The notes below the pieces were generated by a model that saw nothing but the letters and a program-made list of their open reading frames with translations, did no database searches and was not told the DNA's origin. Source: Escherichia coli (GTDB lineage Bacteria; Pseudomonadota; Gammaproteobacteria; Enterobacterales; Enterobacteriaceae). Taken from it: a stretch of DNA of 64,000 bases. Positions 1 through 64,000 of the stretch are shown here, piece by piece. How positions within the stretch are numbered: the stretch's first letter is position 1; each line of letters opens with the position of its first letter. The stretch is taken from assembly GCF_003790525.1 (NCBI RefSeq), contig NZ_CP033635.1. One strand, given 5' to 3'. A program made the translations under genes and the position numbers.

Positions 1-2309
<2,309 letters not shown>

Positions 2310-2401
2310 ACAACGCCGAAGATGTTTTGGCGGAAGAGAGAAGATTTTCAGCCTGATACAGATTAAATCAGAACGCAGAAGCGGTCTGATGAAACAGAAT
2401 T

Positions 2402-2521
2402 TGCCTGGCGGCCGTAGCGCGGTGGTCCCACCTGACCCCATGCCGAACTCAGAAGTGAAACGCCGTAGCGCCGATGGTAGTGTGGGGTCTCCCCATGCGA
2501 GAGTAGGGAACTGCCAGGCAT
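2402..2521 (+). rRNA. rrfG: 5S ribosomal RNA
   Basis: 120-nt sequence TGCCTGGCGGCCGTAGCGCGGTGGTCCCACCTGACCCCATGCCGAACTCAGAAGTGAAACGCCGTAGCGCCGATGGTAGTGTGGGGTCTCCCCATGCGAGAGTAGGGAACTGCCAGGCAT matches E. coli 5S rRNA; follows the 23S 3' end after a ~92-nt spacer. Confidence 0.97.
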
Positions 2522-2533
2522 CAAATTAAGCAG

Positions 2534-2561
2534 AAGGCCATCCGTCAGGATGGCCTTTTTG
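2534..2561 (+). terminator. rrn operon rho-independent terminator
   Basis: AGGCCATCC-GTCA-GGATGGCCT hairpin followed by TTTTTG, immediately after the 5S rRNA. Confidence 0.85.
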
Positions 2562-2580
2562 CATTGGTGCAGAAAAAAAT

Positions 2581-2612
2581 GCCTGATGCGATGCTGCGCG
2601 TCTTATACTCCC
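2581..2612. repeat. degenerate REP-like sequence
   Basis: GCCTGATGCGATGCTGCGCGTCTTATAC resembles the 5' two-thirds of the REP consensus (GCCTGATGCGACGCT...CGCGTCTTATCAGGCC) but lacks the 3' arm. Confidence 0.3.
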
Positions 2613-2843
2613 ACATATGCCAGATTCAGCAACGGATACGGTTTCCCCAACTTGCCTACTTCCATACGTGTCCTCCTTACCAGAAATTTATCCTTAAGCT
2701 CCTCAATAACCATTTTCCTGCTAACTAAATTCATGGTTAAGGTTGCATAATGATACGCAACAAATGTATAACATTTTTTTACCAAAAAAAATAAACAACA
2801 GCGACTGACAAAAGCATCGGATTACGGCAGGAGACATAATGGC

Positions 2844-4142
2844 ATGGCTGAAAGTACTGTAACGGCAGACAGCAAACTGACAAGTAGTGATACTCGTCGC
2901 CGCATTTGGGCGATTGTGGGGGCCTCTTCAGGTAATCTGGTCGAGTGGTTCGATTTCTATGTCTACTCGTTCTGTTCACTCTACTTTGCCCACATCTTCT
3001 TCCCTTCCGGGAACACGACGACTCAACTACTACAAACAGCAGGTGTTTTTGCTGCGGGATTTCTGATGCGCCCAATAGGCGGTTGGCTATTTGGCCGCAT
3101 AGCCGATAAACATGGTCGCAAAAAATCGATGCTATTATCGGTGTGTATGATGTGTTTCGGCTCACTGGTTATCGCCTGTTTGCCAGGCTACGAAACAATC
3201 GGTACCTGGGCTCCGGCATTATTGCTTCTTGCTCGTTTATTCCAGGGATTATCCGTTGGCGGAGAATATGGCACCAGCGCCACCTATATGAGTGAAGTTG
3301 CCGTTGAAGGGCGCAAAGGTTTTTACGCATCATTTCAGTATGTGACGTTGATCGGCGGGCAACTGCTAGCTCTACTGGTTGTCGTGGTTTTACAACACAC
3401 CATGGAAGACGCTGCACTCAGAGAGTGGGGATGGCGTATTCCTTTCGCGTTAGGAGCTGTGTTAGCTGTTGTGGCGTTGTGGTTACGTCGTCAGTTAGAT
3501 GAAACTTCACAACAAGAAACGCGCGCTTTAAAAGAAGCTGGATCTCTGAAAGGATTATGGCGCAATCGCCGTGCATTCATCATGGTTCTCGGTTTTACCG
3601 CTGCGGGCTCCCTTTGTTTCTATACCTTCACCACTTATATGCAGAAGTATCTGGTAAATACTGCGGGAATGCATGCCAACGTGGCGAGTGGCATTATGAC
3701 TGCCGCATTGTTTGTATTCATGCTTATTCAACCACTCATTGGCGCGCTGTCGGATAAGATTGGTCGCCGTACCTCAATGTTATGTTTCGGTTCGCTGGCA
3801 GCCATTTTTACCGTTCCTATTCTCTCAGCATTGCAGAACGTTTCCTCGCCTTATGCCGCTTTTGGTCTGGTGATGTGCGCCCTGCTGATAGTGAGTTTTT
3901 ATACTTCAATCAGTGGAATACTGAAGGCTGAGATGTTCCCGGCACAGGTTCGCGCATTAGGCGTTGGTCTGTCATATGCGGTCGCCAATGCTATATTTGG
4001 TGGGTCGGCGGAGTACGTAGCGTTGTCGCTGAAATCAATAGGAATGGAAACAGCCTTCTTCTGGTATGTGACCTTGATGGCCGTGGTGGCGTTTCTGGTT
4101 TCACTAACATTGCACCGTAAAGGAAAAGGGATGCGGCTTTAG
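2844..4142 (+). CDS. kgtP: alpha-ketoglutarate:H+ symporter (MFS)
   Basis: 432-aa [46 protein letters not shown]...; multi-pass membrane protein of the sugar-transporter MFS type; length and N-terminus match KgtP. Confidence 0.95.
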
Positions 4143-4462
4143 TGACGAGTCAGTTGCCAGACGGTATAGCCGGTGCTTGCACCGGCGATATCCCAGGCAA
4201 AATCCTTCCAGCTCCAGCCGCTCCCCTCAGGGCGGCTATCCCAAAGCTCTTTTGACGCCCCCAGACTGACAGAGAACATCAATCCAAACATGGCACTGCG
4301 ATCCCGGCTCATCCCCTGATGCTGTGCATATTCATTTCCGGCGGCGGAAAGCATCGCCGAGGCGATAAAGTGTTGAGCTTTATCCTGCCCGCTCCAGCTA
4401 TCGTTAGCCATATGGCTGCATCCAGAAAGTAACAATAGCGAGCAGACAAAAAGAATACGCAA
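4139..4462 (-). CDS. yfiM: small lipoprotein of unknown function
   Basis: ORF-track ORF is 114 aa (4139-4483). I favour the in-frame TTG 7 codons in (107 aa), because the pssA terminator hairpin at 4472-4503 overlaps the longer start. Signal peptide with lipobox LLSGC. Convergent with kgtP, overlapping its 3' end by 4 bp. Confidence 0.8.
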
Positions 4463-4471
4463 AACGTGGCC

Positions 4472-4503
4472 TCCAAAAAACAAACCCCGTACAGGACGGG
4501 GTT
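4472..4503 (-). terminator. rho-independent terminator downstream of pssA
   Basis: On the minus strand AACCCCGTcctgtACGGGGTT hairpin followed by TGTTTTTTGG; lies 5 nt after the pssA stop. Confidence 0.7.
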
Positions 4504-4507
4504 GTGA

Positions 4508-5863
4508 TTACAGGATGCGGCTAATTAATCGGTCGATGCGGATACGGCGCAAACGACGGATGAGTTTACGAACCTTCACCGGATAATCGGCAATACTTTG
4601 CAGATCGCGATAGTGCTTAACGATGGTGGTATGCTCGCGGATCAGCTCCAGTTCTTTCTCTCGCTGTGGCGCAAGCTCCAGTTGCGGATCGTGGATCAAA
4701 ATGGCGTTTTCCAGATCCAGACGCCAGGCGCGCGGGTTCAGGTTATTACCGGTGATCAACATCCACTTATCATCAACCCACATCCCTTTCAGGTGATAGG
4801 TGTTGTCGTCATCTTTCCATAACCGAACCACTAATTGGTCAGTATTGACGTAATACTGCAAACGGCTCAGGAAACGACGCAGATTGATCTCATAGAGATA
4901 AGGCAATGCGCCAATTATCTTGAAAGGTTCATCTTCCGGAATGTAGAAGTCATTCGCGGTTTTATCACCAACAATAATTTCGACCTTTTTCCCTTCGCGC
5001 AGCAACTGGATAATATTGCGCACAAGGATTGCTGGCAGGTTGAAGTAAGGTGTGCAGATGGTTAGTTTCTGCTCGGCACAAGGCATAAGATGGAAAATAG
5101 TCTTGTTCAACAGACTCGATTTCCCCAGCCCCACTAGCGGCGTTACGGAAAGCTGATCGTTGTCGGCATCGCCCTGGAAATGATAAGCGGCATCACGCAG
5201 CTCCTGGCGGAACAGGCGAATGTCGTTCTTGATTTCCGGGCTTTTTGGCCGATTAACATCATCCAGACGATTAACGCCGCGGCCATTCATAATATTCTGT
5301 GTAACCCATTCAAACATAATGTCTGACATCTTACGGTTACGGATCAGATGATAACGGTCGTAGCGATATTTATCGTGCTGATGCAGGTAAACATCGTTCA
5401 GGCTGGCACCGCTATAAAGTACGCTATCGTCGATGATAAAGCCTTTAAAGTGCAGAACACCAAGGGCTTCACGGGTATTGATTGGAACGCCATAAACCGG
5501 AACATCTACGCCCGGATTTTCCTGCGCCATGCGGCAGTACCAGTCAGCGTTAGTGTTAGATGCCGCAGCGCCAATGCGTCCACGTTGTGCACGATGCCAG
5601 TCGACCAGCACCCGCACATCCAGTTCCGGACGCTGCCTTTTAGCCTCATACAACGCGTTCAGAATGCCTTTGCCACCGTCATCCTGTTCGAGATACAGGG
5701 CGACAATGCAAATGCGCTGCTTCGCGCTGGCTATTTTTTCCAGCAGCGTCTCCCGGAAGTCGGCGGGAGCGTAAAAGAAATCGACATCATCAACTGATTG
5801 AGAAATCTTGGGTAGTTGGGCAAGGTGTTGTTGATGTTTATTACGCTTAAATTTTGACAACAT
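4508..5863 (-). CDS. pssA: CDP-diacylglycerol-serine O-phosphatidyltransferase (phosphatidylserine synthase)
   Basis: 451 aa from the second Met of the 452-aa ORF (MLSKFKRNKHQQHLAQLPKISQ...); two HxK-type phospholipase-D-like segments (LHFKGFIID..., HLKGMWVDD...). Confidence 0.95.
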   Translation of the reverse strand: MLSKFKRNKHQQHLAQLPKISQSVDDVDFFYAPADFRETLLEKIASAKQRICIVALYLEQDDGGKGILNALYEAKRQRPELDVRVLVDWHRAQRGRIGAAASNTNADWYCRMAQENPGVDVPVYGVPINTREALGVLHFKGFIIDDSVLYSGASLNDVYLHQHDKYRYDRYHLIRNRKMSDIMFEWVTQNIMNGRGVNRLDDVNRPKSPEIKNDIRLFRQELRDAAYHFQGDADNDQLSVTPLVGLGKSSLLNKTIFHLMPCAEQKLTICTPYFNLPAILVRNIIQLLREGKKVEIIVGDKTANDFYIPEDEPFKIIGALPYLYEINLRRFLSRLQYYVNTDQLVVRLWKDDDNTYHLKGMWVDDKWMLITGNNLNPRAWRLDLENAILIHDPQLELAPQREKELELIREHTTIVKHYRDLQSIADYPVKVRKLIRRLRRIRIDRLISRIL

Positions 5864-5976
5864 CACAGTGCATTTCTTCTCTGTTCATTGAAGGGTCCTC
5901 TGTGCAATGCAGACGACATAAGCGGGCAATAATAACACCAGTCCCGATTAAGTGGTCAACATTTCCAGTACCTTAC

Positions 5977-8637
5977 TCATGATTCCTCGCGCTGGGCAAG
6001 ATTTAGCGTAAGCCCAACGATCCCCTCTTCGAGCTGGATATCAACGTTAAACCCGAGCTTGCGGGCCAGCGCCACCATGCCACGATTGTTTGGCATCGTA
6101 ATACCATTCAGACGTTGCAGTCCGTGATCTCGCGTATAGGTAATCAACTTTTCCATTAAGCGTCGACCTAAGCCTAACCCTTTGAGATCCGAGCGAACCA
6201 GCACGGCAAATTCGGCATCGATGTTATCAGGGTCGGAGATCGCACGCGTGACGCCGAGGATCTCTTCCGTTTGATCAATACGTCGTACCGCTACAAATGC
6301 CATTTCCCGATCGTAGTCGATCTGCGTCATGTTGGCTAAATCTTCATGGGTAAATTCGTTGATCTCGCTAAAGTAGCGGTAATAAAGATCTTCTTTGGTG
6401 ACTCGCGAAATGAACTGCTGAAGTTGTGGCTCATCTTCTGGCAAAATCGGGCGGAACAAGCAGCGTTCACCGTTTTTCAATTCTACCCACTCTTCCAGCT
6501 GATGCGGATAAGGGCGCACTGCCAGCCGGCTCTCGTTATCGCCTTCAAACGGCGCGATATCCAGCGTGACATCCAGCGCGGTAAATTCACTGCCAGAAGC
6601 CAGCAAAGGATGAATATCCAGACGTTGAATTTCCGGACAATCGACAATCAAGTTGGAAACCTGTACCAGAAGCTGGCTCAAGCCTGCAACATCCAATGGG
6701 CGTAGCGCACTGCGCGCACGAATCTTTTTACTTTTGATCCCCTGAATAACCAGATAGCGGGCCAGGTTCATGTTCAGCGGTGGTAACGCGACGACGGCTT
6801 GATCTTCAGGACGCCACTCCACACCGCCTTCGCCCAGCATGATCAACGGCCCGAAAACCGGATCGTGCTCAACCACAACCCGCAACTCCTGAGCGCCAGC
6901 ACGGTTAGCCATACTTTGCACCAACAGGCCGTGGATCCGCGCCTGCGGCCAGGCCATTTTTACGCGATCGAAAATAGCGTTTGCCGCTTGCTGGACTTCA
7001 TTAGCTGTACGCAGGTAGAGCATGACGCCCTGAACTTCCGATTTATGTGGAATATCCGGCGAACGCAATTTCAGCGCCACCGGATAACCAATCTGTTCGG
7101 CAATATGCACCGCTTCGGTGCTATCGCTGGCAATCCAGGTGGGGAGCGTGTTCATGCCATATGCTTGCAGGATGGGCTGAACTTCATGGGTATCGAGTGA
7201 CGTTGCTCCTTCGGCAATCGCCTGTTGCAACAGAAGATGCGCTTCTGCGGTATTGGAGGTCAGATTGCTGGGCAACGCCGGCGTTTCGCGTAGTTGCTTC
7301 TGATTACGCCGGTACTCCACCATATGCATAAAAGCAGTGATGGTTCCTTCCGGCGTGCGATAGGTCGGCAGCCCGGCTTCACTGAATAATCGTCGTGCCT
7401 CTTGCGAGGAGTGCTCGCCACACCAGTTCGTCAGCAGAGAAACATACTTGCTGCGGGGATGATGCTTTACCGCTTCAATTAATGCTTGCGCGCTTTCTGT
7501 TGCGGGAGCAGCGGCGCTGGGCGAATGAATAACCATCAGCGCGTCAAAATCCTGGCTGTGGAGCAGGATATCCAGCGTTTTAATATAGTGCTCACTGCTG
7601 GCGTCATCGCGTAGATCGAGCGGGTTAGAGATTGCCACATGTTCTGGCAGTGCATCGCGCAGTTTCTGGCAGGTTTCTTCGCTTAGCGTTGCCAGCTTGC
7701 CATTGCGTGACCATAAGGCATCCAGCGCCAGCGCGGCAGGCGCAGCACCGTTGCTGATAATCATCAACCGGTCACCACGCAGCGGGCGCATATGGCTAAG
7801 GGTTTCCACCGCCGAAAACAGTTCGTGGGTATCCTGTACCCGCAACAAACCGGCACGCTGAATAGCCGCATCCCACGCTGGATCCATTCCTGCCGTGGTG
7901 TTCAACAGACGTTGAGCCGCCGGGCTACGTCCGCTTTTAATCACCAGAATCGGTTTATTGCGCGAGGCACTACGGGCCGCCGAAACAAAGCGTCGCGCGT
8001 CGCTTAACTGTTCGAGATAGAGCAGGATGGCGCTGGTTTTACTGTCGCGCGCCAGATAGTCGAGCAATTCATCAACGTCGATATCCAGGCTGTCGCCGAG
8101 CGCAATAAAGTAGGAAAAGCCCATCTCACGCTGTTGCGCCCAGTCGAGGATGGTGTTGGAGACAGCAGCCGATTGCGAAATAAACGCCAGCTTGCCGCGT
8201 TTAATCGGCACAGGCGAAAAGCTGGCATTCAGACCTTGCCAGGGAGCCAGTAAACCCAGACTGTTTGGTCCAAGCAGGCGCATGTTATGGCGCAGGGCGC
8301 AGGCGCGGAGATCTTCGTGTTGCGATGACGGGGCGGAAAGAATAATGCAGGTTTTACAGCCTTTCTCGCCGAGCTCTTCCAGAAGAGCAAGATTACGGCT
8401 GGCATTGGTACATAAAACCGCAAGGTCTGGTGTAAAGGGCAAGCTGGCAATATCCGGCCAGGCCAACACACCCAACACTGCTTTCCAGGCAGGCGTCACC
8501 GGGAGTACCGGTCCGTTAAAGCCTCCCGCCAGCAGGTTACGCATCATCAGGTAACCTGCGCGATTGGGTTTCATCGATGCGCCAATTACCGCAATCGATT
8601 TTGGTCGCAGTAGTGCTTCCAGTCCTCGCTGACTCAT
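5977..8637 (-). CDS. patZ: protein lysine acetyltransferase (NDP-forming acyl-CoA synthetase-like N-terminus plus C-terminal GNAT)
   Basis: 886-aa ORF MSQRGLEALLRPKSIAVIGASMKPNRAGY...; CoA-binding Rossmann start, C-terminal GNAT-like segment (...RGLGLGRRLMEKLITYTRDHG...). Confidence 0.93.
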   Translation of the reverse strand: MSQRGLEALLRPKSIAVIGASMKPNRAGYLMMRNLLAGGFNGPVLPVTPAWKAVLGVLAWPDIASLPFTPDLAVLCTNASRNLALLEELGEKGCKTCIILSAPSSQHEDLRACALRHNMRLLGPNSLGLLAPWQGLNASFSPVPIKRGKLAFISQSAAVSNTILDWAQQREMGFSYFIALGDSLDIDVDELLDYLARDSKTSAILLYLEQLSDARRFVSAARSASRNKPILVIKSGRSPAAQRLLNTTAGMDPAWDAAIQRAGLLRVQDTHELFSAVETLSHMRPLRGDRLMIISNGAAPAALALDALWSRNGKLATLSEETCQKLRDALPEHVAISNPLDLRDDASSEHYIKTLDILLHSQDFDALMVIHSPSAAAPATESAQALIEAVKHHPRSKYVSLLTNWCGEHSSQEARRLFSEAGLPTYRTPEGTITAFMHMVEYRRNQKQLRETPALPSNLTSNTAEAHLLLQQAIAEGATSLDTHEVQPILQAYGMNTLPTWIASDSTEAVHIAEQIGYPVALKLRSPDIPHKSEVQGVMLYLRTANEVQQAANAIFDRVKMAWPQARIHGLLVQSMANRAGAQELRVVVEHDPVFGPLIMLGEGGVEWRPEDQAVVALPPLNMNLARYLVIQGIKSKKIRARSALRPLDVAGLSQLLVQVSNLIVDCPEIQRLDIHPLLASGSEFTALDVTLDIAPFEGDNESRLAVRPYPHQLEEWVELKNGERCLFRPILPEDEPQLQQFISRVTKEDLYYRYFSEINEFTHEDLANMTQIDYDREMAFVAVRRIDQTEEILGVTRAISDPDNIDAEFAVLVRSDLKGLGLGRRLMEKLITYTRDHGLQRLNGITMPNNRGMVALARKLGFNVDIQLEEGIVGLTLNLAQREES

Positions 8638-8668
8638 ACCGGTCTCCCGCAGAAGTGACCGAATGATT

Positions 8669-9367
8669 TTAAACGCTTTCTAACTGTTCTGCTGTGATGC
8701 TACCCAGATGTTGCGTTTTTCCTGCCAGATAGCGTGTTTTAAAGCGGGTAAAATGCTCGCCTAACCCTGCCGCCGCCCCGGTATCGCCGACCATATCTAA
8801 CAGTGCGATGGCTACCTCGGCAGTACAATATTGGCCTTCAGCCTGGGCTTCACGCAGGCGATAGGCAGAAAGCCGGGAAAGATCGACGGAAATGACGGGA
8901 AGATTATCCAGATACGGACTTTTACGAAACATCTTGCGAGCTTCCGGCCAGGTACCATCGAGCATGATAAATAGCGGAGGCTTACCGGCAGGTGGTGTGA
9001 AGATCACTTCCCGTTGCTCATCAGCATACGAGGCGGGAAAGACCACCATTGGCTGATAGTCCGGGTTTTGTACCAGATCCAGCAAATCTAGCGAGGGTTC
9101 GGTACGCGACCATTGAAACGCAACGGTATCAGGCAAAATATCAGCAATCAGACGCCCGGTATTACTGGGCTTCATTGGCTCGGTGTCGAACATCAGCAAA
9201 CAGAAGCGACTTTTTGCTTGTGCTGGGGTAATTGTCGAACAGAGACATAATTTCTCTGGCAAAAGACAGCGTTGGCAGCGACGAACGCGATTACCGCGGG
9301 CAAGAAAAGGACGTGTTGCGCGCGCAATACGCTCGGCGCGTAACTGGAGAACAGCGTTTTCGGTCAT
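8669..9367 (-). CDS. tapT: DTW-domain tRNA-uridine aminocarboxypropyltransferase
   Basis: 232 aa from internal Met (MTENAVLQLRAERIARATRPFLARG...) of the 249-aa ORF; CxxC...C cluster and the DGTW motif (FIMLDGTWPEARKMF). Formerly yfiP. Confidence 0.88.
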   Translation of the reverse strand: MTENAVLQLRAERIARATRPFLARGNRVRRCQRCLLPEKLCLCSTITPAQAKSRFCLLMFDTEPMKPSNTGRLIADILPDTVAFQWSRTEPSLDLLDLVQNPDYQPMVVFPASYADEQREVIFTPPAGKPPLFIMLDGTWPEARKMFRKSPYLDNLPVISVDLSRLSAYRLREAQAEGQYCTAEVAIALLDMVGDTGAAAGLGEHFTRFKTRYLAGKTQHLGSITAEQLESV

Positions 9368-9435
9368 AAGAGAGCGTCGAAAAAACGCCATTGTCGCAGA
9401 GGAGAAAACGGGGCACAAGATGCGCCCCGGTAAGA

Positions 9436-9855
9436 TTAAAGAGATTCGTTCAGCCAGCTATCAAACGGCGCTTTCGGTACTGCGCCATTAAGCATGTCGA
9501 CAACCTGACCGTTTTTGAAAATCATGATCGTCGGTATACTACGAATTCCAAAGCGACTGCTTAATTCACGTTCAGCTTCGGTATTCACTTTCACAAAGCG
9601 CACTTTACCGCTACGCTCTTGCGCGACATCTTCAAAAATTGGTGCGAAATTACGGCAGGGGCCGCACCACGGTGCCCAGAAGTCGATCACCACAGGTAGA
9701 TCATCTTTCAGCAATTTGTCGAGCGTTTCACCGGTCGCATTAATCACCTCTCCGTCAAACAAGTCGTGACCGCAGCGTCCGCATTTTGCCGCATCTTCGA
9801 TCCGATCGTCGGGAATGCGATTGATGGCCTGACAATGGGTACAAACGGTATTCAT
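9436..9855 (-). CDS. trxC: thioredoxin 2
   Basis: 139-aa ORF with N-terminal zinc-finger cysteines (CTHCQ...CGRCGH) and thioredoxin active site WAPWCGPCR. Confidence 0.95.
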
Positions 9856-10061
9856 AACTAACCTCGGGATGAGTAAGGAGACTTATCGGCAACGACGCCG
9901 GTATGTTTCTAATATGTTACATATTATCGGGGACATTGTTCCAGACAACAATCTGTTTTATTCAATGGGTATGATAGACACAGGCTTTGGAACGAAATCA
10001 TGGCGAACCGCGCGGACTTCGGGTAATCTGCGCGCTTCGCGCAGCGCTGGTGGAGAAAAGC

Positions 10062-11099
10062 ATGAACGATGAAATGAAAGGTAAAAGCGGCAAGGTCAAA
10101 GTGATGTATGTCCGCAGTGATGATGATTCTGATAAACGTACCCACAACCCGCGTACCGGGAAAGGGGGCGGGCGTCCAGGAAAATCTCGTGCTGACGGTG
10201 GCCGTCGCCCCGCCCGCGATGACAAACAGAGTCAGCCCCGTGACCGCAAGTGGGAAGATTCGCCGTGGCGCACGGTTTCCCGCGCGCCGGGTGATGAGAC
10301 GCCGGAAAAGGCCGATCACGGTGGCATCAGTGGTAAAAGTTTTATTGATCCGGAAGTTTTGCGTCGTCAGCGTGCGGAAGAAACCCGCGTCTACGGAGAA
10401 AACGCCTGTCAGGCACTGTTCCAGAGCCGTCCGGAAGCGATTGTTCGCGCCTGGTTTATCCAGAGCGTAACGCCACGTTTTAAAGAAGCCTTGCGCTGGA
10501 TGGCGGCAAACCGCAAAGCGTACCATGTGGTGGATGAAGCGGAACTGACAAAAGCGTCAGGCACGGAACATCACGGCGGCGTTTGCTTCCTGATCAAAAA
10601 GCGTAACGGTACAACCGTGCAGCAGTGGGTAAGCCAGGCTGGCGCGCAGGATTGTGTACTGGCCCTGGAAAACGAATCTAACCCGCATAACCTGGGCGGC
10701 ATGATGCGTAGCTGTGCGCACTTCGGCGTGAAAGGTGTTGTGGTGCAGGATGCAGCACTGCTGGAGTCTGGGGCGGCTATCCGTACCGCAGAAGGCGGCG
10801 CAGAGCACGTTCAGCCGATTACTGGCGACAACATTGTTAACGTGCTGGATGATTTCCGTCAGGCGGGTTACACCGTAGTGACAACTTCCAGCGAGCAGGG
10901 TAAACCGCTGTTCAAAACCAGTCTGCCAGCGAAAATGGTACTGGTGCTGGGTCAGGAATATGAAGGGTTACCGGATGCCGCACGCGATCCGAACGATCTG
11001 CGCGTGAAGATTGATGGTACTGGCAACGTTGCCGGGCTGAATATCTCTGTCGCAACCGGCGTTCTTCTTGGCGAATGGTGGCGTCAGAATAAAGCCTGA
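10062..11099 (+). CDS. yfiF: SpoU/TrmH-family RNA 2'-O-methyltransferase (putative) with basic low-complexity N-terminal extension
   Basis: 345 aa from the Met at [14 protein letters not shown]... (ORF-track ORF starts 25 codons earlier at 9987); C-terminal SpoU-type methyltransferase region (...[16 protein letters not shown]...[18 protein letters not shown]). Confidence 0.88.
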
Positions 11100-11146
11100 T
11101 AAATCAGCCGGGTGGCAACTCTGCCATCCGGCATTTTCCCGCAAAT

Positions 11147-11836
11147 TTACTCACTCTCTGCCGGTAATACTGGCATCCAGTCAATCGGCGTCTCGCCACG
11201 TTGTTCCAGCCACTGATTTGCCAGCACAAAATGGTTGCAGCCAAAGAATCCACGATGCGCCGAAAGCGGCGACGGATGCGGTGCTTTCAGTACATGATGG
11301 CGTTGCTTATCTATAATCGCCCCTTTCTTTTGCGCATGCGATCCCCACAACAAAAACACCACGCCTTCGCGATGCTGGTTAATCAGGCTGATCACTTTAT
11401 CGGTGAAGGTTTCCCAGCCGAGGCTGGCGTGGGAATGCGCCTGACCTGCGCGTACCGTCAACACAGTATTGAGTAGCAGAACGCCCTGACGCGCCCAGCT
11501 TTCAAGATAACCATGATTAGGGCGGGTGAAACCGGGAATAGTATTTTCCAGCTCTTTATACATATTCAGCAGTGACGGCGGTGTCGCAATGCCGGGGCGA
11601 ACGGAAAATGCCAGACCATGCGCCTGTCCCGGTCCGTGATAAGGATCCTGGCCGAGAATCACCACTTTAACGTCACCCAACTCTGTAAAGCGGAACGCGT
11701 TAAAGACATCCTTTTGTGGCGGATAGATAGTGACGCCGGACTGCCGCTCGCTGGCGACGGTCTGAAGGGTATTAAGAAAATAGGGTTGCTGCTTCTCTTC
11801 AGCCAGCACATCATGCCAGGTTAATTCGTTAGCCAT
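11147..11836 (-). CDS. ung: uracil-DNA glycosylase
   Basis: 229-aa ORF with the UDG catalytic motif [18 protein letters not shown] and [11 protein letters not shown]. Confidence 0.96.
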
Positions 11837-11966
11837 CTCGCTCTCCTGCGAATCTTCAATCCGCCTAGCTTAACTGCTTCTTTCTACAGAACAAAATCAT
11901 GCTCATTTTTTAGACTTAAACGAGTGCAAAAAAATGTAAATTGGTAAAATTTCACACCTGCATAAG

Positions 11967-11980
11967 TTGATGTAAAACAA
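11967..11980 (+). promoter_or_regulatory. upstream FNR-type site (TTGAT-N4-AACAA) of the grcA promoter
   Basis: TTGATgtaaAACAA, centred 53 bp upstream of the perfect site; matches the reported two-site FNR arrangement for yfiD/grcA. Confidence 0.6.
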
Positions 11981-12019
11981 TAAAATCCATTTGTGACCAC
12001 ATTCGATATGTGGTTTCTA

Positions 12020-12033
12020 TTGATTTAAATCAA
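12020..12033 (+). promoter_or_regulatory. consensus FNR site (TTGAT-N4-ATCAA) of the grcA promoter
   Basis: Perfect TTGATttaaATCAA palindrome ~108 bp upstream of the grcA start codon. Confidence 0.8.
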
Positions 12034-12140
12034 AGAATCAAGGGTGTTTGAGGAGTATATATACACTCAAGCAACAATGGTTTTACCAATTGGCCGCGAC
12101 AGGCTGAACAAATCAAATAATTTTGCCGGGGAGGCATCAC

Positions 12141-12524
12141 ATGATTACAGGTATCCAGATTACTAAAGCCGCTAACGACGATCTGCTGAACTCTTTCTGG
12201 CTGCTGGACAGCGAAAAAGGCGAAGCGCGTTGCATCGTTGCGAAAGCAGGTTTTGCAGAAGACGAAGTGGTTGCAGTAAGCAAACTGGGTGACATTGAGT
12301 ACCGTGAAGTTCCAGTAGAAGTGAAACCAGAAGTTCGCGTTGAAGGTGGTCAACACCTGAACGTAAACGTTCTGCGTCGTGAAACTCTGGAAGATGCAGT
12401 TAAGCATCCGGAAAAATATCCGCAGCTGACCATCCGTGTATCCGGTTATGCAGTTCGCTTTAACTCTCTGACTCCGGAACAGCAGCGCGACGTTATCGCT
12501 CGTACCTTTACTGAAAGCCTGTAA
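12141..12524 (+). CDS. grcA: autonomous glycyl radical cofactor (PFL C-terminal domain-like)
   Basis: 127 aa from [20 protein letters not shown]...; glycyl-radical motif RVSGYAVRF near the C-terminus; ORF-track ORF starts 6 codons upstream. Confidence 0.95.
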
Positions 12525-12547
12525 GGCTTAAGTAGCAAGTTACTAAG

Positions 12548-12577
12548 CGGAAGAGGGCGACCTCTTCCGCTTTTTTC
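12548..12577. terminator. rho-independent terminator between convergent grcA and eamB
   Basis: GCGGAAGAGG-GCGA-CCTCTTCCGC hairpin followed by TTTTTT. Confidence 0.85.
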
Positions 12578-12578
12578 A

Positions 12579-13166
12579 TTAATAGAAAATGCGTACCGCG
12601 CAATAGACCAGCAGCAGCGCGAGCACGATATTTAACTGGCGACCATACTGGCGAAACAATCGCTGAAACAGGTGCCCCGCCAGCGCCCAGCACACATTGC
12701 CAAACGTCCCAATCATCGCCAGCAAAACGCTGACGCCAATCACCCAGCTTAACGCCTGCGTTTGTGGCAGGACAAATGTCGACAGTGCTGTAATGCCATA
12801 CAAAATGATTTTGACGTTCACAAACTGCAAAGCAAAGCTGGCCCAAAAACTGATTGGTTTTGTCTGAAGCCCATCTTCCTTTGTTGGACTGGTAGCGATT
12901 TTCCACGCCAGCCAGACAATATATGCCGCCCCCGCCCAACTCAAAAGGTGTACCACTGCCGGGTCAATCACTGCCAGTGAAAATGAAATGCCCGCACACA
13001 GTAACATCACAATCAAAAATCCCAGACTCATCCCTGCCAGCACGCGAGTACTTTGACGAAATCCATGCGACGTAGCAGAGCTAAGGGCGAGAATATTGTT
13101 CGGTCCTGGCGTCATGGCGGTAATCAGGGTGTAAGTCCAAAAAGCACTTAAAAGGGTCGGTGTCAC
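12579..13166 (-). CDS. eamB: cysteine/O-acetylserine exporter (LysE/RhtB family)
   Basis: 195-aa hydrophobic ORF MTPTLLSAFWTYTLITAMTPGPNNILALSS...; typical RhtB/LysE N-terminus. Confidence 0.92.
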   Translation of the reverse strand: MTPTLLSAFWTYTLITAMTPGPNNILALSSATSHGFRQSTRVLAGMSLGFLIVMLLCAGISFSLAVIDPAVVHLLSWAGAAYIVWLAWKIATSPTKEDGLQTKPISFWASFALQFVNVKIILYGITALSTFVLPQTQALSWVIGVSVLLAMIGTFGNVCWALAGHLFQRLFRQYGRQLNIVLALLLVYCAVRIFY

Positions 13167-13268
13167 TTGTTATCTCCTCTGTTTTGGTAGACAGTACCCG
13201 ACACGAAACATTTAAAAAAATGAATGTTTTAATATTCTAAATTCGATATTTTCGATAGGTTTGGGGTT

Positions 13269-14150
13269 ATGGATCTGCGCCGTTTTATTACACTTAAAAC
13301 CGTGGTGGAAGAGGGTTCCTTTTTGCGAGCTTCGCAAAAATTGTGCTGCACACAATCGACGGTGACTTTTCATATTCAGCAGCTTGAGCAGGAGTTCTCA
13401 GTCCAGTTATTTGAGAAAATTGGTCGACGAATGTGCCTTACCCGCGAAGGAAAAAAGCTGCTGCCGCACATCTATGAACTCACCAGAGTGATGGATACCC
13501 TTCGTGAGGCTGCCAAAAAAGAGTCGGATCCGGACGGGGAACTACGCGTTGTTTCAGGCGAAACGTTGCTTTCTTACCGAATGCCGCAGGTGTTGCAGCG
13601 TTTTCGGCAACGCGCACCAAAAGTGTGTTTATCGTTGCAGTCTCTGAACTGTTACGTGATCCGTGATGCGCTACTGAATGATGAGGCTGATGTCGGCGTC
13701 TTTTACCGCGTAGGGAATGATGATGCTCTGAACCGACGAGAGTTGGGTGAACAATCGCTGGTGCTGGTAGCTTCACCGCAAATTGCAGATGTCGATTTTA
13801 CTGAGCCGGGAAGACATAACGCCTGTAGTTTTATTATCAATGAACCGCAATGTGTCTTCCGCCAGATATTTGAGAGCACGCTGCGCCAGCGACGGATCAC
13901 GGTGGAAAACACCATTGAGCTTATAAGTATCGAAAGCATCAAGCGTTGTGTCGCGGCAAATATCGGGGTCAGTTACCTGCCGCGCTTTACAGTGGCAAAT
14001 GAACTTGCGAGTGGCGAATTAATCGAATTGCCTTTTGGCGAACAGTCGCAGACCATTACGGCAATGTGCGCTCACCATGCCGGAAAAGCGGTTAGCCCGG
14101 CGATGCACATTTTTATTCAGTGTGTTGAAGAGTGTTTTTTGCCGGGATAA
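13269..14150 (+). CDS. yfiE: LysR-family transcriptional regulator
   Basis: 293-aa ORF with N-terminal LysR HTH (LRRFITLKTVVEEGSFLRASQKLCCTQSTVTFHIQQLE); divergent from eamB. Confidence 0.9.
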   Translation: MDLRRFITLKTVVEEGSFLRASQKLCCTQSTVTFHIQQLEQEFSVQLFEKIGRRMCLTREGKKLLPHIYELTRVMDTLREAAKKESDPDGELRVVSGETLLSYRMPQVLQRFRQRAPKVCLSLQSLNCYVIRDALLNDEADVGVFYRVGNDDALNRRELGEQSLVLVASPQIADVDFTEPGRHNACSFIINEPQCVFRQIFESTLRQRRITVENTIELISIESIKRCVAANIGVSYLPRFTVANELASGELIELPFGEQSQTITAMCAHHAGKAVSPAMHIFIQCVEECFLPG

Positions 14151-14155
14151 AAATA

Positions 14156-14177
14156 ATGCCGGGCTTAAACCCGGCAT
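14156..14177. terminator. palindromic hairpin between convergent yfiE and srmB (putative bidirectional terminator)
   Basis: ATGCCGGGCTTAAACCCGGCAT perfect palindrome flanked by A-rich and T-containing sequence. Confidence 0.7.
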
Positions 14178-14182
14178 TGAGA

Positions 14183-15517
14183 TTACTCTTCTGTCGTTTG
14201 CGGTGGCACGCCCGTTCCGCTCGGTTTACGGCGCTTACCAATATTTTTGGTGTCGCGATGGCGTTTTTTCACCCGCGGCTTCTCTTTCTCTTTAGCTTTT
14301 TTCTTCTCGGCGCGTTTTGCCAGTACTTTCTTCGATGGCTTGCCGGTCTGCTTCTCGCTTGGCGCACGCGTTTTCGGGCGTAACTCGTCAATTACGCGAG
14401 CTTTAATTGGCTCTTCAATATAGCGACCAACTTTGCCCAGCAGCAGATGGTCATGGGCTTCCACCAGCGAAATCGCGGTGCCTTTACGACCGGCGCGCGC
14501 GGTACGTCCGATACGGTGCAAATAAGTATCGCCACTGCGCGGCATATCGAAGTTAAAGACGTGGCTGACGTCAGGAATGTCGATACCGCGCGCGGCAACA
14601 TCGGTTGCAACCAGTACGTTTACGCGACCTTCGGTCAAACGCTTGATCGCTTCGTTACGCTTGCCCTGTACCATCTCACCTTCGAGATAGCAGTTGTTGA
14701 TGCCCGCTTCGCGCAGCCAGTTTGCCAGCTCATGCACACGCTCACGCTTACGCACAAACACAATTGAGCGGGTCGCTTCCGGCTGTTTTAACAGGTGCAC
14801 CAGCAATGCGGTTTTATGTTCCAGGTCATCGGCGCGGTAATACCACTGATGAATTTTTTTGCGCTCACGGGTGGACGGATTGGCAGAAACCTCCACCGGA
14901 TCTTCCAGCAGACGCTCGGCAAAGTCCTGAATCGCATCGCCTTCCAGCGTTGCCGAAAAGAGCAGGGTCTGTTTACGCCAGCGCGTTTCGCCAGCAATAT
15001 GTTCGATATCCTGAGCGAAGCCCATATCCAGCATACGGTCTGCTTCGTCGAGGATCAGCGTTTCAACCGCGCGGCAATCGAAGTTCTCTTCTTTTATGTA
15101 TTGCAGCAGACGTCCGGTCGTGGCGACCACGATGTCCTGATTTTCGCTGAACACTTCCGCGTGGTTCATATAGGCCACGCCGCCGGTGATGGTGGCGATA
15201 TCCAGATGCGTATGTTTCGCCAGTTCGCGGGCATGATCGGCCACCTGCATCGCCAGCTCGCGAGTTGGGGTGAGGATCAAAATACGCGGCGGACCGGATT
15301 TCTTACGTGGGAAATCGAGCAGGTGCTGCAACGCTGGCAGCAGATACGCCGCCGTTTTACCGGTGCCTGTCGGCGCAGAACCGAGTACATCACGGCCATC
15401 GAGCGCAGGCGGAATGGCGGCAGCCTGAATGGCGGTCGGGCGAGTGAAACCTTTATCCTGGAGGGCTTCCAGCAGGCTTTCGTCGAGTTCAAGTTCGGAA
15501 AAAGTCGTTACAGTCAT
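14183..15517 (-). CDS. srmB: DEAD-box ATP-dependent RNA helicase
   Basis: 444-aa ORF with Q-motif, Walker [13 protein letters not shown] box ([14 protein letters not shown]), SAT, and a basic C-terminal tail. Confidence 0.95.
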
Positions 15518-15648
15518 GTTCTACCTCTGTGTGGGGCGCTGATTATAGACGTTACGGCTGCAATCTTCATCTGTTTGTATGGATATCGCTTCTCGGGTAT
15601 TGTTCTCACCCGGTGCTATCGCCGTTTTTCCTGCAAGGTTTTATTTTC

Positions 15649-18002
<2,354 letters not shown>

Positions 18003-18248
18003 TTAATTTACTAAACATGGTTTGGTCAGCATAGCATCATGTTGTGCGAATAAACACCTGCTATTTTAATATTTGTTACAGTTGCTAAACACGCTGACGC
18101 AGGGCGGCGAGAAAAAGAGAAGTTACTGGCTGGTGGAGGATTAGGTGGTGAAATAAAAAGGCCGTTGGGTTACTCTTCAGGCAGTTAAATGGGCATTTCT
18201 ACACAGATAATGCGATGTTCAGATTCTGTAGACTTATAATGATAGATA

Positions 18249-18404
18249 ATGATCCGTCTACAGCATGACAAACAAAAACAGATGCGTTACGGAACTTTAC
18301 AAAAACGAGACACTCTAACCCTTTGCTTGCTCAAATTGCAGCTAATGGAGTGGCGTTTCGATAGCGCGTGGAAATTTGGTTTGGGGAGACTTTACCTCGG
18401 ATGA
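18249..18404 (+). CDS. rseD: rpoE leader peptide (51-codon upstream ORF coupled to rpoE)
   Basis: ATG at 18249 opens a 51-codon frame (MIRLQHDKQKQMRYGTLQKRDTLTLCLLKLQLMEWRFDSAWKFGLGRLYLG) whose TGA overlaps the rpoE ATG as ATGA (18401-18404). Length matches the described ORF51/rseD. Confidence 0.65.
   Translation: MIRLQHDKQKQMRYGTLQKRDTLTLCLLKLQLMEWRFDSAWKFGLGRLYLG
18291..18318 (+). promoter_or_regulatory. sigmaE-dependent promoter (rpoE P2-type)
   Basis: GGAACTT (18291-18297), 16-bp spacer, TCTAA (18314-18318); fits the sigmaE consensus GGAACTT-N16-TCAAA. Confidence 0.75.
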
Positions 18405-18976
18405 GCGAGCAGTTAACGGACCAGGTCCTGGTTGAACGGGTCCAGAAGGGAGATCAGAAAGCCTTTAACTTACTGGTAGTGCGCTATCAGCATAAAGTGG
18501 CGAGTCTGGTTTCCCGCTATGTGCCGTCGGGTGATGTTCCCGATGTGGTACAAGAAGCTTTTATTAAAGCCTATCGTGCGCTGGATTCGTTCCGGGGAGA
18601 TAGCGCTTTTTATACATGGCTGTATCGGATTGCTGTAAATACAGCGAAAAATTACCTGGTTGCTCAGGGGCGTCGTCCACCTTCCAGTGATGTGGATGCC
18701 ATTGAAGCTGAAAACTTCGAAAGTGGCGGCGCGTTGAAAGAAATTTCGAACCCTGAGAACTTAATGTTGTCAGAAGAACTGAGACAGATAGTTTTCCGAA
18801 CTATTGAGTCCCTCCCGGAAGATTTACGCATGGCAATAACCTTGCGGGAGCTGGATGGCCTGAGCTATGAAGAGATAGCCGCTATCATGGATTGTCCGGT
18901 AGGTACGGTGCGTTCACGTATCTTCCGAGCGAGGGAAGCTATTGATAACAAAGTTCAACCGCTTATCAGGCGTTGA
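18401..18976 (+). CDS. rpoE: RNA polymerase sigma factor sigmaE (sigma-24)
   Basis: 191 aa from MSEQLTDQVLVERVQKGDQKAFNLLVVRYQHKV...; ECF sigma regions 2 and 4. Confidence 0.97.
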   Translation: MSEQLTDQVLVERVQKGDQKAFNLLVVRYQHKVASLVSRYVPSGDVPDVVQEAFIKAYRALDSFRGDSAFYTWLYRIAVNTAKNYLVAQGRRPPSSDVDAIEAENFESGGALKEISNPENLMLSEELRQIVFRTIESLPEDLRMAITLRELDGLSYEEIAAIMDCPVGTVRSRIFRAREAIDNKVQPLIRR

Positions 18977-19008
18977 CGATAGCGGGATACTGGATAAGGG
19001 TATTAGGC

Positions 19009-19659
19009 ATGCAGAAAGAACAACTTTCCGCTTTAATGGATGGCGAAACGCTGGATAGTGAGCTGCTTAACGAACTGGCTCATAACCCAGAAATGCAGAA
19101 AACCTGGGAAAGCTATCACTTAATCCGTGACTCAATGCGGGGTGATACTCCCGAGGTGCTCCATTTCGATATCTCTTCACGAGTGATGGCCGCCATTGAA
19201 GAAGAGCCAGTACGTCAACCGGCGACATTGATCCCGGAAGCCCAGCCTGCGCCGCATCAATGGCAGAAAATGCCATTCTGGCAGAAAGTACGTCCGTGGG
19301 CGGCACAGCTTACCCAAATGGGCGTAGCCGCATGCGTATCGCTTGCAGTTATCGTTGGCGTCCAGCACTATAATGGACAATCTGAAACGTCCCAGCAGCC
19401 CGAAACGCCGGTATTTAATACACTGCCGATGATGGGTAAAGCCAGCCCGGTAAGCCTGGGAGTACCTTCTGAAGCGACCGCAAACAATGGTCAACAGCAG
19501 CAGGTACAGGAGCAGCGTCGTCGCATTAATGCAATGTTGCAGGATTACGAACTGCAACGCCGACTCCACTCTGAACAGCTTCAGTTTGAGCAGGCGCAAA
19601 CCCAGCAAGCCGCTGTACAGGTGCCAGGAATTCAAACTTTAGGAACGCAATCGCAGTAA
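19009..19659 (+). CDS. rseA: anti-sigmaE factor
   Basis: 216 aa from MQKEQLSALMDGETLDSELLNELAHNPEMQKTWESYHLIRD...; single TM segment, Q-rich C-terminus. Confidence 0.95.
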   Translation: MQKEQLSALMDGETLDSELLNELAHNPEMQKTWESYHLIRDSMRGDTPEVLHFDISSRVMAAIEEEPVRQPATLIPEAQPAPHQWQKMPFWQKVRPWAAQLTQMGVAACVSLAVIVGVQHYNGQSETSQQPETPVFNTLPMMGKASPVSLGVPSEATANNGQQQQVQEQRRRINAMLQDYELQRRLHSEQLQFEQAQTQQAAVQVPGIQTLGTQSQ

Positions 19660-20615
19660 TGAAGCAACTTTGGTTTGCCATGTCATTAGTGACAGGTAGC
19701 CTGTTATTCTCTGCTAACGCCTCGGCCACTCCCGCGTCCGGGGCGTTATTACAGCAGATGAACCTGGCCAGTCAGTCACTGAATTACGAGCTGTCATTCA
19801 TCAGCATCAATAAACAGGGTGTTGAGTCTCTGCGTTATCGACATGCACGCCTCGATAACCGTCCTCTTGCACAATTGTTGCAAATGGATGGCCCGCGCCG
19901 GGAAGTGGTACAGCGCGGCAATGAGATCAGCTATTTTGAACCGGGACTTGAACCGTTCACGCTTAATGGCGATTACATTGTTGATTCTCTGCCATCGCTC
20001 ATCTATACCGATTTCAAACGCCTTTCTCCTTACTACGACTTTATCTCCGTCGGGCGCACGCGTATTGCTGATCGTCTTTGCGAAGTTATTCGCGTGGTTG
20101 CCCGAGATGGTACACGCTACAGCTACATCGTGTGGATGGACACCGAATCGAAATTACCGATGAGGGTTGATCTCCTTGATCGCGATGGTGAAACGCTGGA
20201 ACAATTTCGCGTGATTGCTTTTAATGTCAATCAGGATATCAGCAGCAGTATGCAGACGCTGGCGAAGGCAAATTTGCCGCCGTTGCTTTCTGTTCCTGTA
20301 GGTGAAAAAGCTAAATTCAGCTGGACGCCAACCTGGTTGCCACAGGGTTTTAGCGAAGTTTCCAGTAGTCGACGTCCGCTACCGACGATGGACAACATGC
20401 CTATTGAATCACGTCTCTATTCCGACGGATTATTCAGCTTCTCGGTAAACGTTAACCGCGCTACGCCATCGAGCACCGATCAGATGTTGCGCACCGGACG
20501 CAGAACCGTCAGTACAAGCGTACGTGATAACGCCGAAATCACCATTGTCGGTGAACTGCCGCCGCAAACGGCGAAACGCATTGCCGAGAATATTAAGTTC
20601 GGGGCAGCGCAATGA
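19659..20615 (+). CDS. rseB: sigmaE regulatory protein RseB
   Basis: 318-aa ORF with signal peptide (MKQLWFAMSLVTGSLLFSANASA); start overlaps the rseA stop by 1 nt (TAATG). Confidence 0.95.
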   Translation: MKQLWFAMSLVTGSLLFSANASATPASGALLQQMNLASQSLNYELSFISINKQGVESLRYRHARLDNRPLAQLLQMDGPRREVVQRGNEISYFEPGLEPFTLNGDYIVDSLPSLIYTDFKRLSPYYDFISVGRTRIADRLCEVIRVVARDGTRYSYIVWMDTESKLPMRVDLLDRDGETLEQFRVIAFNVNQDISSSMQTLAKANLPPLLSVPVGEKAKFSWTPTWLPQGFSEVSSSRRPLPTMDNMPIESRLYSDGLFSFSVNVNRATPSSTDQMLRTGRRTVSTSVRDNAEITIVGELPPQTAKRIAENIKFGAAQ

Positions 20616-21091
20616 TCAAAGAGTGGGCTACCGTCGTCTCCTGGGAAAACGGGCAGGCGCTGGTTAGTTGTGATGTTAAAGCCTCATGCAGCAGCTGCGC
20701 TTCACGCGCCGGTTGCGGTAGCCGCGTGTTGAATAAACTTGGCCCGCAAACCACGCATACCATTGTCGTACCCTGTGATGAACCGTTAGTGCCGGGGCAA
20801 AAAGTAGAATTAGGAATCGCCGAAGGCAGCCTGCTTAGCTCCGCATTACTGGTTTATATGTCGCCGTTGGTGGGACTATTCCTCATCGCTTCACTATTTC
20901 AGCTACTCTTTGCTTCAGATATTGCAGCATTATGCGGTGCGATTCTCGGTGGCGTTGGTGGATTCCTGATTGCACGTGGCTGCTCTCGAAAGTTTGCTGC
21001 CCGGTCTGAATGGCAACCGATCATCTTAAGCGTGGCCTTGCCGCCTGGCCTTGTGCGATTTGAAACATCTTCGGAAGACGCGAGCCAGTGA
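20612..21091 (+). CDS. rseC: sigmaE regulatory protein RseC
   Basis: 159-aa ORF, N-terminal cysteine cluster (CSSCASRAGC) and two TM segments; ATGA overlap with rseB. Confidence 0.93.
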   Translation: MIKEWATVVSWENGQALVSCDVKASCSSCASRAGCGSRVLNKLGPQTTHTIVVPCDEPLVPGQKVELGIAEGSLLSSALLVYMSPLVGLFLIASLFQLLFASDIAALCGAILGGVGGFLIARGCSRKFAARSEWQPIILSVALPPGLVRFETSSEDASQ

Positions 21092-21287
21092 TTTCACTGG
21101 CTTTGTTGCATTTTGCATAACAAATGCGAGGACGTTTCCAGATACCCAATCCATACGGTATGAACATTTCCTCGCCTCAATGTTGTAGTGTAGAATGCGG
21201 CGTTTCTATTAATACAGACGTTAAGCTCAGAACAGCGACTTCTAAAAGCCTGGTTAACCGGGCATTAAGGCACAATAATCATACTTT

Positions 21288-23087
<1,800 letters not shown>

Positions 23088-23102
23088 CCCTTAGGAGTTG
23101 GC

Positions 23103-24077
23103 ATGGCGAATATGTTTGCCCTGATTCTGGTGATTGCCACACTAGTGACGGGCATTTTATGGTGCGTGGATAAATTCTTTTTCGCACCTAAACGGCGGGA
23201 ACGTCAGGCAGCGGCGCAGGCGGCTGCCGGTGACTCACTGGATAAAGCAACGTTGAAAAAGGTTGCGCCGAAGCCTGGCTGGCTGGAAACCGGTGCTTCT
23301 GTTTTTCCGGTGCTGGCTATCGTATTGATTGTGCGTTCGTTTATTTATGAACCGTTCCAGATCCCGTCAGGTTCGATGATGCCGACTCTGTTAATCGGTG
23401 ATTTTATTCTGGTAGAGAAGTTTGCTTATGGCATTAAAGATCCTATCTACCAGAAAACGCTGATCGAAACCGGTCATCCGAAACGCGGCGATATCGTGGT
23501 CTTTAAATATCCGGAAGATCCAAAGCTTGATTACATCAAGCGCGCGGTGGGTTTACCGGGCGATAAAGTCACTTATGATCCGGTCTCGAAAGAGCTGACG
23601 ATTCAACCGGGATGCAGTTCCGGCCAGGCATGTGAAAACGCGCTGCCGGTCACCTACTCCAACGTGGAACCGAGCGATTTCGTTCAGACCTTCTCACGCC
23701 GTAATGGTGGGGAAGCGACCAGCGGATTCTTTGAAGTGCCGAAAAACGAAACCAAAGAAAATGGAATTCGTCTTTCCGAGCGTAAAGAGACACTGGGTGA
23801 TGTGACGCACCGCATTCTGACAGTGCCGATTGCGCAGGACCAGGTGGGGATGTATTACCAGCAGCCAGGGCAACAACTGGCAACCTGGATTGTTCCGCCG
23901 GGACAATACTTCATGATGGGTGACAACCGCGACAACAGCGCGGACAGCCGTTACTGGGGCTTTGTGCCGGAAGCGAATCTGGTCGGTCGGGCAACGGCTA
24001 TCTGGATGAGTTTCGATAAGCAAGAAGGCGAATGGCCGACAGGTGTGCGCTTAAGTCGCATTGGCGGCATCCATTAA
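23103..24077 (+). CDS. lepB: signal peptidase I
   Basis: 324-aa ORF; catalytic Ser region (IPSGSMMPTL) and conserved GDNRDNSADSRYWGFV box. Confidence 0.97.
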   Translation: MANMFALILVIATLVTGILWCVDKFFFAPKRRERQAAAQAAAGDSLDKATLKKVAPKPGWLETGASVFPVLAIVLIVRSFIYEPFQIPSGSMMPTLLIGDFILVEKFAYGIKDPIYQKTLIETGHPKRGDIVVFKYPEDPKLDYIKRAVGLPGDKVTYDPVSKELTIQPGCSSGQACENALPVTYSNVEPSDFVQTFSRRNGGEATSGFFEVPKNETKENGIRLSERKETLGDVTHRILTVPIAQDQVGMYYQQPGQQLATWIVPPGQYFMMGDNRDNSADSRYWGFVPEANLVGRATAIWMSFDKQEGEWPTGVRLSRIGGIH

Positions 24078-24091
24078 TAGCCCATCTTCGT

Positions 24092-24122
24092 TCACGTTGT
24101 CGCCGTTATGGCGACAACGTGA
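24092..24122 (+). terminator. hairpin downstream of lepB (probable terminator)
   Basis: 13-bp perfect stem TCACGTTGTCGCC-gttat-GGCGACAACGTGA followed by ATTATTTAT. Confidence 0.7.
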
Positions 24123-24223
24123 ATTATTTATGAGATAAATCTCCCGTGGCTAACGACATCCCCCGTCGTTGTGTATAGAATATTCCCCCGAAGTTTAAGG
24201 TTGGCACCTCCAGGTTGCCACGG

Positions 24224-24315
24224 CACACGAAACAGCGTTGGTCCCCATATACCGGTAAACTGAAACTGCAGCGAAGCAGTTAGCAGAACCATGTATATCA
24301 GGTCTGTTTCGTGTG
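24224..24315 (+). promoter_or_regulatory. rnc 5' leader long-range stem (candidate RNase III autoregulatory structure)
   Basis: 12-nt arms CACACGAAACAG (24224-24235) and CTGTTTCGTGTG (24304-24315) are exact reverse complements in the untranslated leader upstream of the rnc ATG. Confidence 0.55.
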
Positions 24316-24319
24316 CTGA

Positions 24320-25932
<1,613 letters not shown>

Positions 25933-25943
25933 GAGTAACTCCG

Positions 25944-26672
25944 ATGGAAGGCTGGCAGCGCGCATTTGTCCTGCATAGTCGCCCGTGGAGCGAAACCAGC
26001 CTGATGCTGGACGTCTTCACGGAGGAATCGGGTCGCGTGCGTCTGGTTGCCAAAGGCGCACGCTCTAAACGCTCTACTCTGAAAGGTGCATTACAGCCTT
26101 TCACCCCTCTCTTGCTACGTTTTGGCGGGCGTGGCGAAGTCAAAACGCTGCGCAGTGCTGAAGCTGTCTCGCTGGCGCTGCCATTAAGCGGTATCACGCT
26201 TTACAGCGGTCTGTACATCAACGAACTTCTCTCCCGCGTACTGGAATACGAGACGCGCTTCTCTGAACTCTTTTTCGATTACTTGCACTGCATTCAGTCA
26301 CTTGCAGGTGCCACTGGTACGCCAGAACCCGCGCTGCGCCGCTTTGAACTGGCACTGCTCGGGCATCTGGGCTATGGCGTCAATTTTACTCATTGTGCGG
26401 GTAGCGGCGAGCCGGTAGATGACACCATGACGTATCGTTATCGCGAAGAAAAAGGGTTTATCGCAAGCGTCGTTATCGACAATAAAACGTTCACCGGAAG
26501 GCAGTTAAAAGCGTTAAACGCGCGGGAATTTCCTGACGCAGACACACTGCGCGCCGCGAAACGCTTTACCCGCATGGCGCTTAAGCCGTATCTTGGCGGT
26601 AAACCATTAAAGAGCAGGGAACTGTTCCGGCAGTTTATGCCTAAGCGAACGGTGAAAACACATTATGAATGA
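25944..26672 (+). CDS. recO: DNA repair protein RecO
   Basis: 242-aa [44 protein letters not shown]... matching RecO. Confidence 0.95.
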
Positions 26673-26683
26673 TGAGGATTGTC

Positions 26684-27415
26684 ATGGCTGAATTACTGTT
26701 AGGCGTCAACATTGACCATATTGCAACGCTGCGTAACGCACGCGGTACTGCTTACCCAGATCCGGTGCAGGCGGCGTTTATTGCTGAGCAGGCGGGAGCG
26801 GACGGCATTACCGTGCATTTACGTGAAGATCGCCGCCACATTACCGACCGCGATGTGCGCATCCTGCGTCAGACGCTGGATACCCGCATGAATCTGGAGA
26901 TGGCGGTGACCGAAGAGATGCTGGCGATCGCCGTTGAGACGAAGCCACATTTTTGCTGTCTGGTACCGGAAAAGCGTCAGGAAGTAACAACCGAAGGCGG
27001 CCTGGACGTCGCTGGACAGCGTGAAAAAATGCGCGATGCCTGCAAACGTCTGGCGGAGGCCGGGATCCAGGTTTCTCTGTTTATCGACGCCGATGAAGAG
27101 CAGATCAAAGCTGCGGCAGAGGTTGGCGCACCGTTTATCGAGATCCACACAGGTTGCTATGCTGATGCCAAAACTGACGCCGAACAGGCGCAAGAGCTGG
27201 CGCGTATCGCCAAAGCCGCGACCTTTGCCGCTAGTCTCGGTCTGAAAGTTAACGCTGGTCACGGTCTGACCTATCACAACGTGAAAGCCATTGCCGCCAT
27301 CCCTGAGATGCATGAACTGAATATCGGTCATGCCATTATTGGTCGTGCAGTGATGACTGGACTGAAAGATGCGGTGGCAGAAATGAAGCGTTTGATGCTG
27401 GAAGCGCGTGGCTAA
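26684..27415 (+). CDS. pdxJ: pyridoxine 5'-phosphate synthase
   Basis: 243 aa from [21 protein letters not shown]...; ORF-track ORF begins 5 codons upstream. Confidence 0.95.
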
Positions 27416-27795
27416 TGGCAATATTAGGTTTAGGTACGGATATTGTGGAGATCGCTCGCATTGAATCGGTGATCGCCCGATCCGGTGAGCGCCTGGCACG
27501 CCGCGTATTAAGCGATAACGAATGGGCAATCTGGAAAACGCACCACCAGCCGGTGCGTTTTCTGGCGAAGCGTTTTGCTGTGAAAGAAGCGGCGGCAAAA
27601 GCGTTTGGCACCGGGATCCGCAATGGTCTGGCGTTTAATCAATTTGAAGTATTCAATGATGAGCTCGGCAAACCACGGCTACGGCTATGGGGTGAGGCAT
27701 TAAAACTGGCGGAAAAGCTCGGCGTTGTAAATATGCATGTAACGCTGGCAGATGAACGCCACTATGCTTGTGCCACGGTAATTATTGAAAGTTAA
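27415..27795 (+). CDS. acpS: holo-[acyl-carrier-protein] synthase
   Basis: 126-aa [20 protein letters not shown]...; 4'-phosphopantetheinyl transferase fold; start overlaps the pdxJ stop. Confidence 0.96.
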
Positions 27796-27811
27796 AAAAA
27801 TACCGTTCTCT

Positions 27812-27900
27812 TTATAAAGTAAAACCCCCGAACTGGTAAGGAACGGGGGTTTTACTTTACAACTTTAATTTTGTGCAGCACACGATTCCAACGGAAATGA
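27812..27900 (-). ncRNA. ohsC: OhsC antitoxin sRNA (approximate boundaries)
   Basis: Minus-strand segment between the bidirectional terminator and a candidate -10 (RC of 27899-27904 = CATAAT). Contains the antisense of GTGCAGCACACGATTCCAA (27873-27891), an 18/19 match to the shoB 5' UTR copy at 28122-28140. Ends are not determined. Confidence 0.5.
27818..27856. terminator. bidirectional rho-independent terminator (acpS on + strand, ohsC on - strand)
   Basis: AGTAAAACCCCCG-aactggtaaggaa-CGGGGGTTTTACT palindrome; both strands give a G/C stem followed by UUUUACUUUA. Confidence 0.8.
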
Positions 27901-28215
27901 TTATGGATCAATTTAGTTGACCTGTACAAGCAACTTGCAATCTCTGACATAAAAAACGCGAGCCTTTACGAAGAAATCGACATTGATGAAAAGATTAACG
28001 TGACCGCTTTTTGATAAGTACATTAAAATCGGTTTCGTTATTGGCAATTTTGCTGTGCTTTACACCATGCCACTGAATTCCCCCATTGAAACGAGTGGTG
28101 TCGTCAAAGCTCTGGTGTGGAGTGCAGCACTCGATTCCAATAACTCGCACGTTCAGTTTTGGGGTGATGTAAGGGCTAATCTGAACGGCTGCATTCCTTG
28201 TTTAAGGAAAAACGA

Positions 28216-28296
28216 ATGACTGATTGCCGATACCTGATTAAACGGGTTATCAAAATCATCATTGCTGTTTTACAGCTGCTCCTTTTGTTCTTATAA
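28216..28296 (+). CDS. shoB: ShoB small toxic membrane peptide (type I toxin), 26 aa
   Basis: ATG at 28216 preceded by AAGGA; encodes MTDCRYLIKRVIKIIIAVLQLLLLFL, a hydrophobic 26-mer; missed by the ORF track because of size. Confidence 0.85.
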   Translation: MTDCRYLIKRVIKIIIAVLQLLLLFL

Positions 28297-28315
28297 CACA
28301 AGGAAACGTACTTAA

Positions 28316-28352
28316 GGTGCGTCCGGTGAACCAATCGGACGCGCCTTTAATA
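28316..28352 (+). terminator. hairpin downstream of shoB (weak terminator)
   Basis: GGTGCGTCCG-gtgaaccaat-CGGACGCGCC followed by only TTT; weak U-tract. Confidence 0.45.
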
Positions 28353-28489
28353 ACTATAAATAAGTGTCTGGGCAGATACTATATAAATTTACTTAGTGAA
28401 TGATTATGCTAATTTCATCATTTAAATAAATATAATAGCGTTAAGGTTTCTCTATAAAATAATTAACACTCTACTTCCAGAGCAGAATA

Positions 28490-28786
<297 letters not shown>

Positions 28787-28805
28787 TTATACGCGCATTC
28801 TTTAC

Positions 28806-29654
28806 TCAGACCAGTTTTTTCACCAGCGCTTCACTATGACGAATACGTTCTGGTGCCAGTTCCAGATCCTGCTGAATCAGCGCAATGAACAGCAAATCCG
28901 TTAACATTCCCTGCGCGTGACAAGCAGAGATTGAAGCACTGTTTGTCGCTTGTTCTTCGGCAATGGTATACAGGCAATGAGAAGCACGCTGTTGCAGGGC
29001 ATTGGGAGTAAAGCCGGTAATCGCCAGCACTTTTCCGCCCACTCGCAGCATCTCATCTGCCGCCAGGTTTAACTCGCGTCGTACACCGGTGTAGGAAATG
29101 GCTAATAACAGATCGTCAGGGGACGACGCCTGTACTGTAGCGAGTAGCGCATGCATATCGCGCACTGCGGCAGCATTGAAGCCAATCTTCATCAGCTTCC
29201 AGGCAAAGTTTTGCGCCACCAGACCCGAAGCGCCAATACCGGTCAGAATTATCCGCCGCGCAGAGCGCAACATTGTTACGCATTCATGCAGTTTCTCTTC
29301 ACTATTAACGTTTAGCGTTGCGTACATGGCGGCAGTATTTTCTTTAATCAGTTTTTCGCCGACCAGCCGTAACGGATCATCACCGCGGATTTGGTTATGA
29401 ATGGGCACGGAGGGAGATTCCGGCTGGCTTGCCAGCGCTTCACTCAACGCCAACTTAAGTGCCGGAAAACCTTTATAGCCGAGTTTTTGCGCGAACTTCA
29501 CGACGCTGGACTGACTGACTCCGGCTTCGTTGGCCAGTTGCTGAGAGCTTAAATGGCGCGCCGTATCAGGTTGTAGCAGCAGATAATCCGCCAGTTTTTT
29601 ATCACTCTGGGCAAGCCCCTGGTAACGCTGACGGATACGAAGTAAGCCGTTCAT
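28806..29654 (-). CDS. yfhH: RpiR/SIS-family transcriptional regulator (uncharacterised)
   Basis: 282 aa from MNGLLRIRQRYQGLAQSDKKLADYLL...; N-terminal RpiR-type HTH (SSQQLANEAGVSQSSVVKFAQKLGYKGF) and C-terminal SIS domain; ORF-track start is 24 codons upstream. Confidence 0.85.
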   Translation of the reverse strand: MNGLLRIRQRYQGLAQSDKKLADYLLLQPDTARHLSSQQLANEAGVSQSSVVKFAQKLGYKGFPALKLALSEALASQPESPSVPIHNQIRGDDPLRLVGEKLIKENTAAMYATLNVNSEEKLHECVTMLRSARRIILTGIGASGLVAQNFAWKLMKIGFNAAAVRDMHALLATVQASSPDDLLLAISYTGVRRELNLAADEMLRVGGKVLAITGFTPNALQQRASHCLYTIAEEQATNSASISACHAQGMLTDLLFIALIQQDLELAPERIRHSEALVKKLV

Positions 29655-29862
29655 ATCTTTCCTCGCGATGAAATAGTGGCGACAACAGGCAATATGAGAC
29701 AAACGCGAGTGAATTTTATATTCCATTGCCGCTAATTGCCATGAATTAAAAATTCCAGTTAGCCATGATGCGGTCGATTGTTGCCGGAAAAGTGATGATC
29801 TATCTGTTAGGCTATGTAGTAGCGAAAATTAATCAGGATGTTTCAGTCCAGAGGAGTATGGT

Positions 29863-30498
29863 TTGGCAACTCACGAGCGTCGTGTGGTGTTTTTTGACTT
29901 AGATGGAACATTGCATCAGCAGGATATGTTCGGCAGTTTTTTGCGTTATTTACTGCGTCGCCAACCGCTGAATGCGTTGCTTGTCCTGCCGTTGTTGCCG
30001 ATCATAGCCATTGCGTTATTGATAAAAGGCCGTGCGGCACGCTGGCCGATGAGTCTGCTTCTGTGGGGATGCACTTTTGGTCACAATGAAGCGCGTTTGC
30101 AGGCGTTGCAGGCCGATTTCGTACGCTGGTTTCGTGACAATGTTACCGCCTTTCCGCTGGTTCAGGAGCGATTAACCACCTACCTGTTAAGTTCCGATGC
30201 TGATATCTGGTTGATTACCGGCTCTCCGCAGCCGCTGGTTGAAGCGGTTTATTTCGATACGCCCTGGTTGCCGCGGGTTAATCTTATCGCCAGTCAGATT
30301 CAGCGTGGCTATGGTGGTTGGGTATTGACGATGCGTTGCCTCGGGCATGAGAAGGTCGCGCAACTGGAGCGCAAAATCGGCACGCCGCTGCGGCTGTACA
30401 GTGGCTATAGCGACAGTAATCAGGACAACCCGCTGCTTTATTTCTGTCAGCATCGTTGGCGAGTAACCCCGCGCGGTGAACTCCAGCAACTGGAATAG
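29863..30498 (+). CDS. pgpC: phosphatidylglycerophosphatase C (HAD-like)
   Basis: 211-aa ORF with HAD motif I (VVFFDLDGTLHQQD) and TM segment. Confidence 0.88.
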   Translation: MATHERRVVFFDLDGTLHQQDMFGSFLRYLLRRQPLNALLVLPLLPIIAIALLIKGRAARWPMSLLLWGCTFGHNEARLQALQADFVRWFRDNVTAFPLVQERLTTYLLSSDADIWLITGSPQPLVEAVYFDTPWLPRVNLIASQIQRGYGGWVLTMRCLGHEKVAQLERKIGTPLRLYSGYSDSNQDNPLLYFCQHRWRVTPRGELQQLE

Positions 30499-30510
30499 AG
30501 TAAAGCATAG

Positions 30511-32612
<2,102 letters not shown>

Positions 32613-32777
32613 TTAGTTAATTCTCTGTGTCGTGCGCGTCCCAGCTTGAAAAAACGTAATAATAGTGAAAGGTTTACTCATAAATGAGCGGCATTTTGCG
32701 TAAACCTGCGCCAGTTGGCAACTTATTACAGCCATTGGCGGCACGCGTTGCTAATTCACGATGGTGATTTTATTTCC

Positions 32778-32793
32778 ACGCAAACGGTTTCGT
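32778..32793 (+). promoter_or_regulatory. PurR operator (pur box) of purL
   Basis: ACGCAAACGGTTTCGT matches the PurR consensus ACGCAAACGTTTGCGT at 14/16 positions, ~80 bp upstream of the purL start. Confidence 0.8.
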
Positions 32794-32871
32794 CAGCGCA
32801 TCAGATTCTTTATAATGACGCCCGTTTCCCCCCCCCTTGGGTACACCGAAAGCTTAGAAGACGAGAGACTT

Positions 32872-35800
32872 ATGATGGAAATTCTGCGTGGTTCGCCTGC
32901 ATTGTCGGCATTCCGAATCAACAAACTGCTGGCACGTTTTCAGGCTGCCAGGCTCCCGGTTCACACTATTTACGCCGAGTATGTCCATTTTGCTGACCTC
33001 AATGCGCCGTTAAACGATGATGAGCACGCACAACTTGAACGCCTGCTGAAATATGGCCCGGCACTCGCCAGCCACGCCCCGCAAGGCAAACTCCTGCTGG
33101 TGACCCCGCGTCCTGGCACCATCTCTCCCTGGTCTTCGAAAGCGACCGATATCGCCCATAATTGCGGTCTACAACAGGTAAACCGCCTTGAGCGCGGCGT
33201 GGCTTACTATATAGAAGCCGGTACGCTGACCAATGAACAATGGCAGCAGGTGACCGCTGAACTGCACGACCGCATGATGGAAACGGTCTTTTTTGCTTTA
33301 GATGATGCAGAGCAGTTGTTTGCTCATCATCAGCCAACCCCGGTCACCAGCATTGATTTGCTGGGGCAGGGCCGTCAGGCGCTAATCGACGCTAACCTGC
33401 GTCTTGGTCTGGCGCTGGCGGAAGATGAGATTGACTATCTGCAGGATGCGTTCACAAAGCTTGGTCGTAACCCGAACGACATCGAGCTGTATATGTTCGC
33501 GCAGGCGAACTCCGAGCACTGCCGTCACAAAATTTTTAACGCCGACTGGATTATCGACGGTGAACAGCAGCCGAAATCGCTGTTCAAGATGATCAAAAAC
33601 ACCTTCGAAACCACGCCAGACCACGTTCTCTCTGCTTATAAAGATAACGCCGCCGTAATGGAAGGTTCTGAAGTGGGTCGCTACTTTGCCGACCACGAAA
33701 CGGGCCGCTACGATTTCCATCAGGAACCGGCGCATATTCTGATGAAAGTTGAAACCCACAACCACCCGACGGCGATTTCTCCGTGGCCGGGCGCGGCGAC
33801 CGGTTCCGGCGGTGAAATCCGCGATGAAGGTGCCACCGGCCGCGGCGCGAAGCCGAAAGCTGGCCTGGTCGGTTTCTCCGTATCCAACCTGCGTATTCCT
33901 GGCTTTGAACAACCGTGGGAAGAAGATTTCGGTAAGCCTGAGCGCATTGTCACCGCGCTGGACATCATGACAGAAGGTCCGCTGGGCGGCGCGGCATTTA
34001 ACAACGAATTTGGTCGTCCGGCACTGAACGGCTACTTCCGTACCTATGAAGAAAAAGTGAACAGCCACAATGGCGAAGAGCTGCGCGGTTATCACAAACC
34101 GATCATGCTGGCGGGTGGGATCGGCAACATTCGCGCCGATCACGTACAAAAAGGCGAGATCAACGTTGGTGCGAAGCTGGTCGTTCTCGGCGGCCCGGCA
34201 ATGAACATCGGTCTTGGCGGCGGCGCGGCGTCTTCTATGGCATCTGGTCAGTCTGATGCGGACCTCGACTTTGCTTCCGTACAGCGCGACAACCCGGAGA
34301 TGGAGCGTCGCTGCCAGGAAGTGATCGACCGTTGCTGGCAGCTTGGTGATGCCAACCCAATCCTGTTTATCCACGACGTTGGCGCAGGCGGTCTTTCTAA
34401 CGCCATGCCGGAACTGGTGAGCGACGGCGGGCGCGGCGGTAAATTTGAACTGCGCGATATCCTGAGCGACGAGCCAGGCATGAGCCCGCTGGAGATCTGG
34501 TGTAACGAATCCCAGGAACGCTACGTGCTGGCGGTTGCTGCCGATCAGTTACCGCTGTTTGACGAACTGTGTAAGCGTGAACGAGCACCCTACGCGGTGA
34601 TTGGCGAGGCCACCGAAGAATTACATCTTTCTCTGCACGATCGTCATTTTGATAATCAACCCATCGATCTGCCGCTGGACGTACTGCTTGGTAAAACGCC
34701 GAAGATGACCCGCGAAGTACAAACGCTGAAAGCGAAGGGTGATGCGCTGGTTCGTGAAGGGATTACCATTGCTGACGCGGTGAAACGCGTGCTGCACCTG
34801 CCGACCGTGGCGGAGAAAACTTTCCTGGTGACCATTGGTGACCGCAGCGTAACCGGCATGGTAGCGCGCGATCAGATGGTGGGTCCGTGGCAGGTGCCGG
34901 TCGCTAACTGCGCGGTCACTTCCGCCAGCCTCGATAGCTACTACGGCGAAGCGATGGCGATTGGCGAGCGTGCGCCGGTTGCGCTGCTGGATTTCGCCGC
35001 CTCTGCCCGTCTGGCGGTCGGTGAAGCGTTAACCAATATTGCCGCAACACAGATTGGCGATATCAAACGCATTAAACTTTCCGCCAACTGGATGGCGGCG
35101 GCAGGCCACCCTGGTGAAGATGCGGGCCTGTATGAAGCCGTTAAAGCTGTGGGCGAAGAACTTTGTCCGGCGCTGGGCCTGACGATCCCGGTGGGTAAAG
35201 ACTCTATGTCGATGAAAACCCGCTGGCAGGAAGGTAACGAAGAGCGCGAAATGACGTCGCCGCTGTCGCTGGTGATTTCTGCATTTGCCCGTGTGGAAGA
35301 TGTGCGTCACACCATCACGCCGCAGCTTTCTACCGAAGATAACGCATTACTGCTGATTGATCTGGGCAAAGGCAATAACGCGCTGGGCGCAACGGCGCTG
35401 GCGCAGGTTTATCGTCAGCTTGGCGACAAACCGGCAGATGTACGCGACGTTGCCCAACTGAAAGGCTTCTATGACGCGATTCAGGCGCTGGTTGCACAGC
35501 GTAAGCTGCTCGCGTACCACGACCGCTCGGATGGCGGCCTGCTGGTAACGCTGGCGGAAATGGCGTTTGCTGGTCATTGTGGCATTGACGCAGATATCGC
35601 CTCTCTGGGTGACGATCGCCTGGCTGCGTTGTTTAACGAAGAACTGGGTGCGGTGATTCAGGTTCGTGCCGCTGACCGTGAAGCGGTCGAGTCCGTACTG
35701 GCACAGCATGGACTTGCGGATTGCGTCCATTATGTAGGGCAGGCGGTTTCCGGTGACCGTTTTGTGATTACCGCCAACGGGCAGACTGTATTCAGCGAAA

Positions 35801-36759
35801 GCCGCACTACGTTGCGTGTCTGGTGGGCAGAAACTACCTGGCAGATGCAGCGCCTGCGTGACAACCCGGAGTGTGCCGATCAGGAACATCAGGCGAAATC
35901 TAACGACGCCGATCCGGGCCTGAATGTGAAACTGTCGTTTGATATCAACGAAGATGTGGCAGCACCGTATATTGCCACCGGTGCGCGTCCGAAAGTTGCC
36001 GTGCTGCGTGAGCAGGGTGTGAACTCGCATGTTGAAATGGCGGCAGCTTTCCACCGTGCAGGCTTCGATGCAATCGATGTGCATATGAGCGACCTGCTGG
36101 CTGGACGCACGGGACTGGAGGATTTCCACGCCCTGGTCGCGTGCGGTGGTTTCTCCTACGGTGATGTACTGGGTGCCGGTGAAGGTTGGGCGAAGTCTAT
36201 CCTGTTCAATGACCGTGTACGCGATGAGTTTGCAACCTTCTTCCACCGTCCGCAAACGCTGGCGCTGGGGGTATGTAACGGTTGCCAGATGATGTCTAAT
36301 CTGCGCGAACTGATCCCAGGCAGTGAGTTGTGGCCACGTTTTGTGCGCAATACCTCCGATCGCTTTGAAGCGCGTTTCAGCCTGGTTGAAGTAACCCAAA
36401 GCCCGTCTCTGCTGTTGCAGGAGATGGTGGGCTCGCAAATGCCGATTGCTGTCTCTCATGGTGAAGGGCGCGTGGAAGTGCGTGATGCGGCGCATCTGGC
36501 GGCGCTGGAAAGTAAAGGGCTGGTGGCACTGCGCTATGTCGATAACTTCGGCAAAGTCACTGAAACCTACCCGGCTAACCCGAACGGTTCTCCGAATGGT
36601 ATTACGGCGGTCACGACTGAAAGTGGTCGAGTCACTATTATGATGCCGCACCCGGAACGTGTTTTCCGTACTGTCAGCAACTCCTGGCATCCGGAAAACT
36701 GGGGCGAGGATGGCCCATGGATGCGCATTTTCCGCAATGCACGTAAGCAGTTGGGGTAA
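32872..36759 (+). CDS. purL: phosphoribosylformylglycinamidine synthase
   Basis: 1295 aa from [26 protein letters not shown]...; large-type FGAM synthetase with C-terminal glutamine amidotransferase ([12 protein letters not shown]); the ORF-track ORF starts 37 codons upstream, across the pur box. Confidence 0.96.
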
Positions 36760-36783
36760 GCCGTCAAACTCATTGTTTTTGCA

Positions 36784-36816
36784 GCCCGGATGAGGCATTC
36801 ACGCCGCATCCGGCAT
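36784..36816. repeat. REP element
   Basis: GCCCGGATGAGGCATTCACGCCGCATCCGGCAT imperfect palindrome; shares TTCACGCCGCATCCGGCAT with the second REP at 54493-54526. Confidence 0.75.
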
Positions 36817-36837
36817 TAAGCACCAACCGCTATTATA

Positions 36838-36862
36838 AGCTCCCAACTTCGGGAGCTTTTTT
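36838..36862 (+). terminator. rho-independent terminator downstream of purL
   Basis: AGCTCCC-aacttc-GGGAGCT hairpin followed by TTTTT. Confidence 0.85.
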
Positions 36863-36863
36863 G

Positions 36864-36977
36864 TGTCTGTAAATCACGACAATGGGTGGTTTACCGTGTC
36901 GCTTTCTGGCGACACTTAACTGATTGATTTTAATATTATCTAATAAGTTTATCTTAAGTTGTCTCTTTTTAGCGACA
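36864..36977 (+). promoter_or_regulatory. upstream activating region with three TGTC-N10-GACA sites (GlrR/QseF-type)
   Basis: TGTCtgtaaatcacGACA (36864-36881), TGTCgctttctggcGACA (36897-36914), TGTCtctttttagcGACA (36960-36977), all upstream of the sigma54 promoter. Confidence 0.8.
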
Positions 36978-37066
36978 CAGTGGCTGATTTACATTCAAAT
37001 AGCGAAGAAGCCATAAATCCCTCAAAGCAGCGTATAATCAGTACGTTACCAAACTATTTTCTTTAT

Positions 37067-37082
37067 TGGCACAGTTACTGCA
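37067..37082 (+). promoter_or_regulatory. sigma54 promoter of glmY
   Basis: TGGCACagttaCTGCA: -24 GG and -12 GC with canonical spacing; overlaps a sigma70-like -10 (CATAAT). Confidence 0.85.
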
Positions 37083-37093
37083 TAATAGTAACC

Positions 37094-37277
37094 AGTGGCT
37101 CATTCACCGACTTATGTCAGCCCCTTCGGGACGTGCTACATAAAATTCGAATGACGCACAACAAGGTGCCTGCCGTCCAACTTCTGATATCAGCGTAGCT
37201 ATATCAACCCTCGGGCGAAACGTCGAGTTAGGCACCGCCTTATTCCATAACAAAGCCGGGTCATTCCCGGCTTTGTT
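37094..37277 (+). ncRNA. glmY: GlmY small regulatory RNA
   Basis: Starts ~12 nt after the -12 element (AGTGGCTCATTCACCGACTTATGTCAGCCCCTTCGGG...) and ends at the AAAGCCGGG-tcatt-CCCGGCTTT hairpin plus TGTTGTAT (37252-37277); no plausible ORF. 3' end approximate. Confidence 0.8.
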
Positions 37278-37335
37278 GTATCTGAACTTCCCCTCGGTTA
37301 GCATCAGGCTATTCGCGTCTGACGAGAGTAACACC

Positions 37336-38763
37336 TTGAAACGCTGGCCCGTTTTTCCCCGCTCATTACGACAACTGGTAATGCTGGCATTTTTGCTGAT
37401 TCTGCTACCCCTGTTGGTGCTGGCATGGCAAGCCTGGCAAAGCCTGAATGCGCTTAGCGATCAGGCGGCGCTGGTTAACCGCACTACGCTTATTGATGCC
37501 CGGCGCAGTGAAGCGATGACCAACGCGGCGCTGGAGATGGAGCGTAGCTACCGTCAGTATTGCGTGTTGGACGACCCAACCCTGGCGAAGGTTTATCAAA
37601 GCCAGCGCAAGCGTTACAGCGAAATGCTCGATGCCCACGCAGGCGTGCTGCCGGACGATAAACTCTACCAGGCATTACGTCAGGACTTGAACAATCTGGC
37701 TCAACTTCAGTGTAACAACAGCGGTCCCGATGCCGCCGCCGCCGCGCGTCTGGAAGCCTTTGCCAGTGCCAATACCGAAATGGTGCAGGCCACGCGCACA
37801 GTGGTGTTCTCTCGTGGGCAGCAACTTCAGCGTGAAATCGCCGAACGTGGGCAATATTTTGGTTGGCAATCGCTGGTGCTATTTCTGGTGAGTCTGGTGA
37901 TGGTGCTACTTTTCACGCGGATGATTATCGGGCCGGTGAAAAATATCGAGCGCATGATCAACCGGCTGGGGGAAGGGCGTTCTCTGGGCAATAGCGTCTC
38001 GTTCAGTGGACCGAGCGAGTTACGCTCGGTTGGGCAACGTATTCTTTGGTTAAGTGAGCGCCTGTCATGGCTGGAATCCCAACGCCATCAATTTTTAAGA
38101 CATTTATCTCATGAATTAAAAACCCCGCTGGCGAGTATGCGCGAGGGCACTGAATTACTGGCAGACCAGGTTGTCGGGCCGCTTACGCCCGAGCAAAAAG
38201 AGGTGGTGAGCATCCTTGATAGCAGCAGCCGCAATTTGCAAAAACTGATCGAACAACTGCTTGATTACAACCGTAAACAAGCGGACAGTGCGGTGGAACT
38301 GGAGAATGTTGAGTTAGCACCGCTGGTGGAGACAGTAGTTTCTGCTCATAGCCTGCCCGCACGGGCTAAAATGATGCATACCGACGTTGATCTCAAAGCA
38401 ACAGCTTGCCTGGCGGAGCCAATGCTGCTGATGAGCGTACTGGATAATCTTTACTCCAATGCGGTGCACTACGGGGCTGAATCCGGTAACATTTGCCTCC
38501 GCAGCAGTTTACATGGTGCGCGGGTTTATATTGATGTCATCAATACAGGCACGCCCATTCCGCAAGAGGAACGCGCCATGATCTTCGAACCCTTTTTTCA
38601 GGGAAGCCACCAGCGAAAAGGGGCGGTGAAGGGCAGCGGTCTGGGATTAAGCATTGCCAGGGATTGTATTCGCCGTATGCAAGGGGAACTGTATCTGGTC
38701 GACGAGAGCGGGCAAGATGTTTGTTTCCGCATTGAATTACCGTCGTCGAAAAACACGAAATAA
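37336..38763 (+). CDS. glrK: two-component sensor histidine kinase
   Basis: 475 aa assuming the TTG start at 37336 (…KRWPVFPRSLRQLVMLAFLLI…); HisKA H-box LSHELKTPLASM and HATPase region (GSGLGLSIARD). Also called qseE. Confidence 0.9.
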   Translation: MKRWPVFPRSLRQLVMLAFLLILLPLLVLAWQAWQSLNALSDQAALVNRTTLIDARRSEAMTNAALEMERSYRQYCVLDDPTLAKVYQSQRKRYSEMLDAHAGVLPDDKLYQALRQDLNNLAQLQCNNSGPDAAAAARLEAFASANTEMVQATRTVVFSRGQQLQREIAERGQYFGWQSLVLFLVSLVMVLLFTRMIIGPVKNIERMINRLGEGRSLGNSVSFSGPSELRSVGQRILWLSERLSWLESQRHQFLRHLSHELKTPLASMREGTELLADQVVGPLTPEQKEVVSILDSSSRNLQKLIEQLLDYNRKQADSAVELENVELAPLVETVVSAHSLPARAKMMHTDVDLKATACLAEPMLLMSVLDNLYSNAVHYGAESGNICLRSSLHGARVYIDVINTGTPIPQEERAMIFEPFFQGSHQRKGAVKGSGLGLSIARDCIRRMQGELYLVDESGQDVCFRIELPSSKNTK

Positions 38764-38927
38764 TGCTAACAGCCTATCCCATCAGGCTATTTTATTTGCC
38801 AGTTTGGCCCCGGGCAGTGCTCGAAATCTTCACGTACGACATGTACGCTCCGGTTTCTCCGCGCTGTCCATGTCCAAACTGCCTGCAACAATTACGCCCA
38901 CTGGGATAGGCTTTAAGTCTGGTGAAT

Positions 38928-39641
38928 ATGCGACACATTTTTCAACGATTATTGCCCCGACGGCTGTGGCTGGCAGGGCTGCCATGTCTGGCATTGCTGG
39001 GTTGCGTGCAGAGTCACAATAAGCCAGCCATTGATACGCCAGCAGAAGAAAAAATTCCGGTTTATCAACTGGCTGACTATCTTTCTACTGAATGTAGCGA
39101 CATCTGGGCGCTGCAAGGTAAATCAACCGAAACCAATCCGCTTTACTGGCTGCGGGCGATGGATTGTGCTGATCGTTTAATGCCTGCGCAGTCGCGTCAG
39201 CAAGCCCGCCAATATGACGACGGCAGCTGGCAAAATACCTTTAAACAAGGGATTTTGCTCGCCGACGCCAAAATTACGCCGTATGAGCGCCGCCAGCTGG
39301 TCGCGCGCATTGATGCGCTAAGTACCAAGATCCCGGCACAGGTTCGCCCTCTGTATCAACTCTGGCGCGACGGTCAGGCGCTGCAACTGCAACTGGCGGA
39401 AGAGCGCCAACGCTACAGTAAACTCCAGCAGTCCAGCGACAGCGAGCTGGATACTTTGCGCCAGCAACATCACGTTCTACAACAGCAACTGGAACTCACC
39501 ACCCGCAAGCTGGAAAACCTGACTGATATTGAACGCCAGCTCTCGACCCGCAAACCGGCTGGAAATTTCTCGCCGGATACGCCACACGAGAGTGAAAAGC
39601 CCGCGCCATCCACCGATGAGGTCACTCCTGATGAGCCATAA
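38928..39641 (+). CDS. qseG: outer-membrane lipoprotein of the GlrK/GlrR system
   Basis: 237 aa from MRHIFQRLLPRRLWLAGLPCLALLGCVQ...; lipobox LLGC; Q/L-rich coiled-coil C-terminus. Formerly yfhG. Confidence 0.88.
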   Translation: MRHIFQRLLPRRLWLAGLPCLALLGCVQSHNKPAIDTPAEEKIPVYQLADYLSTECSDIWALQGKSTETNPLYWLRAMDCADRLMPAQSRQQARQYDDGSWQNTFKQGILLADAKITPYERRQLVARIDALSTKIPAQVRPLYQLWRDGQALQLQLAEERQRYSKLQQSSDSELDTLRQQHHVLQQQLELTTRKLENLTDIERQLSTRKPAGNFSPDTPHESEKPAPSTDEVTPDEP

Positions 39642-40965
39642 ACCTGCGCATTTATTATTGGTCGATGACGATCCGGGATTGCTGAAACTGCTTGGCCTGC
39701 GTCTGACCAGCGAAGGCTACAGCGTGGTCACAGCGGAAAGTGGCGCTGAAGGATTACGGGTACTGAATCGCGAAAAAGTAGATTTAGTCATCAGCGACCT
39801 GCGGATGGATGAAATGGACGGTATGCAGCTGTTTGCTGAAATCCAGAAAGTGCAGCCGGGAATGCCAGTAATTATTCTTACCGCGCATGGTTCTATTCCT
39901 GATGCCGTTGCTGCAACACAGCAGGGCGTGTTCAGTTTTCTCACCAAGCCTGTCGATAAAGATGCGCTATATCAGGCAATTGACGATGCGCTGGAACAAT
40001 CCGCGCCAGCCACCGACGAACGCTGGCGCGAGGCGATTGTCACCCGCAGCCCGCTGATGCTGCGCTTGCTGGAACAGGCGCGGCTGGTGGCACAATCAGA
40101 CGTTAGCGTTTTGATTAACGGCCAGAGCGGCACCGGGAAAGAGATTTTCGCCCAGGCTATCCACAACGCGAGCCCGCGCAACAGCAAACCATTTATTGCT
40201 ATTAACTGTGGCGCATTGCCCGAGCAGTTGCTGGAGTCGGAGCTGTTTGGTCATGCACGTGGCGCGTTTACTGGCGCTGTCAGCAATCGCGAAGGTTTAT
40301 TCCAGGCGGCGGAAGGCGGTACGCTATTTCTTGATGAGATTGGCGATATGCCTGCACCGTTGCAGGTCAAACTGCTGCGCGTGTTGCAGGAGCGTAAAGT
40401 GCGCCCGCTGGGCAGTAACCGCGATATTGATATCGACGTGCGGATTATTTCTGCCACTCACCGCGACCTGCCAAAAGCGATGGCGCGCGGGGAATTCCGC
40501 GAAGATCTCTATTACCGCCTCAACGTTGTCAGCCTGAAAATTCCGGCACTGGCGGAGCGCACAGAAGACATTCCGCTACTGGCAAATCACCTGTTGCGCC
40601 AGGCGGCAGAGCGACATAAACCGTTTGTCCGCGCGTTCTCCACCGATGCGATGAAACGTCTGATGACCGCTAGCTGGCCGGGTAATGTGCGCCAGTTGGT
40701 CAACGTGATTGAACAGTGCGTGGCGCTGACCTCATCTCCGGTGATTAGTGATGCGCTGGTGGAGCAGGCGCTGGAGGGTGAAAATACGGCGCTGCCAACC
40801 TTTGTTGAGGCACGTAATCAGTTTGAACTCAACTATTTGCGTAAGCTGCTGCAAATTACCAAAGGCAACGTCACCCACGCGGCGAGAATGGCGGGGCGCA
40901 ACCGGACAGAATTTTATAAACTGCTTTCCCGACACGAGCTGGATGCAAACGATTTCAAGGAATGA
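39631..40965 (+). CDS. glrR: sigma54-dependent response regulator
   Basis: 444 aa from [21 protein letters not shown]...; receiver domain, AAA+ sigma54-activator motifs ([15 protein letters not shown]) and C-terminal HTH. Overlaps the qseG 3' end by 11 bp. Also called qseF. Confidence 0.93.
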
Positions 40966-40989
40966 ATTGGCGTTATGTGTTACGTTTAG

Positions 40990-41364
<375 letters not shown>

Positions 41365-41376
41365 ACCGCGTCAAGG

Positions 41377-41402
41377 GTTGCCGGATGTTTCCATCCGGCA
41401 AC
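41377..41402. terminator. palindromic hairpin between convergent glnB and hmp
   Basis: GTTGCCGGATG-tttc-CATCCGGCAAC perfect 11-bp stem; flanking U-tracts are weak on both strands. Confidence 0.55.
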
Positions 41403-41408
41403 ATCAAA

Positions 41409-42599
41409 TCACAGCACCTTATGCGGGCCAAAGCATTCGTAATGAATGTTTTCCTGCTTCACGCCCAGATCCACTAACTGTTTCGCGGCAAACTGCATGA
41501 AGCCAACCGGGCCGCAGAGATAGAACTGCATTGTCGGATCGCTGAACGCACCTTCCAGTTTGCTCAAATCCATCAGACCTTCGCTATCAAACTGACCTTT
41601 AGCGCGATCGGCTTCGCTTGGCTGACGATACCAGGTGTGCGCGGTAAAGCGCGGCAGTGCTTGCCCCAGTTCCTTAACTTCATCGGCAAAGGCGTGAACA
41701 TCGCCATTTTCTGCCGCATGGAACCAGTTCACTTGTGCTGTGTGGCCAGCTTTTGCCAGCGTGTCGAGCATTGCCAGCATTGGCGTTTGACCGACACCGG
41801 CAGAGATTAACGTCACTGGTGTGTCATCTGCGACAGCCATAAAGAAATCACCTGCTGGAGCAACCAGTTTCACGACATCGCCAACATTGGCGTGATTGTG
41901 CAGCCAGTTGGATACCTGCCCGCCATCTTCGCGTTTCACCGCAATACGATAGCCTTTGCCATCCGGTTTGCGAGTCAAAGAGTACTGACGAATTTCCTGA
42001 TGCGGGAAACCTTCCGGCTTCAGCCAGACGCCGAGATATTGCCCCGGACGGTATTCTGCCACTGCGCCACCGTCGACCGGCTCCAGTTCGAAGCTGGTGA
42101 TAAGCGCGCTGCGCGGTGTTTTAGCCACAATGCGGAAATCGCGAGTACCTTCCCAGCCACCGGCTTTGCTGGCGTTTTCGTTATAGATTTCCGCCTCGCG
42201 ATTGATAAATACATTAGCCAGGACGCCATAGGCTTTACCCCACGCGTCCAGCACTTCCTGCCCCGGGCTGAACATTTCGTCCAGCGTTGCCAACAGGTGT
42301 TCACCGACGATGTTGTACTGTTCCGGTTTGATCTGGAAACTGGTGTGCTTCTGCGCGATTTTTTCTACCGCTGGCAGCAGCGCAGGCAGGTTTTCAATAT
42401 TGCTGGCGTAGGCGGCAATAGCGTTAAACAGGGCTTCACGTTGATCGCCATTGCGCTGGTTACTCATGTTAAAAATTTCTTTGAGTTCTGGGTTATGAGT
42501 AAACATACGGTCGTAGAAATGGGCGGTTAACTTTGGTCCCGTTTCCACCAGTAAAGGGATGGTGGCTTTTACTGTAGCGATGGTTTGAGCGTCAAGCAT
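41409..42599 (-). CDS. hmp: flavohemoglobin (nitric oxide dioxygenase)
   Basis: 396 aa from [17 protein letters not shown]...; globin domain followed by FAD/NAD-binding reductase domain. Confidence 0.95.
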
Positions 42600-42625
42600 A
42601 TGGTCTTCCTTTTTTTGCATCTTAA

Positions 42626-42648
42626 TTGATGTATCTCAAATGCATCTT
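42626..42648. promoter_or_regulatory. NsrR-type operator at the hmp promoter
   Basis: Minus-strand AAGATGCATTTGAGATACATCAA is close to the NsrR consensus AAGATGCATTTAAAATACATCTT; starts 27 bp upstream of the hmp start codon. Confidence 0.7.
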
Positions 42649-42926
42649 ATAAAAAATAGCCCTGCAATGTAAATGGTTCTTTGGTGTTTTTCAGAAAGAA
42701 TGTGATGAAGTGAAAAATTTGCATCACAAACCTGAAAAGAAATCCGTTTCCGGTTGCAAGCTCTTTATTCTCCAAAGCCTTGCGTAGCCTGAAGGTAATC
42801 GTTTGCGTAAATTCCTTTGTCAAGACCTGTTATCGCACAATGATTCGGTTATACTGTTCGCCGTTGTCCAACAGGACCGCCTATAAAGGCCAAAAATTTT
42901 ATTGTTAGCTGAGTCAGGAGATGCGG

Positions 42927-44180
42927 ATGTTAAAGCGTGAAATGAACATTGCCGATTATGATGCCGAACTGTGGCAGGCTATGGAGCAGGAAAAAGTACG
43001 TCAGGAAGAGCACATCGAACTGATCGCCTCCGAAAACTACACCAGCCCGCGCGTAATGCAGGCGCAGGGTTCTCAGCTGACCAACAAATATGCTGAAGGT
43101 TATCCGGGCAAACGCTACTACGGCGGTTGCGAGTATGTTGATATCGTTGAACAACTGGCGATCGATCGTGCGAAAGAACTGTTCGGCGCTGACTACGCTA
43201 ACGTCCAGCCGCACTCCGGCTCCCAGGCTAACTTTGCGGTGTACACTGCGTTGCTGGAACCAGGCGATACCGTTCTGGGTATGAATCTGGCGCATGGCGG
43301 TCACCTGACTCACGGTTCTCCGGTTAACTTCTCCGGTAAACTGTACAACATCGTTCCTTACGGTATCGATGCTACCGGTCATATCGACTACGCCGATCTG
43401 GAAAAACAAGCCAAAGAACACAAACCGAAAATGATTATCGGTGGCTTCTCTGCATATTCCGGCGTGGTGGACTGGGCGAAAATGCGTGAAATCGCTGACA
43501 GCATCGGTGCTTACCTGTTCGTTGATATGGCGCACGTTGCGGGCCTGGTTGCTGCTGGCGTCTACCCGAACCCGGTTCCTCATGCTCACGTTGTTACTAC
43601 CACCACTCACAAAACCCTGGCGGGTCCGCGCGGCGGCCTGATCCTGGCGAAAGGTGGTAGCGAAGAGCTGTACAAAAAACTGAACTCTGCCGTTTTCCCT
43701 GGTGGTCAGGGCGGCCCGTTGATGCACGTAATCGCTGGTAAAGCGGTTGCTCTGAAAGAAGCGATGGAGCCTGAGTTCAAAACTTACCAGCAGCAGGTCG
43801 CTAAAAACGCTAAAGCGATGGTAGAAGTGTTCCTGGAACGCGGCTACAAAGTGGTTTCCGGCGGCACTGATAACCACCTGTTCCTGGTTGATCTGGTTGA
43901 TAAAAACCTGACCGGTAAAGAAGCTGACGCCGCTCTGGGCCGTGCTAACATCACCGTCAACAAAAACAGCGTACCGAACGATCCGAAGAGCCCGTTTGTG
44001 ACCTCCGGTATTCGTGTAGGTACTCCGGCGATTACCCGTCGTGGCTTTAAAGAAGCCGAAGCGAAAGAACTGGCTGGCTGGATGTGTGACGTGCTGGACA
44101 GCATCAATGATGAAGCTGTTATCGAGCGCATCAAAGGTAAAGTTCTCGACATCTGCGCACGTTATCCGGTTTACGCATAA
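42927..44180 (+). CDS. glyA: serine hydroxymethyltransferase
   Basis: 417 aa from [22 protein letters not shown]...; PLP-lysine region [14 protein letters not shown]. Confidence 0.97.
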
Positions 44181-44200
44181 GCGAAACGGTTAATCTGTTG

Positions 44201-44228
44201 AAAAAAGGCTTCCTTCGGGAAGCCTTTC
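44201..44228. terminator. rho-independent terminator between convergent glyA and yphH
   Basis: AAAAAA-GGCTTCC-ttcg-GGAAGCC-TTTC; A-tract on one side and T-tract on the other. Confidence 0.8.
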
Positions 44229-44243
44229 TACGTTATTGCGCCA

Positions 44244-45437
44244 TCAAATCTGCCGTAACTGCGCCTCAACATACAAATAGCCAATTCCCAGCACCTGCTG
44301 TGCGCGGCTTAATTGCCCAAAGCCAATTTGCGTCGCTTTCACGCTCGGTCCTTCGTCGCGGTCGAACGGGTTAAATCCCGTCTGGCGAATAATGGTATTA
44401 AGCCAGTTCTCACCAAAGGCACAACTGCGACCGTACAACCAAATCTGATTAATATTGAGGATGTTGAGGAAGTTATACAGACTCAAACCAATGGCGTTGG
44501 CAGAGCGATCAACCCAACTGGTGATCCACGGTTCTCCACTCTGCCAGGCAGCGATTAACTGCGCGGTAGTCAGTTTTTCAGGATCAAGCTGAGTATTAAC
44601 CGGTTGTGATTTTAGCCATACCCGCGCCTGTTTTTTTAATGCGCTTAACGAGGCGACGGTTTCCAGGCAGCCGTAACGCCCGCAGTCGCAGACGACGCCA
44701 TCCGGATTAACGATGGTGTGACCAATTTGCCCGCTACCATACAAACTGCCGCGATAAATTTGCTCGTTAATCACGAACGACGAGCCAATGCCGTAATCAA
44801 CGTTGATCACGCAGAAATCCCGTTCCTGCGAATTATTTTGCCATTTCTCCGCCAGCGCCAGCATCACGCAGTCATTATCGACCATCACCCGAATGCCGAG
44901 CTTCTCTTCCAGCAGATACTTTACCTCAACCGGCGTTGTCCACGGCGCTTGCGGCATGGTTTGCGACACGCCAGTCACCGGATCAACCTGACCGTGGATT
45001 GCCAGCGCCAGGTTGATGGTACGGTCCGGCCACAATTTACGGTGGCGATGCCAGCATTTTTCGATTTCGGACAGCAGCGCCTGCGGCGTCGGTGCATCAA
45101 TCTGTAAATACTCAAATTCACCTTTCGGACTTAAACAGGCGTTAGCGACCTGACACTCAATACTGGTGGGCGTCACGTTCAGGCACAGCGTCCAGTCACC
45201 TTCCGGCGCAATCAGCCATGTACCGCTACTATGCCCGCGCGTCTGGCTTTCATCGTCGATATTTACCACCCGTTTTTCGCTTTCCAGTTCCTGCAAAATA
45301 TTACTGACTGCCGGAATCGAAATTTGCGCCAGCCGGGCCAGCGTTGATTTATTGGCGCGCTTTTGCCGGTACAGCAGTTCCAGAATCACGCATTTGTTAT
45401 GGTGGCGAATCTGTTGATTATTAATGCAGGCTCTCAT
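44244..45437 (-). CDS. yphH: ROK/NagC-family transcriptional regulator (uncharacterised)
   Basis: 397 aa from the ATG at 45437 (the ORF track uses a GTG two codons upstream); N-terminal HTH (KSTLARLAQISIPAVSNILQELE) plus ROK sugar-kinase-like domain with CxCGxxGC zinc motif (CDCGRYGCLE). Confidence 0.85.
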   Translation of the reverse strand: MRACINNQQIRHHNKCVILELLYRQKRANKSTLARLAQISIPAVSNILQELESEKRVVNIDDESQTRGHSSGTWLIAPEGDWTLCLNVTPTSIECQVANACLSPKGEFEYLQIDAPTPQALLSEIEKCWHRHRKLWPDRTINLALAIHGQVDPVTGVSQTMPQAPWTTPVEVKYLLEEKLGIRVMVDNDCVMLALAEKWQNNSQERDFCVINVDYGIGSSFVINEQIYRGSLYGSGQIGHTIVNPDGVVCDCGRYGCLETVASLSALKKQARVWLKSQPVNTQLDPEKLTTAQLIAAWQSGEPWITSWVDRSANAIGLSLYNFLNILNINQIWLYGRSCAFGENWLNTIIRQTGFNPFDRDEGPSVKATQIGFGQLSRAQQVLGIGYLYVEAQLRQI

Positions 45438-45554
45438 CTTCACTAAACCTTGTTTAGTTAATTGCGTGATTATTCCGCGAAAACATTGCCAGATTGTTCA
45501 ATACACTGCCACAAATCTTTTAATTCAGTATGTCTTGTTAATATTGAGGGCACC

Positions 45555-48500
45555 ATGACTCCAGTAAAAGTGTGGCAAGAGCGCGTTGAGATCCCGACCT
45601 ATGAAACCGGGCCGCAGGATATACATCCCATGTTCCTGGAAAATCGCGTTTATCAGGGATCGTCCGGCGCGGTTTATCCCTACGGCGTGACCGATACGCT
45701 GAGCGAGCAGAAAACCCTGAAATCCTGGCAGGCGGTGTGGCTGGAAAATGACTACATCAAAGTGATGATCCTGCCGGAACTGGGCGGTCGGGTGCATCGC
45801 GCATGGGATAAAGTGAAACAGCGCGATTTTGTCTATCACAATGAAGTCATTAAACCTGCGCTGGTGGGGCTGCTGGGACCGTGGATCTCCGGCGGGATTG
45901 AGTTTAACTGGCCGCAACACCATCGCCCGACCACCTTTATGCCCGTTGATTTCACCCTCGAAGCCCATGACGACGGCGCACAGACGGTGTGGGTCGGCGA
46001 AACGGAGCCGATGCACGGTTTACAGGTGATGACAGGTTTCACCCTGCGTCCTGACCGGGCGGCGCTGGAAATCGCCAGTCGCGTCTATAACGGCAACGCC
46101 ACGCCGCGTCATTTCTTGTGGTGGGCCAACCCGGCAGTGAAAGGGGGTGAAGGGCATCAGAGCGTCTTCCCGCCGGATGTAACGGCGGTGTTTGATCACG
46201 GCAAACGGGCCGTCTCCGCTTTCCCCATCGCCACCGGCACTTACTACAAAGTGGACTACTCCGCCGGAGTGGACATTTCTCGCTATAAAAATGTGCCCGT
46301 TCCAACCTCATATATGGCTGAAAAATCACAGTACGATTTTGTTGGCGCGTGGTGTCACGATGAAGATGGTGGTTTGCTACACGTTGCCAACCACCATATT
46401 GCGCCAGGTAAAAAACAGTGGAGCTGGGGACACAGTGAATTTGGCCAGGCGTGGGATAAGAGCCTGACTGACAATAACGGCCCGTATATCGAACTGATGA
46501 CCGGTATTTTTGCCGATAACCAGCCTGATTTTACCTGGCTTGATGCTTACGAGGAGAAGCGTTTCGAGCAGTATTTCCTGCCTTATCATTCTCTGGGCAT
46601 GGTGCAAAATGCCTCCCGCGATGCGGTGATAAAACTCCAGCGTAGTGAGCGGGGGATTGAGTGGGGGCTGTATGCCATCTCTCCGTTGAACGGATACCGC
46701 CTGGCGATCCGCGAAATCGGCAAATGCAACGCGTTGCTCGATGATGCCGTGGCCCTGACACCAGCGACCGCCATCCAGGGCGTGTTGCACGGTATCAATC
46801 CTGACAGACTGACCATTGAGCTCTCCGATGCCGACGGCAATATTGTACTGAGTTATCATGAACATCAGCCGCAAGCGTTGCCGTTGCCGGACGTCGCCAA
46901 AGCGCCACTGTCAGCACAAGACATTACCAGTACAGATGAAGCCTGGTTTATCGGTCAGCATCTGGAGCAATATCATCACGCCAGCCGTTCACCGTTCGAT
47001 TACTACCTGCGCGGCGTGGCGCTGGATCCGCTGGATTATCGCTGTAACCTGGCGCTGGCGATGCTGGAATATAACCGCGCCGATTTCCCGCAAGCGGTGG
47101 CGTATGCCACTCAGGCGCTGAAACGCGCACATGCGCTGAACAAAAATCCGCAGTGCGGACAGGCCAGTTTGATTCGCGCCAGTGCTTACGAACGTCAGGG
47201 ACAATATCAACAAGCCGAAGAGGATTTCTGGCGGGCGGTCTGGAGCGGCAATAGTAAAGCAGGTGGCTATTATGGTCTGGCACGACTGGCGGCGCGTAAT
47301 GGTCACTTCGATGCTGGTCTGGATTTTTGCCAACAAAGTCTTCGCGCCTGCCCAACCAATCAGGAAGTGCTTTGCCTGCATAATCTGCTGCTGGTGTTAA
47401 GTGGTCGTCAGGACAACGCGCGTTTGCAGCGCGAGAAACTGCTGCGCGATTATCCGCTGAACGCCACTCTGTGGTGGCTGAACTGGTTCGATGGTCGTAG
47501 CGAATCAGCCCTCGCGCAGTGGCGCGGTCTGTGTCAGGGACGCGACGTTAACGCCCTGATGACCGCCGGGCAACTGATTAACTGGGGAATGCCTACCCTG
47601 GCGGCAGAGATGCTGAACGCACTGGACTGCCAGCGCACGCTGCCGCTTTATCTGCAGGCGAGTTTATTGCCGAAAGCCGAACGCGGCGAACTGGTCGCAA
47701 AAGCCATTGATGTCTTCCCGCAGTTTGTCCGTTTCCCGAATACGCTGGAAGAAGTGGCGGCGCTGGAGAGTATTGAAGAGTGCTGGTTTGCCCGTCATTT
47801 ATTGGCCTGCTTCTACTACAACAAGCGTAGCTACGGCAAAGCCATTGCCTTATGGCAACGTTGCGTAGAGATGTCGCCGGAGTTTGCCGACGGCTGGCGC
47901 GGGTTAGCGATCCATGCGTGGAATAAGCAACACGATTATGAGCTGGCCGCGCGTTATCTTGATAATGCTTATCAGCTTGCGCCGCAGGATGCACGTCTGC
48001 TTTTCGAACGGGATTTGCTGGATAAGTTAAGTGGAGCCACACCGGAGAAACGACTGGCGCGTCTGGAAAATAATCTGGAAATTGCGCTGAAACGCGACGA
48101 CATGACCGCAGAACTGCTCAATTTGTGGCATCTCACGGGTCAGGCAGACAAAGCGGCGGACATTCTCGCCACGCGCAAATTCCACCCGTGGGAAGGCGGG
48201 GAAGGGAAGATCACCAGTCAGTTTATCCTCAACCAGTTATTACGCGCCTGGCAGCATCTTGATGCCAGAGAGCCGCAGCAGGCCAGCGAACTGCTTCATG
48301 CCGCGCTGCATTATCCGGAGAATTTAAGCGAAGGCCGTTTACCGGGGCAAACTGATAACGACATCTGGTTCTGGCAGGCGATATGCGCCAACGCGCAGGG
48401 AGATGAAACTGAAGCGATGCGTTGTTTACGTCTGGCGGCGACTGGCGATCGCACCATTAACATTCACAGTTATTACAACGATCAGCCGGTTGATTATCTC

Positions 48501-48836
48501 TTCTGGCAAGGAATGGCGCTGCGACTGCTGGGCGAACAACAAATCGCACAGCAACTGTTTAGTGAAATGAAACAGTGGGCGCAAGAGATGGCGAAAACCA
48601 GTATTGAGGCGGATTTCTTTGCTGTTTCACAACCTGACCTGTTGTCGCTGTATGGCGATTTACAACAGCAGCATAAAGAAAAATGCCTGATGGTGGCGAT
48701 GCTGGCGTCCGCGGGACTCGGGGAGGTTGCGCACTATGAATCTGCTCGCGCTGAATTGACGGCGATTAATCCGGCCTGGCCGAAAGCGGCATTATTCACC
48801 ACTGTGATGCCTTTTATTTTTAACTACGTTCACTAA
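45555..48836 (+). CDS. yphG: large uncharacterised protein, N-terminal DUF5107-type domain plus C-terminal TPR-like repeats
   Basis: 1093 aa from MTPVKVWQERVEIPTYETGPQD... (ATG at 45555 preceded by GAGGG); C-terminal half shows repeated helical TPR-like motifs; no signal peptide. ORF-track ORF extends 31 codons further upstream. Confidence 0.85.
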   Translation: MTPVKVWQERVEIPTYETGPQDIHPMFLENRVYQGSSGAVYPYGVTDTLSEQKTLKSWQAVWLENDYIKVMILPELGGRVHRAWDKVKQRDFVYHNEVIKPALVGLLGPWISGGIEFNWPQHHRPTTFMPVDFTLEAHDDGAQTVWVGETEPMHGLQVMTGFTLRPDRAALEIASRVYNGNATPRHFLWWANPAVKGGEGHQSVFPPDVTAVFDHGKRAVSAFPIATGTYYKVDYSAGVDISRYKNVPVPTSYMAEKSQYDFVGAWCHDEDGGLLHVANHHIAPGKKQWSWGHSEFGQAWDKSLTDNNGPYIELMTGIFADNQPDFTWLDAYEEKRFEQYFLPYHSLGMVQNASRDAVIKLQRSERGIEWGLYAISPLNGYRLAIREIGKCNALLDDAVALTPATAIQGVLHGINPDRLTIELSDADGNIVLSYHEHQPQALPLPDVAKAPLSAQDITSTDEAWFIGQHLEQYHHASRSPFDYYLRGVALDPLDYRCNLALAMLEYNRADFPQAVAYATQALKRAHALNKNPQCGQASLIRASAYERQGQYQQAEEDFWRAVWSGNSKAGGYYGLARLAARNGHFDAGLDFCQQSLRACPTNQEVLCLHNLLLVLSGRQDNARLQREKLLRDYPLNATLWWLNWFDGRSESALAQWRGLCQGRDVNALMTAGQLINWGMPTLAAEMLNALDCQRTLPLYLQASLLPKAERGELVAKAIDVFPQFVRFPNTLEEVAALESIEECWFARHLLACFYYNKRSYGKAIALWQRCVEMSPEFADGWRGLAIHAWNKQHDYELAARYLDNAYQLAPQDARLLFERDLLDKLSGATPEKRLARLENNLEIALKRDDMTAELLNLWHLTGQADKAADILATRKFHPWEGGEGKITSQFILNQLLRAWQHLDAREPQQASELLHAALHYPENLSEGRLPGQTDNDIWFWQAICANAQGDETEAMRCLRLAATGDRTINIHSYYNDQPVDYLFWQGMALRLLGEQQIAQQLFSEMKQWAQEMAKTSIEADFFAVSQPDLLSLYGDLQQQHKEKCLMVAMLASAGLGEVAHYESARAELTAINPAWPKAALFTTVMPFIFNYVH

Positions 48837-48932
48837 ACCCTATTAACTGTAATATTTGAGCGGCACGCGCTGCCGCTCACGCTCAAATAATTAAAATAAG
48901 CCGTTGTAAATAAAAACCCTACAGGAGGCACT

Positions 48933-49916
48933 ATGCCTAAAAAAATGAGAACAACCCGTAATCTATTATTAATGGCTACGCTATTAGGTAGCGCACTATT
49001 TGCCAGGGCTGCGGATAAAGAAATGACCATTGGCGCAATATACCTTGATACCCAGGGATATTACGCTGGCGTGCGTCAGGGTGTTCAGGATGCGGCAAAA
49101 GATTCTTCAGTACAGGTACAGTTAATTGAAACTAACGCCCAGGGTGATATTTCGAAAGAAAGTACCTTTGTTGATACCCTCGTGGCGCGTAATGTCGATG
49201 CCATTATTTTATCGGCAGTGTCTGAAAATGGCAGTAGCCGTACCGTTCGTCGCGCCAGTGAAGCGGGTATTCCGGTGATTTGCTACAACACCTGTATTAA
49301 TCAAAAAGGCGTCGATAAATATGTCTCGGCGTATCTGGTCGGCGATCCGCTGGAATTTGGTAAAAAACTGGGTAATGCTGCCGCCGATTATTTTATTGCC
49401 AACAAAATTGACCAGCCGAAAATTGCCGTCATCAATTGCGAAGCCTTTGAAGTTTGTGTGCAGCGACGTAAAGGGTTTGAAGAAGTATTAAAAGCCCGCG
49501 TTCCCGGCGCGCAAATTGTCGCTAATCAGGAAGGGACTGTTTTAGATAAAGCGATTTCCGTTGGTGAAAAACTAATTATCTCCAGGCCGGATCTCAACGC
49601 CATTATGGGTGAATCGGGCGGAGCGACACTCGGCGCGGTAAAAGCGGTACGTAATCAAAATCAGGCCGGAAAAATTGCTGTTTTCGGTTCGGATATGACC
49701 ACTGAAATTGCTCAGGAGCTGGAAAACAATCAGGTGCTGAAAGCGGTAGTGGATATTTCCGGCAAGAAAATGGGCAATGCTGTTTTCGCGCAAACATTGA
49801 AGGTTATCAATAAACAAGCCGACGGTGAAAAAGTGATTCAGGTGCCTATCGATCTCTATACCAAAACGGAAGACGGTAAACAGTGGCTGGCAACGCACGT
49901 TGATGGTCTGCCCTAA
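48933..49916 (+). CDS. yphF: ABC transporter periplasmic sugar-binding protein (uncharacterised)
   Basis: 327-aa ORF with signal peptide (MPKKMRTTRNLLLMATLLGSALFARA); periplasmic-binding-protein type I fold typical of monosaccharide ABC systems. Confidence 0.88.
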   Translation: MPKKMRTTRNLLLMATLLGSALFARAADKEMTIGAIYLDTQGYYAGVRQGVQDAAKDSSVQVQLIETNAQGDISKESTFVDTLVARNVDAIILSAVSENGSSRTVRRASEAGIPVICYNTCINQKGVDKYVSAYLVGDPLEFGKKLGNAAADYFIANKIDQPKIAVINCEAFEVCVQRRKGFEEVLKARVPGAQIVANQEGTVLDKAISVGEKLIISRPDLNAIMGESGGATLGAVKAVRNQNQAGKIAVFGSDMTTEIAQELENNQVLKAVVDISGKKMGNAVFAQTLKVINKQADGEKVIQVPIDLYTKTEDGKQWLATHVDGLP

Positions 49917-49938
49917 TCGCTGATTCGCAGAGGTCCCT

Positions 49939-51450
49939 ATGTTCACGGCAACAGAGGCAGTCCCGGTAGCAAAAGTGGTGGCAGGAAATAAGCGTTATCC
50001 CGGCGTCGTTGCGTTGGATAACGTTAACTTCACGCTCAATAAAGGCGAAGTTCGTGCGCTGTTAGGCAAAAACGGCGCGGGCAAATCGACCCTCATTCGA
50101 ATGCTTACCGGTAGCGAACGTCCGGATAGCGGTGATATCTGGATTGGCGAGACGCGACTGGAAGGTGACGAAACTACGCTGACTCGCCGTGCCGCTGAAC
50201 TGGGGGTTCGTGCGGTTTATCAGGAATTAAGTCTGGTGGAAGGGCTGACGGTGGCGGAAAACCTCTGCCTCGGTCAGTGGCCCCGCCGCAACGGCATGAT
50301 TGATTACCTGCAAATGGCGCAGGATGCCCAACGTTGCTTACAGGCGCTGGGCGTTGACGTTAGCCCTGAACAACTTGTTTCAACGCTAAGCCCGGCGCAA
50401 AAGCAACTGGTGGAAATTGCGCGGGTGATGAAGGGCGAGCCGCGCGTGGTCATTCTTGATGAACCCACCAGCTCGCTTGCCAGTGCGGAAGTTGAACTGG
50501 TGATCAGCGCGGTGAAAAAGATGTCGGCACTGGGCGTGGCGGTGATTTATGTCAGCCACCGGATGGAAGAAATTCGCCGCATTGCCTCCTGTGCCACCGT
50601 TATGCGCGATGGTCAGGTGGCGGGCGATGTGATGCTCGAAAACACCTCTACGCATCATATTGTGTCGCTAATGCTCGGGTGCGATCACGTTGATATTGCG
50701 CCGGTTGCCCCTCAGGAAATTATGGATCAGGCCGTGCTGGAAGTCCGTGCGTTACGCCATAAGCCCAAGCTGGAGGATATCAGCTTTACGCTACGTCGCG
50801 GCGAAGTGCTCGGCATTGCTGGCCTGCTGGGGGCAGGGCGCAGTGAATTGTTGAAAGCCATAGTTGGGCTGGAGACGTATGAACAGGGCGAAATTGTTAT
50901 CAACGGCGAGAAAATCACGTGCCCCGATTACGGCGACATGCTGAAACGCGGCATTGGATATACGCCAGAAAACCGCAAAGAAGCGGGGATCATTCCCTGG
51001 CTGGGCGTTGACGAAAATACAGTGCTGACCAATCGGCAAAAAATCAGCGCCAACGGTGTGCTGCAATGGTCCACCATCCGCCGCCTGACCGAAGAGGTGA
51101 TGCAGCGGATGACGGTCAAGGCCGCCAGTAGCGAAACGCCCATCGGCACGCTTTCTGGCGGCAATCAGCAAAAAGTGGTGATCGGTCGTTGGGTCTATGC
51201 CGCCAGCCAGATTTTGTTGCTCGACGAGCCAACGCGTGGCGTCGATATCGAAGCCAAACAGCAGATTTACCGTATTGTCCGCGAGCTGGCTGCCGAAGGA
51301 AAAAGCGTGGTGTTTATCTCCAGTGAAGTGGAGGAGTTACCGTTGGTGTGCGACCGCATTCTGTTGTTACAGCACGGTACGTTCTCGCAGGAGTTTCACT
51401 CTCCGGTCAATGTGGATGAGCTGATGTCCGCCATTCTGTCTGTGCACTGA
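49939..51450 (+). CDS. yphE: ABC transporter ATP-binding protein, tandem ATPase domains (uncharacterised)
   Basis: 503-aa ORF with two Walker A motifs (GKNGAGKST; GLLGAGRSEL) and two signature motifs (LSPAQKQL; LSGGNQQK), as in ribose/xylose-type importers. Confidence 0.9.
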   Translation: MFTATEAVPVAKVVAGNKRYPGVVALDNVNFTLNKGEVRALLGKNGAGKSTLIRMLTGSERPDSGDIWIGETRLEGDETTLTRRAAELGVRAVYQELSLVEGLTVAENLCLGQWPRRNGMIDYLQMAQDAQRCLQALGVDVSPEQLVSTLSPAQKQLVEIARVMKGEPRVVILDEPTSSLASAEVELVISAVKKMSALGVAVIYVSHRMEEIRRIASCATVMRDGQVAGDVMLENTSTHHIVSLMLGCDHVDIAPVAPQEIMDQAVLEVRALRHKPKLEDISFTLRRGEVLGIAGLLGAGRSELLKAIVGLETYEQGEIVINGEKITCPDYGDMLKRGIGYTPENRKEAGIIPWLGVDENTVLTNRQKISANGVLQWSTIRRLTEEVMQRMTVKAASSETPIGTLSGGNQQKVVIGRWVYAASQILLLDEPTRGVDIEAKQQIYRIVRELAAEGKSVVFISSEVEELPLVCDRILLLQHGTFSQEFHSPVNVDELMSAILSVH

Positions 51451-51474
51451 TGAATTTTACCGAGGAACCTGAAG

Positions 51475-52473
51475 ATGTCTGCTTCGTCATTACCATTGCC
51501 GCAGGGCAAGAGCGTCTCGCTCAAACAATTTGTCAGTCGCCATATTAATGAGATCGGTTTGCTGGTGGTGATTGCCATTTTGTATCTGGTCTTCTCCCTG
51601 AACGCGCCGGGTTTTATCTCATTGAATAACCAGATGAACGTGCTGCGTGATGCCGCCACCATTGGGATCGCCGCCTGGGCGATGACGCTGATTATTATCT
51701 CCGGTGAAATTGATGTCAGCGTTGGGCCGATGGTGGCTTTTGTCTCGGTGTGCCTGGCATTTTTGCTGCAATTTGACGTTCCGCTGGCGATTGCTTGTCT
51801 GCTGGTGTTGCTGTTAGGTGCGCTGATGGGAACGCTCGCCGGGGTGCTGCGCGGCGTGTTTAACGTGCCAAGTTTTGTTGCCACGCTGGGTTTATGGAGC
51901 GCCCTGCGCGGAATGGGGCTGTTTATGACGAACGCCTTGCCAGTGCCAATTAACGAAAACGAAGTGCTGGACTGGCTGGGCGGACAATTTCTCGGTGTGC
52001 CGGTATCCGCGCTGATCATGATGGTGTTATTTGCGCTGTTTGTGTTCATTAGCCGCAAAACCGCCTTCGGGCGCTCGGTTTTTGCTGTTGGCGGTAATGC
52101 CACTGCAGCGCAGTTGTGCGGTATTAACGTTCGTCGGGTACGCATTCTTATTTTTACCCTTTCGGGATTATTAGCGGCGGTGACCGGCATTTTGTTGGCG
52201 GCGCGCCTCGGTTCCGGTAACGCAGGTGCCGCAAACGGTCTGGAGTTTGACGTCATCGCCGCGGTCGTCGTCGGCGGTACGGCGCTTTCCGGTGGTCGCG
52301 GCTCGTTGTTCGGTACGCTGCTTGGCGTACTGGTGATTACGCTAATCGGTAACGGTCTGGTGCTGCTCGGGATTAACTCCTTTTTCCAGCAGGTGGTGCG
52401 CGGCGTCATCATCGTGGTGGCGGTGCTGGCGAATATCTTGCTGACCCAGCGTAGCAGTAAAGCGAAACGCTAA
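51475..52473 (+). CDS. yphD: ABC transporter permease (uncharacterised)
   Basis: 332-aa polytopic membrane protein of the RbsC/AraH permease family. Confidence 0.9.
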   Translation: MSASSLPLPQGKSVSLKQFVSRHINEIGLLVVIAILYLVFSLNAPGFISLNNQMNVLRDAATIGIAAWAMTLIIISGEIDVSVGPMVAFVSVCLAFLLQFDVPLAIACLLVLLLGALMGTLAGVLRGVFNVPSFVATLGLWSALRGMGLFMTNALPVPINENEVLDWLGGQFLGVPVSALIMMVLFALFVFISRKTAFGRSVFAVGGNATAAQLCGINVRRVRILIFTLSGLLAAVTGILLAARLGSGNAGAANGLEFDVIAAVVVGGTALSGGRGSLFGTLLGVLVITLIGNGLVLLGINSFFQQVVRGVIIVVAVLANILLTQRSSKAKR

Positions 52474-52538
52474 ACCTTAACGCCCCTGGCGCGGGTGCGG
52501 CAGGGATGAAAATTAATCGTATTGTTAATGAGGGATTT

Positions 52539-53600
52539 ATGAAAACGATGCTGGCAGCTTATTTACCAGGAAATTCGACCGTCGATCTGCGGGAAGTTGC
52601 GGTGCCGACGCCGGGTATTAACCAGGTACTGATCAAAATGAAATCCTCCGGAATTTGCGGAAGCGATGTCCACTATATCTACCACCAGCACCGCGCTACG
52701 GCGGCGGCACCCGATAAACCGTTATACCAGGGATTTATCAACGGTCATGAACCGTGCGGGCAAATTGTGGCGATGGGGCAAGGCTGCCGCCATTTTAAAG
52801 AGGGCGACCGTGTGCTGGTGTATCACATTTCTGGCTGTGGTTTTTGCCCGAACTGCCGTCGTGGTTTTCCTATCTCTTGTACTGGCGAAGGAAAAGCGGC
52901 TTACGGCTGGCAGCGTGACGGCGGCCATGCTGAATACCTGCTGGCGGAAGAAAAAGATCTGATCCTCCTGCCGGATGCACTGAGTTACGAAGATGGTGCG
53001 TTTATCAGTTGCGGCGTTGGTACAGCGTATGAAGGGATTTTGCGCGGCGAAGTTTCCGGCAGTGATAACGTGCTGGTGGTCGGTCTGGGGCCGGTCGGCA
53101 TGATGGCGATGATGCTGGCAAAAGGTCGCGGTGCAAAAAGGATCATCGGCGTTGATATGTTGCCGGAACGTCTGGCGATGGCGAAACAGTTAGGAGTGAT
53201 GGATCACGGCTATTTAGCGACTACCGAAGGTCTGCCGCAGATAATCGCCGAACTCACTCACGGCGGCGCGGATGTTGCGCTTGATTGTTCCGGTAATGCC
53301 GCAGGTCGCTTACTGGCACTGCAATCCACCGCTGACTGGGGACGGGTGGTTTACATCGGGGAAACCGGAAAAGTGGAGTTCGAGGTTAGCGCTGATCTGA
53401 TGCATCATCAACGGCGGATTATTGGCTCCTGGGTGACCAGTCTGTTCCATATGGAAAAATGCGCCCACGATTTAACGGACTGGAAACTGTGGCCGCGTAA
53501 TGCCATTACCCATCGCTTCTCACTGGAACAGGCAGGAGATGCCTATGCGCTGATGGCGAGCGGCAAATGCGGGAAAGTTGTGATTAACTTCCCGGATTAA
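52539..53600 (+). CDS. yphC: zinc-dependent alcohol/polyol dehydrogenase (uncharacterised)
   Basis: 353 aa from MKTMLAAYLPGNSTVDLREV...; catalytic zinc motif GHEPCGQIVAMG, structural zinc cysteines (CGFCPNCRRG), Rossmann GLGPVG. Confidence 0.88.
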   Translation: MKTMLAAYLPGNSTVDLREVAVPTPGINQVLIKMKSSGICGSDVHYIYHQHRATAAAPDKPLYQGFINGHEPCGQIVAMGQGCRHFKEGDRVLVYHISGCGFCPNCRRGFPISCTGEGKAAYGWQRDGGHAEYLLAEEKDLILLPDALSYEDGAFISCGVGTAYEGILRGEVSGSDNVLVVGLGPVGMMAMMLAKGRGAKRIIGVDMLPERLAMAKQLGVMDHGYLATTEGLPQIIAELTHGGADVALDCSGNAAGRLLALQSTADWGRVVYIGETGKVEFEVSADLMHHQRRIIGSWVTSLFHMEKCAHDLTDWKLWPRNAITHRFSLEQAGDAYALMASGKCGKVVINFPD

Positions 53601-53611
53601 GGAGTTAGCGG

Positions 53612-54484
53612 ATGACCATCTATACCTTATCTCACGGGCCGCTAAAGCTGGACGTTTCTGACCGGGGCGGCGTCATCGAAGGCTTCTGGCGTGACGCGAC
53701 GCCGCTCTTACGTCCCGGTAAAAAAAGCGGTGTGGCAACCGATGCCTCTTGTTTTCCGCTGGTGCCGTTTGCAAACCGGGTGAGCGGCAATCGTTTTGTC
53801 TGGCAGGGGCGTGAGTATCAACTGCAACCGAATGTTGAGTGGGATGCGCATTATCTACACGGCGATGGCTGGTTGGGCGAGTGGCAATGTGTCTCGCGCA
53901 GCGATGATAGCTTGTGTCTGGTGTATGAACATCTCAGCGGTGTTTATCACTATCGGGTAAGCCAGGCATTTCATTTAACGGCGGATACGCTGACAGTGAC
54001 GCTCGCTGTCACCAATCAAGGGGCAGAGACGCTGCCATTTGGTACCGGCTGGCATCCTTATTTTCCGTTGTCGCCGCAAACGCGGATTCAGGCACAGGCG
54101 AGCGGTTACTGGCTGGAGCGGGAGCAGTGGCTGGCGGGTGAGTTTTGCGAGCAGCTACCGCAGGAACTGGATTTTAACCAGCTCACGCCGTTGCCGCGCC
54201 AGTGGGTAAACAATGGTTTTGCCGGATGGAATGGTAAGGCCCGCATCGAGCAGCCGCAGGAGGGTTATGCCATCATCATGGAAACGACGCGGCCTGCACC
54301 GTGTTATTTCATCTTTGTTTCCGACCCGGCGTTTGATAAAGGATATGCGTTTGATTTCTTCTGTCTGGAACCGATGAGCCATGCGCCAGATGATCATCAT
54401 CGCCCGGAAGGTGGTGATCTCATTGCGCTTGCACCAGGGGAATCAACAACTTCAGAGATGTCGTTGCGGGTTGCGTTACTGTAA
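53612..54484 (+). CDS. yphB: aldose 1-epimerase (mutarotase)-like protein (uncharacterised)
   Basis: 290-aa ORF; mutarotase-family features (…NQGAETLPFGTGWHPYFPL…, C-terminal FCLEPMS). Confidence 0.85.
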   Translation: MTIYTLSHGPLKLDVSDRGGVIEGFWRDATPLLRPGKKSGVATDASCFPLVPFANRVSGNRFVWQGREYQLQPNVEWDAHYLHGDGWLGEWQCVSRSDDSLCLVYEHLSGVYHYRVSQAFHLTADTLTVTLAVTNQGAETLPFGTGWHPYFPLSPQTRIQAQASGYWLEREQWLAGEFCEQLPQELDFNQLTPLPRQWVNNGFAGWNGKARIEQPQEGYAIIMETTRPAPCYFIFVSDPAFDKGYAFDFFCLEPMSHAPDDHHRPEGGDLIALAPGESTTSEMSLRVALL

Positions 54485-54492
54485 TTTATAAA

Positions 54493-54526
54493 ATGCCGGA
54501 TAAGGCGTTCACGCCGCATCCGGCAT
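54493..54526. repeat. REP element
   Basis: ATGCCGGATAAGGCGTTCACGCCGCATCCGGCAT palindrome between convergent yphB and yphA. Confidence 0.8.
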
Positions 54527-54531
54527 CTTTC

Positions 54532-54954
54532 CTAACGCCGATCGAGAGAAATCGCCCCCGGCCCGGTAATTGCCAACAGCAGGAATGCGCCAGCGATACT
54601 GACATTCTTCCAGAAATTAATCATATTTGGCCCAACCGCATCGCCGGTCATATCCCAGTAATGGTGACCAATTACCGCTGTACCCAGCGTGTAGAAAATA
54701 AACAGCACCGCCAGCGGACGGGTGAAAAAGCCAAGCACGATTAATATCGCGGCGGGCACTTCCATAACTACCGCAATAATCGCTGCCAGCATCGGCATTG
54801 GCGCGCCCAGCGAGGCCATATATTGGACCGTACCGTCAAAGCCCATCATTTTGGGAAAACCAAAAATAATGAAAATTAAGACCACGGCGATACGGGCAAT
54901 TAATAACAAAACGGGGCGTGCAGCACCAAAATCAAAATAACGTAGTGAGTTCAT
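54532..54954 (-). CDS. yphA: DoxX-family inner membrane protein (uncharacterised)
   Basis: 140 aa from [29 protein letters not shown]...; four predicted TM helices. Confidence 0.85.
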
Positions 54955-55050
54955 AACCAATCCCTTTGCAAGATAATGTGATTTAAACGTAATACACACT
55001 CTGGCACCTCGCCACGCCCCAGGAGTTTAGATATTCGCTAATTATCCTGG

Positions 55051-56262
<1,212 letters not shown>

Positions 56263-57075
56263 TTAAAGATCCAGCCCAGCCGCTACGTGGCGAATGCCGC
56301 GAATCGCTAAACCCGCATCAGCGTTGATCATCACACCGCTTAATGCGCGATTATTGCGCCGCGATGCCAACATCACATACGGACCCGTAAAATCCGCCGG
56401 TTGCGGGAAAAATTGCAGCGGTAATATGGCGGCAATTTTCTCCGGCGTCAGAGACTGCATTATCGAGGTTTCACTTTGCCCGAGCGCCTGTGGGCCGCGC
56501 AGGTCGCTGGCCATACCACACGGGCCGACGCCATTCACCCGCACTTTCGGTGCCAGTTCATAAGCCAGTTGGCGAATAAGTCCGGTTGCGGCATGTTTAC
56601 TGGCGGTGTACAGCGGGCCACCGCCGCCGGGATACCAGGCGGCATTTGACAGTGTGAAAATCATGCTGCCTTCACTGGCGATTAACGCCGGAGCGCAGGC
56701 TTTTGCGCCCAGCAGGTAACCGAGTACGTTGACGTTAAACAGCTCGTGGAAGCCGGTTTCGAGCGTCTCTGCGGGAGTATTAACCAGTGAGGCATTGTGA
56801 TCCCAGATGCCCGCATTGCCGATAAAACAATCCAGTTTGCCAGAACGAGTCAGGATCTGATCGAGCGCGCGTTGATAATCGGCATAACAGGTCACGTTGC
56901 CTTCCACCGCCAGAATATGTTCACCAAATCGCTGACGCAGACTGGCGACTTTCGCCGCCGACAGTTCCAGCGTGGCAACCTGCGCGCCTTCTTCGATAAA
57001 TCGCTCGACCAGCGCCAGGCCTAATCCCGATCCGCCGCCGGTAATAAAGATGGACTCGTTATGCAGATCGCTCAT
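56263..57075 (-). CDS. hcaB: cis-2,3-dihydrodiol dehydrogenase (SDR family)
   Basis: 270-aa ORF; SDR motifs [12 protein letters not shown] and YTASKHA. Confidence 0.93.
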
Positions 57076-57391
57076 GGCTGCGCCTCCGGTAAGTCGATGA
57101 AGATGTCACCACCTTCAACGTGTACTGGATAAGTGGTTAGCGGATCGGTGGCGGGCAGGCATAATGCTTTCCCCGTTTTCAGGCAAAAACTGGCGGCGTG
57201 CAGCGGGCACTCCACCGTGGCGTCATCTTCCAGATACCCTTCTGACATCGACGCATTACCATGGCTGCAACGATCGTTAATGGCATAAAACTCGCCGCCT
57301 ACGTTGAACAGGGCGATGACGGGCGAGGTATCGATCCGGAGAGCCTCACCCTCCGGCACATCCGCAACGGGACACGCATAAATTCGATTCA

Positions 57392-57392
<1 letters not shown>
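57072..57392 (-). CDS. hcaC: Rieske-type ferredoxin of the dioxygenase
   Basis: 106-aa ORF; Rieske ligands CSHGNASM...CPLHAASF. Confidence 0.93.
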
Positions 57393-59304
<1,912 letters not shown>

Positions 59305-59403
59305 CTATTTTTGTGCCATAAGGATGTTGCTGGTTGGTTGCTGATATGTGAAATAGTTAATTTCTACCAGCTGAGACGTTTTTTCGATAACAAGGGGAAG
59401 GTG

Positions 59404-60294
59404 ATGGAACTACGGCATTTACGCTATTTCGTCGCAGTGGCGCAGGCACTGAACTTTACCCGTGCGGCGGAAAAACTGCATACCTCACAGCCTTCGTTAA
59501 GCAGCCAGATCCGCGATCTTGAAAACTGTGTCGGTGTTCCGTTACTGGTGAGGGATAAGCGCAAAGTCGCGTTGACGGCGGCGGGAGAATGTTTTCTCCA
59601 GGACGCGCTGGCAATCCTCGAACAAGCGGAAAATGCCAAATTACGGGCGCGGAAAATTGTTCAGGAAGACAGACAATTAACCATTGGCTTTGTGCCATCG
59701 GCGGAAGTGAATTTACTGCCAAAAGTATTACCGATGTTTCGTCTCAGACAGCCAGACACCTTAATTGAGCTGGTGAGTTTAATCACCACGGAACAGGAAG
59801 AAAAAATTCGCCGTGGTGAACTCGACGTCGGCTTAATGCGCCATCCCGTTTATAGCCCGGAGATTGATTATCTGGAGCTTTTTGACGAACCATTAGTGGT
59901 GGTGTTACCGGTTGATCACCCTTTAGCACATGAAAAAGAGATCACTGCCGCGCAACTGGATGGCGTGAATTTCGTCAGTACTGATCCAGCGTATTCCGGT
60001 TCGCTTGCGCCGATCGTTAAAGCGTGGTTTGCGCAAGAAAACAGCCAGCCAAATATCGTCCAGGTGGCAACGAATATTCTGGTGACCATGAATCTGGTGG
60101 GGATGGGGCTGGGCGTCACTTTGATACCCGGTTATATGAATAATTTTAATACCGGCCAGGTGGTATTTCGACCCATTGCCGGAAATGTGCCTGCCATTGC
60201 TTTACTGATGGCGTGGAAGAAAGGGGAGATGAAGCCGGCATTACGCGATTTCATCGCCATTGTGCAGGAACGTTTGGCAAGCGTAACGGCATAA
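59404..60294 (+). CDS. hcaR: LysR-family activator of the hca operon
   Basis: 296 aa from MELRHLRYFVAVAQALNFTRAAEKLHTSQPSLSSQIRDLE...; divergent from hcaE; ORF-track ORF starts 31 codons upstream. Confidence 0.93.
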   Translation: MELRHLRYFVAVAQALNFTRAAEKLHTSQPSLSSQIRDLENCVGVPLLVRDKRKVALTAAGECFLQDALAILEQAENAKLRARKIVQEDRQLTIGFVPSAEVNLLPKVLPMFRLRQPDTLIELVSLITTEQEEKIRRGELDVGLMRHPVYSPEIDYLELFDEPLVVVLPVDHPLAHEKEITAAQLDGVNFVSTDPAYSGSLAPIVKAWFAQENSQPNIVQVATNILVTMNLVGMGLGVTLIPGYMNNFNTGQVVFRPIAGNVPAIALLMAWKKGEMKPALRDFIAIVQERLASVTA

Positions 60295-60453
60295 TTACGC
60301 ATTATTTTTGCAACATGCGTCGCGGATCGCAGTTTTTTAGTGCTTGTGAACTGGTGTTACAGACATCGGGAAGCAGGCTCGAATATTCTTATTTTTCAAC
60401 TTGCACCAACATTCGATTAACCCCAGACTAACGCCTCCTGACGGGAGGGACTC

Positions 60454-61593
60454 ATGGTTTTGCAATCCACGCGCTGGTTGGCGCTCGGCTATTTCACATA
60501 CTTTTTTAGTTACGGCATTTTTCTACCTTTCTGGAGCGTCTGGCTTAAAGGTATTGGTTTAACGCCAGAAACCATCGGCCTGTTATTGGGGGCGGGTCTG
60601 GTTGCCCGTTTCCTCGGGAGTTTGCTCATCGCGCCCCGCGTCAGCGATCCTTCCCGCCTGATTTCCGCCTTGCGCGTGCTGGCACTGCTGACACTTCTCT
60701 TTGCTGTCGCCTTCTGGGCGGGGGCGCACGTAGCGTGGCTGATGCTGGTGATGATTGGCTTTAACCTCTTTTTCTCACCGCTGGTACCGTTGACCGATGC
60801 ACTGGCGAATACGTGGCAAAAGCAGTTCCCGCTTGATTACGGCAAAGTGAGACTGTGGGGCTCGGTAGCGTTTGTCATTGGCTCGGCGCTGACGGGCAAA
60901 CTGGTCAGTATGTTTGATTATCGGGTGATCCTCGCGCTGTTGACGTTGGGCGTGGCATCCATGCTGCTCGGCTTTCTCATCCGTCCGACGATTCAGCCAC
61001 AAGGGGCAAGCCGCCAGCAGGAGAGCACCGGTTGGTCTGCGTGGTTGGCGTTGGTTCGCCAGAACTGGCGCTTTCTGGCCTGCGTTTGTTTATTGCAGGG
61101 GGCACATGCGGCCTATTACGGTTTTAGCGCCATTTACTGGCAGGCAGCTGGCTACTCGGCCTCGGCGGTGGGCTATTTGTGGTCGCTGGGCGTGGTGGCA
61201 GAAGTCATTATCTTTGCGCTGAGTAATAAGCTTTTCCGCCGTTGTAGCGCCCGTGATATGTTGCTGATCTCGGCAGTATGTGGGGTATTGCGTTGGGGAA
61301 TTATGGGGGCAACCACTGAGCTACTGTGGTTGATTATGGTGCAAATTTTGCATTGCGGCACCTTCACCGTGTGCCATCTGACCGCTATGCGCTACATTGC
61401 TGCTCGCCAGGGTAGCGAAGTCATCCGTTTACAGGCGGTTTACTCTGCCGTCGCGATGGGCGGCAGTATCGCCATCATGACCGTTTTCGCCGGTTTCCTG
61501 TATCAATATCTCGGCCACGGCGTGTTCTGGGTGATGGCGCTGGTGGCGCTTCCGGCAATGTTTTTGCGCCCGAAAGTTGTTCCCTCATGCTGA
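60454..61593 (+). CDS. hcaT: MFS transporter (putative 3-phenylpropionate transporter)
   Basis: 379-aa polytopic membrane ORF; 3' end overlaps the convergent csiE by 9 bp. Confidence 0.9.
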   Translation: MVLQSTRWLALGYFTYFFSYGIFLPFWSVWLKGIGLTPETIGLLLGAGLVARFLGSLLIAPRVSDPSRLISALRVLALLTLLFAVAFWAGAHVAWLMLVMIGFNLFFSPLVPLTDALANTWQKQFPLDYGKVRLWGSVAFVIGSALTGKLVSMFDYRVILALLTLGVASMLLGFLIRPTIQPQGASRQQESTGWSAWLALVRQNWRFLACVCLLQGAHAAYYGFSAIYWQAAGYSASAVGYLWSLGVVAEVIIFALSNKLFRRCSARDMLLISAVCGVLRWGIMGATTELLWLIMVQILHCGTFTVCHLTAMRYIAARQGSEVIRLQAVYSAVAMGGSIAIMTVFAGFLYQYLGHGVFWVMALVALPAMFLRPKVVPSC

Positions 61594-62865
61594 TTCGAGC
61601 ATTTTGCGGATCTGCTCCTGTTGATGTGTTGTCAACGTCAGGTCCGTATAGATCAGCGGTGGTGAAAAGAGCGGTAACGGCATGGTATAAGGAGCAATAA
61701 TCAGTGCCGCGCCGCGCGGAGCGCCTGTCTGCAAAAATGCCTTTACCGACATATGTTTAATGTTGAGCGGCAGTAACGTTAGTTCGCGTAGCTGCTGCTC
61801 AATCTGCGCTTCTCGCTCGCTATCATTCCCGGTCAGTAGAATAATCTGTTTCTCATGCAGGTCGTTTTCCTGCATTAGCCAGGCACCGAAAATCACCGCG
61901 ACCAGACCGCTTTCCTCATCAGAAAGATGGACGCCGTATTCACTTTCAAATCCGGCCAGCGCCGCGCGGGTGGTGCGCACCAGGCGTGGATACAGGCGGG
62001 CGAACTCTTCCGGCAGGGTGTTATCAATACCGATGGCAAACAAACTGCGATTTAACGCCTGGGCGAGGTGGGTATAAAGCTGATCGCACAACCCCTGTTC
62101 ATCATAAAAACGAACATTTCCCAGCTCACGAAAATGGTTTACCAGACGTTTGATAGACTGACGCAGTTGTCTGTCCCGCTGATGCGCATCCCGCAGTGGA
62201 TCGGGAACCCGCAACATGGAAAAAAGTAATGCCATGAACAGTGGCTCATCAGGCGGTACAGGCTGGAGCGCCCGACGCTGCCAGTGGCGTCCAATTTCCT
62301 GCGCTACCTGAAATTCAAGGCAGGATTCCGCCCAGCGACGTTGGAGCGGATTAAACTGAGGCGTAATTCCAGCGTGGTGTTGCAGCAAACAATATTGCAG
62401 ATACAGACACAGGAAATGAATATCGCGCGTTTCAAAGCGTTTTTGCAGCCGTCGGGAGCAGAGATTCACTAACGCTTGTAGATTGGTATCGTCGTAAAAG
62501 TTACGCGCAATTCCGCGCCGCTTCAGTTCACTCTTCAGGGCGGGGGTGAAATGGCTGGTAATAAATGACGGACACAGACGGAAACCACGTCGTAGCCAGT
62601 GAAATAAACACAAACGTTGGTTAAGCACTGTACCTTCAACCCGGTAGCTACCGTCATAACCAGTAGTCAGTGTGAGTTGATGATAGCGCAGGATCTCCCG
62701 TCCTGTTTCGCTGATATCAAGACTGGCAATATCATCATCCACACCATTAAGCTCGCTGAAAGTTGCCGTGGTGGCGGTCAACCCCGGCTGAAAGAGTGTC
62801 AGCAAGATCTGGCAGCGGCGCTGGGGAGCCGAAAGGACAGATGGTGGAGCAAGCGTAGGCATCAT
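61585..62865 (-). CDS. csiE: stationary-phase-inducible protein CsiE
   Basis: 426 aa from MMPTLAPPSVLSAPQRRCQILLTLFQPGL...; ORF-track ORF begins 7 codons upstream. Confidence 0.88.
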   Translation of the reverse strand: MMPTLAPPSVLSAPQRRCQILLTLFQPGLTATTATFSELNGVDDDIASLDISETGREILRYHQLTLTTGYDGSYRVEGTVLNQRLCLFHWLRRGFRLCPSFITSHFTPALKSELKRRGIARNFYDDTNLQALVNLCSRRLQKRFETRDIHFLCLYLQYCLLQHHAGITPQFNPLQRRWAESCLEFQVAQEIGRHWQRRALQPVPPDEPLFMALLFSMLRVPDPLRDAHQRDRQLRQSIKRLVNHFRELGNVRFYDEQGLCDQLYTHLAQALNRSLFAIGIDNTLPEEFARLYPRLVRTTRAALAGFESEYGVHLSDEESGLVAVIFGAWLMQENDLHEKQIILLTGNDSEREAQIEQQLRELTLLPLNIKHMSVKAFLQTGAPRGAALIIAPYTMPLPLFSPPLIYTDLTLTTHQQEQIRKMLESA

Positions 62866-63055
62866 CTGTAGATCTCCCATAAGCATAATTGATAAGAATA
62901 GCTAAAGTTTGCTCAGGGAAATGGCGAAGGGAATGCTAATCATCAGAAATGTTGGCAAGCGTCACAGAATTTTTCTCATCTTAAACTGTTCTGACCAGTG
63001 GATTAGCATGTCTTAAGGTGGTTTTGTGAATGATTATCGTGCTAGCGATCATGGG

Positions 63056-63910
63056 TTAGTTCTGCGGATTCAACGCGCTAAGGATAAAATCCACCATCTG
63101 TTCGCGATAAACATCGCCGTGACGATCAGAAAAAGCATCAATGTGTTCGCCATCCGGGATTAGGATCAACCGTTTTGGCTCTTTTGCCAGGCTATACAAC
63201 TTTTCGCTGTGCTGCCATGGGATAACGTGATCAGCTTTACCGTGAATGAGTAAAAGCGGGATCGGGCTGACGCTGGCGATGTAATTTTCGCCGCTGTAAC
63301 TCTCATCAAGTAAGTAGCCACTGCCGGGGATCATCTGGTTGGCGATGGTCGCATAAGAGGCAAATGTGGAGTCGAGGATCACCGCACGTATGCCTTCACG
63401 ATCACCCTGACCAATAACATCAAGAATATTCGCCCCGCCAATACTCTGCCCGAACAGCACCAGCCGTTGTGGGTTTACATCACTGCGATGGCGCGCCACA
63501 TTGATGGCACTTTGCGTATCGTCTAATAACCCTGCCTGAGAAGGTTTTCCTTTTGATTTACCAAACCCGCGATAATCAAACATAAAAACGTTGAAATTAC
63601 GCTCGGGTAACCAACTGACCAGCGGCCAGTGGGCGGACATATTTCCGGCATTGCCGTGAGCATGAATAATGGTAGCAATGGCGTTATCAGCAGGGCCCGT
63701 CGAAGAAGGAATAAACCAGCCTTGCAGACGAGTACCGTCCTTAGCCGTAAATTCGACGGATTCCGCCGACCAGGGGTCGGGACCGTATATTTTATCGTCA
63801 GGATAATAGAAGAAGTTGATGGCGACGCGCGGCACTAAATAAACGCAGAAGGCAACAACAAAGAGAATAAACAGAATTTTGAGAACGCGTTTGTTCACTG
63901 GCAGCGCCAT
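63056..63910 (-). CDS. yfhR: alpha/beta-hydrolase-fold serine hydrolase (uncharacterised)
   Basis: 284 aa from MALPVNKRVLKILFILFVVAF... (ATG at 63910 preceded by AAGGAAAGG); N-terminal TM anchor, nucleophile elbow GQSIGG; ORF-track ORF starts 9 codons upstream. Confidence 0.85.
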   Translation of the reverse strand: MALPVNKRVLKILFILFVVAFCVYLVPRVAINFFYYPDDKIYGPDPWSAESVEFTAKDGTRLQGWFIPSSTGPADNAIATIIHAHGNAGNMSAHWPLVSWLPERNFNVFMFDYRGFGKSKGKPSQAGLLDDTQSAINVARHRSDVNPQRLVLFGQSIGGANILDVIGQGDREGIRAVILDSTFASYATIANQMIPGSGYLLDESYSGENYIASVSPIPLLLIHGKADHVIPWQHSEKLYSLAKEPKRLILIPDGEHIDAFSDRHGDVYREQMVDFILSALNPQN

Positions 63911-64000
63911 AACCTTTCCTTGCGACTTCTTTATCATCCATTAATCGGGGAAAGATGGTGGGAGAGTGACGAAAGAAAGTAAAGCGGTGAGGAAGTATTT

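Follow-up and report, generated by a model that had tools for sequence, protein, structure and literature searches.

Aldose 1-epimerases of the family that includes GalM, YphB and YeaD (Pfam PF01263) have the mutarotase fold and a glutamate as catalytic base, and both features are predicted here for the N-terminal domain of the Escherichia coli protein YphG. Also among the closest known systems are the glycoside hydrolase families GH15, GH65 and GH94, which combine a mutarotase-like N-terminal domain with a helical catalytic domain, and the putative epimerases of the DUF4432/KPN_04629 type (PDB 3ty1). A homologue of YphG has itself been solved: PDB 5cd6, the product of BDI_1685 of Parabacteroides distasonis, is a structural-genomics entry of 575-580 aa described as a 'TPR-domain containing protein', and we found no papers in the literature citing 5cd6 or BDI_1685.

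YphG is among the largest E. coli proteins that lack an assigned function. The gene and its Pfam domains (DUF5107, TPR) are already part of existing annotation, and the RefSeq label of the product is 'DUF5107 domain-containing protein'. Our literature search found no functional study of yphG, DUF5107, the other yph genes, 5cd6, BDI_1685 or PF17128; besides remarks on YphH and YphF, the yph genes are mentioned only as PCR markers and as entries in expression lists. Here, we describe an analysis of yphG and its surroundings in a 64,000-nucleotide stretch of E. coli DNA (the window). New here are the profile-profile link of YphG to YphB-type epimerases, the reading of its active site, the structural matches of its C-terminal part, the spread of its architecture and the survey of its gene neighbourhoods; the outcome is a structural and comparative-genomic annotation rather than a new mechanism.

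Results

The yphG locus

The yphG frame opens with an ATG at 45555, with GAGGG just before it, and closes at 48836, so that 3282 nucleotides encode 1093 amino acids (Table 1). A longer open reading frame starting with TTG at 45462 was rejected as a mechanical extension of the same frame. In E. coli SMS-3-5 and further strains, YphG has exactly this sequence (100% identity), and the gene is carried by 5422 of 5426 complete E. coli genomes. Read directly, its N-terminus (MTPVKVWQERVEIPTYETGPQD...) is without a hydrophobic signal segment, in agreement with the original prediction of a protein of about 1100 residues lacking a signal peptide. YphG is a cytoplasmic protein that is strongly conserved in E. 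coli. An anti-phage defence role was considered and rejected, as no PADLOC defence-protein family matched YphG at E<=0.01.

Table 1. Features of the yphG locus, with positions in the window
Feature	Position	Strand	Basis
yphH, ROK-family regulator, divergently transcribed	44244..45437	-	Pfam ROK + HTH; annotation
Inverted repeat TTCACTAAAC/GTTTAGTTAA, yphH-yphG intergenic, candidate YphH operator	45439..45461	.	conservation
yphG CDS (1093 aa + stop)	45555..48836	+	ORF and translation; identity to annotated yphG of E. coli SMS-3-5
N-terminal domain, aa 1-345, DUF5107, predicted galactose-mutarotase-like supersandwich	45555..46589	+	
His123 codon, motif WPQHHRP, candidate counterpart of GalM His104	45921..45923	+	profile alignment
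Asn192 codon, motif WWANPAV, predicted position of the canonical mutarotase acid His (GalM His175)	46128..46130	+	YphB-anchored alignment
His215 codon, invariant His specific to the family, in a segment inserted relative to YphB	46197..46199	+	YphB-anchored alignment
Glu313 codon, motif YIELM, predicted counterpart of the mutarotase catalytic base (GalM Glu309, YphB CLEPM)	46491..46493	+	profile alignments
Second, small beta-sandwich, aa 346-450, least conserved part	46590..46904	+	model strands at aa 357-435
TPR superhelix, aa 451-1093, about 30 helices	46905..48833	+	
yphF, periplasmic sugar-binding protein, Peripla_BP_4, ribose/allose type	48933..49916	+	Pfam, annotation
yphE, fused double ABC ATPase	49939..51450	+	Pfam, annotation
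yphD, ABC permease, BPD_transp_2	51475..52473	+	Pfam, annotation
yphC, Zn-dependent medium-chain dehydrogenase	52506..53600	+	Pfam, annotation
yphB, canonical aldose 1-epimerase family protein	53612..54484	+	Pfam Aldose_epim, E 5e-52; solved as 3nre

The gene lies between yphH and yphFEDCB, and the ABC importer genes yphF, yphE and yphD follow it after a gap of 96 nucleotides, which confirms the expected position directly upstream of an importer. YphH has been described as an uncharacterised ROK repressor (PMC4288165), and a YphH-like gene adjoins the yphG homologue in 9 Enterobacterales loci. The inverted repeat between the two genes, together with an adjoining TGCGTGA, is kept in 8 Enterobacterales and is a candidate operator of YphH; a promoter scan of the region gave no match to the sigma-70 consensus. 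YphF has been reported to be induced on levoglucosan relative to fructose, with XylF, MalE, MglA and YtfQ rising alongside, and since several other sugar transporters increase with it, we read this induction as general carbon-source derepression.

Domain architecture and constraint

The N-terminal region of YphG matches Pfam DUF5107 (PF17128) at aa 39-324 (E 2e-55; 188.2 bits, gathering cut-off 24.4) and no other Pfam domain at E<=10; the Aldose_epim model (PF01263) finds no match in YphG even at that threshold. The region had been presented as a conserved domain of unknown function; it already had a name in Pfam and has a solved homologue in 5cd6. In a profile-profile comparison (hhalign), the N-domain aligned with YphB-type epimerases over 246 columns with 93% probability (E 3e-7); the GalM-anchored alignment was not significant (probability 0.3%). 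An AlphaFold2 (AF2) model of full-length YphG built on a shallow alignment of 27 sequences left conserved N-domain segments at pLDDT <50, and one of aa 1-480 built on 66 diverse sequences reached a pLDDT of 93.6. The structural-homology search that had been proposed for this region returned mutarotases as the best matches to the predicted structure, in which the galactose-mutarotase supersandwich fold is recognisable. The stretch aa 1-345 is a diverged domain of the aldose-1-epimerase (galactose-mutarotase) type.

The assignment of the N-terminal ~500 residues to one conserved domain can be upheld in part: a conserved domain is present, of about 345 aa, but it is followed by a separate, poorly conserved beta-sandwich of about 100 aa with a mean column identity of about 0.3. 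The presence of TPR-like motifs in the C-terminal half is borne out. The peptide quoted in the original prediction lies at aa 482-529, and four Pfam TPR models exceed their gathering cut-offs within aa 483-820: TPR_16 (59 bits, cut-off 32.7), TPR_14 (44, 23.5), TPR_2 (39.8, 27) and TPR_1 (35.1, 27.8). This half forms a superhelix of helical hairpins, and the structural matches of aa 451-1093 are TPR superhelices only, with no enzyme fold among them. Its conserved loops include HPWEGGEG (aa 877-884), NLSEGRL (923-929), YYNDQP (973-978) and DFFA (1020-1023). Purifying selection acts on every part of YphG (dN/dS relative to E. albertii of 0.011 in the N-domain and 0.081 in the TPR half), and the N-domain is the part under strongest constraint. 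The notion of a giant scaffold captures only half of the protein.

A predicted remodelled mutarotase active site

Equivalences between YphG and mutarotase residues were taken from profile alignments. E313, which is invariant in 118 homologues and aligns with both GalM E309 and the Glu of the YphB motif CLEPM, is predicted to be the retained catalytic Glu of mutarotases. N192, also invariant among homologues, aligns with the His of 'GWHPYF' in the YphB-anchored alignment; in the weaker GalM-anchored alignment the GalM His175 position is occupied by Q202, and in neither is it a His. The acid His of GalM would thus be replaced by an invariant Asn, and YphG is therefore predicted not to be a plain mutarotase. 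H123 and H215 are both invariant in 66 diverse homologues. The former pairs with GalM H104 in the insignificant GalM-anchored alignment, and the YphB-anchored one places the YphB His in a gap, 5-6 residues beyond H123; the latter lies in a segment that has no YphB counterpart and is one of the family-specific invariant residues gained by the N-domain, together with N179, W110, K100 and E116. The strongest-conserved block (aa 98-125) falls on the mutarotase substrate loop in the profile alignment, and N192, H123, H215 and E313 are all kept in the distant homologue 5cd6. The suggestion of a cryptic carbohydrate-active enzyme in the N-domain is partly supported: the predicted fold is of the mutarotase type and E313 is retained, but the alignments put an Asn in place of the acid His.

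YphG could be a second, oversized aldose 1-epimerase acting on the imported sugar, as its top structural matches, its homology to YphB and its conserved Glu would suggest, but we consider this very improbable. The Asn at the GalM H175 position and the failure of the Aldose_epim model argue against it, as does the presence of a canonical YphB or GalM-like protein alongside YphG in 21 of 80 loci, including that of E. coli, where YphB retains the His, His and Glu of its motifs LHGDGW, GWHPYF and CLEPM. With a canonical mutarotase encoded alongside, YphG would be redundant in that role, and the added 750 residues would be left without explanation.

Family spread and genomic neighbourhoods

The YphG family comprises 3930 clusters at 50% identity, mostly of about 1100 aa, from bacteria and some eukaryotes, suggesting that the domain architecture is ancient. 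This architecture is kept down to about 35% identity across Proteobacteria, Bacteroidota and Firmicutes, and the family is widespread among Bacteroidota and Firmicutes of the gut and among marine Flavobacteriia. In a survey of 80 loci, a sugar importer was present within 6 kb of the yphG homologue in 54 (XylE-like MFS in 42, ribose-type ABC in 15, both in 3) and was its immediate neighbour in 33; no importer was recognised in 16 of the 60 loci having at least 3 kb on each flank. AraC or ROK regulators are encoded near the yphG homologue in 53 of the 80 loci, galactosidase-type glycoside hydrolases in 39 and an aldose epimerase in 21. Linkage to yphFED, which had been proposed as a check, is found in only 4 of the 80 loci, from Escherichia and two near relatives, Enterobacter sp. 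BIGb0383 and Budvicia, and the same holds for YphC; co-occurrence with yphFED was accordingly rejected as a family hallmark, and the conserved link is to a monosaccharide-type importer, mostly XylE-like MFS. A role for YphG as lactonase partner of a YphC-type aldose dehydrogenase is weak, since a Zn-dehydrogenase occurs at 8 of 80 loci and is adjacent at none.

YphG might be non-catalytic, its mutarotase-like domain serving as a sugar sensor and its TPR superhelix as a scaffold tying sugar availability to the importer or the regulator (YphH/AraC). This reading is improbable: in homologues 35% identical overall, the Glu base and about 25 further residues of the N-domain never vary, and together with the low dN/dS of the domain this exceeds the usual requirements of a binding module. 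Furthermore, the regulators encoded beside YphG come from two families, AraC and ROK, that are unrelated to each other and have ligand domains of their own, and a distant, exported YphG subfamily, located with GH16 enzymes and sulfatases, could not touch cytoplasmic regulators.

That exported subfamily would better suit an oligosaccharide-active enzyme, and YphG could be a glycoside hydrolase of a new kind or some other enzyme active on glycans. The -1 sugar would then sit in the remodelled pocket, and E313, paired with a second conserved carboxylate (D240, D306 or E116), would cleave the glycosidic bond of imported or periplasmic oligosaccharides (e.g. galacto-oligosaccharides) or of galactosyl-glycerol. 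We regard such an enzyme as unlikely. The partner importers are of monosaccharide-type classes (sugar-porter MFS, ribose-type ABC), and in Bacteroidota loci, where the neighbouring glycoside hydrolases have signal peptides and YphG and GalM do not, periplasmic exo-glycosidases should supply monosaccharides beforehand. Additionally, no glycoside hydrolase Pfam model matches YphG, and neither a known catalytic module of this kind nor a catalytic carboxylate pair was found in it.

Discussion

A mutarotase fold with a predicted altered active site, in a protein whose relatives are encoded beside sugar importers, suggests that YphG is probably an uncharacterised sugar-processing enzyme. We tentatively favour a cytoplasmic enzyme of a remodelled mutarotase type that acts on an imported galactose-type sugar. 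The N-domain would bind a pyranose brought in by the importer encoded next to YphG (YphFED in E. coli, mostly XylE-like MFS elsewhere); judging from the neighbouring genes, this sugar would most likely be a galactose-type monosaccharide or very small glycoside. The reaction would take place at or next to the anomeric carbon and would be other than simple mutarotation; the enzyme might, for example, open the ring and isomerise the sugar, or break an anhydro or lactone bond or the bond to a small aglycone. YphB, the canonical mutarotase, could then anomerise the product aldose, which in E. coli would pass to the dehydrogenase YphC. The TPR half may act as an active-site cap, in oligomerisation or in partner binding, and YphH would repress the operon.

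A broader proposal, which we hold to be rather doubtful, is that DUF5107-TPR proteins are a large family of mutarotase-derived enzymes which, with a dedicated importer, constitute a two-gene module through which one particular, common compound derived from galactose enters central metabolism by a chemistry new to the fold. The compound could be a sugar lactone, a furanose or anhydro form, or a small galactoside, for instance the galactosyl-glycerol of plant galactolipids. If this is true, yphH-yphGFEDCB, a core operon of E. coli, would gain a function, as would a gene that recurs in gut and marine polysaccharide-utilisation loci. The problem has now become testable, with a putative mutarotase-derived site of defined residues (H123, N192, H215 and E313) and a likely substrate class narrowed to galactose-type monosaccharides or small glycosides. 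Solving YphG, which is encoded in nearly all complete E. coli genomes, would supply a missing piece of E. coli carbon metabolism and help to complete the annotation of polysaccharide-utilisation loci.

Among the known systems, 5cd6 is about half as long as YphG, has a short TPR part and is 24% identical to it. The 3ty1-type proteins, themselves uncharacterised, are single domains of about 380 aa without TPRs. Unlike GalM, YphB and YeaD, YphG is predicted to have an invariant Asn at the GalM H175 position, escapes the PF01263 model and carries extra insertions holding invariant residues of its own (H215, D240). Finally, a beta-sandwich and a TPR superhelix of 640 aa are joined to its mutarotase-like domain, and YphG coexists with a canonical mutarotase.

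Results

YphG is a core E. coli protein already catalogued

The ORF list of the window, which is E. coli chromosome, contains a long plus-strand frame, yphG, whose ATG is preceded by GAGGG and whose product has 1093 amino acids. At the DNA level it matches yphG of SMS-3-5 and further strains with 100% identity, and 5422 of the 5426 complete E. coli genomes carry the gene. A longer version starting upstream at TTG (1124 aa) was rejected as an ORF-finder artefact, since it overlaps a conserved intergenic region and homologues give no support for it. In strain SCPM-O-B-8794 the frame is broken into two ORFs, which points to a frameshift or stop codon in this strain, or else to a faulty assembly.

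Positions of yphG, its neighbours and features discussed in the text (L, loci of YphG homologues in the context survey)
Feature	Location	Orientation	Description
yphG	window 45555-48836	+	ATG 45555; stop 48834-48836
Rejected yphG 5' extension	window 45462-45554		ORF finder; TTG 45462
Inverted repeat, TGCGTGA	window 45439-45470		adjoins yphH start codon
Hairpin	window 48853-48889		in 96-nt yphG-yphF gap
yphH		divergent from yphG	ROK regulator
yphF			ribose/allose-type periplasmic binding protein
yphE			fused ABC ATPase
yphD			permease
yphC			Zn-dependent dehydrogenase
yphB			aldose 1-epimerase
yphA		opposite strand	DoxX protein
Split yphG, SCPM-O-B-8794	L002 2379-5657		841- and 244-aa ORFs
P0247	L084 / L085 8001-11303		exported DUF5107-TPR protein
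XylE-like MFS, Enterobacter sp. BIGb0383 and Budvicia	L004 18982-20397; L005 19326-20771		3' of yphGFEDCB
Ureidoglycolate-lyase-like ORFs, Firmicutes	L018 4013-4426; L061 5233-5646; L063 4070-4534		137-154 aa

The frame, its neighbours, the TPR matches and the lack of a signal sequence at the N-terminus together confirm the original prediction with one correction. The peptide quoted as TPR-like spans aa 482-529; matches to several Pfam TPR families exceed their cut-offs. The N-terminal region, described as a domain of unknown function, is already named DUF5107 in Pfam (aa 39-324) and has a solved structural-genomics homologue, 5cd6. YphG is a real feature and is catalogued under the annotation 'DUF5107 domain-containing protein'. 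Full-text literature searches brought up no work on the function of yphG, DUF5107, 5cd6 or the yph operon.

The N-terminal domain is a mutarotase homologue with a remodelled site

Full-length AF2 prediction from a shallow alignment modelled the TPR half confidently and the N-domain poorly; a re-run of aa 1-480 with 66 diverse homologues yielded an all-beta domain with pLDDT 93.6. No match between YphG and the Pfam Aldose_epim model was obtained, even at E<=10. A local comparison of profiles for the N-domain family and YphB-type epimerases aligned the two over aa 59-340 with 93% probability (E 3e-7), pairing E313 (YIELM) with the Glu of YphB CLEPM and N192 (WWANPAV) with the His of GWHPYF, the equivalent of H175, the catalytic acid of the galactose mutarotase GalM. 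A weaker GalM-anchored alignment pairs E313 with the catalytic base E309 and places Q202, not N192, at H175; the canonical acid His is absent from YphG under both. H123 falls at GalM H104 in one alignment and a few residues off in the other, and H215 and D240 lie within an insertion that has no YphB counterpart. Across 118 homologues E313 and N192 never vary, and H123 and H215 are at least 90% conserved; in the 66-sequence set none of the four varies, and 5cd6 has them all.

Profile homology combined with the missing His therefore identifies YphG as a mutarotase homologue with a remodelled site and, as judged from sequence, it is not a member of the mutarotase family in the catalytic sense. 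YphB, unlike YphG, keeps all three canonical mutarotase residues, and that YphG is a plain mutarotase redundant with others is very improbable.

The two-part architecture is old and under purifying selection

An exhaustive HMMER search with aa 1-480 returned 3930 clusters at 50% identity, 888 of them at E<=1e-30. Among the matches listed, lengths of 1050-1150 aa predominate, even at identities as low as about 35%, so the pairing of N-domain and long helical half is ancient and fixed. A scan of species-representative genomes found full-length relatives at about 40% identity in Enterobacterales, Photobacterium, Bacteroidota (Mucilaginibacter, Sphingobacterium, Prevotella, Parabacteroides, Muribaculaceae and marine Flavobacteriia) and Firmicutes (Lachnospiraceae, Ruminococcaceae and Paenibacillus); Aeromonas relatives came from the protein search. 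The N-domain is the most conserved part and aa 361-440 the least, with the TPR half in between; dN/dS against E. albertii is 0.011 in the N-domain and 0.081 in the TPR half. A non-catalytic role as sensor or scaffold is an unlikely alternative.

A more distant subfamily (35-38% identity) bears signal peptides. One such protein, P0247, represents an exported branch of the family. Its gene, in a Bacteroidota SusC/D locus, has a GH16 on one side and two sulfatases on the other; Pel9A-like beta-helix proteins and an ECF sigma/anti-sigma pair are encoded there as well. Because of the sulfatases, this looks like a sulfated-glycan locus.

YphG homologues recur beside sugar importers and galactosidases

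ORFs were called in 80 loci and clustered, recurrent clusters were annotated, and genes within 6 kb of the YphG homologue were counted. A XylE-like sugar-porter MFS occurs in 42 loci (directly adjacent in 30) and a ribose-type ABC system in 15; one or the other is present in 54, and of the 60 loci whose flanks both extend for 3 kb or more, 44 have one. Regulators of the AraC type occur in 43/80 and of the ROK type in 11/80. Galactosidase-type glycoside hydrolases (BT4151-like GH2, GH35, GH36, GH97, GH30) accompany 39 of the 80, GalM-, YphB- or DUF4432-like epimerases 21, Zn-dependent dehydrogenases and GDSL esterases 8 each, and sulfatases 7.

The proposed co-occurrence with yphFED proved lineage-specific: among the loci surveyed, yphG is joined by orthologues of yphF, yphE, yphD and yphC in Escherichia, Enterobacter sp. 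BIGb0383 and Budvicia and nowhere else. Other Enterobacterales carry a YphH-like ROK gene, YphG, a XylE-like MFS and a YphB-like epimerase, as in Citrobacter, Hafnia and Enterobacter Ag1, where ABC and dehydrogenase genes are absent. As BIGb0383 and Budvicia also have the MFS gene, which E. coli lacks, the ABC-dehydrogenase block appears to have been inserted into an older unit of YphG, MFS and epimerase.

In Bacteroidota loci the glycoside hydrolases have signal peptides and YphG and GalM have none, so what reaches YphG there should be an import product of monosaccharide size; the GH2 and GH35 neighbours in Firmicutes are cytoplasmic. That YphG is a new glycosidase for oligosaccharides or small galactosides is an unlikely alternative.

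A block of MFS, GDSL esterase, GH2-like protein and YphG is constant in marine Flavobacteriia (L019, L029, L031, L032, L052, L055, L056). Upstream of it are sulfatases and, usually, a GH30-type enzyme; downstream, most loci have more sulfatases and a second GH2-like gene. L055 has no sulfatase within the examined stretch. In three Firmicutes loci a ureidoglycolate-lyase-like protein is encoded directly downstream of the YphG homologue.

Putative regulatory elements

YphH has been described as the third, uncharacterised ROK repressor of E. coli (PMC4288165). A 10-nt inverted repeat, TTCACTAAAC/GTTTAGTTAA, followed by TGCGTGA, is kept in eight Enterobacterales, also where ABC genes do not follow yphG, and is a candidate operator for YphH. 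YphF rose, along with several other sugar-transport proteins, in a levoglucosan-versus-fructose proteome (PMC8753852); we take this as general carbon-source derepression rather than a levoglucosan-specific response. The yphG-yphF gap holds a hairpin, UUUGAGCGGCA...UGCCGCUCA...CAAA (MFE -22.5 kcal/mol, z = -2.1). It lacks a U-tract and does not qualify as a canonical terminator; it could be an operon-internal transcript-stabilising or processing element.

Discussion

The suggestion of a cryptic carbohydrate-active N-domain is supported at the level of fold and genomic context. We tentatively favour YphG as a sugar-processing enzyme: the adjacent importer would supply a galactose-type sugar, the remodelled mutarotase pocket would act at its anomeric end, and the TPR superhelix may cap the site or mediate assembly. 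The analysis establishes the fold, the homology, residue conservation, synteny and purifying selection; catalysis, the class of substrate, the part played by the TPR half and control by YphH are inferred. The gene belongs to the E. coli core and recurs in polysaccharide-utilisation loci. Its product represents a diverged form of a known enzyme superfamily, in an operon of known type.

Follow-up and report, generated by a model that had tools for sequence, protein, structure and literature searches.

What is the use of a stable hairpin placed between two genes of a sugar-transporter operon? The question is raised by a G/C-rich palindrome in the gap between yphG and yphF of Escherichia coli, which lies in the stretch of 64,000 nucleotides analysed here (the window; its segment 48700-49000 has 100% identity with E. 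coli strain SC516). In this window the yphG-yphF gap measures 96 nt, and yphE and further genes of the cluster come after yphF (Table 1). An earlier note on this DNA had described the element as an 8-bp G/C stem that is not a canonical terminator, and had proposed that it could stabilise the upstream mRNA, attenuate read-through or modulate yphF translation, with an alternative outer stem as a possible complication. The hairpin is real, stable and conserved, and it is probably functional. In our best reading it acts neither as an intrinsic terminator nor on translation, and of the three proposed functions the stabilisation of the upstream mRNA is, at a guess, the best supported.

Table 1. Features of the yph locus discussed in the text (positions are those of the window).
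Feature	Position	Strand	Description
O1 palindrome	45439..45461	.	TTCACTAAAC-ctt-GTTTAGTTAA, adjacent to the yphH start codon, between the divergent yphH and yphG; candidate YphH operator
-10-like hexamer TACACT	45502..45507	+	43 nt past O1; putative yphG promoter
yphG	45555..48836	+	DUF5107 protein, 1093 aa; RefSeq annotation of matching genomes; stop codon 48834-48836
O2 palindrome	48832..48848	.	ACTAAAC-cct-ATTAACT; overlaps the yphG stop codon; degenerate copy of O1
Allele-specific outer stem	48853..48889	+	TATTTGAGCG (48853-48862) with CGCTCAAATA (48880-48889)
Core stem-loop	48857..48879	+	UGAGCGGCA (48857-48865), loop CGCGC (48866-48870), UGCCGCUCA (48871-48879)
Clustered 5-nt substitution	48880..48884	+	CGCTC here, TCACT/TCACA in other Escherichia (alignments)
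-10-like hexamer TAAAAT	48892..48897	+	43 nt past O2; TAGAAT in K-12; putative yphF promoter
yphF Shine-Dalgarno AGGAGG	48923..48928	+	start codon 48933-48935; unpaired with the hairpin
yphF	48933..49916	+	ABC-transporter periplasmic sugar-binding protein; RefSeq annotation of matching genomes

The stretch 48853-48888 reads TATTTGAGCGGCACGCGCTGCCGCTCACGCTCAAAT, which is the sequence considered in the earlier note. An inverted-repeat search recovers within it the perfect repeat TGAGCGGCA/TGCCGCTCA, with 9-nt arms at the positions of the core stem-loop and a 5-nt gap. The resulting inner stem has 9 bp, 7 of them G-C, and a 5-nt loop; it corresponds to the 8-bp stem described previously with one U-A pair added, and the presence of a G/C hairpin between the two genes is thus confirmed. 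The calculated folding energy is -15.1 kcal/mol for the 8-bp form and -15.9 kcal/mol for the 9-bp form, and a 43-nt segment folds with z = -3.27 (2 of 200 shuffles being equally good). Between the yphG stop codon and the stem lie 20 nt; on the other side, 43 nt separate it from the yphF Shine-Dalgarno sequence and 53 nt from the yphF start codon. As an RNA, the element is a stem-loop specific to this locus that belongs to the yphG 3' untranslated region and is transcribed whenever RNA polymerase leaves this gene.

How widely is this stem-loop found? With a 43-nt query, 5411 of 5426 complete E. coli genomes gave one location each, the plasmids gave none, and the core hairpin pattern has one match in the 64-kb window. 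The hairpin is therefore not a REP-like repeat, and membership in a repeat family of the REP/BIME type, with many dispersed copies sharing a consensus, is ruled out by its single-copy nature. The inner hairpin is invariant in eight of the nine E. coli strains sampled, and the ninth, P276M (NZ_CP044293.1), was set aside as an error-prone assembly full of frameshifts. The P276M annotation lists frameshifted or fragmentary genes for yphG, yphF and yphB, and the DNA near its hairpin is locally scrambled; the apparent retention of the hairpin beside a deleted yphG is most likely an assembly error and not a real deletion allele.

Beyond E. coli, a scan for YphF with one genome per species returned 57 loci. 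Enterobacterales loci with enough upstream sequence retain the arrangement yphH <-> yphG-yphF-yphE, and the alpha- and beta-proteobacterial loci carry yphF-yphE without yphG or yphH. Four species have a yphG-yphF spacer of 21-33 nt; in Escherichia and one Enterobacter it measures 90-96 nt, and in the remaining loci 131-193 nt. Every Enterobacteriaceae spacer of at least 90 nt contains GAGCGGC-loop-GCCGCTC ~20 nt past the stop codon, and the hairpin is kept right behind yphG in Escherichia, Enterobacter, Pluralibacter, Phytobacter, Citrobacter, Raoultella, Entomohabitans and other Enterobacteriaceae. The GAGCGGC/GCCGCTC core is invariant or nearly so in 16 aligned sequences from at least eight enterobacterial genera, and the hairpin is also present in all ~11 true metagenomic hits, recovered using a scan anchor that excluded the hairpin itself. 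In the four species with the shortest spacers (21-33 nt), O2, hairpin and hexamer are all absent and the operon is kept. The whole module is therefore dispensable, and yphF must rely on read-through in these species.

The comparison between genera indicates what has been conserved and what has been free to vary. The loops read CGCGC, CTGACC, CTGACCC, GTTCTC, AAGCGC or ATGAGC, and in most sequences 7 nt separate GAGCGGC from GCCGCTC, with 6 nt in UBA3516, Enterobacter R1, Phytobacter, Entomohabitans and L103. At its base, the stem closes with U-A in Escherichia, RIT691 and Enterobacter R1 and with C-G in UBA3516 and Entomohabitans, and further pairs are added outside it, their sequence depending on the genus (AUCUG/CAGGU, UCUG/CAGA, AUCUU/GAGAU, UUU/GAA). 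This variability of loop sequence, loop length and arm gap would point to a hairpin rather than to a site with fixed spacing. In the 16-sequence alignment 80.8% of the cells form a pair, a share that falls to 26-52% once the 3' partner is shifted. Both partners change at four pairs, but 63 of 500 shuffles reach the observed covariation score, so that covariation is suggestive and falls short of significance. The 7-bp core itself hardly varies; its invariance is thus uninformative on pairing and could instead reflect sequence-specific recognition. Of five changes confined to one side of the stem, four leave a G.U pair on the + (mRNA) strand, as would suit an RNA made in the operon sense. A metagenome scan for more divergent variants returned mostly repeats of known types, so that the covariation test was not strengthened. 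Ewingella, Rahnella and a related bin (Yersiniaceae) have no GAGCGGC hairpin sequence; their spacer carries unrelated hairpins ~20 nt further downstream, CACAGCGGGGAT/ATCCCCACTGTG and CACAGCGAG/CTCGCTGTG, whose arms are mutually compensating.

The hairpin has to be considered together with its surroundings, since the yphG-yphF spacer repeats the layout of the yphH-yphG control region, a feature missed by the earlier note. In the latter region, O1 is a 23-bp palindrome, TTcACTAAAC-N3-GTTTAGTtAA, with 9 of 10 pairs matching, and its sequence differs from the NagC/Mlc consensus. Its degenerate copy O2 reads ACTAAAG-agt-GTTTACT in Citrobacter and ACTAAAC-gct-GTTTAGT in Ewingella. Allowing at most two mismatches, the O1/O2 motif occurs solely at the two yph intergenic regions in 24 Enterobacterales loci (~210 kb). 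An nhmmer profile of the O1 region (IGR1) has the O2 region (IGR2) as its sole secondary match, with E values of 1.3e-5 in Rahnella (over ~60 positions), 2.2e-5 in Ewingella, 7.5e-4 to 7e-3 in several Enterobacteriaceae (where the match covers the operator only) and 0.17 in this window (48828-48852).

Which protein may bind these palindromes? YphH is the third, uncharacterised ROK repressor of E. coli (PMC4288165), and it is the natural candidate for binding both O1 and O2. Like the operators of the ROK proteins NagC and Mlc, which are 23-bp palindromes (PMC4288165), O1 is a 23-bp palindrome located beside a ROK gene and the motif is present in two copies per locus; differently from them, the O1 and O2 copies are 3.4 kb apart. 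The motif would represent a YphH operator in two copies, in a poorly known region of the E. coli chromosome. Note also that the window contains a further match with one mismatch at 18004-18026, upstream of a 540-aa open reading frame. We take this frame to be nadB, and what is presumably a NadR box, TGTTTA-N6-TAAACA, is recognised there; the NadR box explains the match, which we regard as a coincidental overlap and not a third yph operator. Next to O1, the block ATTGCGTGATTATTGTGCGAAAAC (45462-45485) is almost invariant across genera. On the minus strand it contains AATAAT, a good -10 sequence for yphH that would put O1 in the yphH 5' leader, and on the + strand its centre lies at ~-41.5 of the putative yphG promoter.

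The likeness between the two regions extends downstream of the palindromes. A hexamer is found 43 nt past O1 in 21 of 21 loci (TAAACT, TACACT or TAGACT, and CAGACT in two loci), and a TAnnnT hexamer (TAGAAT, TAAAAT, TACACT, TACCCT, TACTTT or TATTTT) lies 42-43 nt past O2 in 14 of 16. Judging from the palindromes, the hexamer spacing and the profile matches, the spacer would be a control region paralogous to that of yphH-yphG and would contain a promoter for yphF, and the transporter genes yphFEDCB are probably under the control of this promoter of their own. If the hexamer at 48892-48897 is indeed part of a promoter, transcripts would start near 48904, and the hairpin would be present only in RNA coming from yphG. 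In Enterobacteriaceae the hairpin occupies ~-46 to -26 of the putative yphF promoter, where the yphH-yphG copy has a CGTGA-containing block.

A scan for consensus sigma-70 promoters gave no + strand match in the yphG-yphF spacer or in the yphH-yphG region. This result is uninformative, since the same scan is also blank in the yphH-yphG region, where promoters must exist; such blanks are expected for weak, factor-dependent sugar promoters. Motifs for sigma-54, sigma-28, sigma-E, boxA/nut, ops and LexA were compared by eye, and none of them fits the spacing or is conserved. No start sites for yphG or yphF were found in the two datasets searched (Adams et al., 2021, and SMRT-Cappable-seq), and the literature yielded no paper on the regulation of the yph operon. 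In a proteomic study, YphF increases, as do MalE, XylF and MglA, when the carbon source is poor, and YphG is not listed (PMC8753852), which weakly suggests that yphF expression is catabolite-sensitive and possibly separate. The prediction that follows from the layout of the spacer is that yphFEDCB may be driven from within it.

Could the palindrome then be read as DNA? Its conserved half-sites, GAGCGGC and GCCGCTC, have the form of a palindromic transcription-factor site, and at ~-46 to -26 it would be either the target of a dimeric protein or a structural part of the yphF promoter, replacing the CGTGA-containing box. Consistent with this, in 16 of 16 sequences the two arms are conserved as sequence, beyond pairing; several genera share the loop CTGACC(C), whereas the 8-10 nt past the stem vary freely; the block on the 5' side is conserved equally well, with no break from O2 to the 3' arm. 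Moreover, the palindrome overlaps the -35 position of the -10-like hexamer, and in non-Escherichia genera TTTGA-N6-TGACC, centred at ~-41.5, resembles a weak CRP site (7 of 10 positions, by hand count). However, the half-sites do not keep a fixed spacing, the distance between the arms shifting by 1 bp in five lineages. Changes in one arm are tolerated, and they are G.U-compatible on the mRNA strand; the outward extensions of the stem are different complementary sequences in each genus, and Yersiniaceae have placed unrelated hairpins in the same spacer. We also know of no E. coli factor that recognises GAGCGGC. Such a DNA element appears to us distinctly unlikely. There is, further, a slim chance that the hairpin is an Enterobacteriaceae-specific regulatory insert in the duplicated yph promoter, its arms being read as sequence, either as a DNA site at ~-36 or as a protein-bound RNA hairpin. 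If so, it would set the ratio between YphG and transporter expression, together with the O1/O2 operators of YphH.

With an RNA stem-loop directly past a stop codon, termination of transcription is an obvious function to consider. The hairpin shares with intrinsic terminators a G/C-rich stem of 8-9 bp, a short loop and this location. It differs from them in Escherichia by the lack of a U-tract on either strand: the 3' tail of the stem in the window, ACGCUCAAAUAAUUAAAAUAA / ACGCUCAA, has one U in its first 8 nt, the K-12 tail past the stem reads AUCACAAA and the minus-strand tail AAAUAUUA. On both strands the flanks are U-rich 5' and A-rich 3', which is the reverse of a terminator, and a terminator scan does not call the site on either strand. 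The earlier statement that this is not a canonical terminator therefore holds, and without a U-tract the hairpin should not efficiently terminate E. coli RNA polymerase.

A weak or degenerate terminator, or else a pause or insulator hairpin, could nevertheless limit read-through from the yphG promoter into the putative yphF promoter. The stem-loop is located directly past the stop codon and just upstream of the -10-like hexamer, terminator-then-promoter being a common layout, and 3-4 U follow the stem in RIT691 (GUUUUCG), Citrobacter (GCCGCUUUUCC and GCUUUCUUC) and Pluralibacter (UGUUUC). These U-runs are nonetheless found in fewer than half of the lineages, and none amounts to 5 U in 8 nt; the tail in Escherichia is A-rich with its single U in 8 nt and goes uncalled by the scan, and the flank composition is reversed relative to a terminator on both strands. 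We consider this explanation unlikely. The attenuation of read-through proposed in the earlier note is, in the same way, weakened by the missing U-tract in Escherichia and by the at most 3-4 U in 8 nt seen in a few other genera.

The alternative outer stem deserves separate attention. It exists in the window as a perfect inverted repeat with 10-nt arms and 17 nt between them (inverted-repeat search), and it shares GAGCG with the inner stem, so the two are mutually exclusive. With a small internal hairpin, the outer fold reaches -16.1 kcal/mol, against -15.9 for the inner 9-bp stem. In ensemble calculations for the window allele the inner stem has a probability of 0.34-0.78 and the outer stem of 0.21-0.64, depending on the context, whereas for the K-12 allele the values are 0.98 and 0.02-0.03, respectively. 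The reason lies in five adjacent nucleotides, as the outer stem requires CGCTC at 48880-48884. This sequence is found in the window and in UPEC957C, and is replaced by TCACA in K-12, LY180, strain 113 and others, by TCACT in E. whittamii and E. coli E69, and by TTGCC in E. albertii. When complete E. coli genomes are assigned by the identity class of the 43-nt query, the window form accounts for ~1579 of them (~29%) and the non-pairing form for ~3829 (~71%). Since the outgroups E. whittamii and E. coli E69 carry TCACT, CGCTC is derived. The tandem CGCTCA-CGCTCA (48874-48885) is the product of five adjacent substitutions, TCACT to CGCTC, with unchanged length, and to judge from the alignments the allele looks like one templated clustered mutation perfecting an imperfect palindrome.

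No equivalent competing pairing was found in the other genera compared, and the outer stem, being lineage-specific, cannot be a conserved function. The alternative outer stem proposed earlier is real for the window allele, in which it does compete with the inner one, but finds no support as a functional feature, being absent from K-12 and from other species. That the two stems alternate as a conformational switch, controlling read-through or yphF translation, would be suggested by the nearly iso-energetic folds of the window allele. Yet the outer stem is confined to a derived allele carried by ~29% of E. coli and is missing from every other species compared, and there is no Rfam family match, no leader peptide and no conserved pairing with the ribosome-binding site. 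Such a switch seems barely credible, and the comparison of alleles and species already largely refutes this reading. The window and K-12 alleles, which by a 5-nt difference turn one stable hairpin into two competing folds, offer a natural test of the importance of the fold.

The Rfam search of 48000-49800, run at a permissive threshold, gave chance-level matches, the best being the Avashort thermometer with 20.5 bits against a gathering score of 88; the others include a CRISPR-DR family and osmY RNA. Modulation of yphF translation, as proposed earlier, finds no support either. With 43 nt between the hairpin and the Shine-Dalgarno sequence, and without conserved pairing from one to the other, control of yphF translation by the hairpin is unlikely; the Shine-Dalgarno sequence stays free in the inner as well as in the outer fold. 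A leader peptide was also considered. In other genera, an ATG within the block GAGATGTTTAGAAT begins short and variable reading frames; it has no properly spaced Shine-Dalgarno sequence and is absent from Escherichia, which rules this possibility out.

What remains of the functions proposed is protection of the upstream message. We tentatively favour, at somewhat less than an even chance, that the hairpin is a barrier to 3'-to-5' exonucleases that fixes the 3' end of yphG mRNA at the boundary of two co-regulated units. The transcript would be cut or ended in the A-rich unstructured spacer downstream (48880-48922), degradation by PNPase or RNase II would halt at the base of the stem, the stem-loop itself being passive, and the yphG message would thereby gain a defined and stabilised 3' end. 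The 20-nt distance from stop codon to stem suggests that a terminating ribosome would not melt the stem, and the A-rich 3' flank (43% A), with its weak predicted fold, would suit an endonucleolytic cut. Also in favour of a barrier are the stability and conservation of the stem, its changing loop and base, the G.U-type one-sided changes, the unrelated hairpins of Yersiniaceae and the location at a boundary marked by O2 and its hexamer. In E. coli, stable stem-loops lacking a U-rich tail at mRNA 3' ends protect against PNPase and RNase II (PMC6061677). Like these stem-loops of Rho-dependent or processed 3' ends (Dar and Sorek, 2018; PMC6061677), the yph hairpin is stable, close to a stop codon and without a U-rich tail; unlike them, it has no 3' end in the two datasets searched and no clear C-rich rut downstream. 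Moreover, differently from the same examples, yphF begins 53 nt past the stem, which makes it doubtful that Rho could load; the 3' end would have to come from an endonucleolytic cut. These 53 nt contain 43% A, 21% C and 15% G, and the C/G ratio is 1.2-1.3 in 78-nt windows, without clear rut-like composition.

If this exonuclease-barrier reading is correct, the hairpin belongs to a routine and already well known kind, that of ordinary mRNA-end-protecting structures. A REP/BIME hairpin stabilising the intercistronic region of malE-malF was reportedly described by Newbury, Higgins and co-workers in 1987. The yph hairpin likewise lies between cistrons of a sugar ABC transporter and could lengthen the life of the upstream segment relative to the downstream one; it differs in being single-copy, in being unrelated to the REP consensus and in preceding the binding-protein gene. 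Classical differential-stability hairpins of ABC-transporter operons sit after the binding-protein gene, and the location of the yph hairpin before yphF thus counts against a barrier. The covariation short of significance, the lack of a clear end-generating step in the spacer and the loss of the module in four species also speak against it.

Neither gene has an entry for its 3' end in the 3'-end tables of Adams et al. (2021), where the nearby entries are only antisense to yphH, and neither is listed in the SMRT-Cappable-seq supplements; the yph locus may be unexpressed under the conditions of these studies. This apparent silence in laboratory datasets would also be compatible with a hairpin that has no present function, i.e., a neutral leftover, for example of the duplication of the control region, and the four species that lost the spacer module and kept the operon agree with such a view. 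It is difficult to reconcile, however, with a 14-nt core that is invariant across genera whose flanking spacer is unalignable, nor with the near-universal retention of the hairpin in E. coli genomes, and we leave this possibility a very slim chance.

Several minor features of the locus were also noted. Most non-Escherichia Enterobacteriaceae have a second hairpin, of 5-14 bp, ~10-14 nt past the -10-like hexamer and before the yphF Shine-Dalgarno sequence. Its sequence is quite different in each genus and its 5' arm is lost in Escherichia; it could stabilise the putative yphF transcript from near its 5' end. A terminator-like site, GGCATTATTCACCACTGTGATGCC followed by TTTTATTTTT, occupies 48788-48821 in the last codons of yphG and ends 12 nt before the stop codon; it is probably fortuitous, given that 1.6 sites of this type are expected by chance in the stretch scanned and that only Escherichia has the T-run. 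The yph locus on a contig labelled Chryseobacterium sp. 18061 (CACSKA010000009.1) is of the Enterobacteriaceae type, its proteins being 81-90% identical to those of E. coli; this is probably a contamination or a mislabelled assembly. Finally, ACCCTAC, just 5' of the yphF AGGAGG (within 48913-48928 in the window), is conserved across genera, even where the spacer measures 21-33 nt.

Follow-up and report, generated by a model that had tools for sequence, protein, structure and literature searches.

In the stretch of Escherichia coli DNA analysed here as a whole (64,000 nucleotides, hereafter the window), the genes hcaT and csiE converge and overlap tail to tail by 9 bp, and we consider it probable that this is an ordinary, ancient convergent junction which has lost its spacer, whose stop codons drift, whose read-through transcripts are ended by Rho and whose effect on regulation is negligible. 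The overlap itself is already known, as it stands in every E. coli K-12 annotation. What is new is that the junction is without any intrinsic terminator, that its spacer-less form dates back as far as the Enterobacteriaceae and does not depend on the hca cluster, and that it is marked by drift and not by sequence constraint.

The hcaT gene (60454..61593, + strand) encodes a membrane transporter of the MFS class with 379 residues, annotated as a 3-phenylpropionate transporter (PF12832, TIGR00902, NF008346). The csiE gene (61585..62865, - strand) encodes a stationary-phase-inducible protein of 426 residues by the RefSeq start, with two PRD (PTS regulation) domains (PF00874 twice, NF008597); its open frame extends upstream to an alternative ATG at 62886 (ORF 61585..62886, - strand). 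The common segment, TCATGCTGA (61585..61593, both strands, 9 bp), holds the TGA stops of both genes. It is read TCA TGC TGA (Ser Cys stop) in hcaT and, on the opposite strand, TCA GCA TGA (Ser Ala stop) in csiE, so that hcaT and csiE codons stand in register across the overlap. The earlier note had described this convergence and 9-bp overlap at 61585-61593; its coordinates and gene names are right according to the sequence and to the RefSeq annotations of SMS-3-5 and MG1655. Indeed, the annotation of E. coli SMS-3-5, from which the window differs at 5 positions in 50 kb in this part, contains the identical 9-bp overlap, and the MG1655 coordinates (csiE 2665435..2666715, hcaT 2666707..2667846) also give 9 bp.

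Apparent overlaps may arise when a miscalled stop or a sequencing error extends one coding sequence, and we give virtually no credence to such an annotation artefact here. Nothing was found in its support, and all that could be said for it is that the extreme C-termini do vary between genera. Profile matches run end to end in both proteins, covering residues 1-379 of HcaT (TIGR00902/NF008346) and residues 1-425 of CsiE (the NF008597 equivalog), and the stops are therefore not calling artefacts; they are, moreover, unambiguous. Both frames are genuine protein-coding genes, with full-length matches to curated profiles and orthologues in 78 species, over which the overlap classes recur. Of 5426 complete E. 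coli genomes, 5424 contain the junction; a 71-nt piece spanning it has at least 99% identity in 5004 of these and 95-99% in the other 420. The recurrence of the same sequence in more than 5000 genomes, together with the profiles and the 78 species, refutes the artefact.

For the comparison beyond E. coli, 18 CsiE orthologues were aligned, the alignment was used to fetch 80 Enterobacteriaceae loci (one per species), and the tblastn matches of CsiE and HcaT were extended to their stop codons at each locus. One locus, which ended 81 nt past csiE, was excluded, leaving 79 informative loci out of 80. In 78 of the 79 informative species hcaT converges on csiE; the exception is a Buttiauxella metagenome-assembled genome, where hcaT is replaced by an unrelated convergent ORF of 399 aa behind a 117-nt spacer. 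In 73 of the 78 loci the distance between the two stops ranges from a gap of 3 bp to an overlap of 9 bp; 65 of the 78 overlap by 4 bp or more. An overlap of 4 bp is the commonest form (35 of 78 loci), 6 bp occurs in 19, 9 bp in 8 and exact abutment (0 bp) in 9; a gap of 2 or 3 bp is seen in 2 loci, and the remaining five loci are single cases, three with overlaps (17, 22 and 77 bp) and two with spacers (38 and 89 bp). The 9-bp form occurs in Escherichia, in the Citrobacter amalonaticus group, in Pseudenterobacter and in Intestinirhabdus. Both the overlap class and the relative reading frame switch between genera, and the last residues are variable in HcaT (...VVPSC, ...VAARA, ...KAVA) as in CsiE (...LESA, ...LES, ...LEA), which argues for drift of the stop codons and not for a conserved overlap sequence. 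Such drift has been described as a mechanism of overlap formation (PMC2174442). We therefore propose that the intergenic spacer of an ancient convergent junction would have been lost long ago, and that the stops would since have drifted by a few bases in each lineage, the 9 bp of Escherichia having probably come about by happenstance.

The far ends of this distribution can be described individually. In Kosakonia cowanii (locus L066, 4775-4837) the csiE stop codon is lost; CsiE is longer there by about 20 residues and its gene overlaps hcaT by 77 bp. Spacers separate the two genes only in two species, Dryocola (89 nt; L055, 4736-4824) and Cedecea sulfonylureivorans (38 nt; L058, 4736-4773). Both spacers contain REP-like palindromes, from which it follows that the overlap is not obligatory and that insertion of a mobile repeat can open the junction.

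A spacer with a REP, as between yphA and yphB, is the more usual convergent layout, with which csiE/hcaT contrasts. The yphA/yphB spacer of the window (54485-54531) carries the REP palindrome GCCGGATGCGGCGTGAACGCCTTATCCGGC; it is 47 nt long in E. coli, and E. albertii and E. whittamii have a longer version of 158-159 nt (loci L002-L005). As a control pair, yphA/yphB offered four informative loci, too small a number to rank the stability of csiE-hcaT against that of other convergent pairs.

The gene upstream of csiE encodes a DUF1007 protein in 54 loci; in 14 its product has a SIS domain, and in Escherichia alone it is yfhR. On the far side of hcaT stand an aldose 1-epimerase gene (30 loci), a DoxX protein (YphA) gene (16 loci), a 419-aa ORF (8 loci), which we take, judging by eye, to be GlyA (serine hydroxymethyltransferase), or hcaR (4 loci, including the window). 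Since both flanks vary among loci, the csiE-hcaT junction is far more stable than either of them. Among the loci compared (L003-L082; segment 57907-61593 in the window), hcaR and hcaE are found beside hcaT only in E. coli-like Escherichia, in one Citrobacter and in Pseudocitrobacter, and in E. albertii and E. whittamii yphA follows hcaT directly. Judged from gene order, the link of hcaT with csiE is older than its link with the hca catabolic genes, and the hca cluster looks like an insertion beside an older transporter gene of uncertain substrate. The assignment of HcaT to phenylpropionate catabolism, these comparisons suggest, rests on an Escherichia-specific neighbourhood. As for the stability of the junction, a rearrangement that breaks the DNA between two overlapping genes cannot leave both intact, and either this mechanical cost or selection on the arrangement could explain it.

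One form that such selection could take is that CsiE, as an Mga/AtxA-like PRD regulator, and HcaT, as its cognate transporter or its target, cooperate and that the overlap is incidental. We regard this as rather unlikely, although the pair persists whether or not the hca cluster adjoins it, hcaR/hcaE standing beside hcaT only in E. coli and three further loci, and although the substrate of HcaT is uncertain, as strains deleted for hcaT retain growth on 3-phenylpropionate (PMC10249474). The predicted structure of CsiE also speaks for it. An AlphaFold2 model of CsiE (61588-62865, - strand), built from the 18-sequence alignment, has a mean pLDDT of 86.5. It begins with a winged helix (residues 13-77, approximately), continues with two PRD domains, both helical (80-333), and ends in an alpha/beta domain (340-424), which is EIIB-like in the model. 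With Foldseek, about 430 columns of the model were aligned with 5way, 4r6i and 3sqn at E-values of about 1e-7; the TM-scores were only 0.3-0.4, as is to be expected of multi-domain proteins whose arrangement is flexible. These matches, which extend over the full length, are the PRD-containing regulators MgaSpn, AtxA and an Enterococcus faecalis Mga-family protein; the sequence search of solved structures with CsiE reached only the PRD of LicT. CsiE thus probably has, according to its model, the architecture of an Mga/AtxA-like transcription regulator. Against cooperation with HcaT it must be said that a regulator gene seldom stands convergent to its target, that the structural match concerns architecture only and neither DNA binding nor a target, and that there is a neutral explanation for why overlapping genes stay next to each other.

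We return to the preferred reading of an ordinary junction and to the fate of its transcripts. A consensus scan found no intrinsic terminator downstream of either the hcaT or the csiE stop. A scan of the 1.1-1.3 kb past each stop for hairpins followed by a U-tract (threshold -6 kcal/mol or better) gave none in the 1.1 kb after the csiE stop and, after the hcaT stop, only a marginal site 270 nt on, so nothing usable. The single hit close to the junction, a hairpin inside hcaT (61539-61556, + strand), was considered as a terminator and rejected because it folds like shuffled sequence (z = +0.48) and because the hcaT mRNA would end before its own stop. The Rfam scan of 59000-64000, with E up to 1, returned no RNA family and one chance-level snoRNA match. 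Across 75-77 species, silent-site diversity over the last 20-120 codons of hcaT or csiE shows no drop compared with the remainder of the gene (for the last 40 codons the entropy is 0.684 in hcaT, whose gene mean is 0.634, and 0.659 in csiE, whose gene mean is 0.699, the csiE value lying at the 8.5th percentile), so that no embedded RNA element is conserved at these 3' ends. As there is neither intergenic DNA nor an intrinsic terminator, each transcript must carry sequence antisense to the other gene. The proposal of the earlier note that csiE transcription yields RNA antisense to hcaT, and vice versa, is thereby borne out, the more so as the overlap of the two transcripts has been catalogued (PMC12288877).

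The ordinary-junction reading thus supposes that, with no terminator between the genes or embedded nearby, each mRNA would continue in antisense through its partner gene, and that the antisense 3' ends would overlap whenever hcaT and csiE are both transcribed. Rho-dependent suppression of antisense transcription is established in E. coli. The most C-rich, G-poor stretch on the csiE transcript past its stop lies at 61265..61344 (- strand; C/G 2.64), 240-320 nt past the csiE stop and within antisense hcaT; on the hcaT transcript, a C-rich stretch at 61794..61953 (+ strand; C/G 1.4-1.9, with a maximum of 1.86) lies 200-360 nt past the hcaT stop and within antisense csiE. From this base composition, we infer that the two stretches are candidate Rho loading regions. 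Rho would act on the untranslated RNA and end the hcaT and csiE transcripts a few hundred nucleotides further on; composition and the general knowledge of Rho indicate that both transcripts probably run some hundreds of bases into the opposing gene before they are so ended. A literature search found nothing specific to csiE antisense transcription or to its Rho-dependent termination.

The csiE promoter (62899..62933, - strand) has a -35 element TTCCCT (62933-62928), an 18-nt spacer and a -10 element AACTTT (62909-62904); the transcription start mapped at MG1655 2665401 corresponds to window position 62899, and the promoter has been called weak and activator-dependent (PMC10301672). A sigma-S ChIP-seq peak coincides with it (PMC4447067). 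On the other side, a terminator-like hairpin with a T-run (60281..60310, + strand), detected by consensus scan at the hcaR stop codon, separates hcaR from hcaT and fits with hcaT having its own promoter in 60311-60453. Mutations increasing the activity of such a promoter of hcaT were selected in a genome-reduced strain (PMC10249474). This region also holds IroK (b4706), a 21-aa product of the MG1655 annotation, which in the window would take the last 66 nt of hcaR (60229-60294, + strand) and have the same stop codon; it is absent from the SMS-3-5 RefSeq annotation. The weakness of both promoters leads us to expect that polymerases would collide and RNA duplexes form only infrequently, probably too rarely to alter the levels of HcaT or CsiE much. 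The 9 common bases are too short to matter alone, and any effect would depend on the length of the read-through.

Published expression data bear on a functional excludon, in which sigma-S and cAMP-CRP would induce csiE and the antisense RNA through the hcaT 3' region would lower hcaT by head-on polymerase collision and by RNase III cleavage of the duplex, and conversely where hcaT is the more active gene. In Table 1 of the ExcludonFinder report (NAR 2025, PMC12288877), csiE-hcaT is among 165 convergent MG1655 pairs with overlapping transcripts, the overlap being seen for each pair in half or more of the 58 MG1655 RNA-seq samples surveyed. As a class, the pairs of that report have a more conserved gene order and fewer cells co-expressing both genes than non-overlapping pairs; in the text, csiE-hcaT is a catalogue entry, and the p19 double-stranded RNA data are not broken down by pair. 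The lack of an intrinsic terminator to block read-through and the spacer-less layout in 73 of 78 species despite varying flanks also agree with an excludon. However, hcaT was picked as one of the three most invariant transcripts of E. coli on the evidence of 240 arrays and of qPCR at 0, 4 and 8 h, at two temperatures and in two strains (PMC3110127), and it is widely used as a normaliser, including with strains of altered RpoS (sigma-S) (PMC11237923). Two lineages, moreover, tolerate REP insertions in the junction and one has lost hcaT, silent sites are without added constraint, overlapping genes resist rearrangement for mechanical reasons alone, and both promoters are weak (csiE activator-dependent; hcaT with an average array intensity of 8.29, PMC3110127). 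Weighing these points, we hold a functional excludon to be unlikely.

The strength of the invariance argument is limited by the assays. The standard hcaT qPCR amplicon corresponds to window 60963-61048, 537-622 nt from the junction (of the two published versions of the reverse primer, one mismatches it at a single position and the other matches it fully), and the hcaT reference assays use random-primed cDNA, summing both strands and not being strand-specific. With both strands summed and a distant amplicon, a local effect at the 3' end or a compensation by antisense RNA would be missed; the amplicon would also detect any csiE antisense read-through extending beyond 540 nt. A microarray study that names both csiE and hcaT (PMC2868799) is readable neither as a correlation nor as an anticorrelation. 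The suggestion that stationary-phase induction of csiE reduces hcaT expression is thus, in its strong form, mildly disfavoured, being weakly contradicted by the use of hcaT as an invariant reference.

In a broader form, csiE-hcaT would be a selected module as old as the Enterobacteriaceae, pairing an Mga/AtxA-like PRD regulator with an MFS transporter in a fixed tail-to-tail layout that has no terminator, and working either as a true stationary-phase switch by convergent transcription or through CsiE and HcaT acting in one pathway. We judge such a module to be quite improbable. Should its one-pathway form be true, the name "3-phenylpropionate transporter" would misstate the ancestral role of HcaT, which would predate the hca cluster.

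As a discovery the overlap matters little, since the transcript overlap is already catalogued. Its practical meaning is that a deletion or a tag made in one gene may harm its partner. In the Keio csiE deletion, a published curation found a primer error: the original primer lies inside hcaT, and the deletion removes the hcaT 3' end, with the last transmembrane helix (PMC9431181); phenotypes given to csiE in Keio screens may therefore come from hcaT. Where hcaT serves as a qPCR reference in stationary-phase work, strand-specific priming is safer, since random-primed cDNA captures csiE antisense RNA. In addition, the spacer-less csiE-hcaT junction, present in nearly all the species, offers a clean and weakly expressed test case for whether catalogued "excludons" act.

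Within the window, by RefSeq annotation, 4 of the 11 convergent gene pairs overlap: yfiM/kgtP (4139-4142, 4 bp, TTAG), nadB/trmN (16371-16386, 16 bp), mltF/tadA (31056-31059, 4 bp, TTAA) and csiE/hcaT (61585-61593, 9 bp). All four appear in the ExcludonFinder list. Counts of convergent overlaps in E. coli amount to 58 (Lillo and Krakauer 2007, PMC2174442) and 75 (Huvet and Stumpf 2014, PMC4161906), and the length met most often is 4 nt, the product of two stops that interlock. The hcaT/csiE overlap is thus ordinary and not unusual; what goes beyond chance is the persistence of the spacer-less junction across the Enterobacteriaceae.

Several known systems can be compared with this junction. Bidirectional intrinsic terminators answer the same problem, the ending of two converging transcription units, but unlike them the hcaT/csiE junction is without a GC-rich hairpin flanked by runs of A and T. 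It comes closer to Rho-suppressed antisense RNA: past their stops, the hcaT and csiE RNAs are likewise untranslated and antisense, with C-rich stretches 200-360 nt on, a likeness drawn from base composition only. With excludons csiE-hcaT has in common the opposite strands, the missing spacer and transcripts listed as overlapping in Table 1 of PMC12288877. The hallmark of an excludon is, however, that expression of one gene excludes that of the other, with RNase III processing, whereas hcaT behaves as an invariant transcript. From the convergent overlapping pairs that arise by stop-codon drift (PMC2174442; PMC4161906) there is no essential difference: the overlap is short and only stop-proximal codons are common to both genes, 4 nt is the commonest length among the relatives of hcaT/csiE as in prokaryotic convergent pairs, and one lineage represents the loss of a stop with read-through. 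The codon-aligned 9-bp class of Escherichia is rarer than the 4-bp class and is one of several forms that the junction takes among its relatives.
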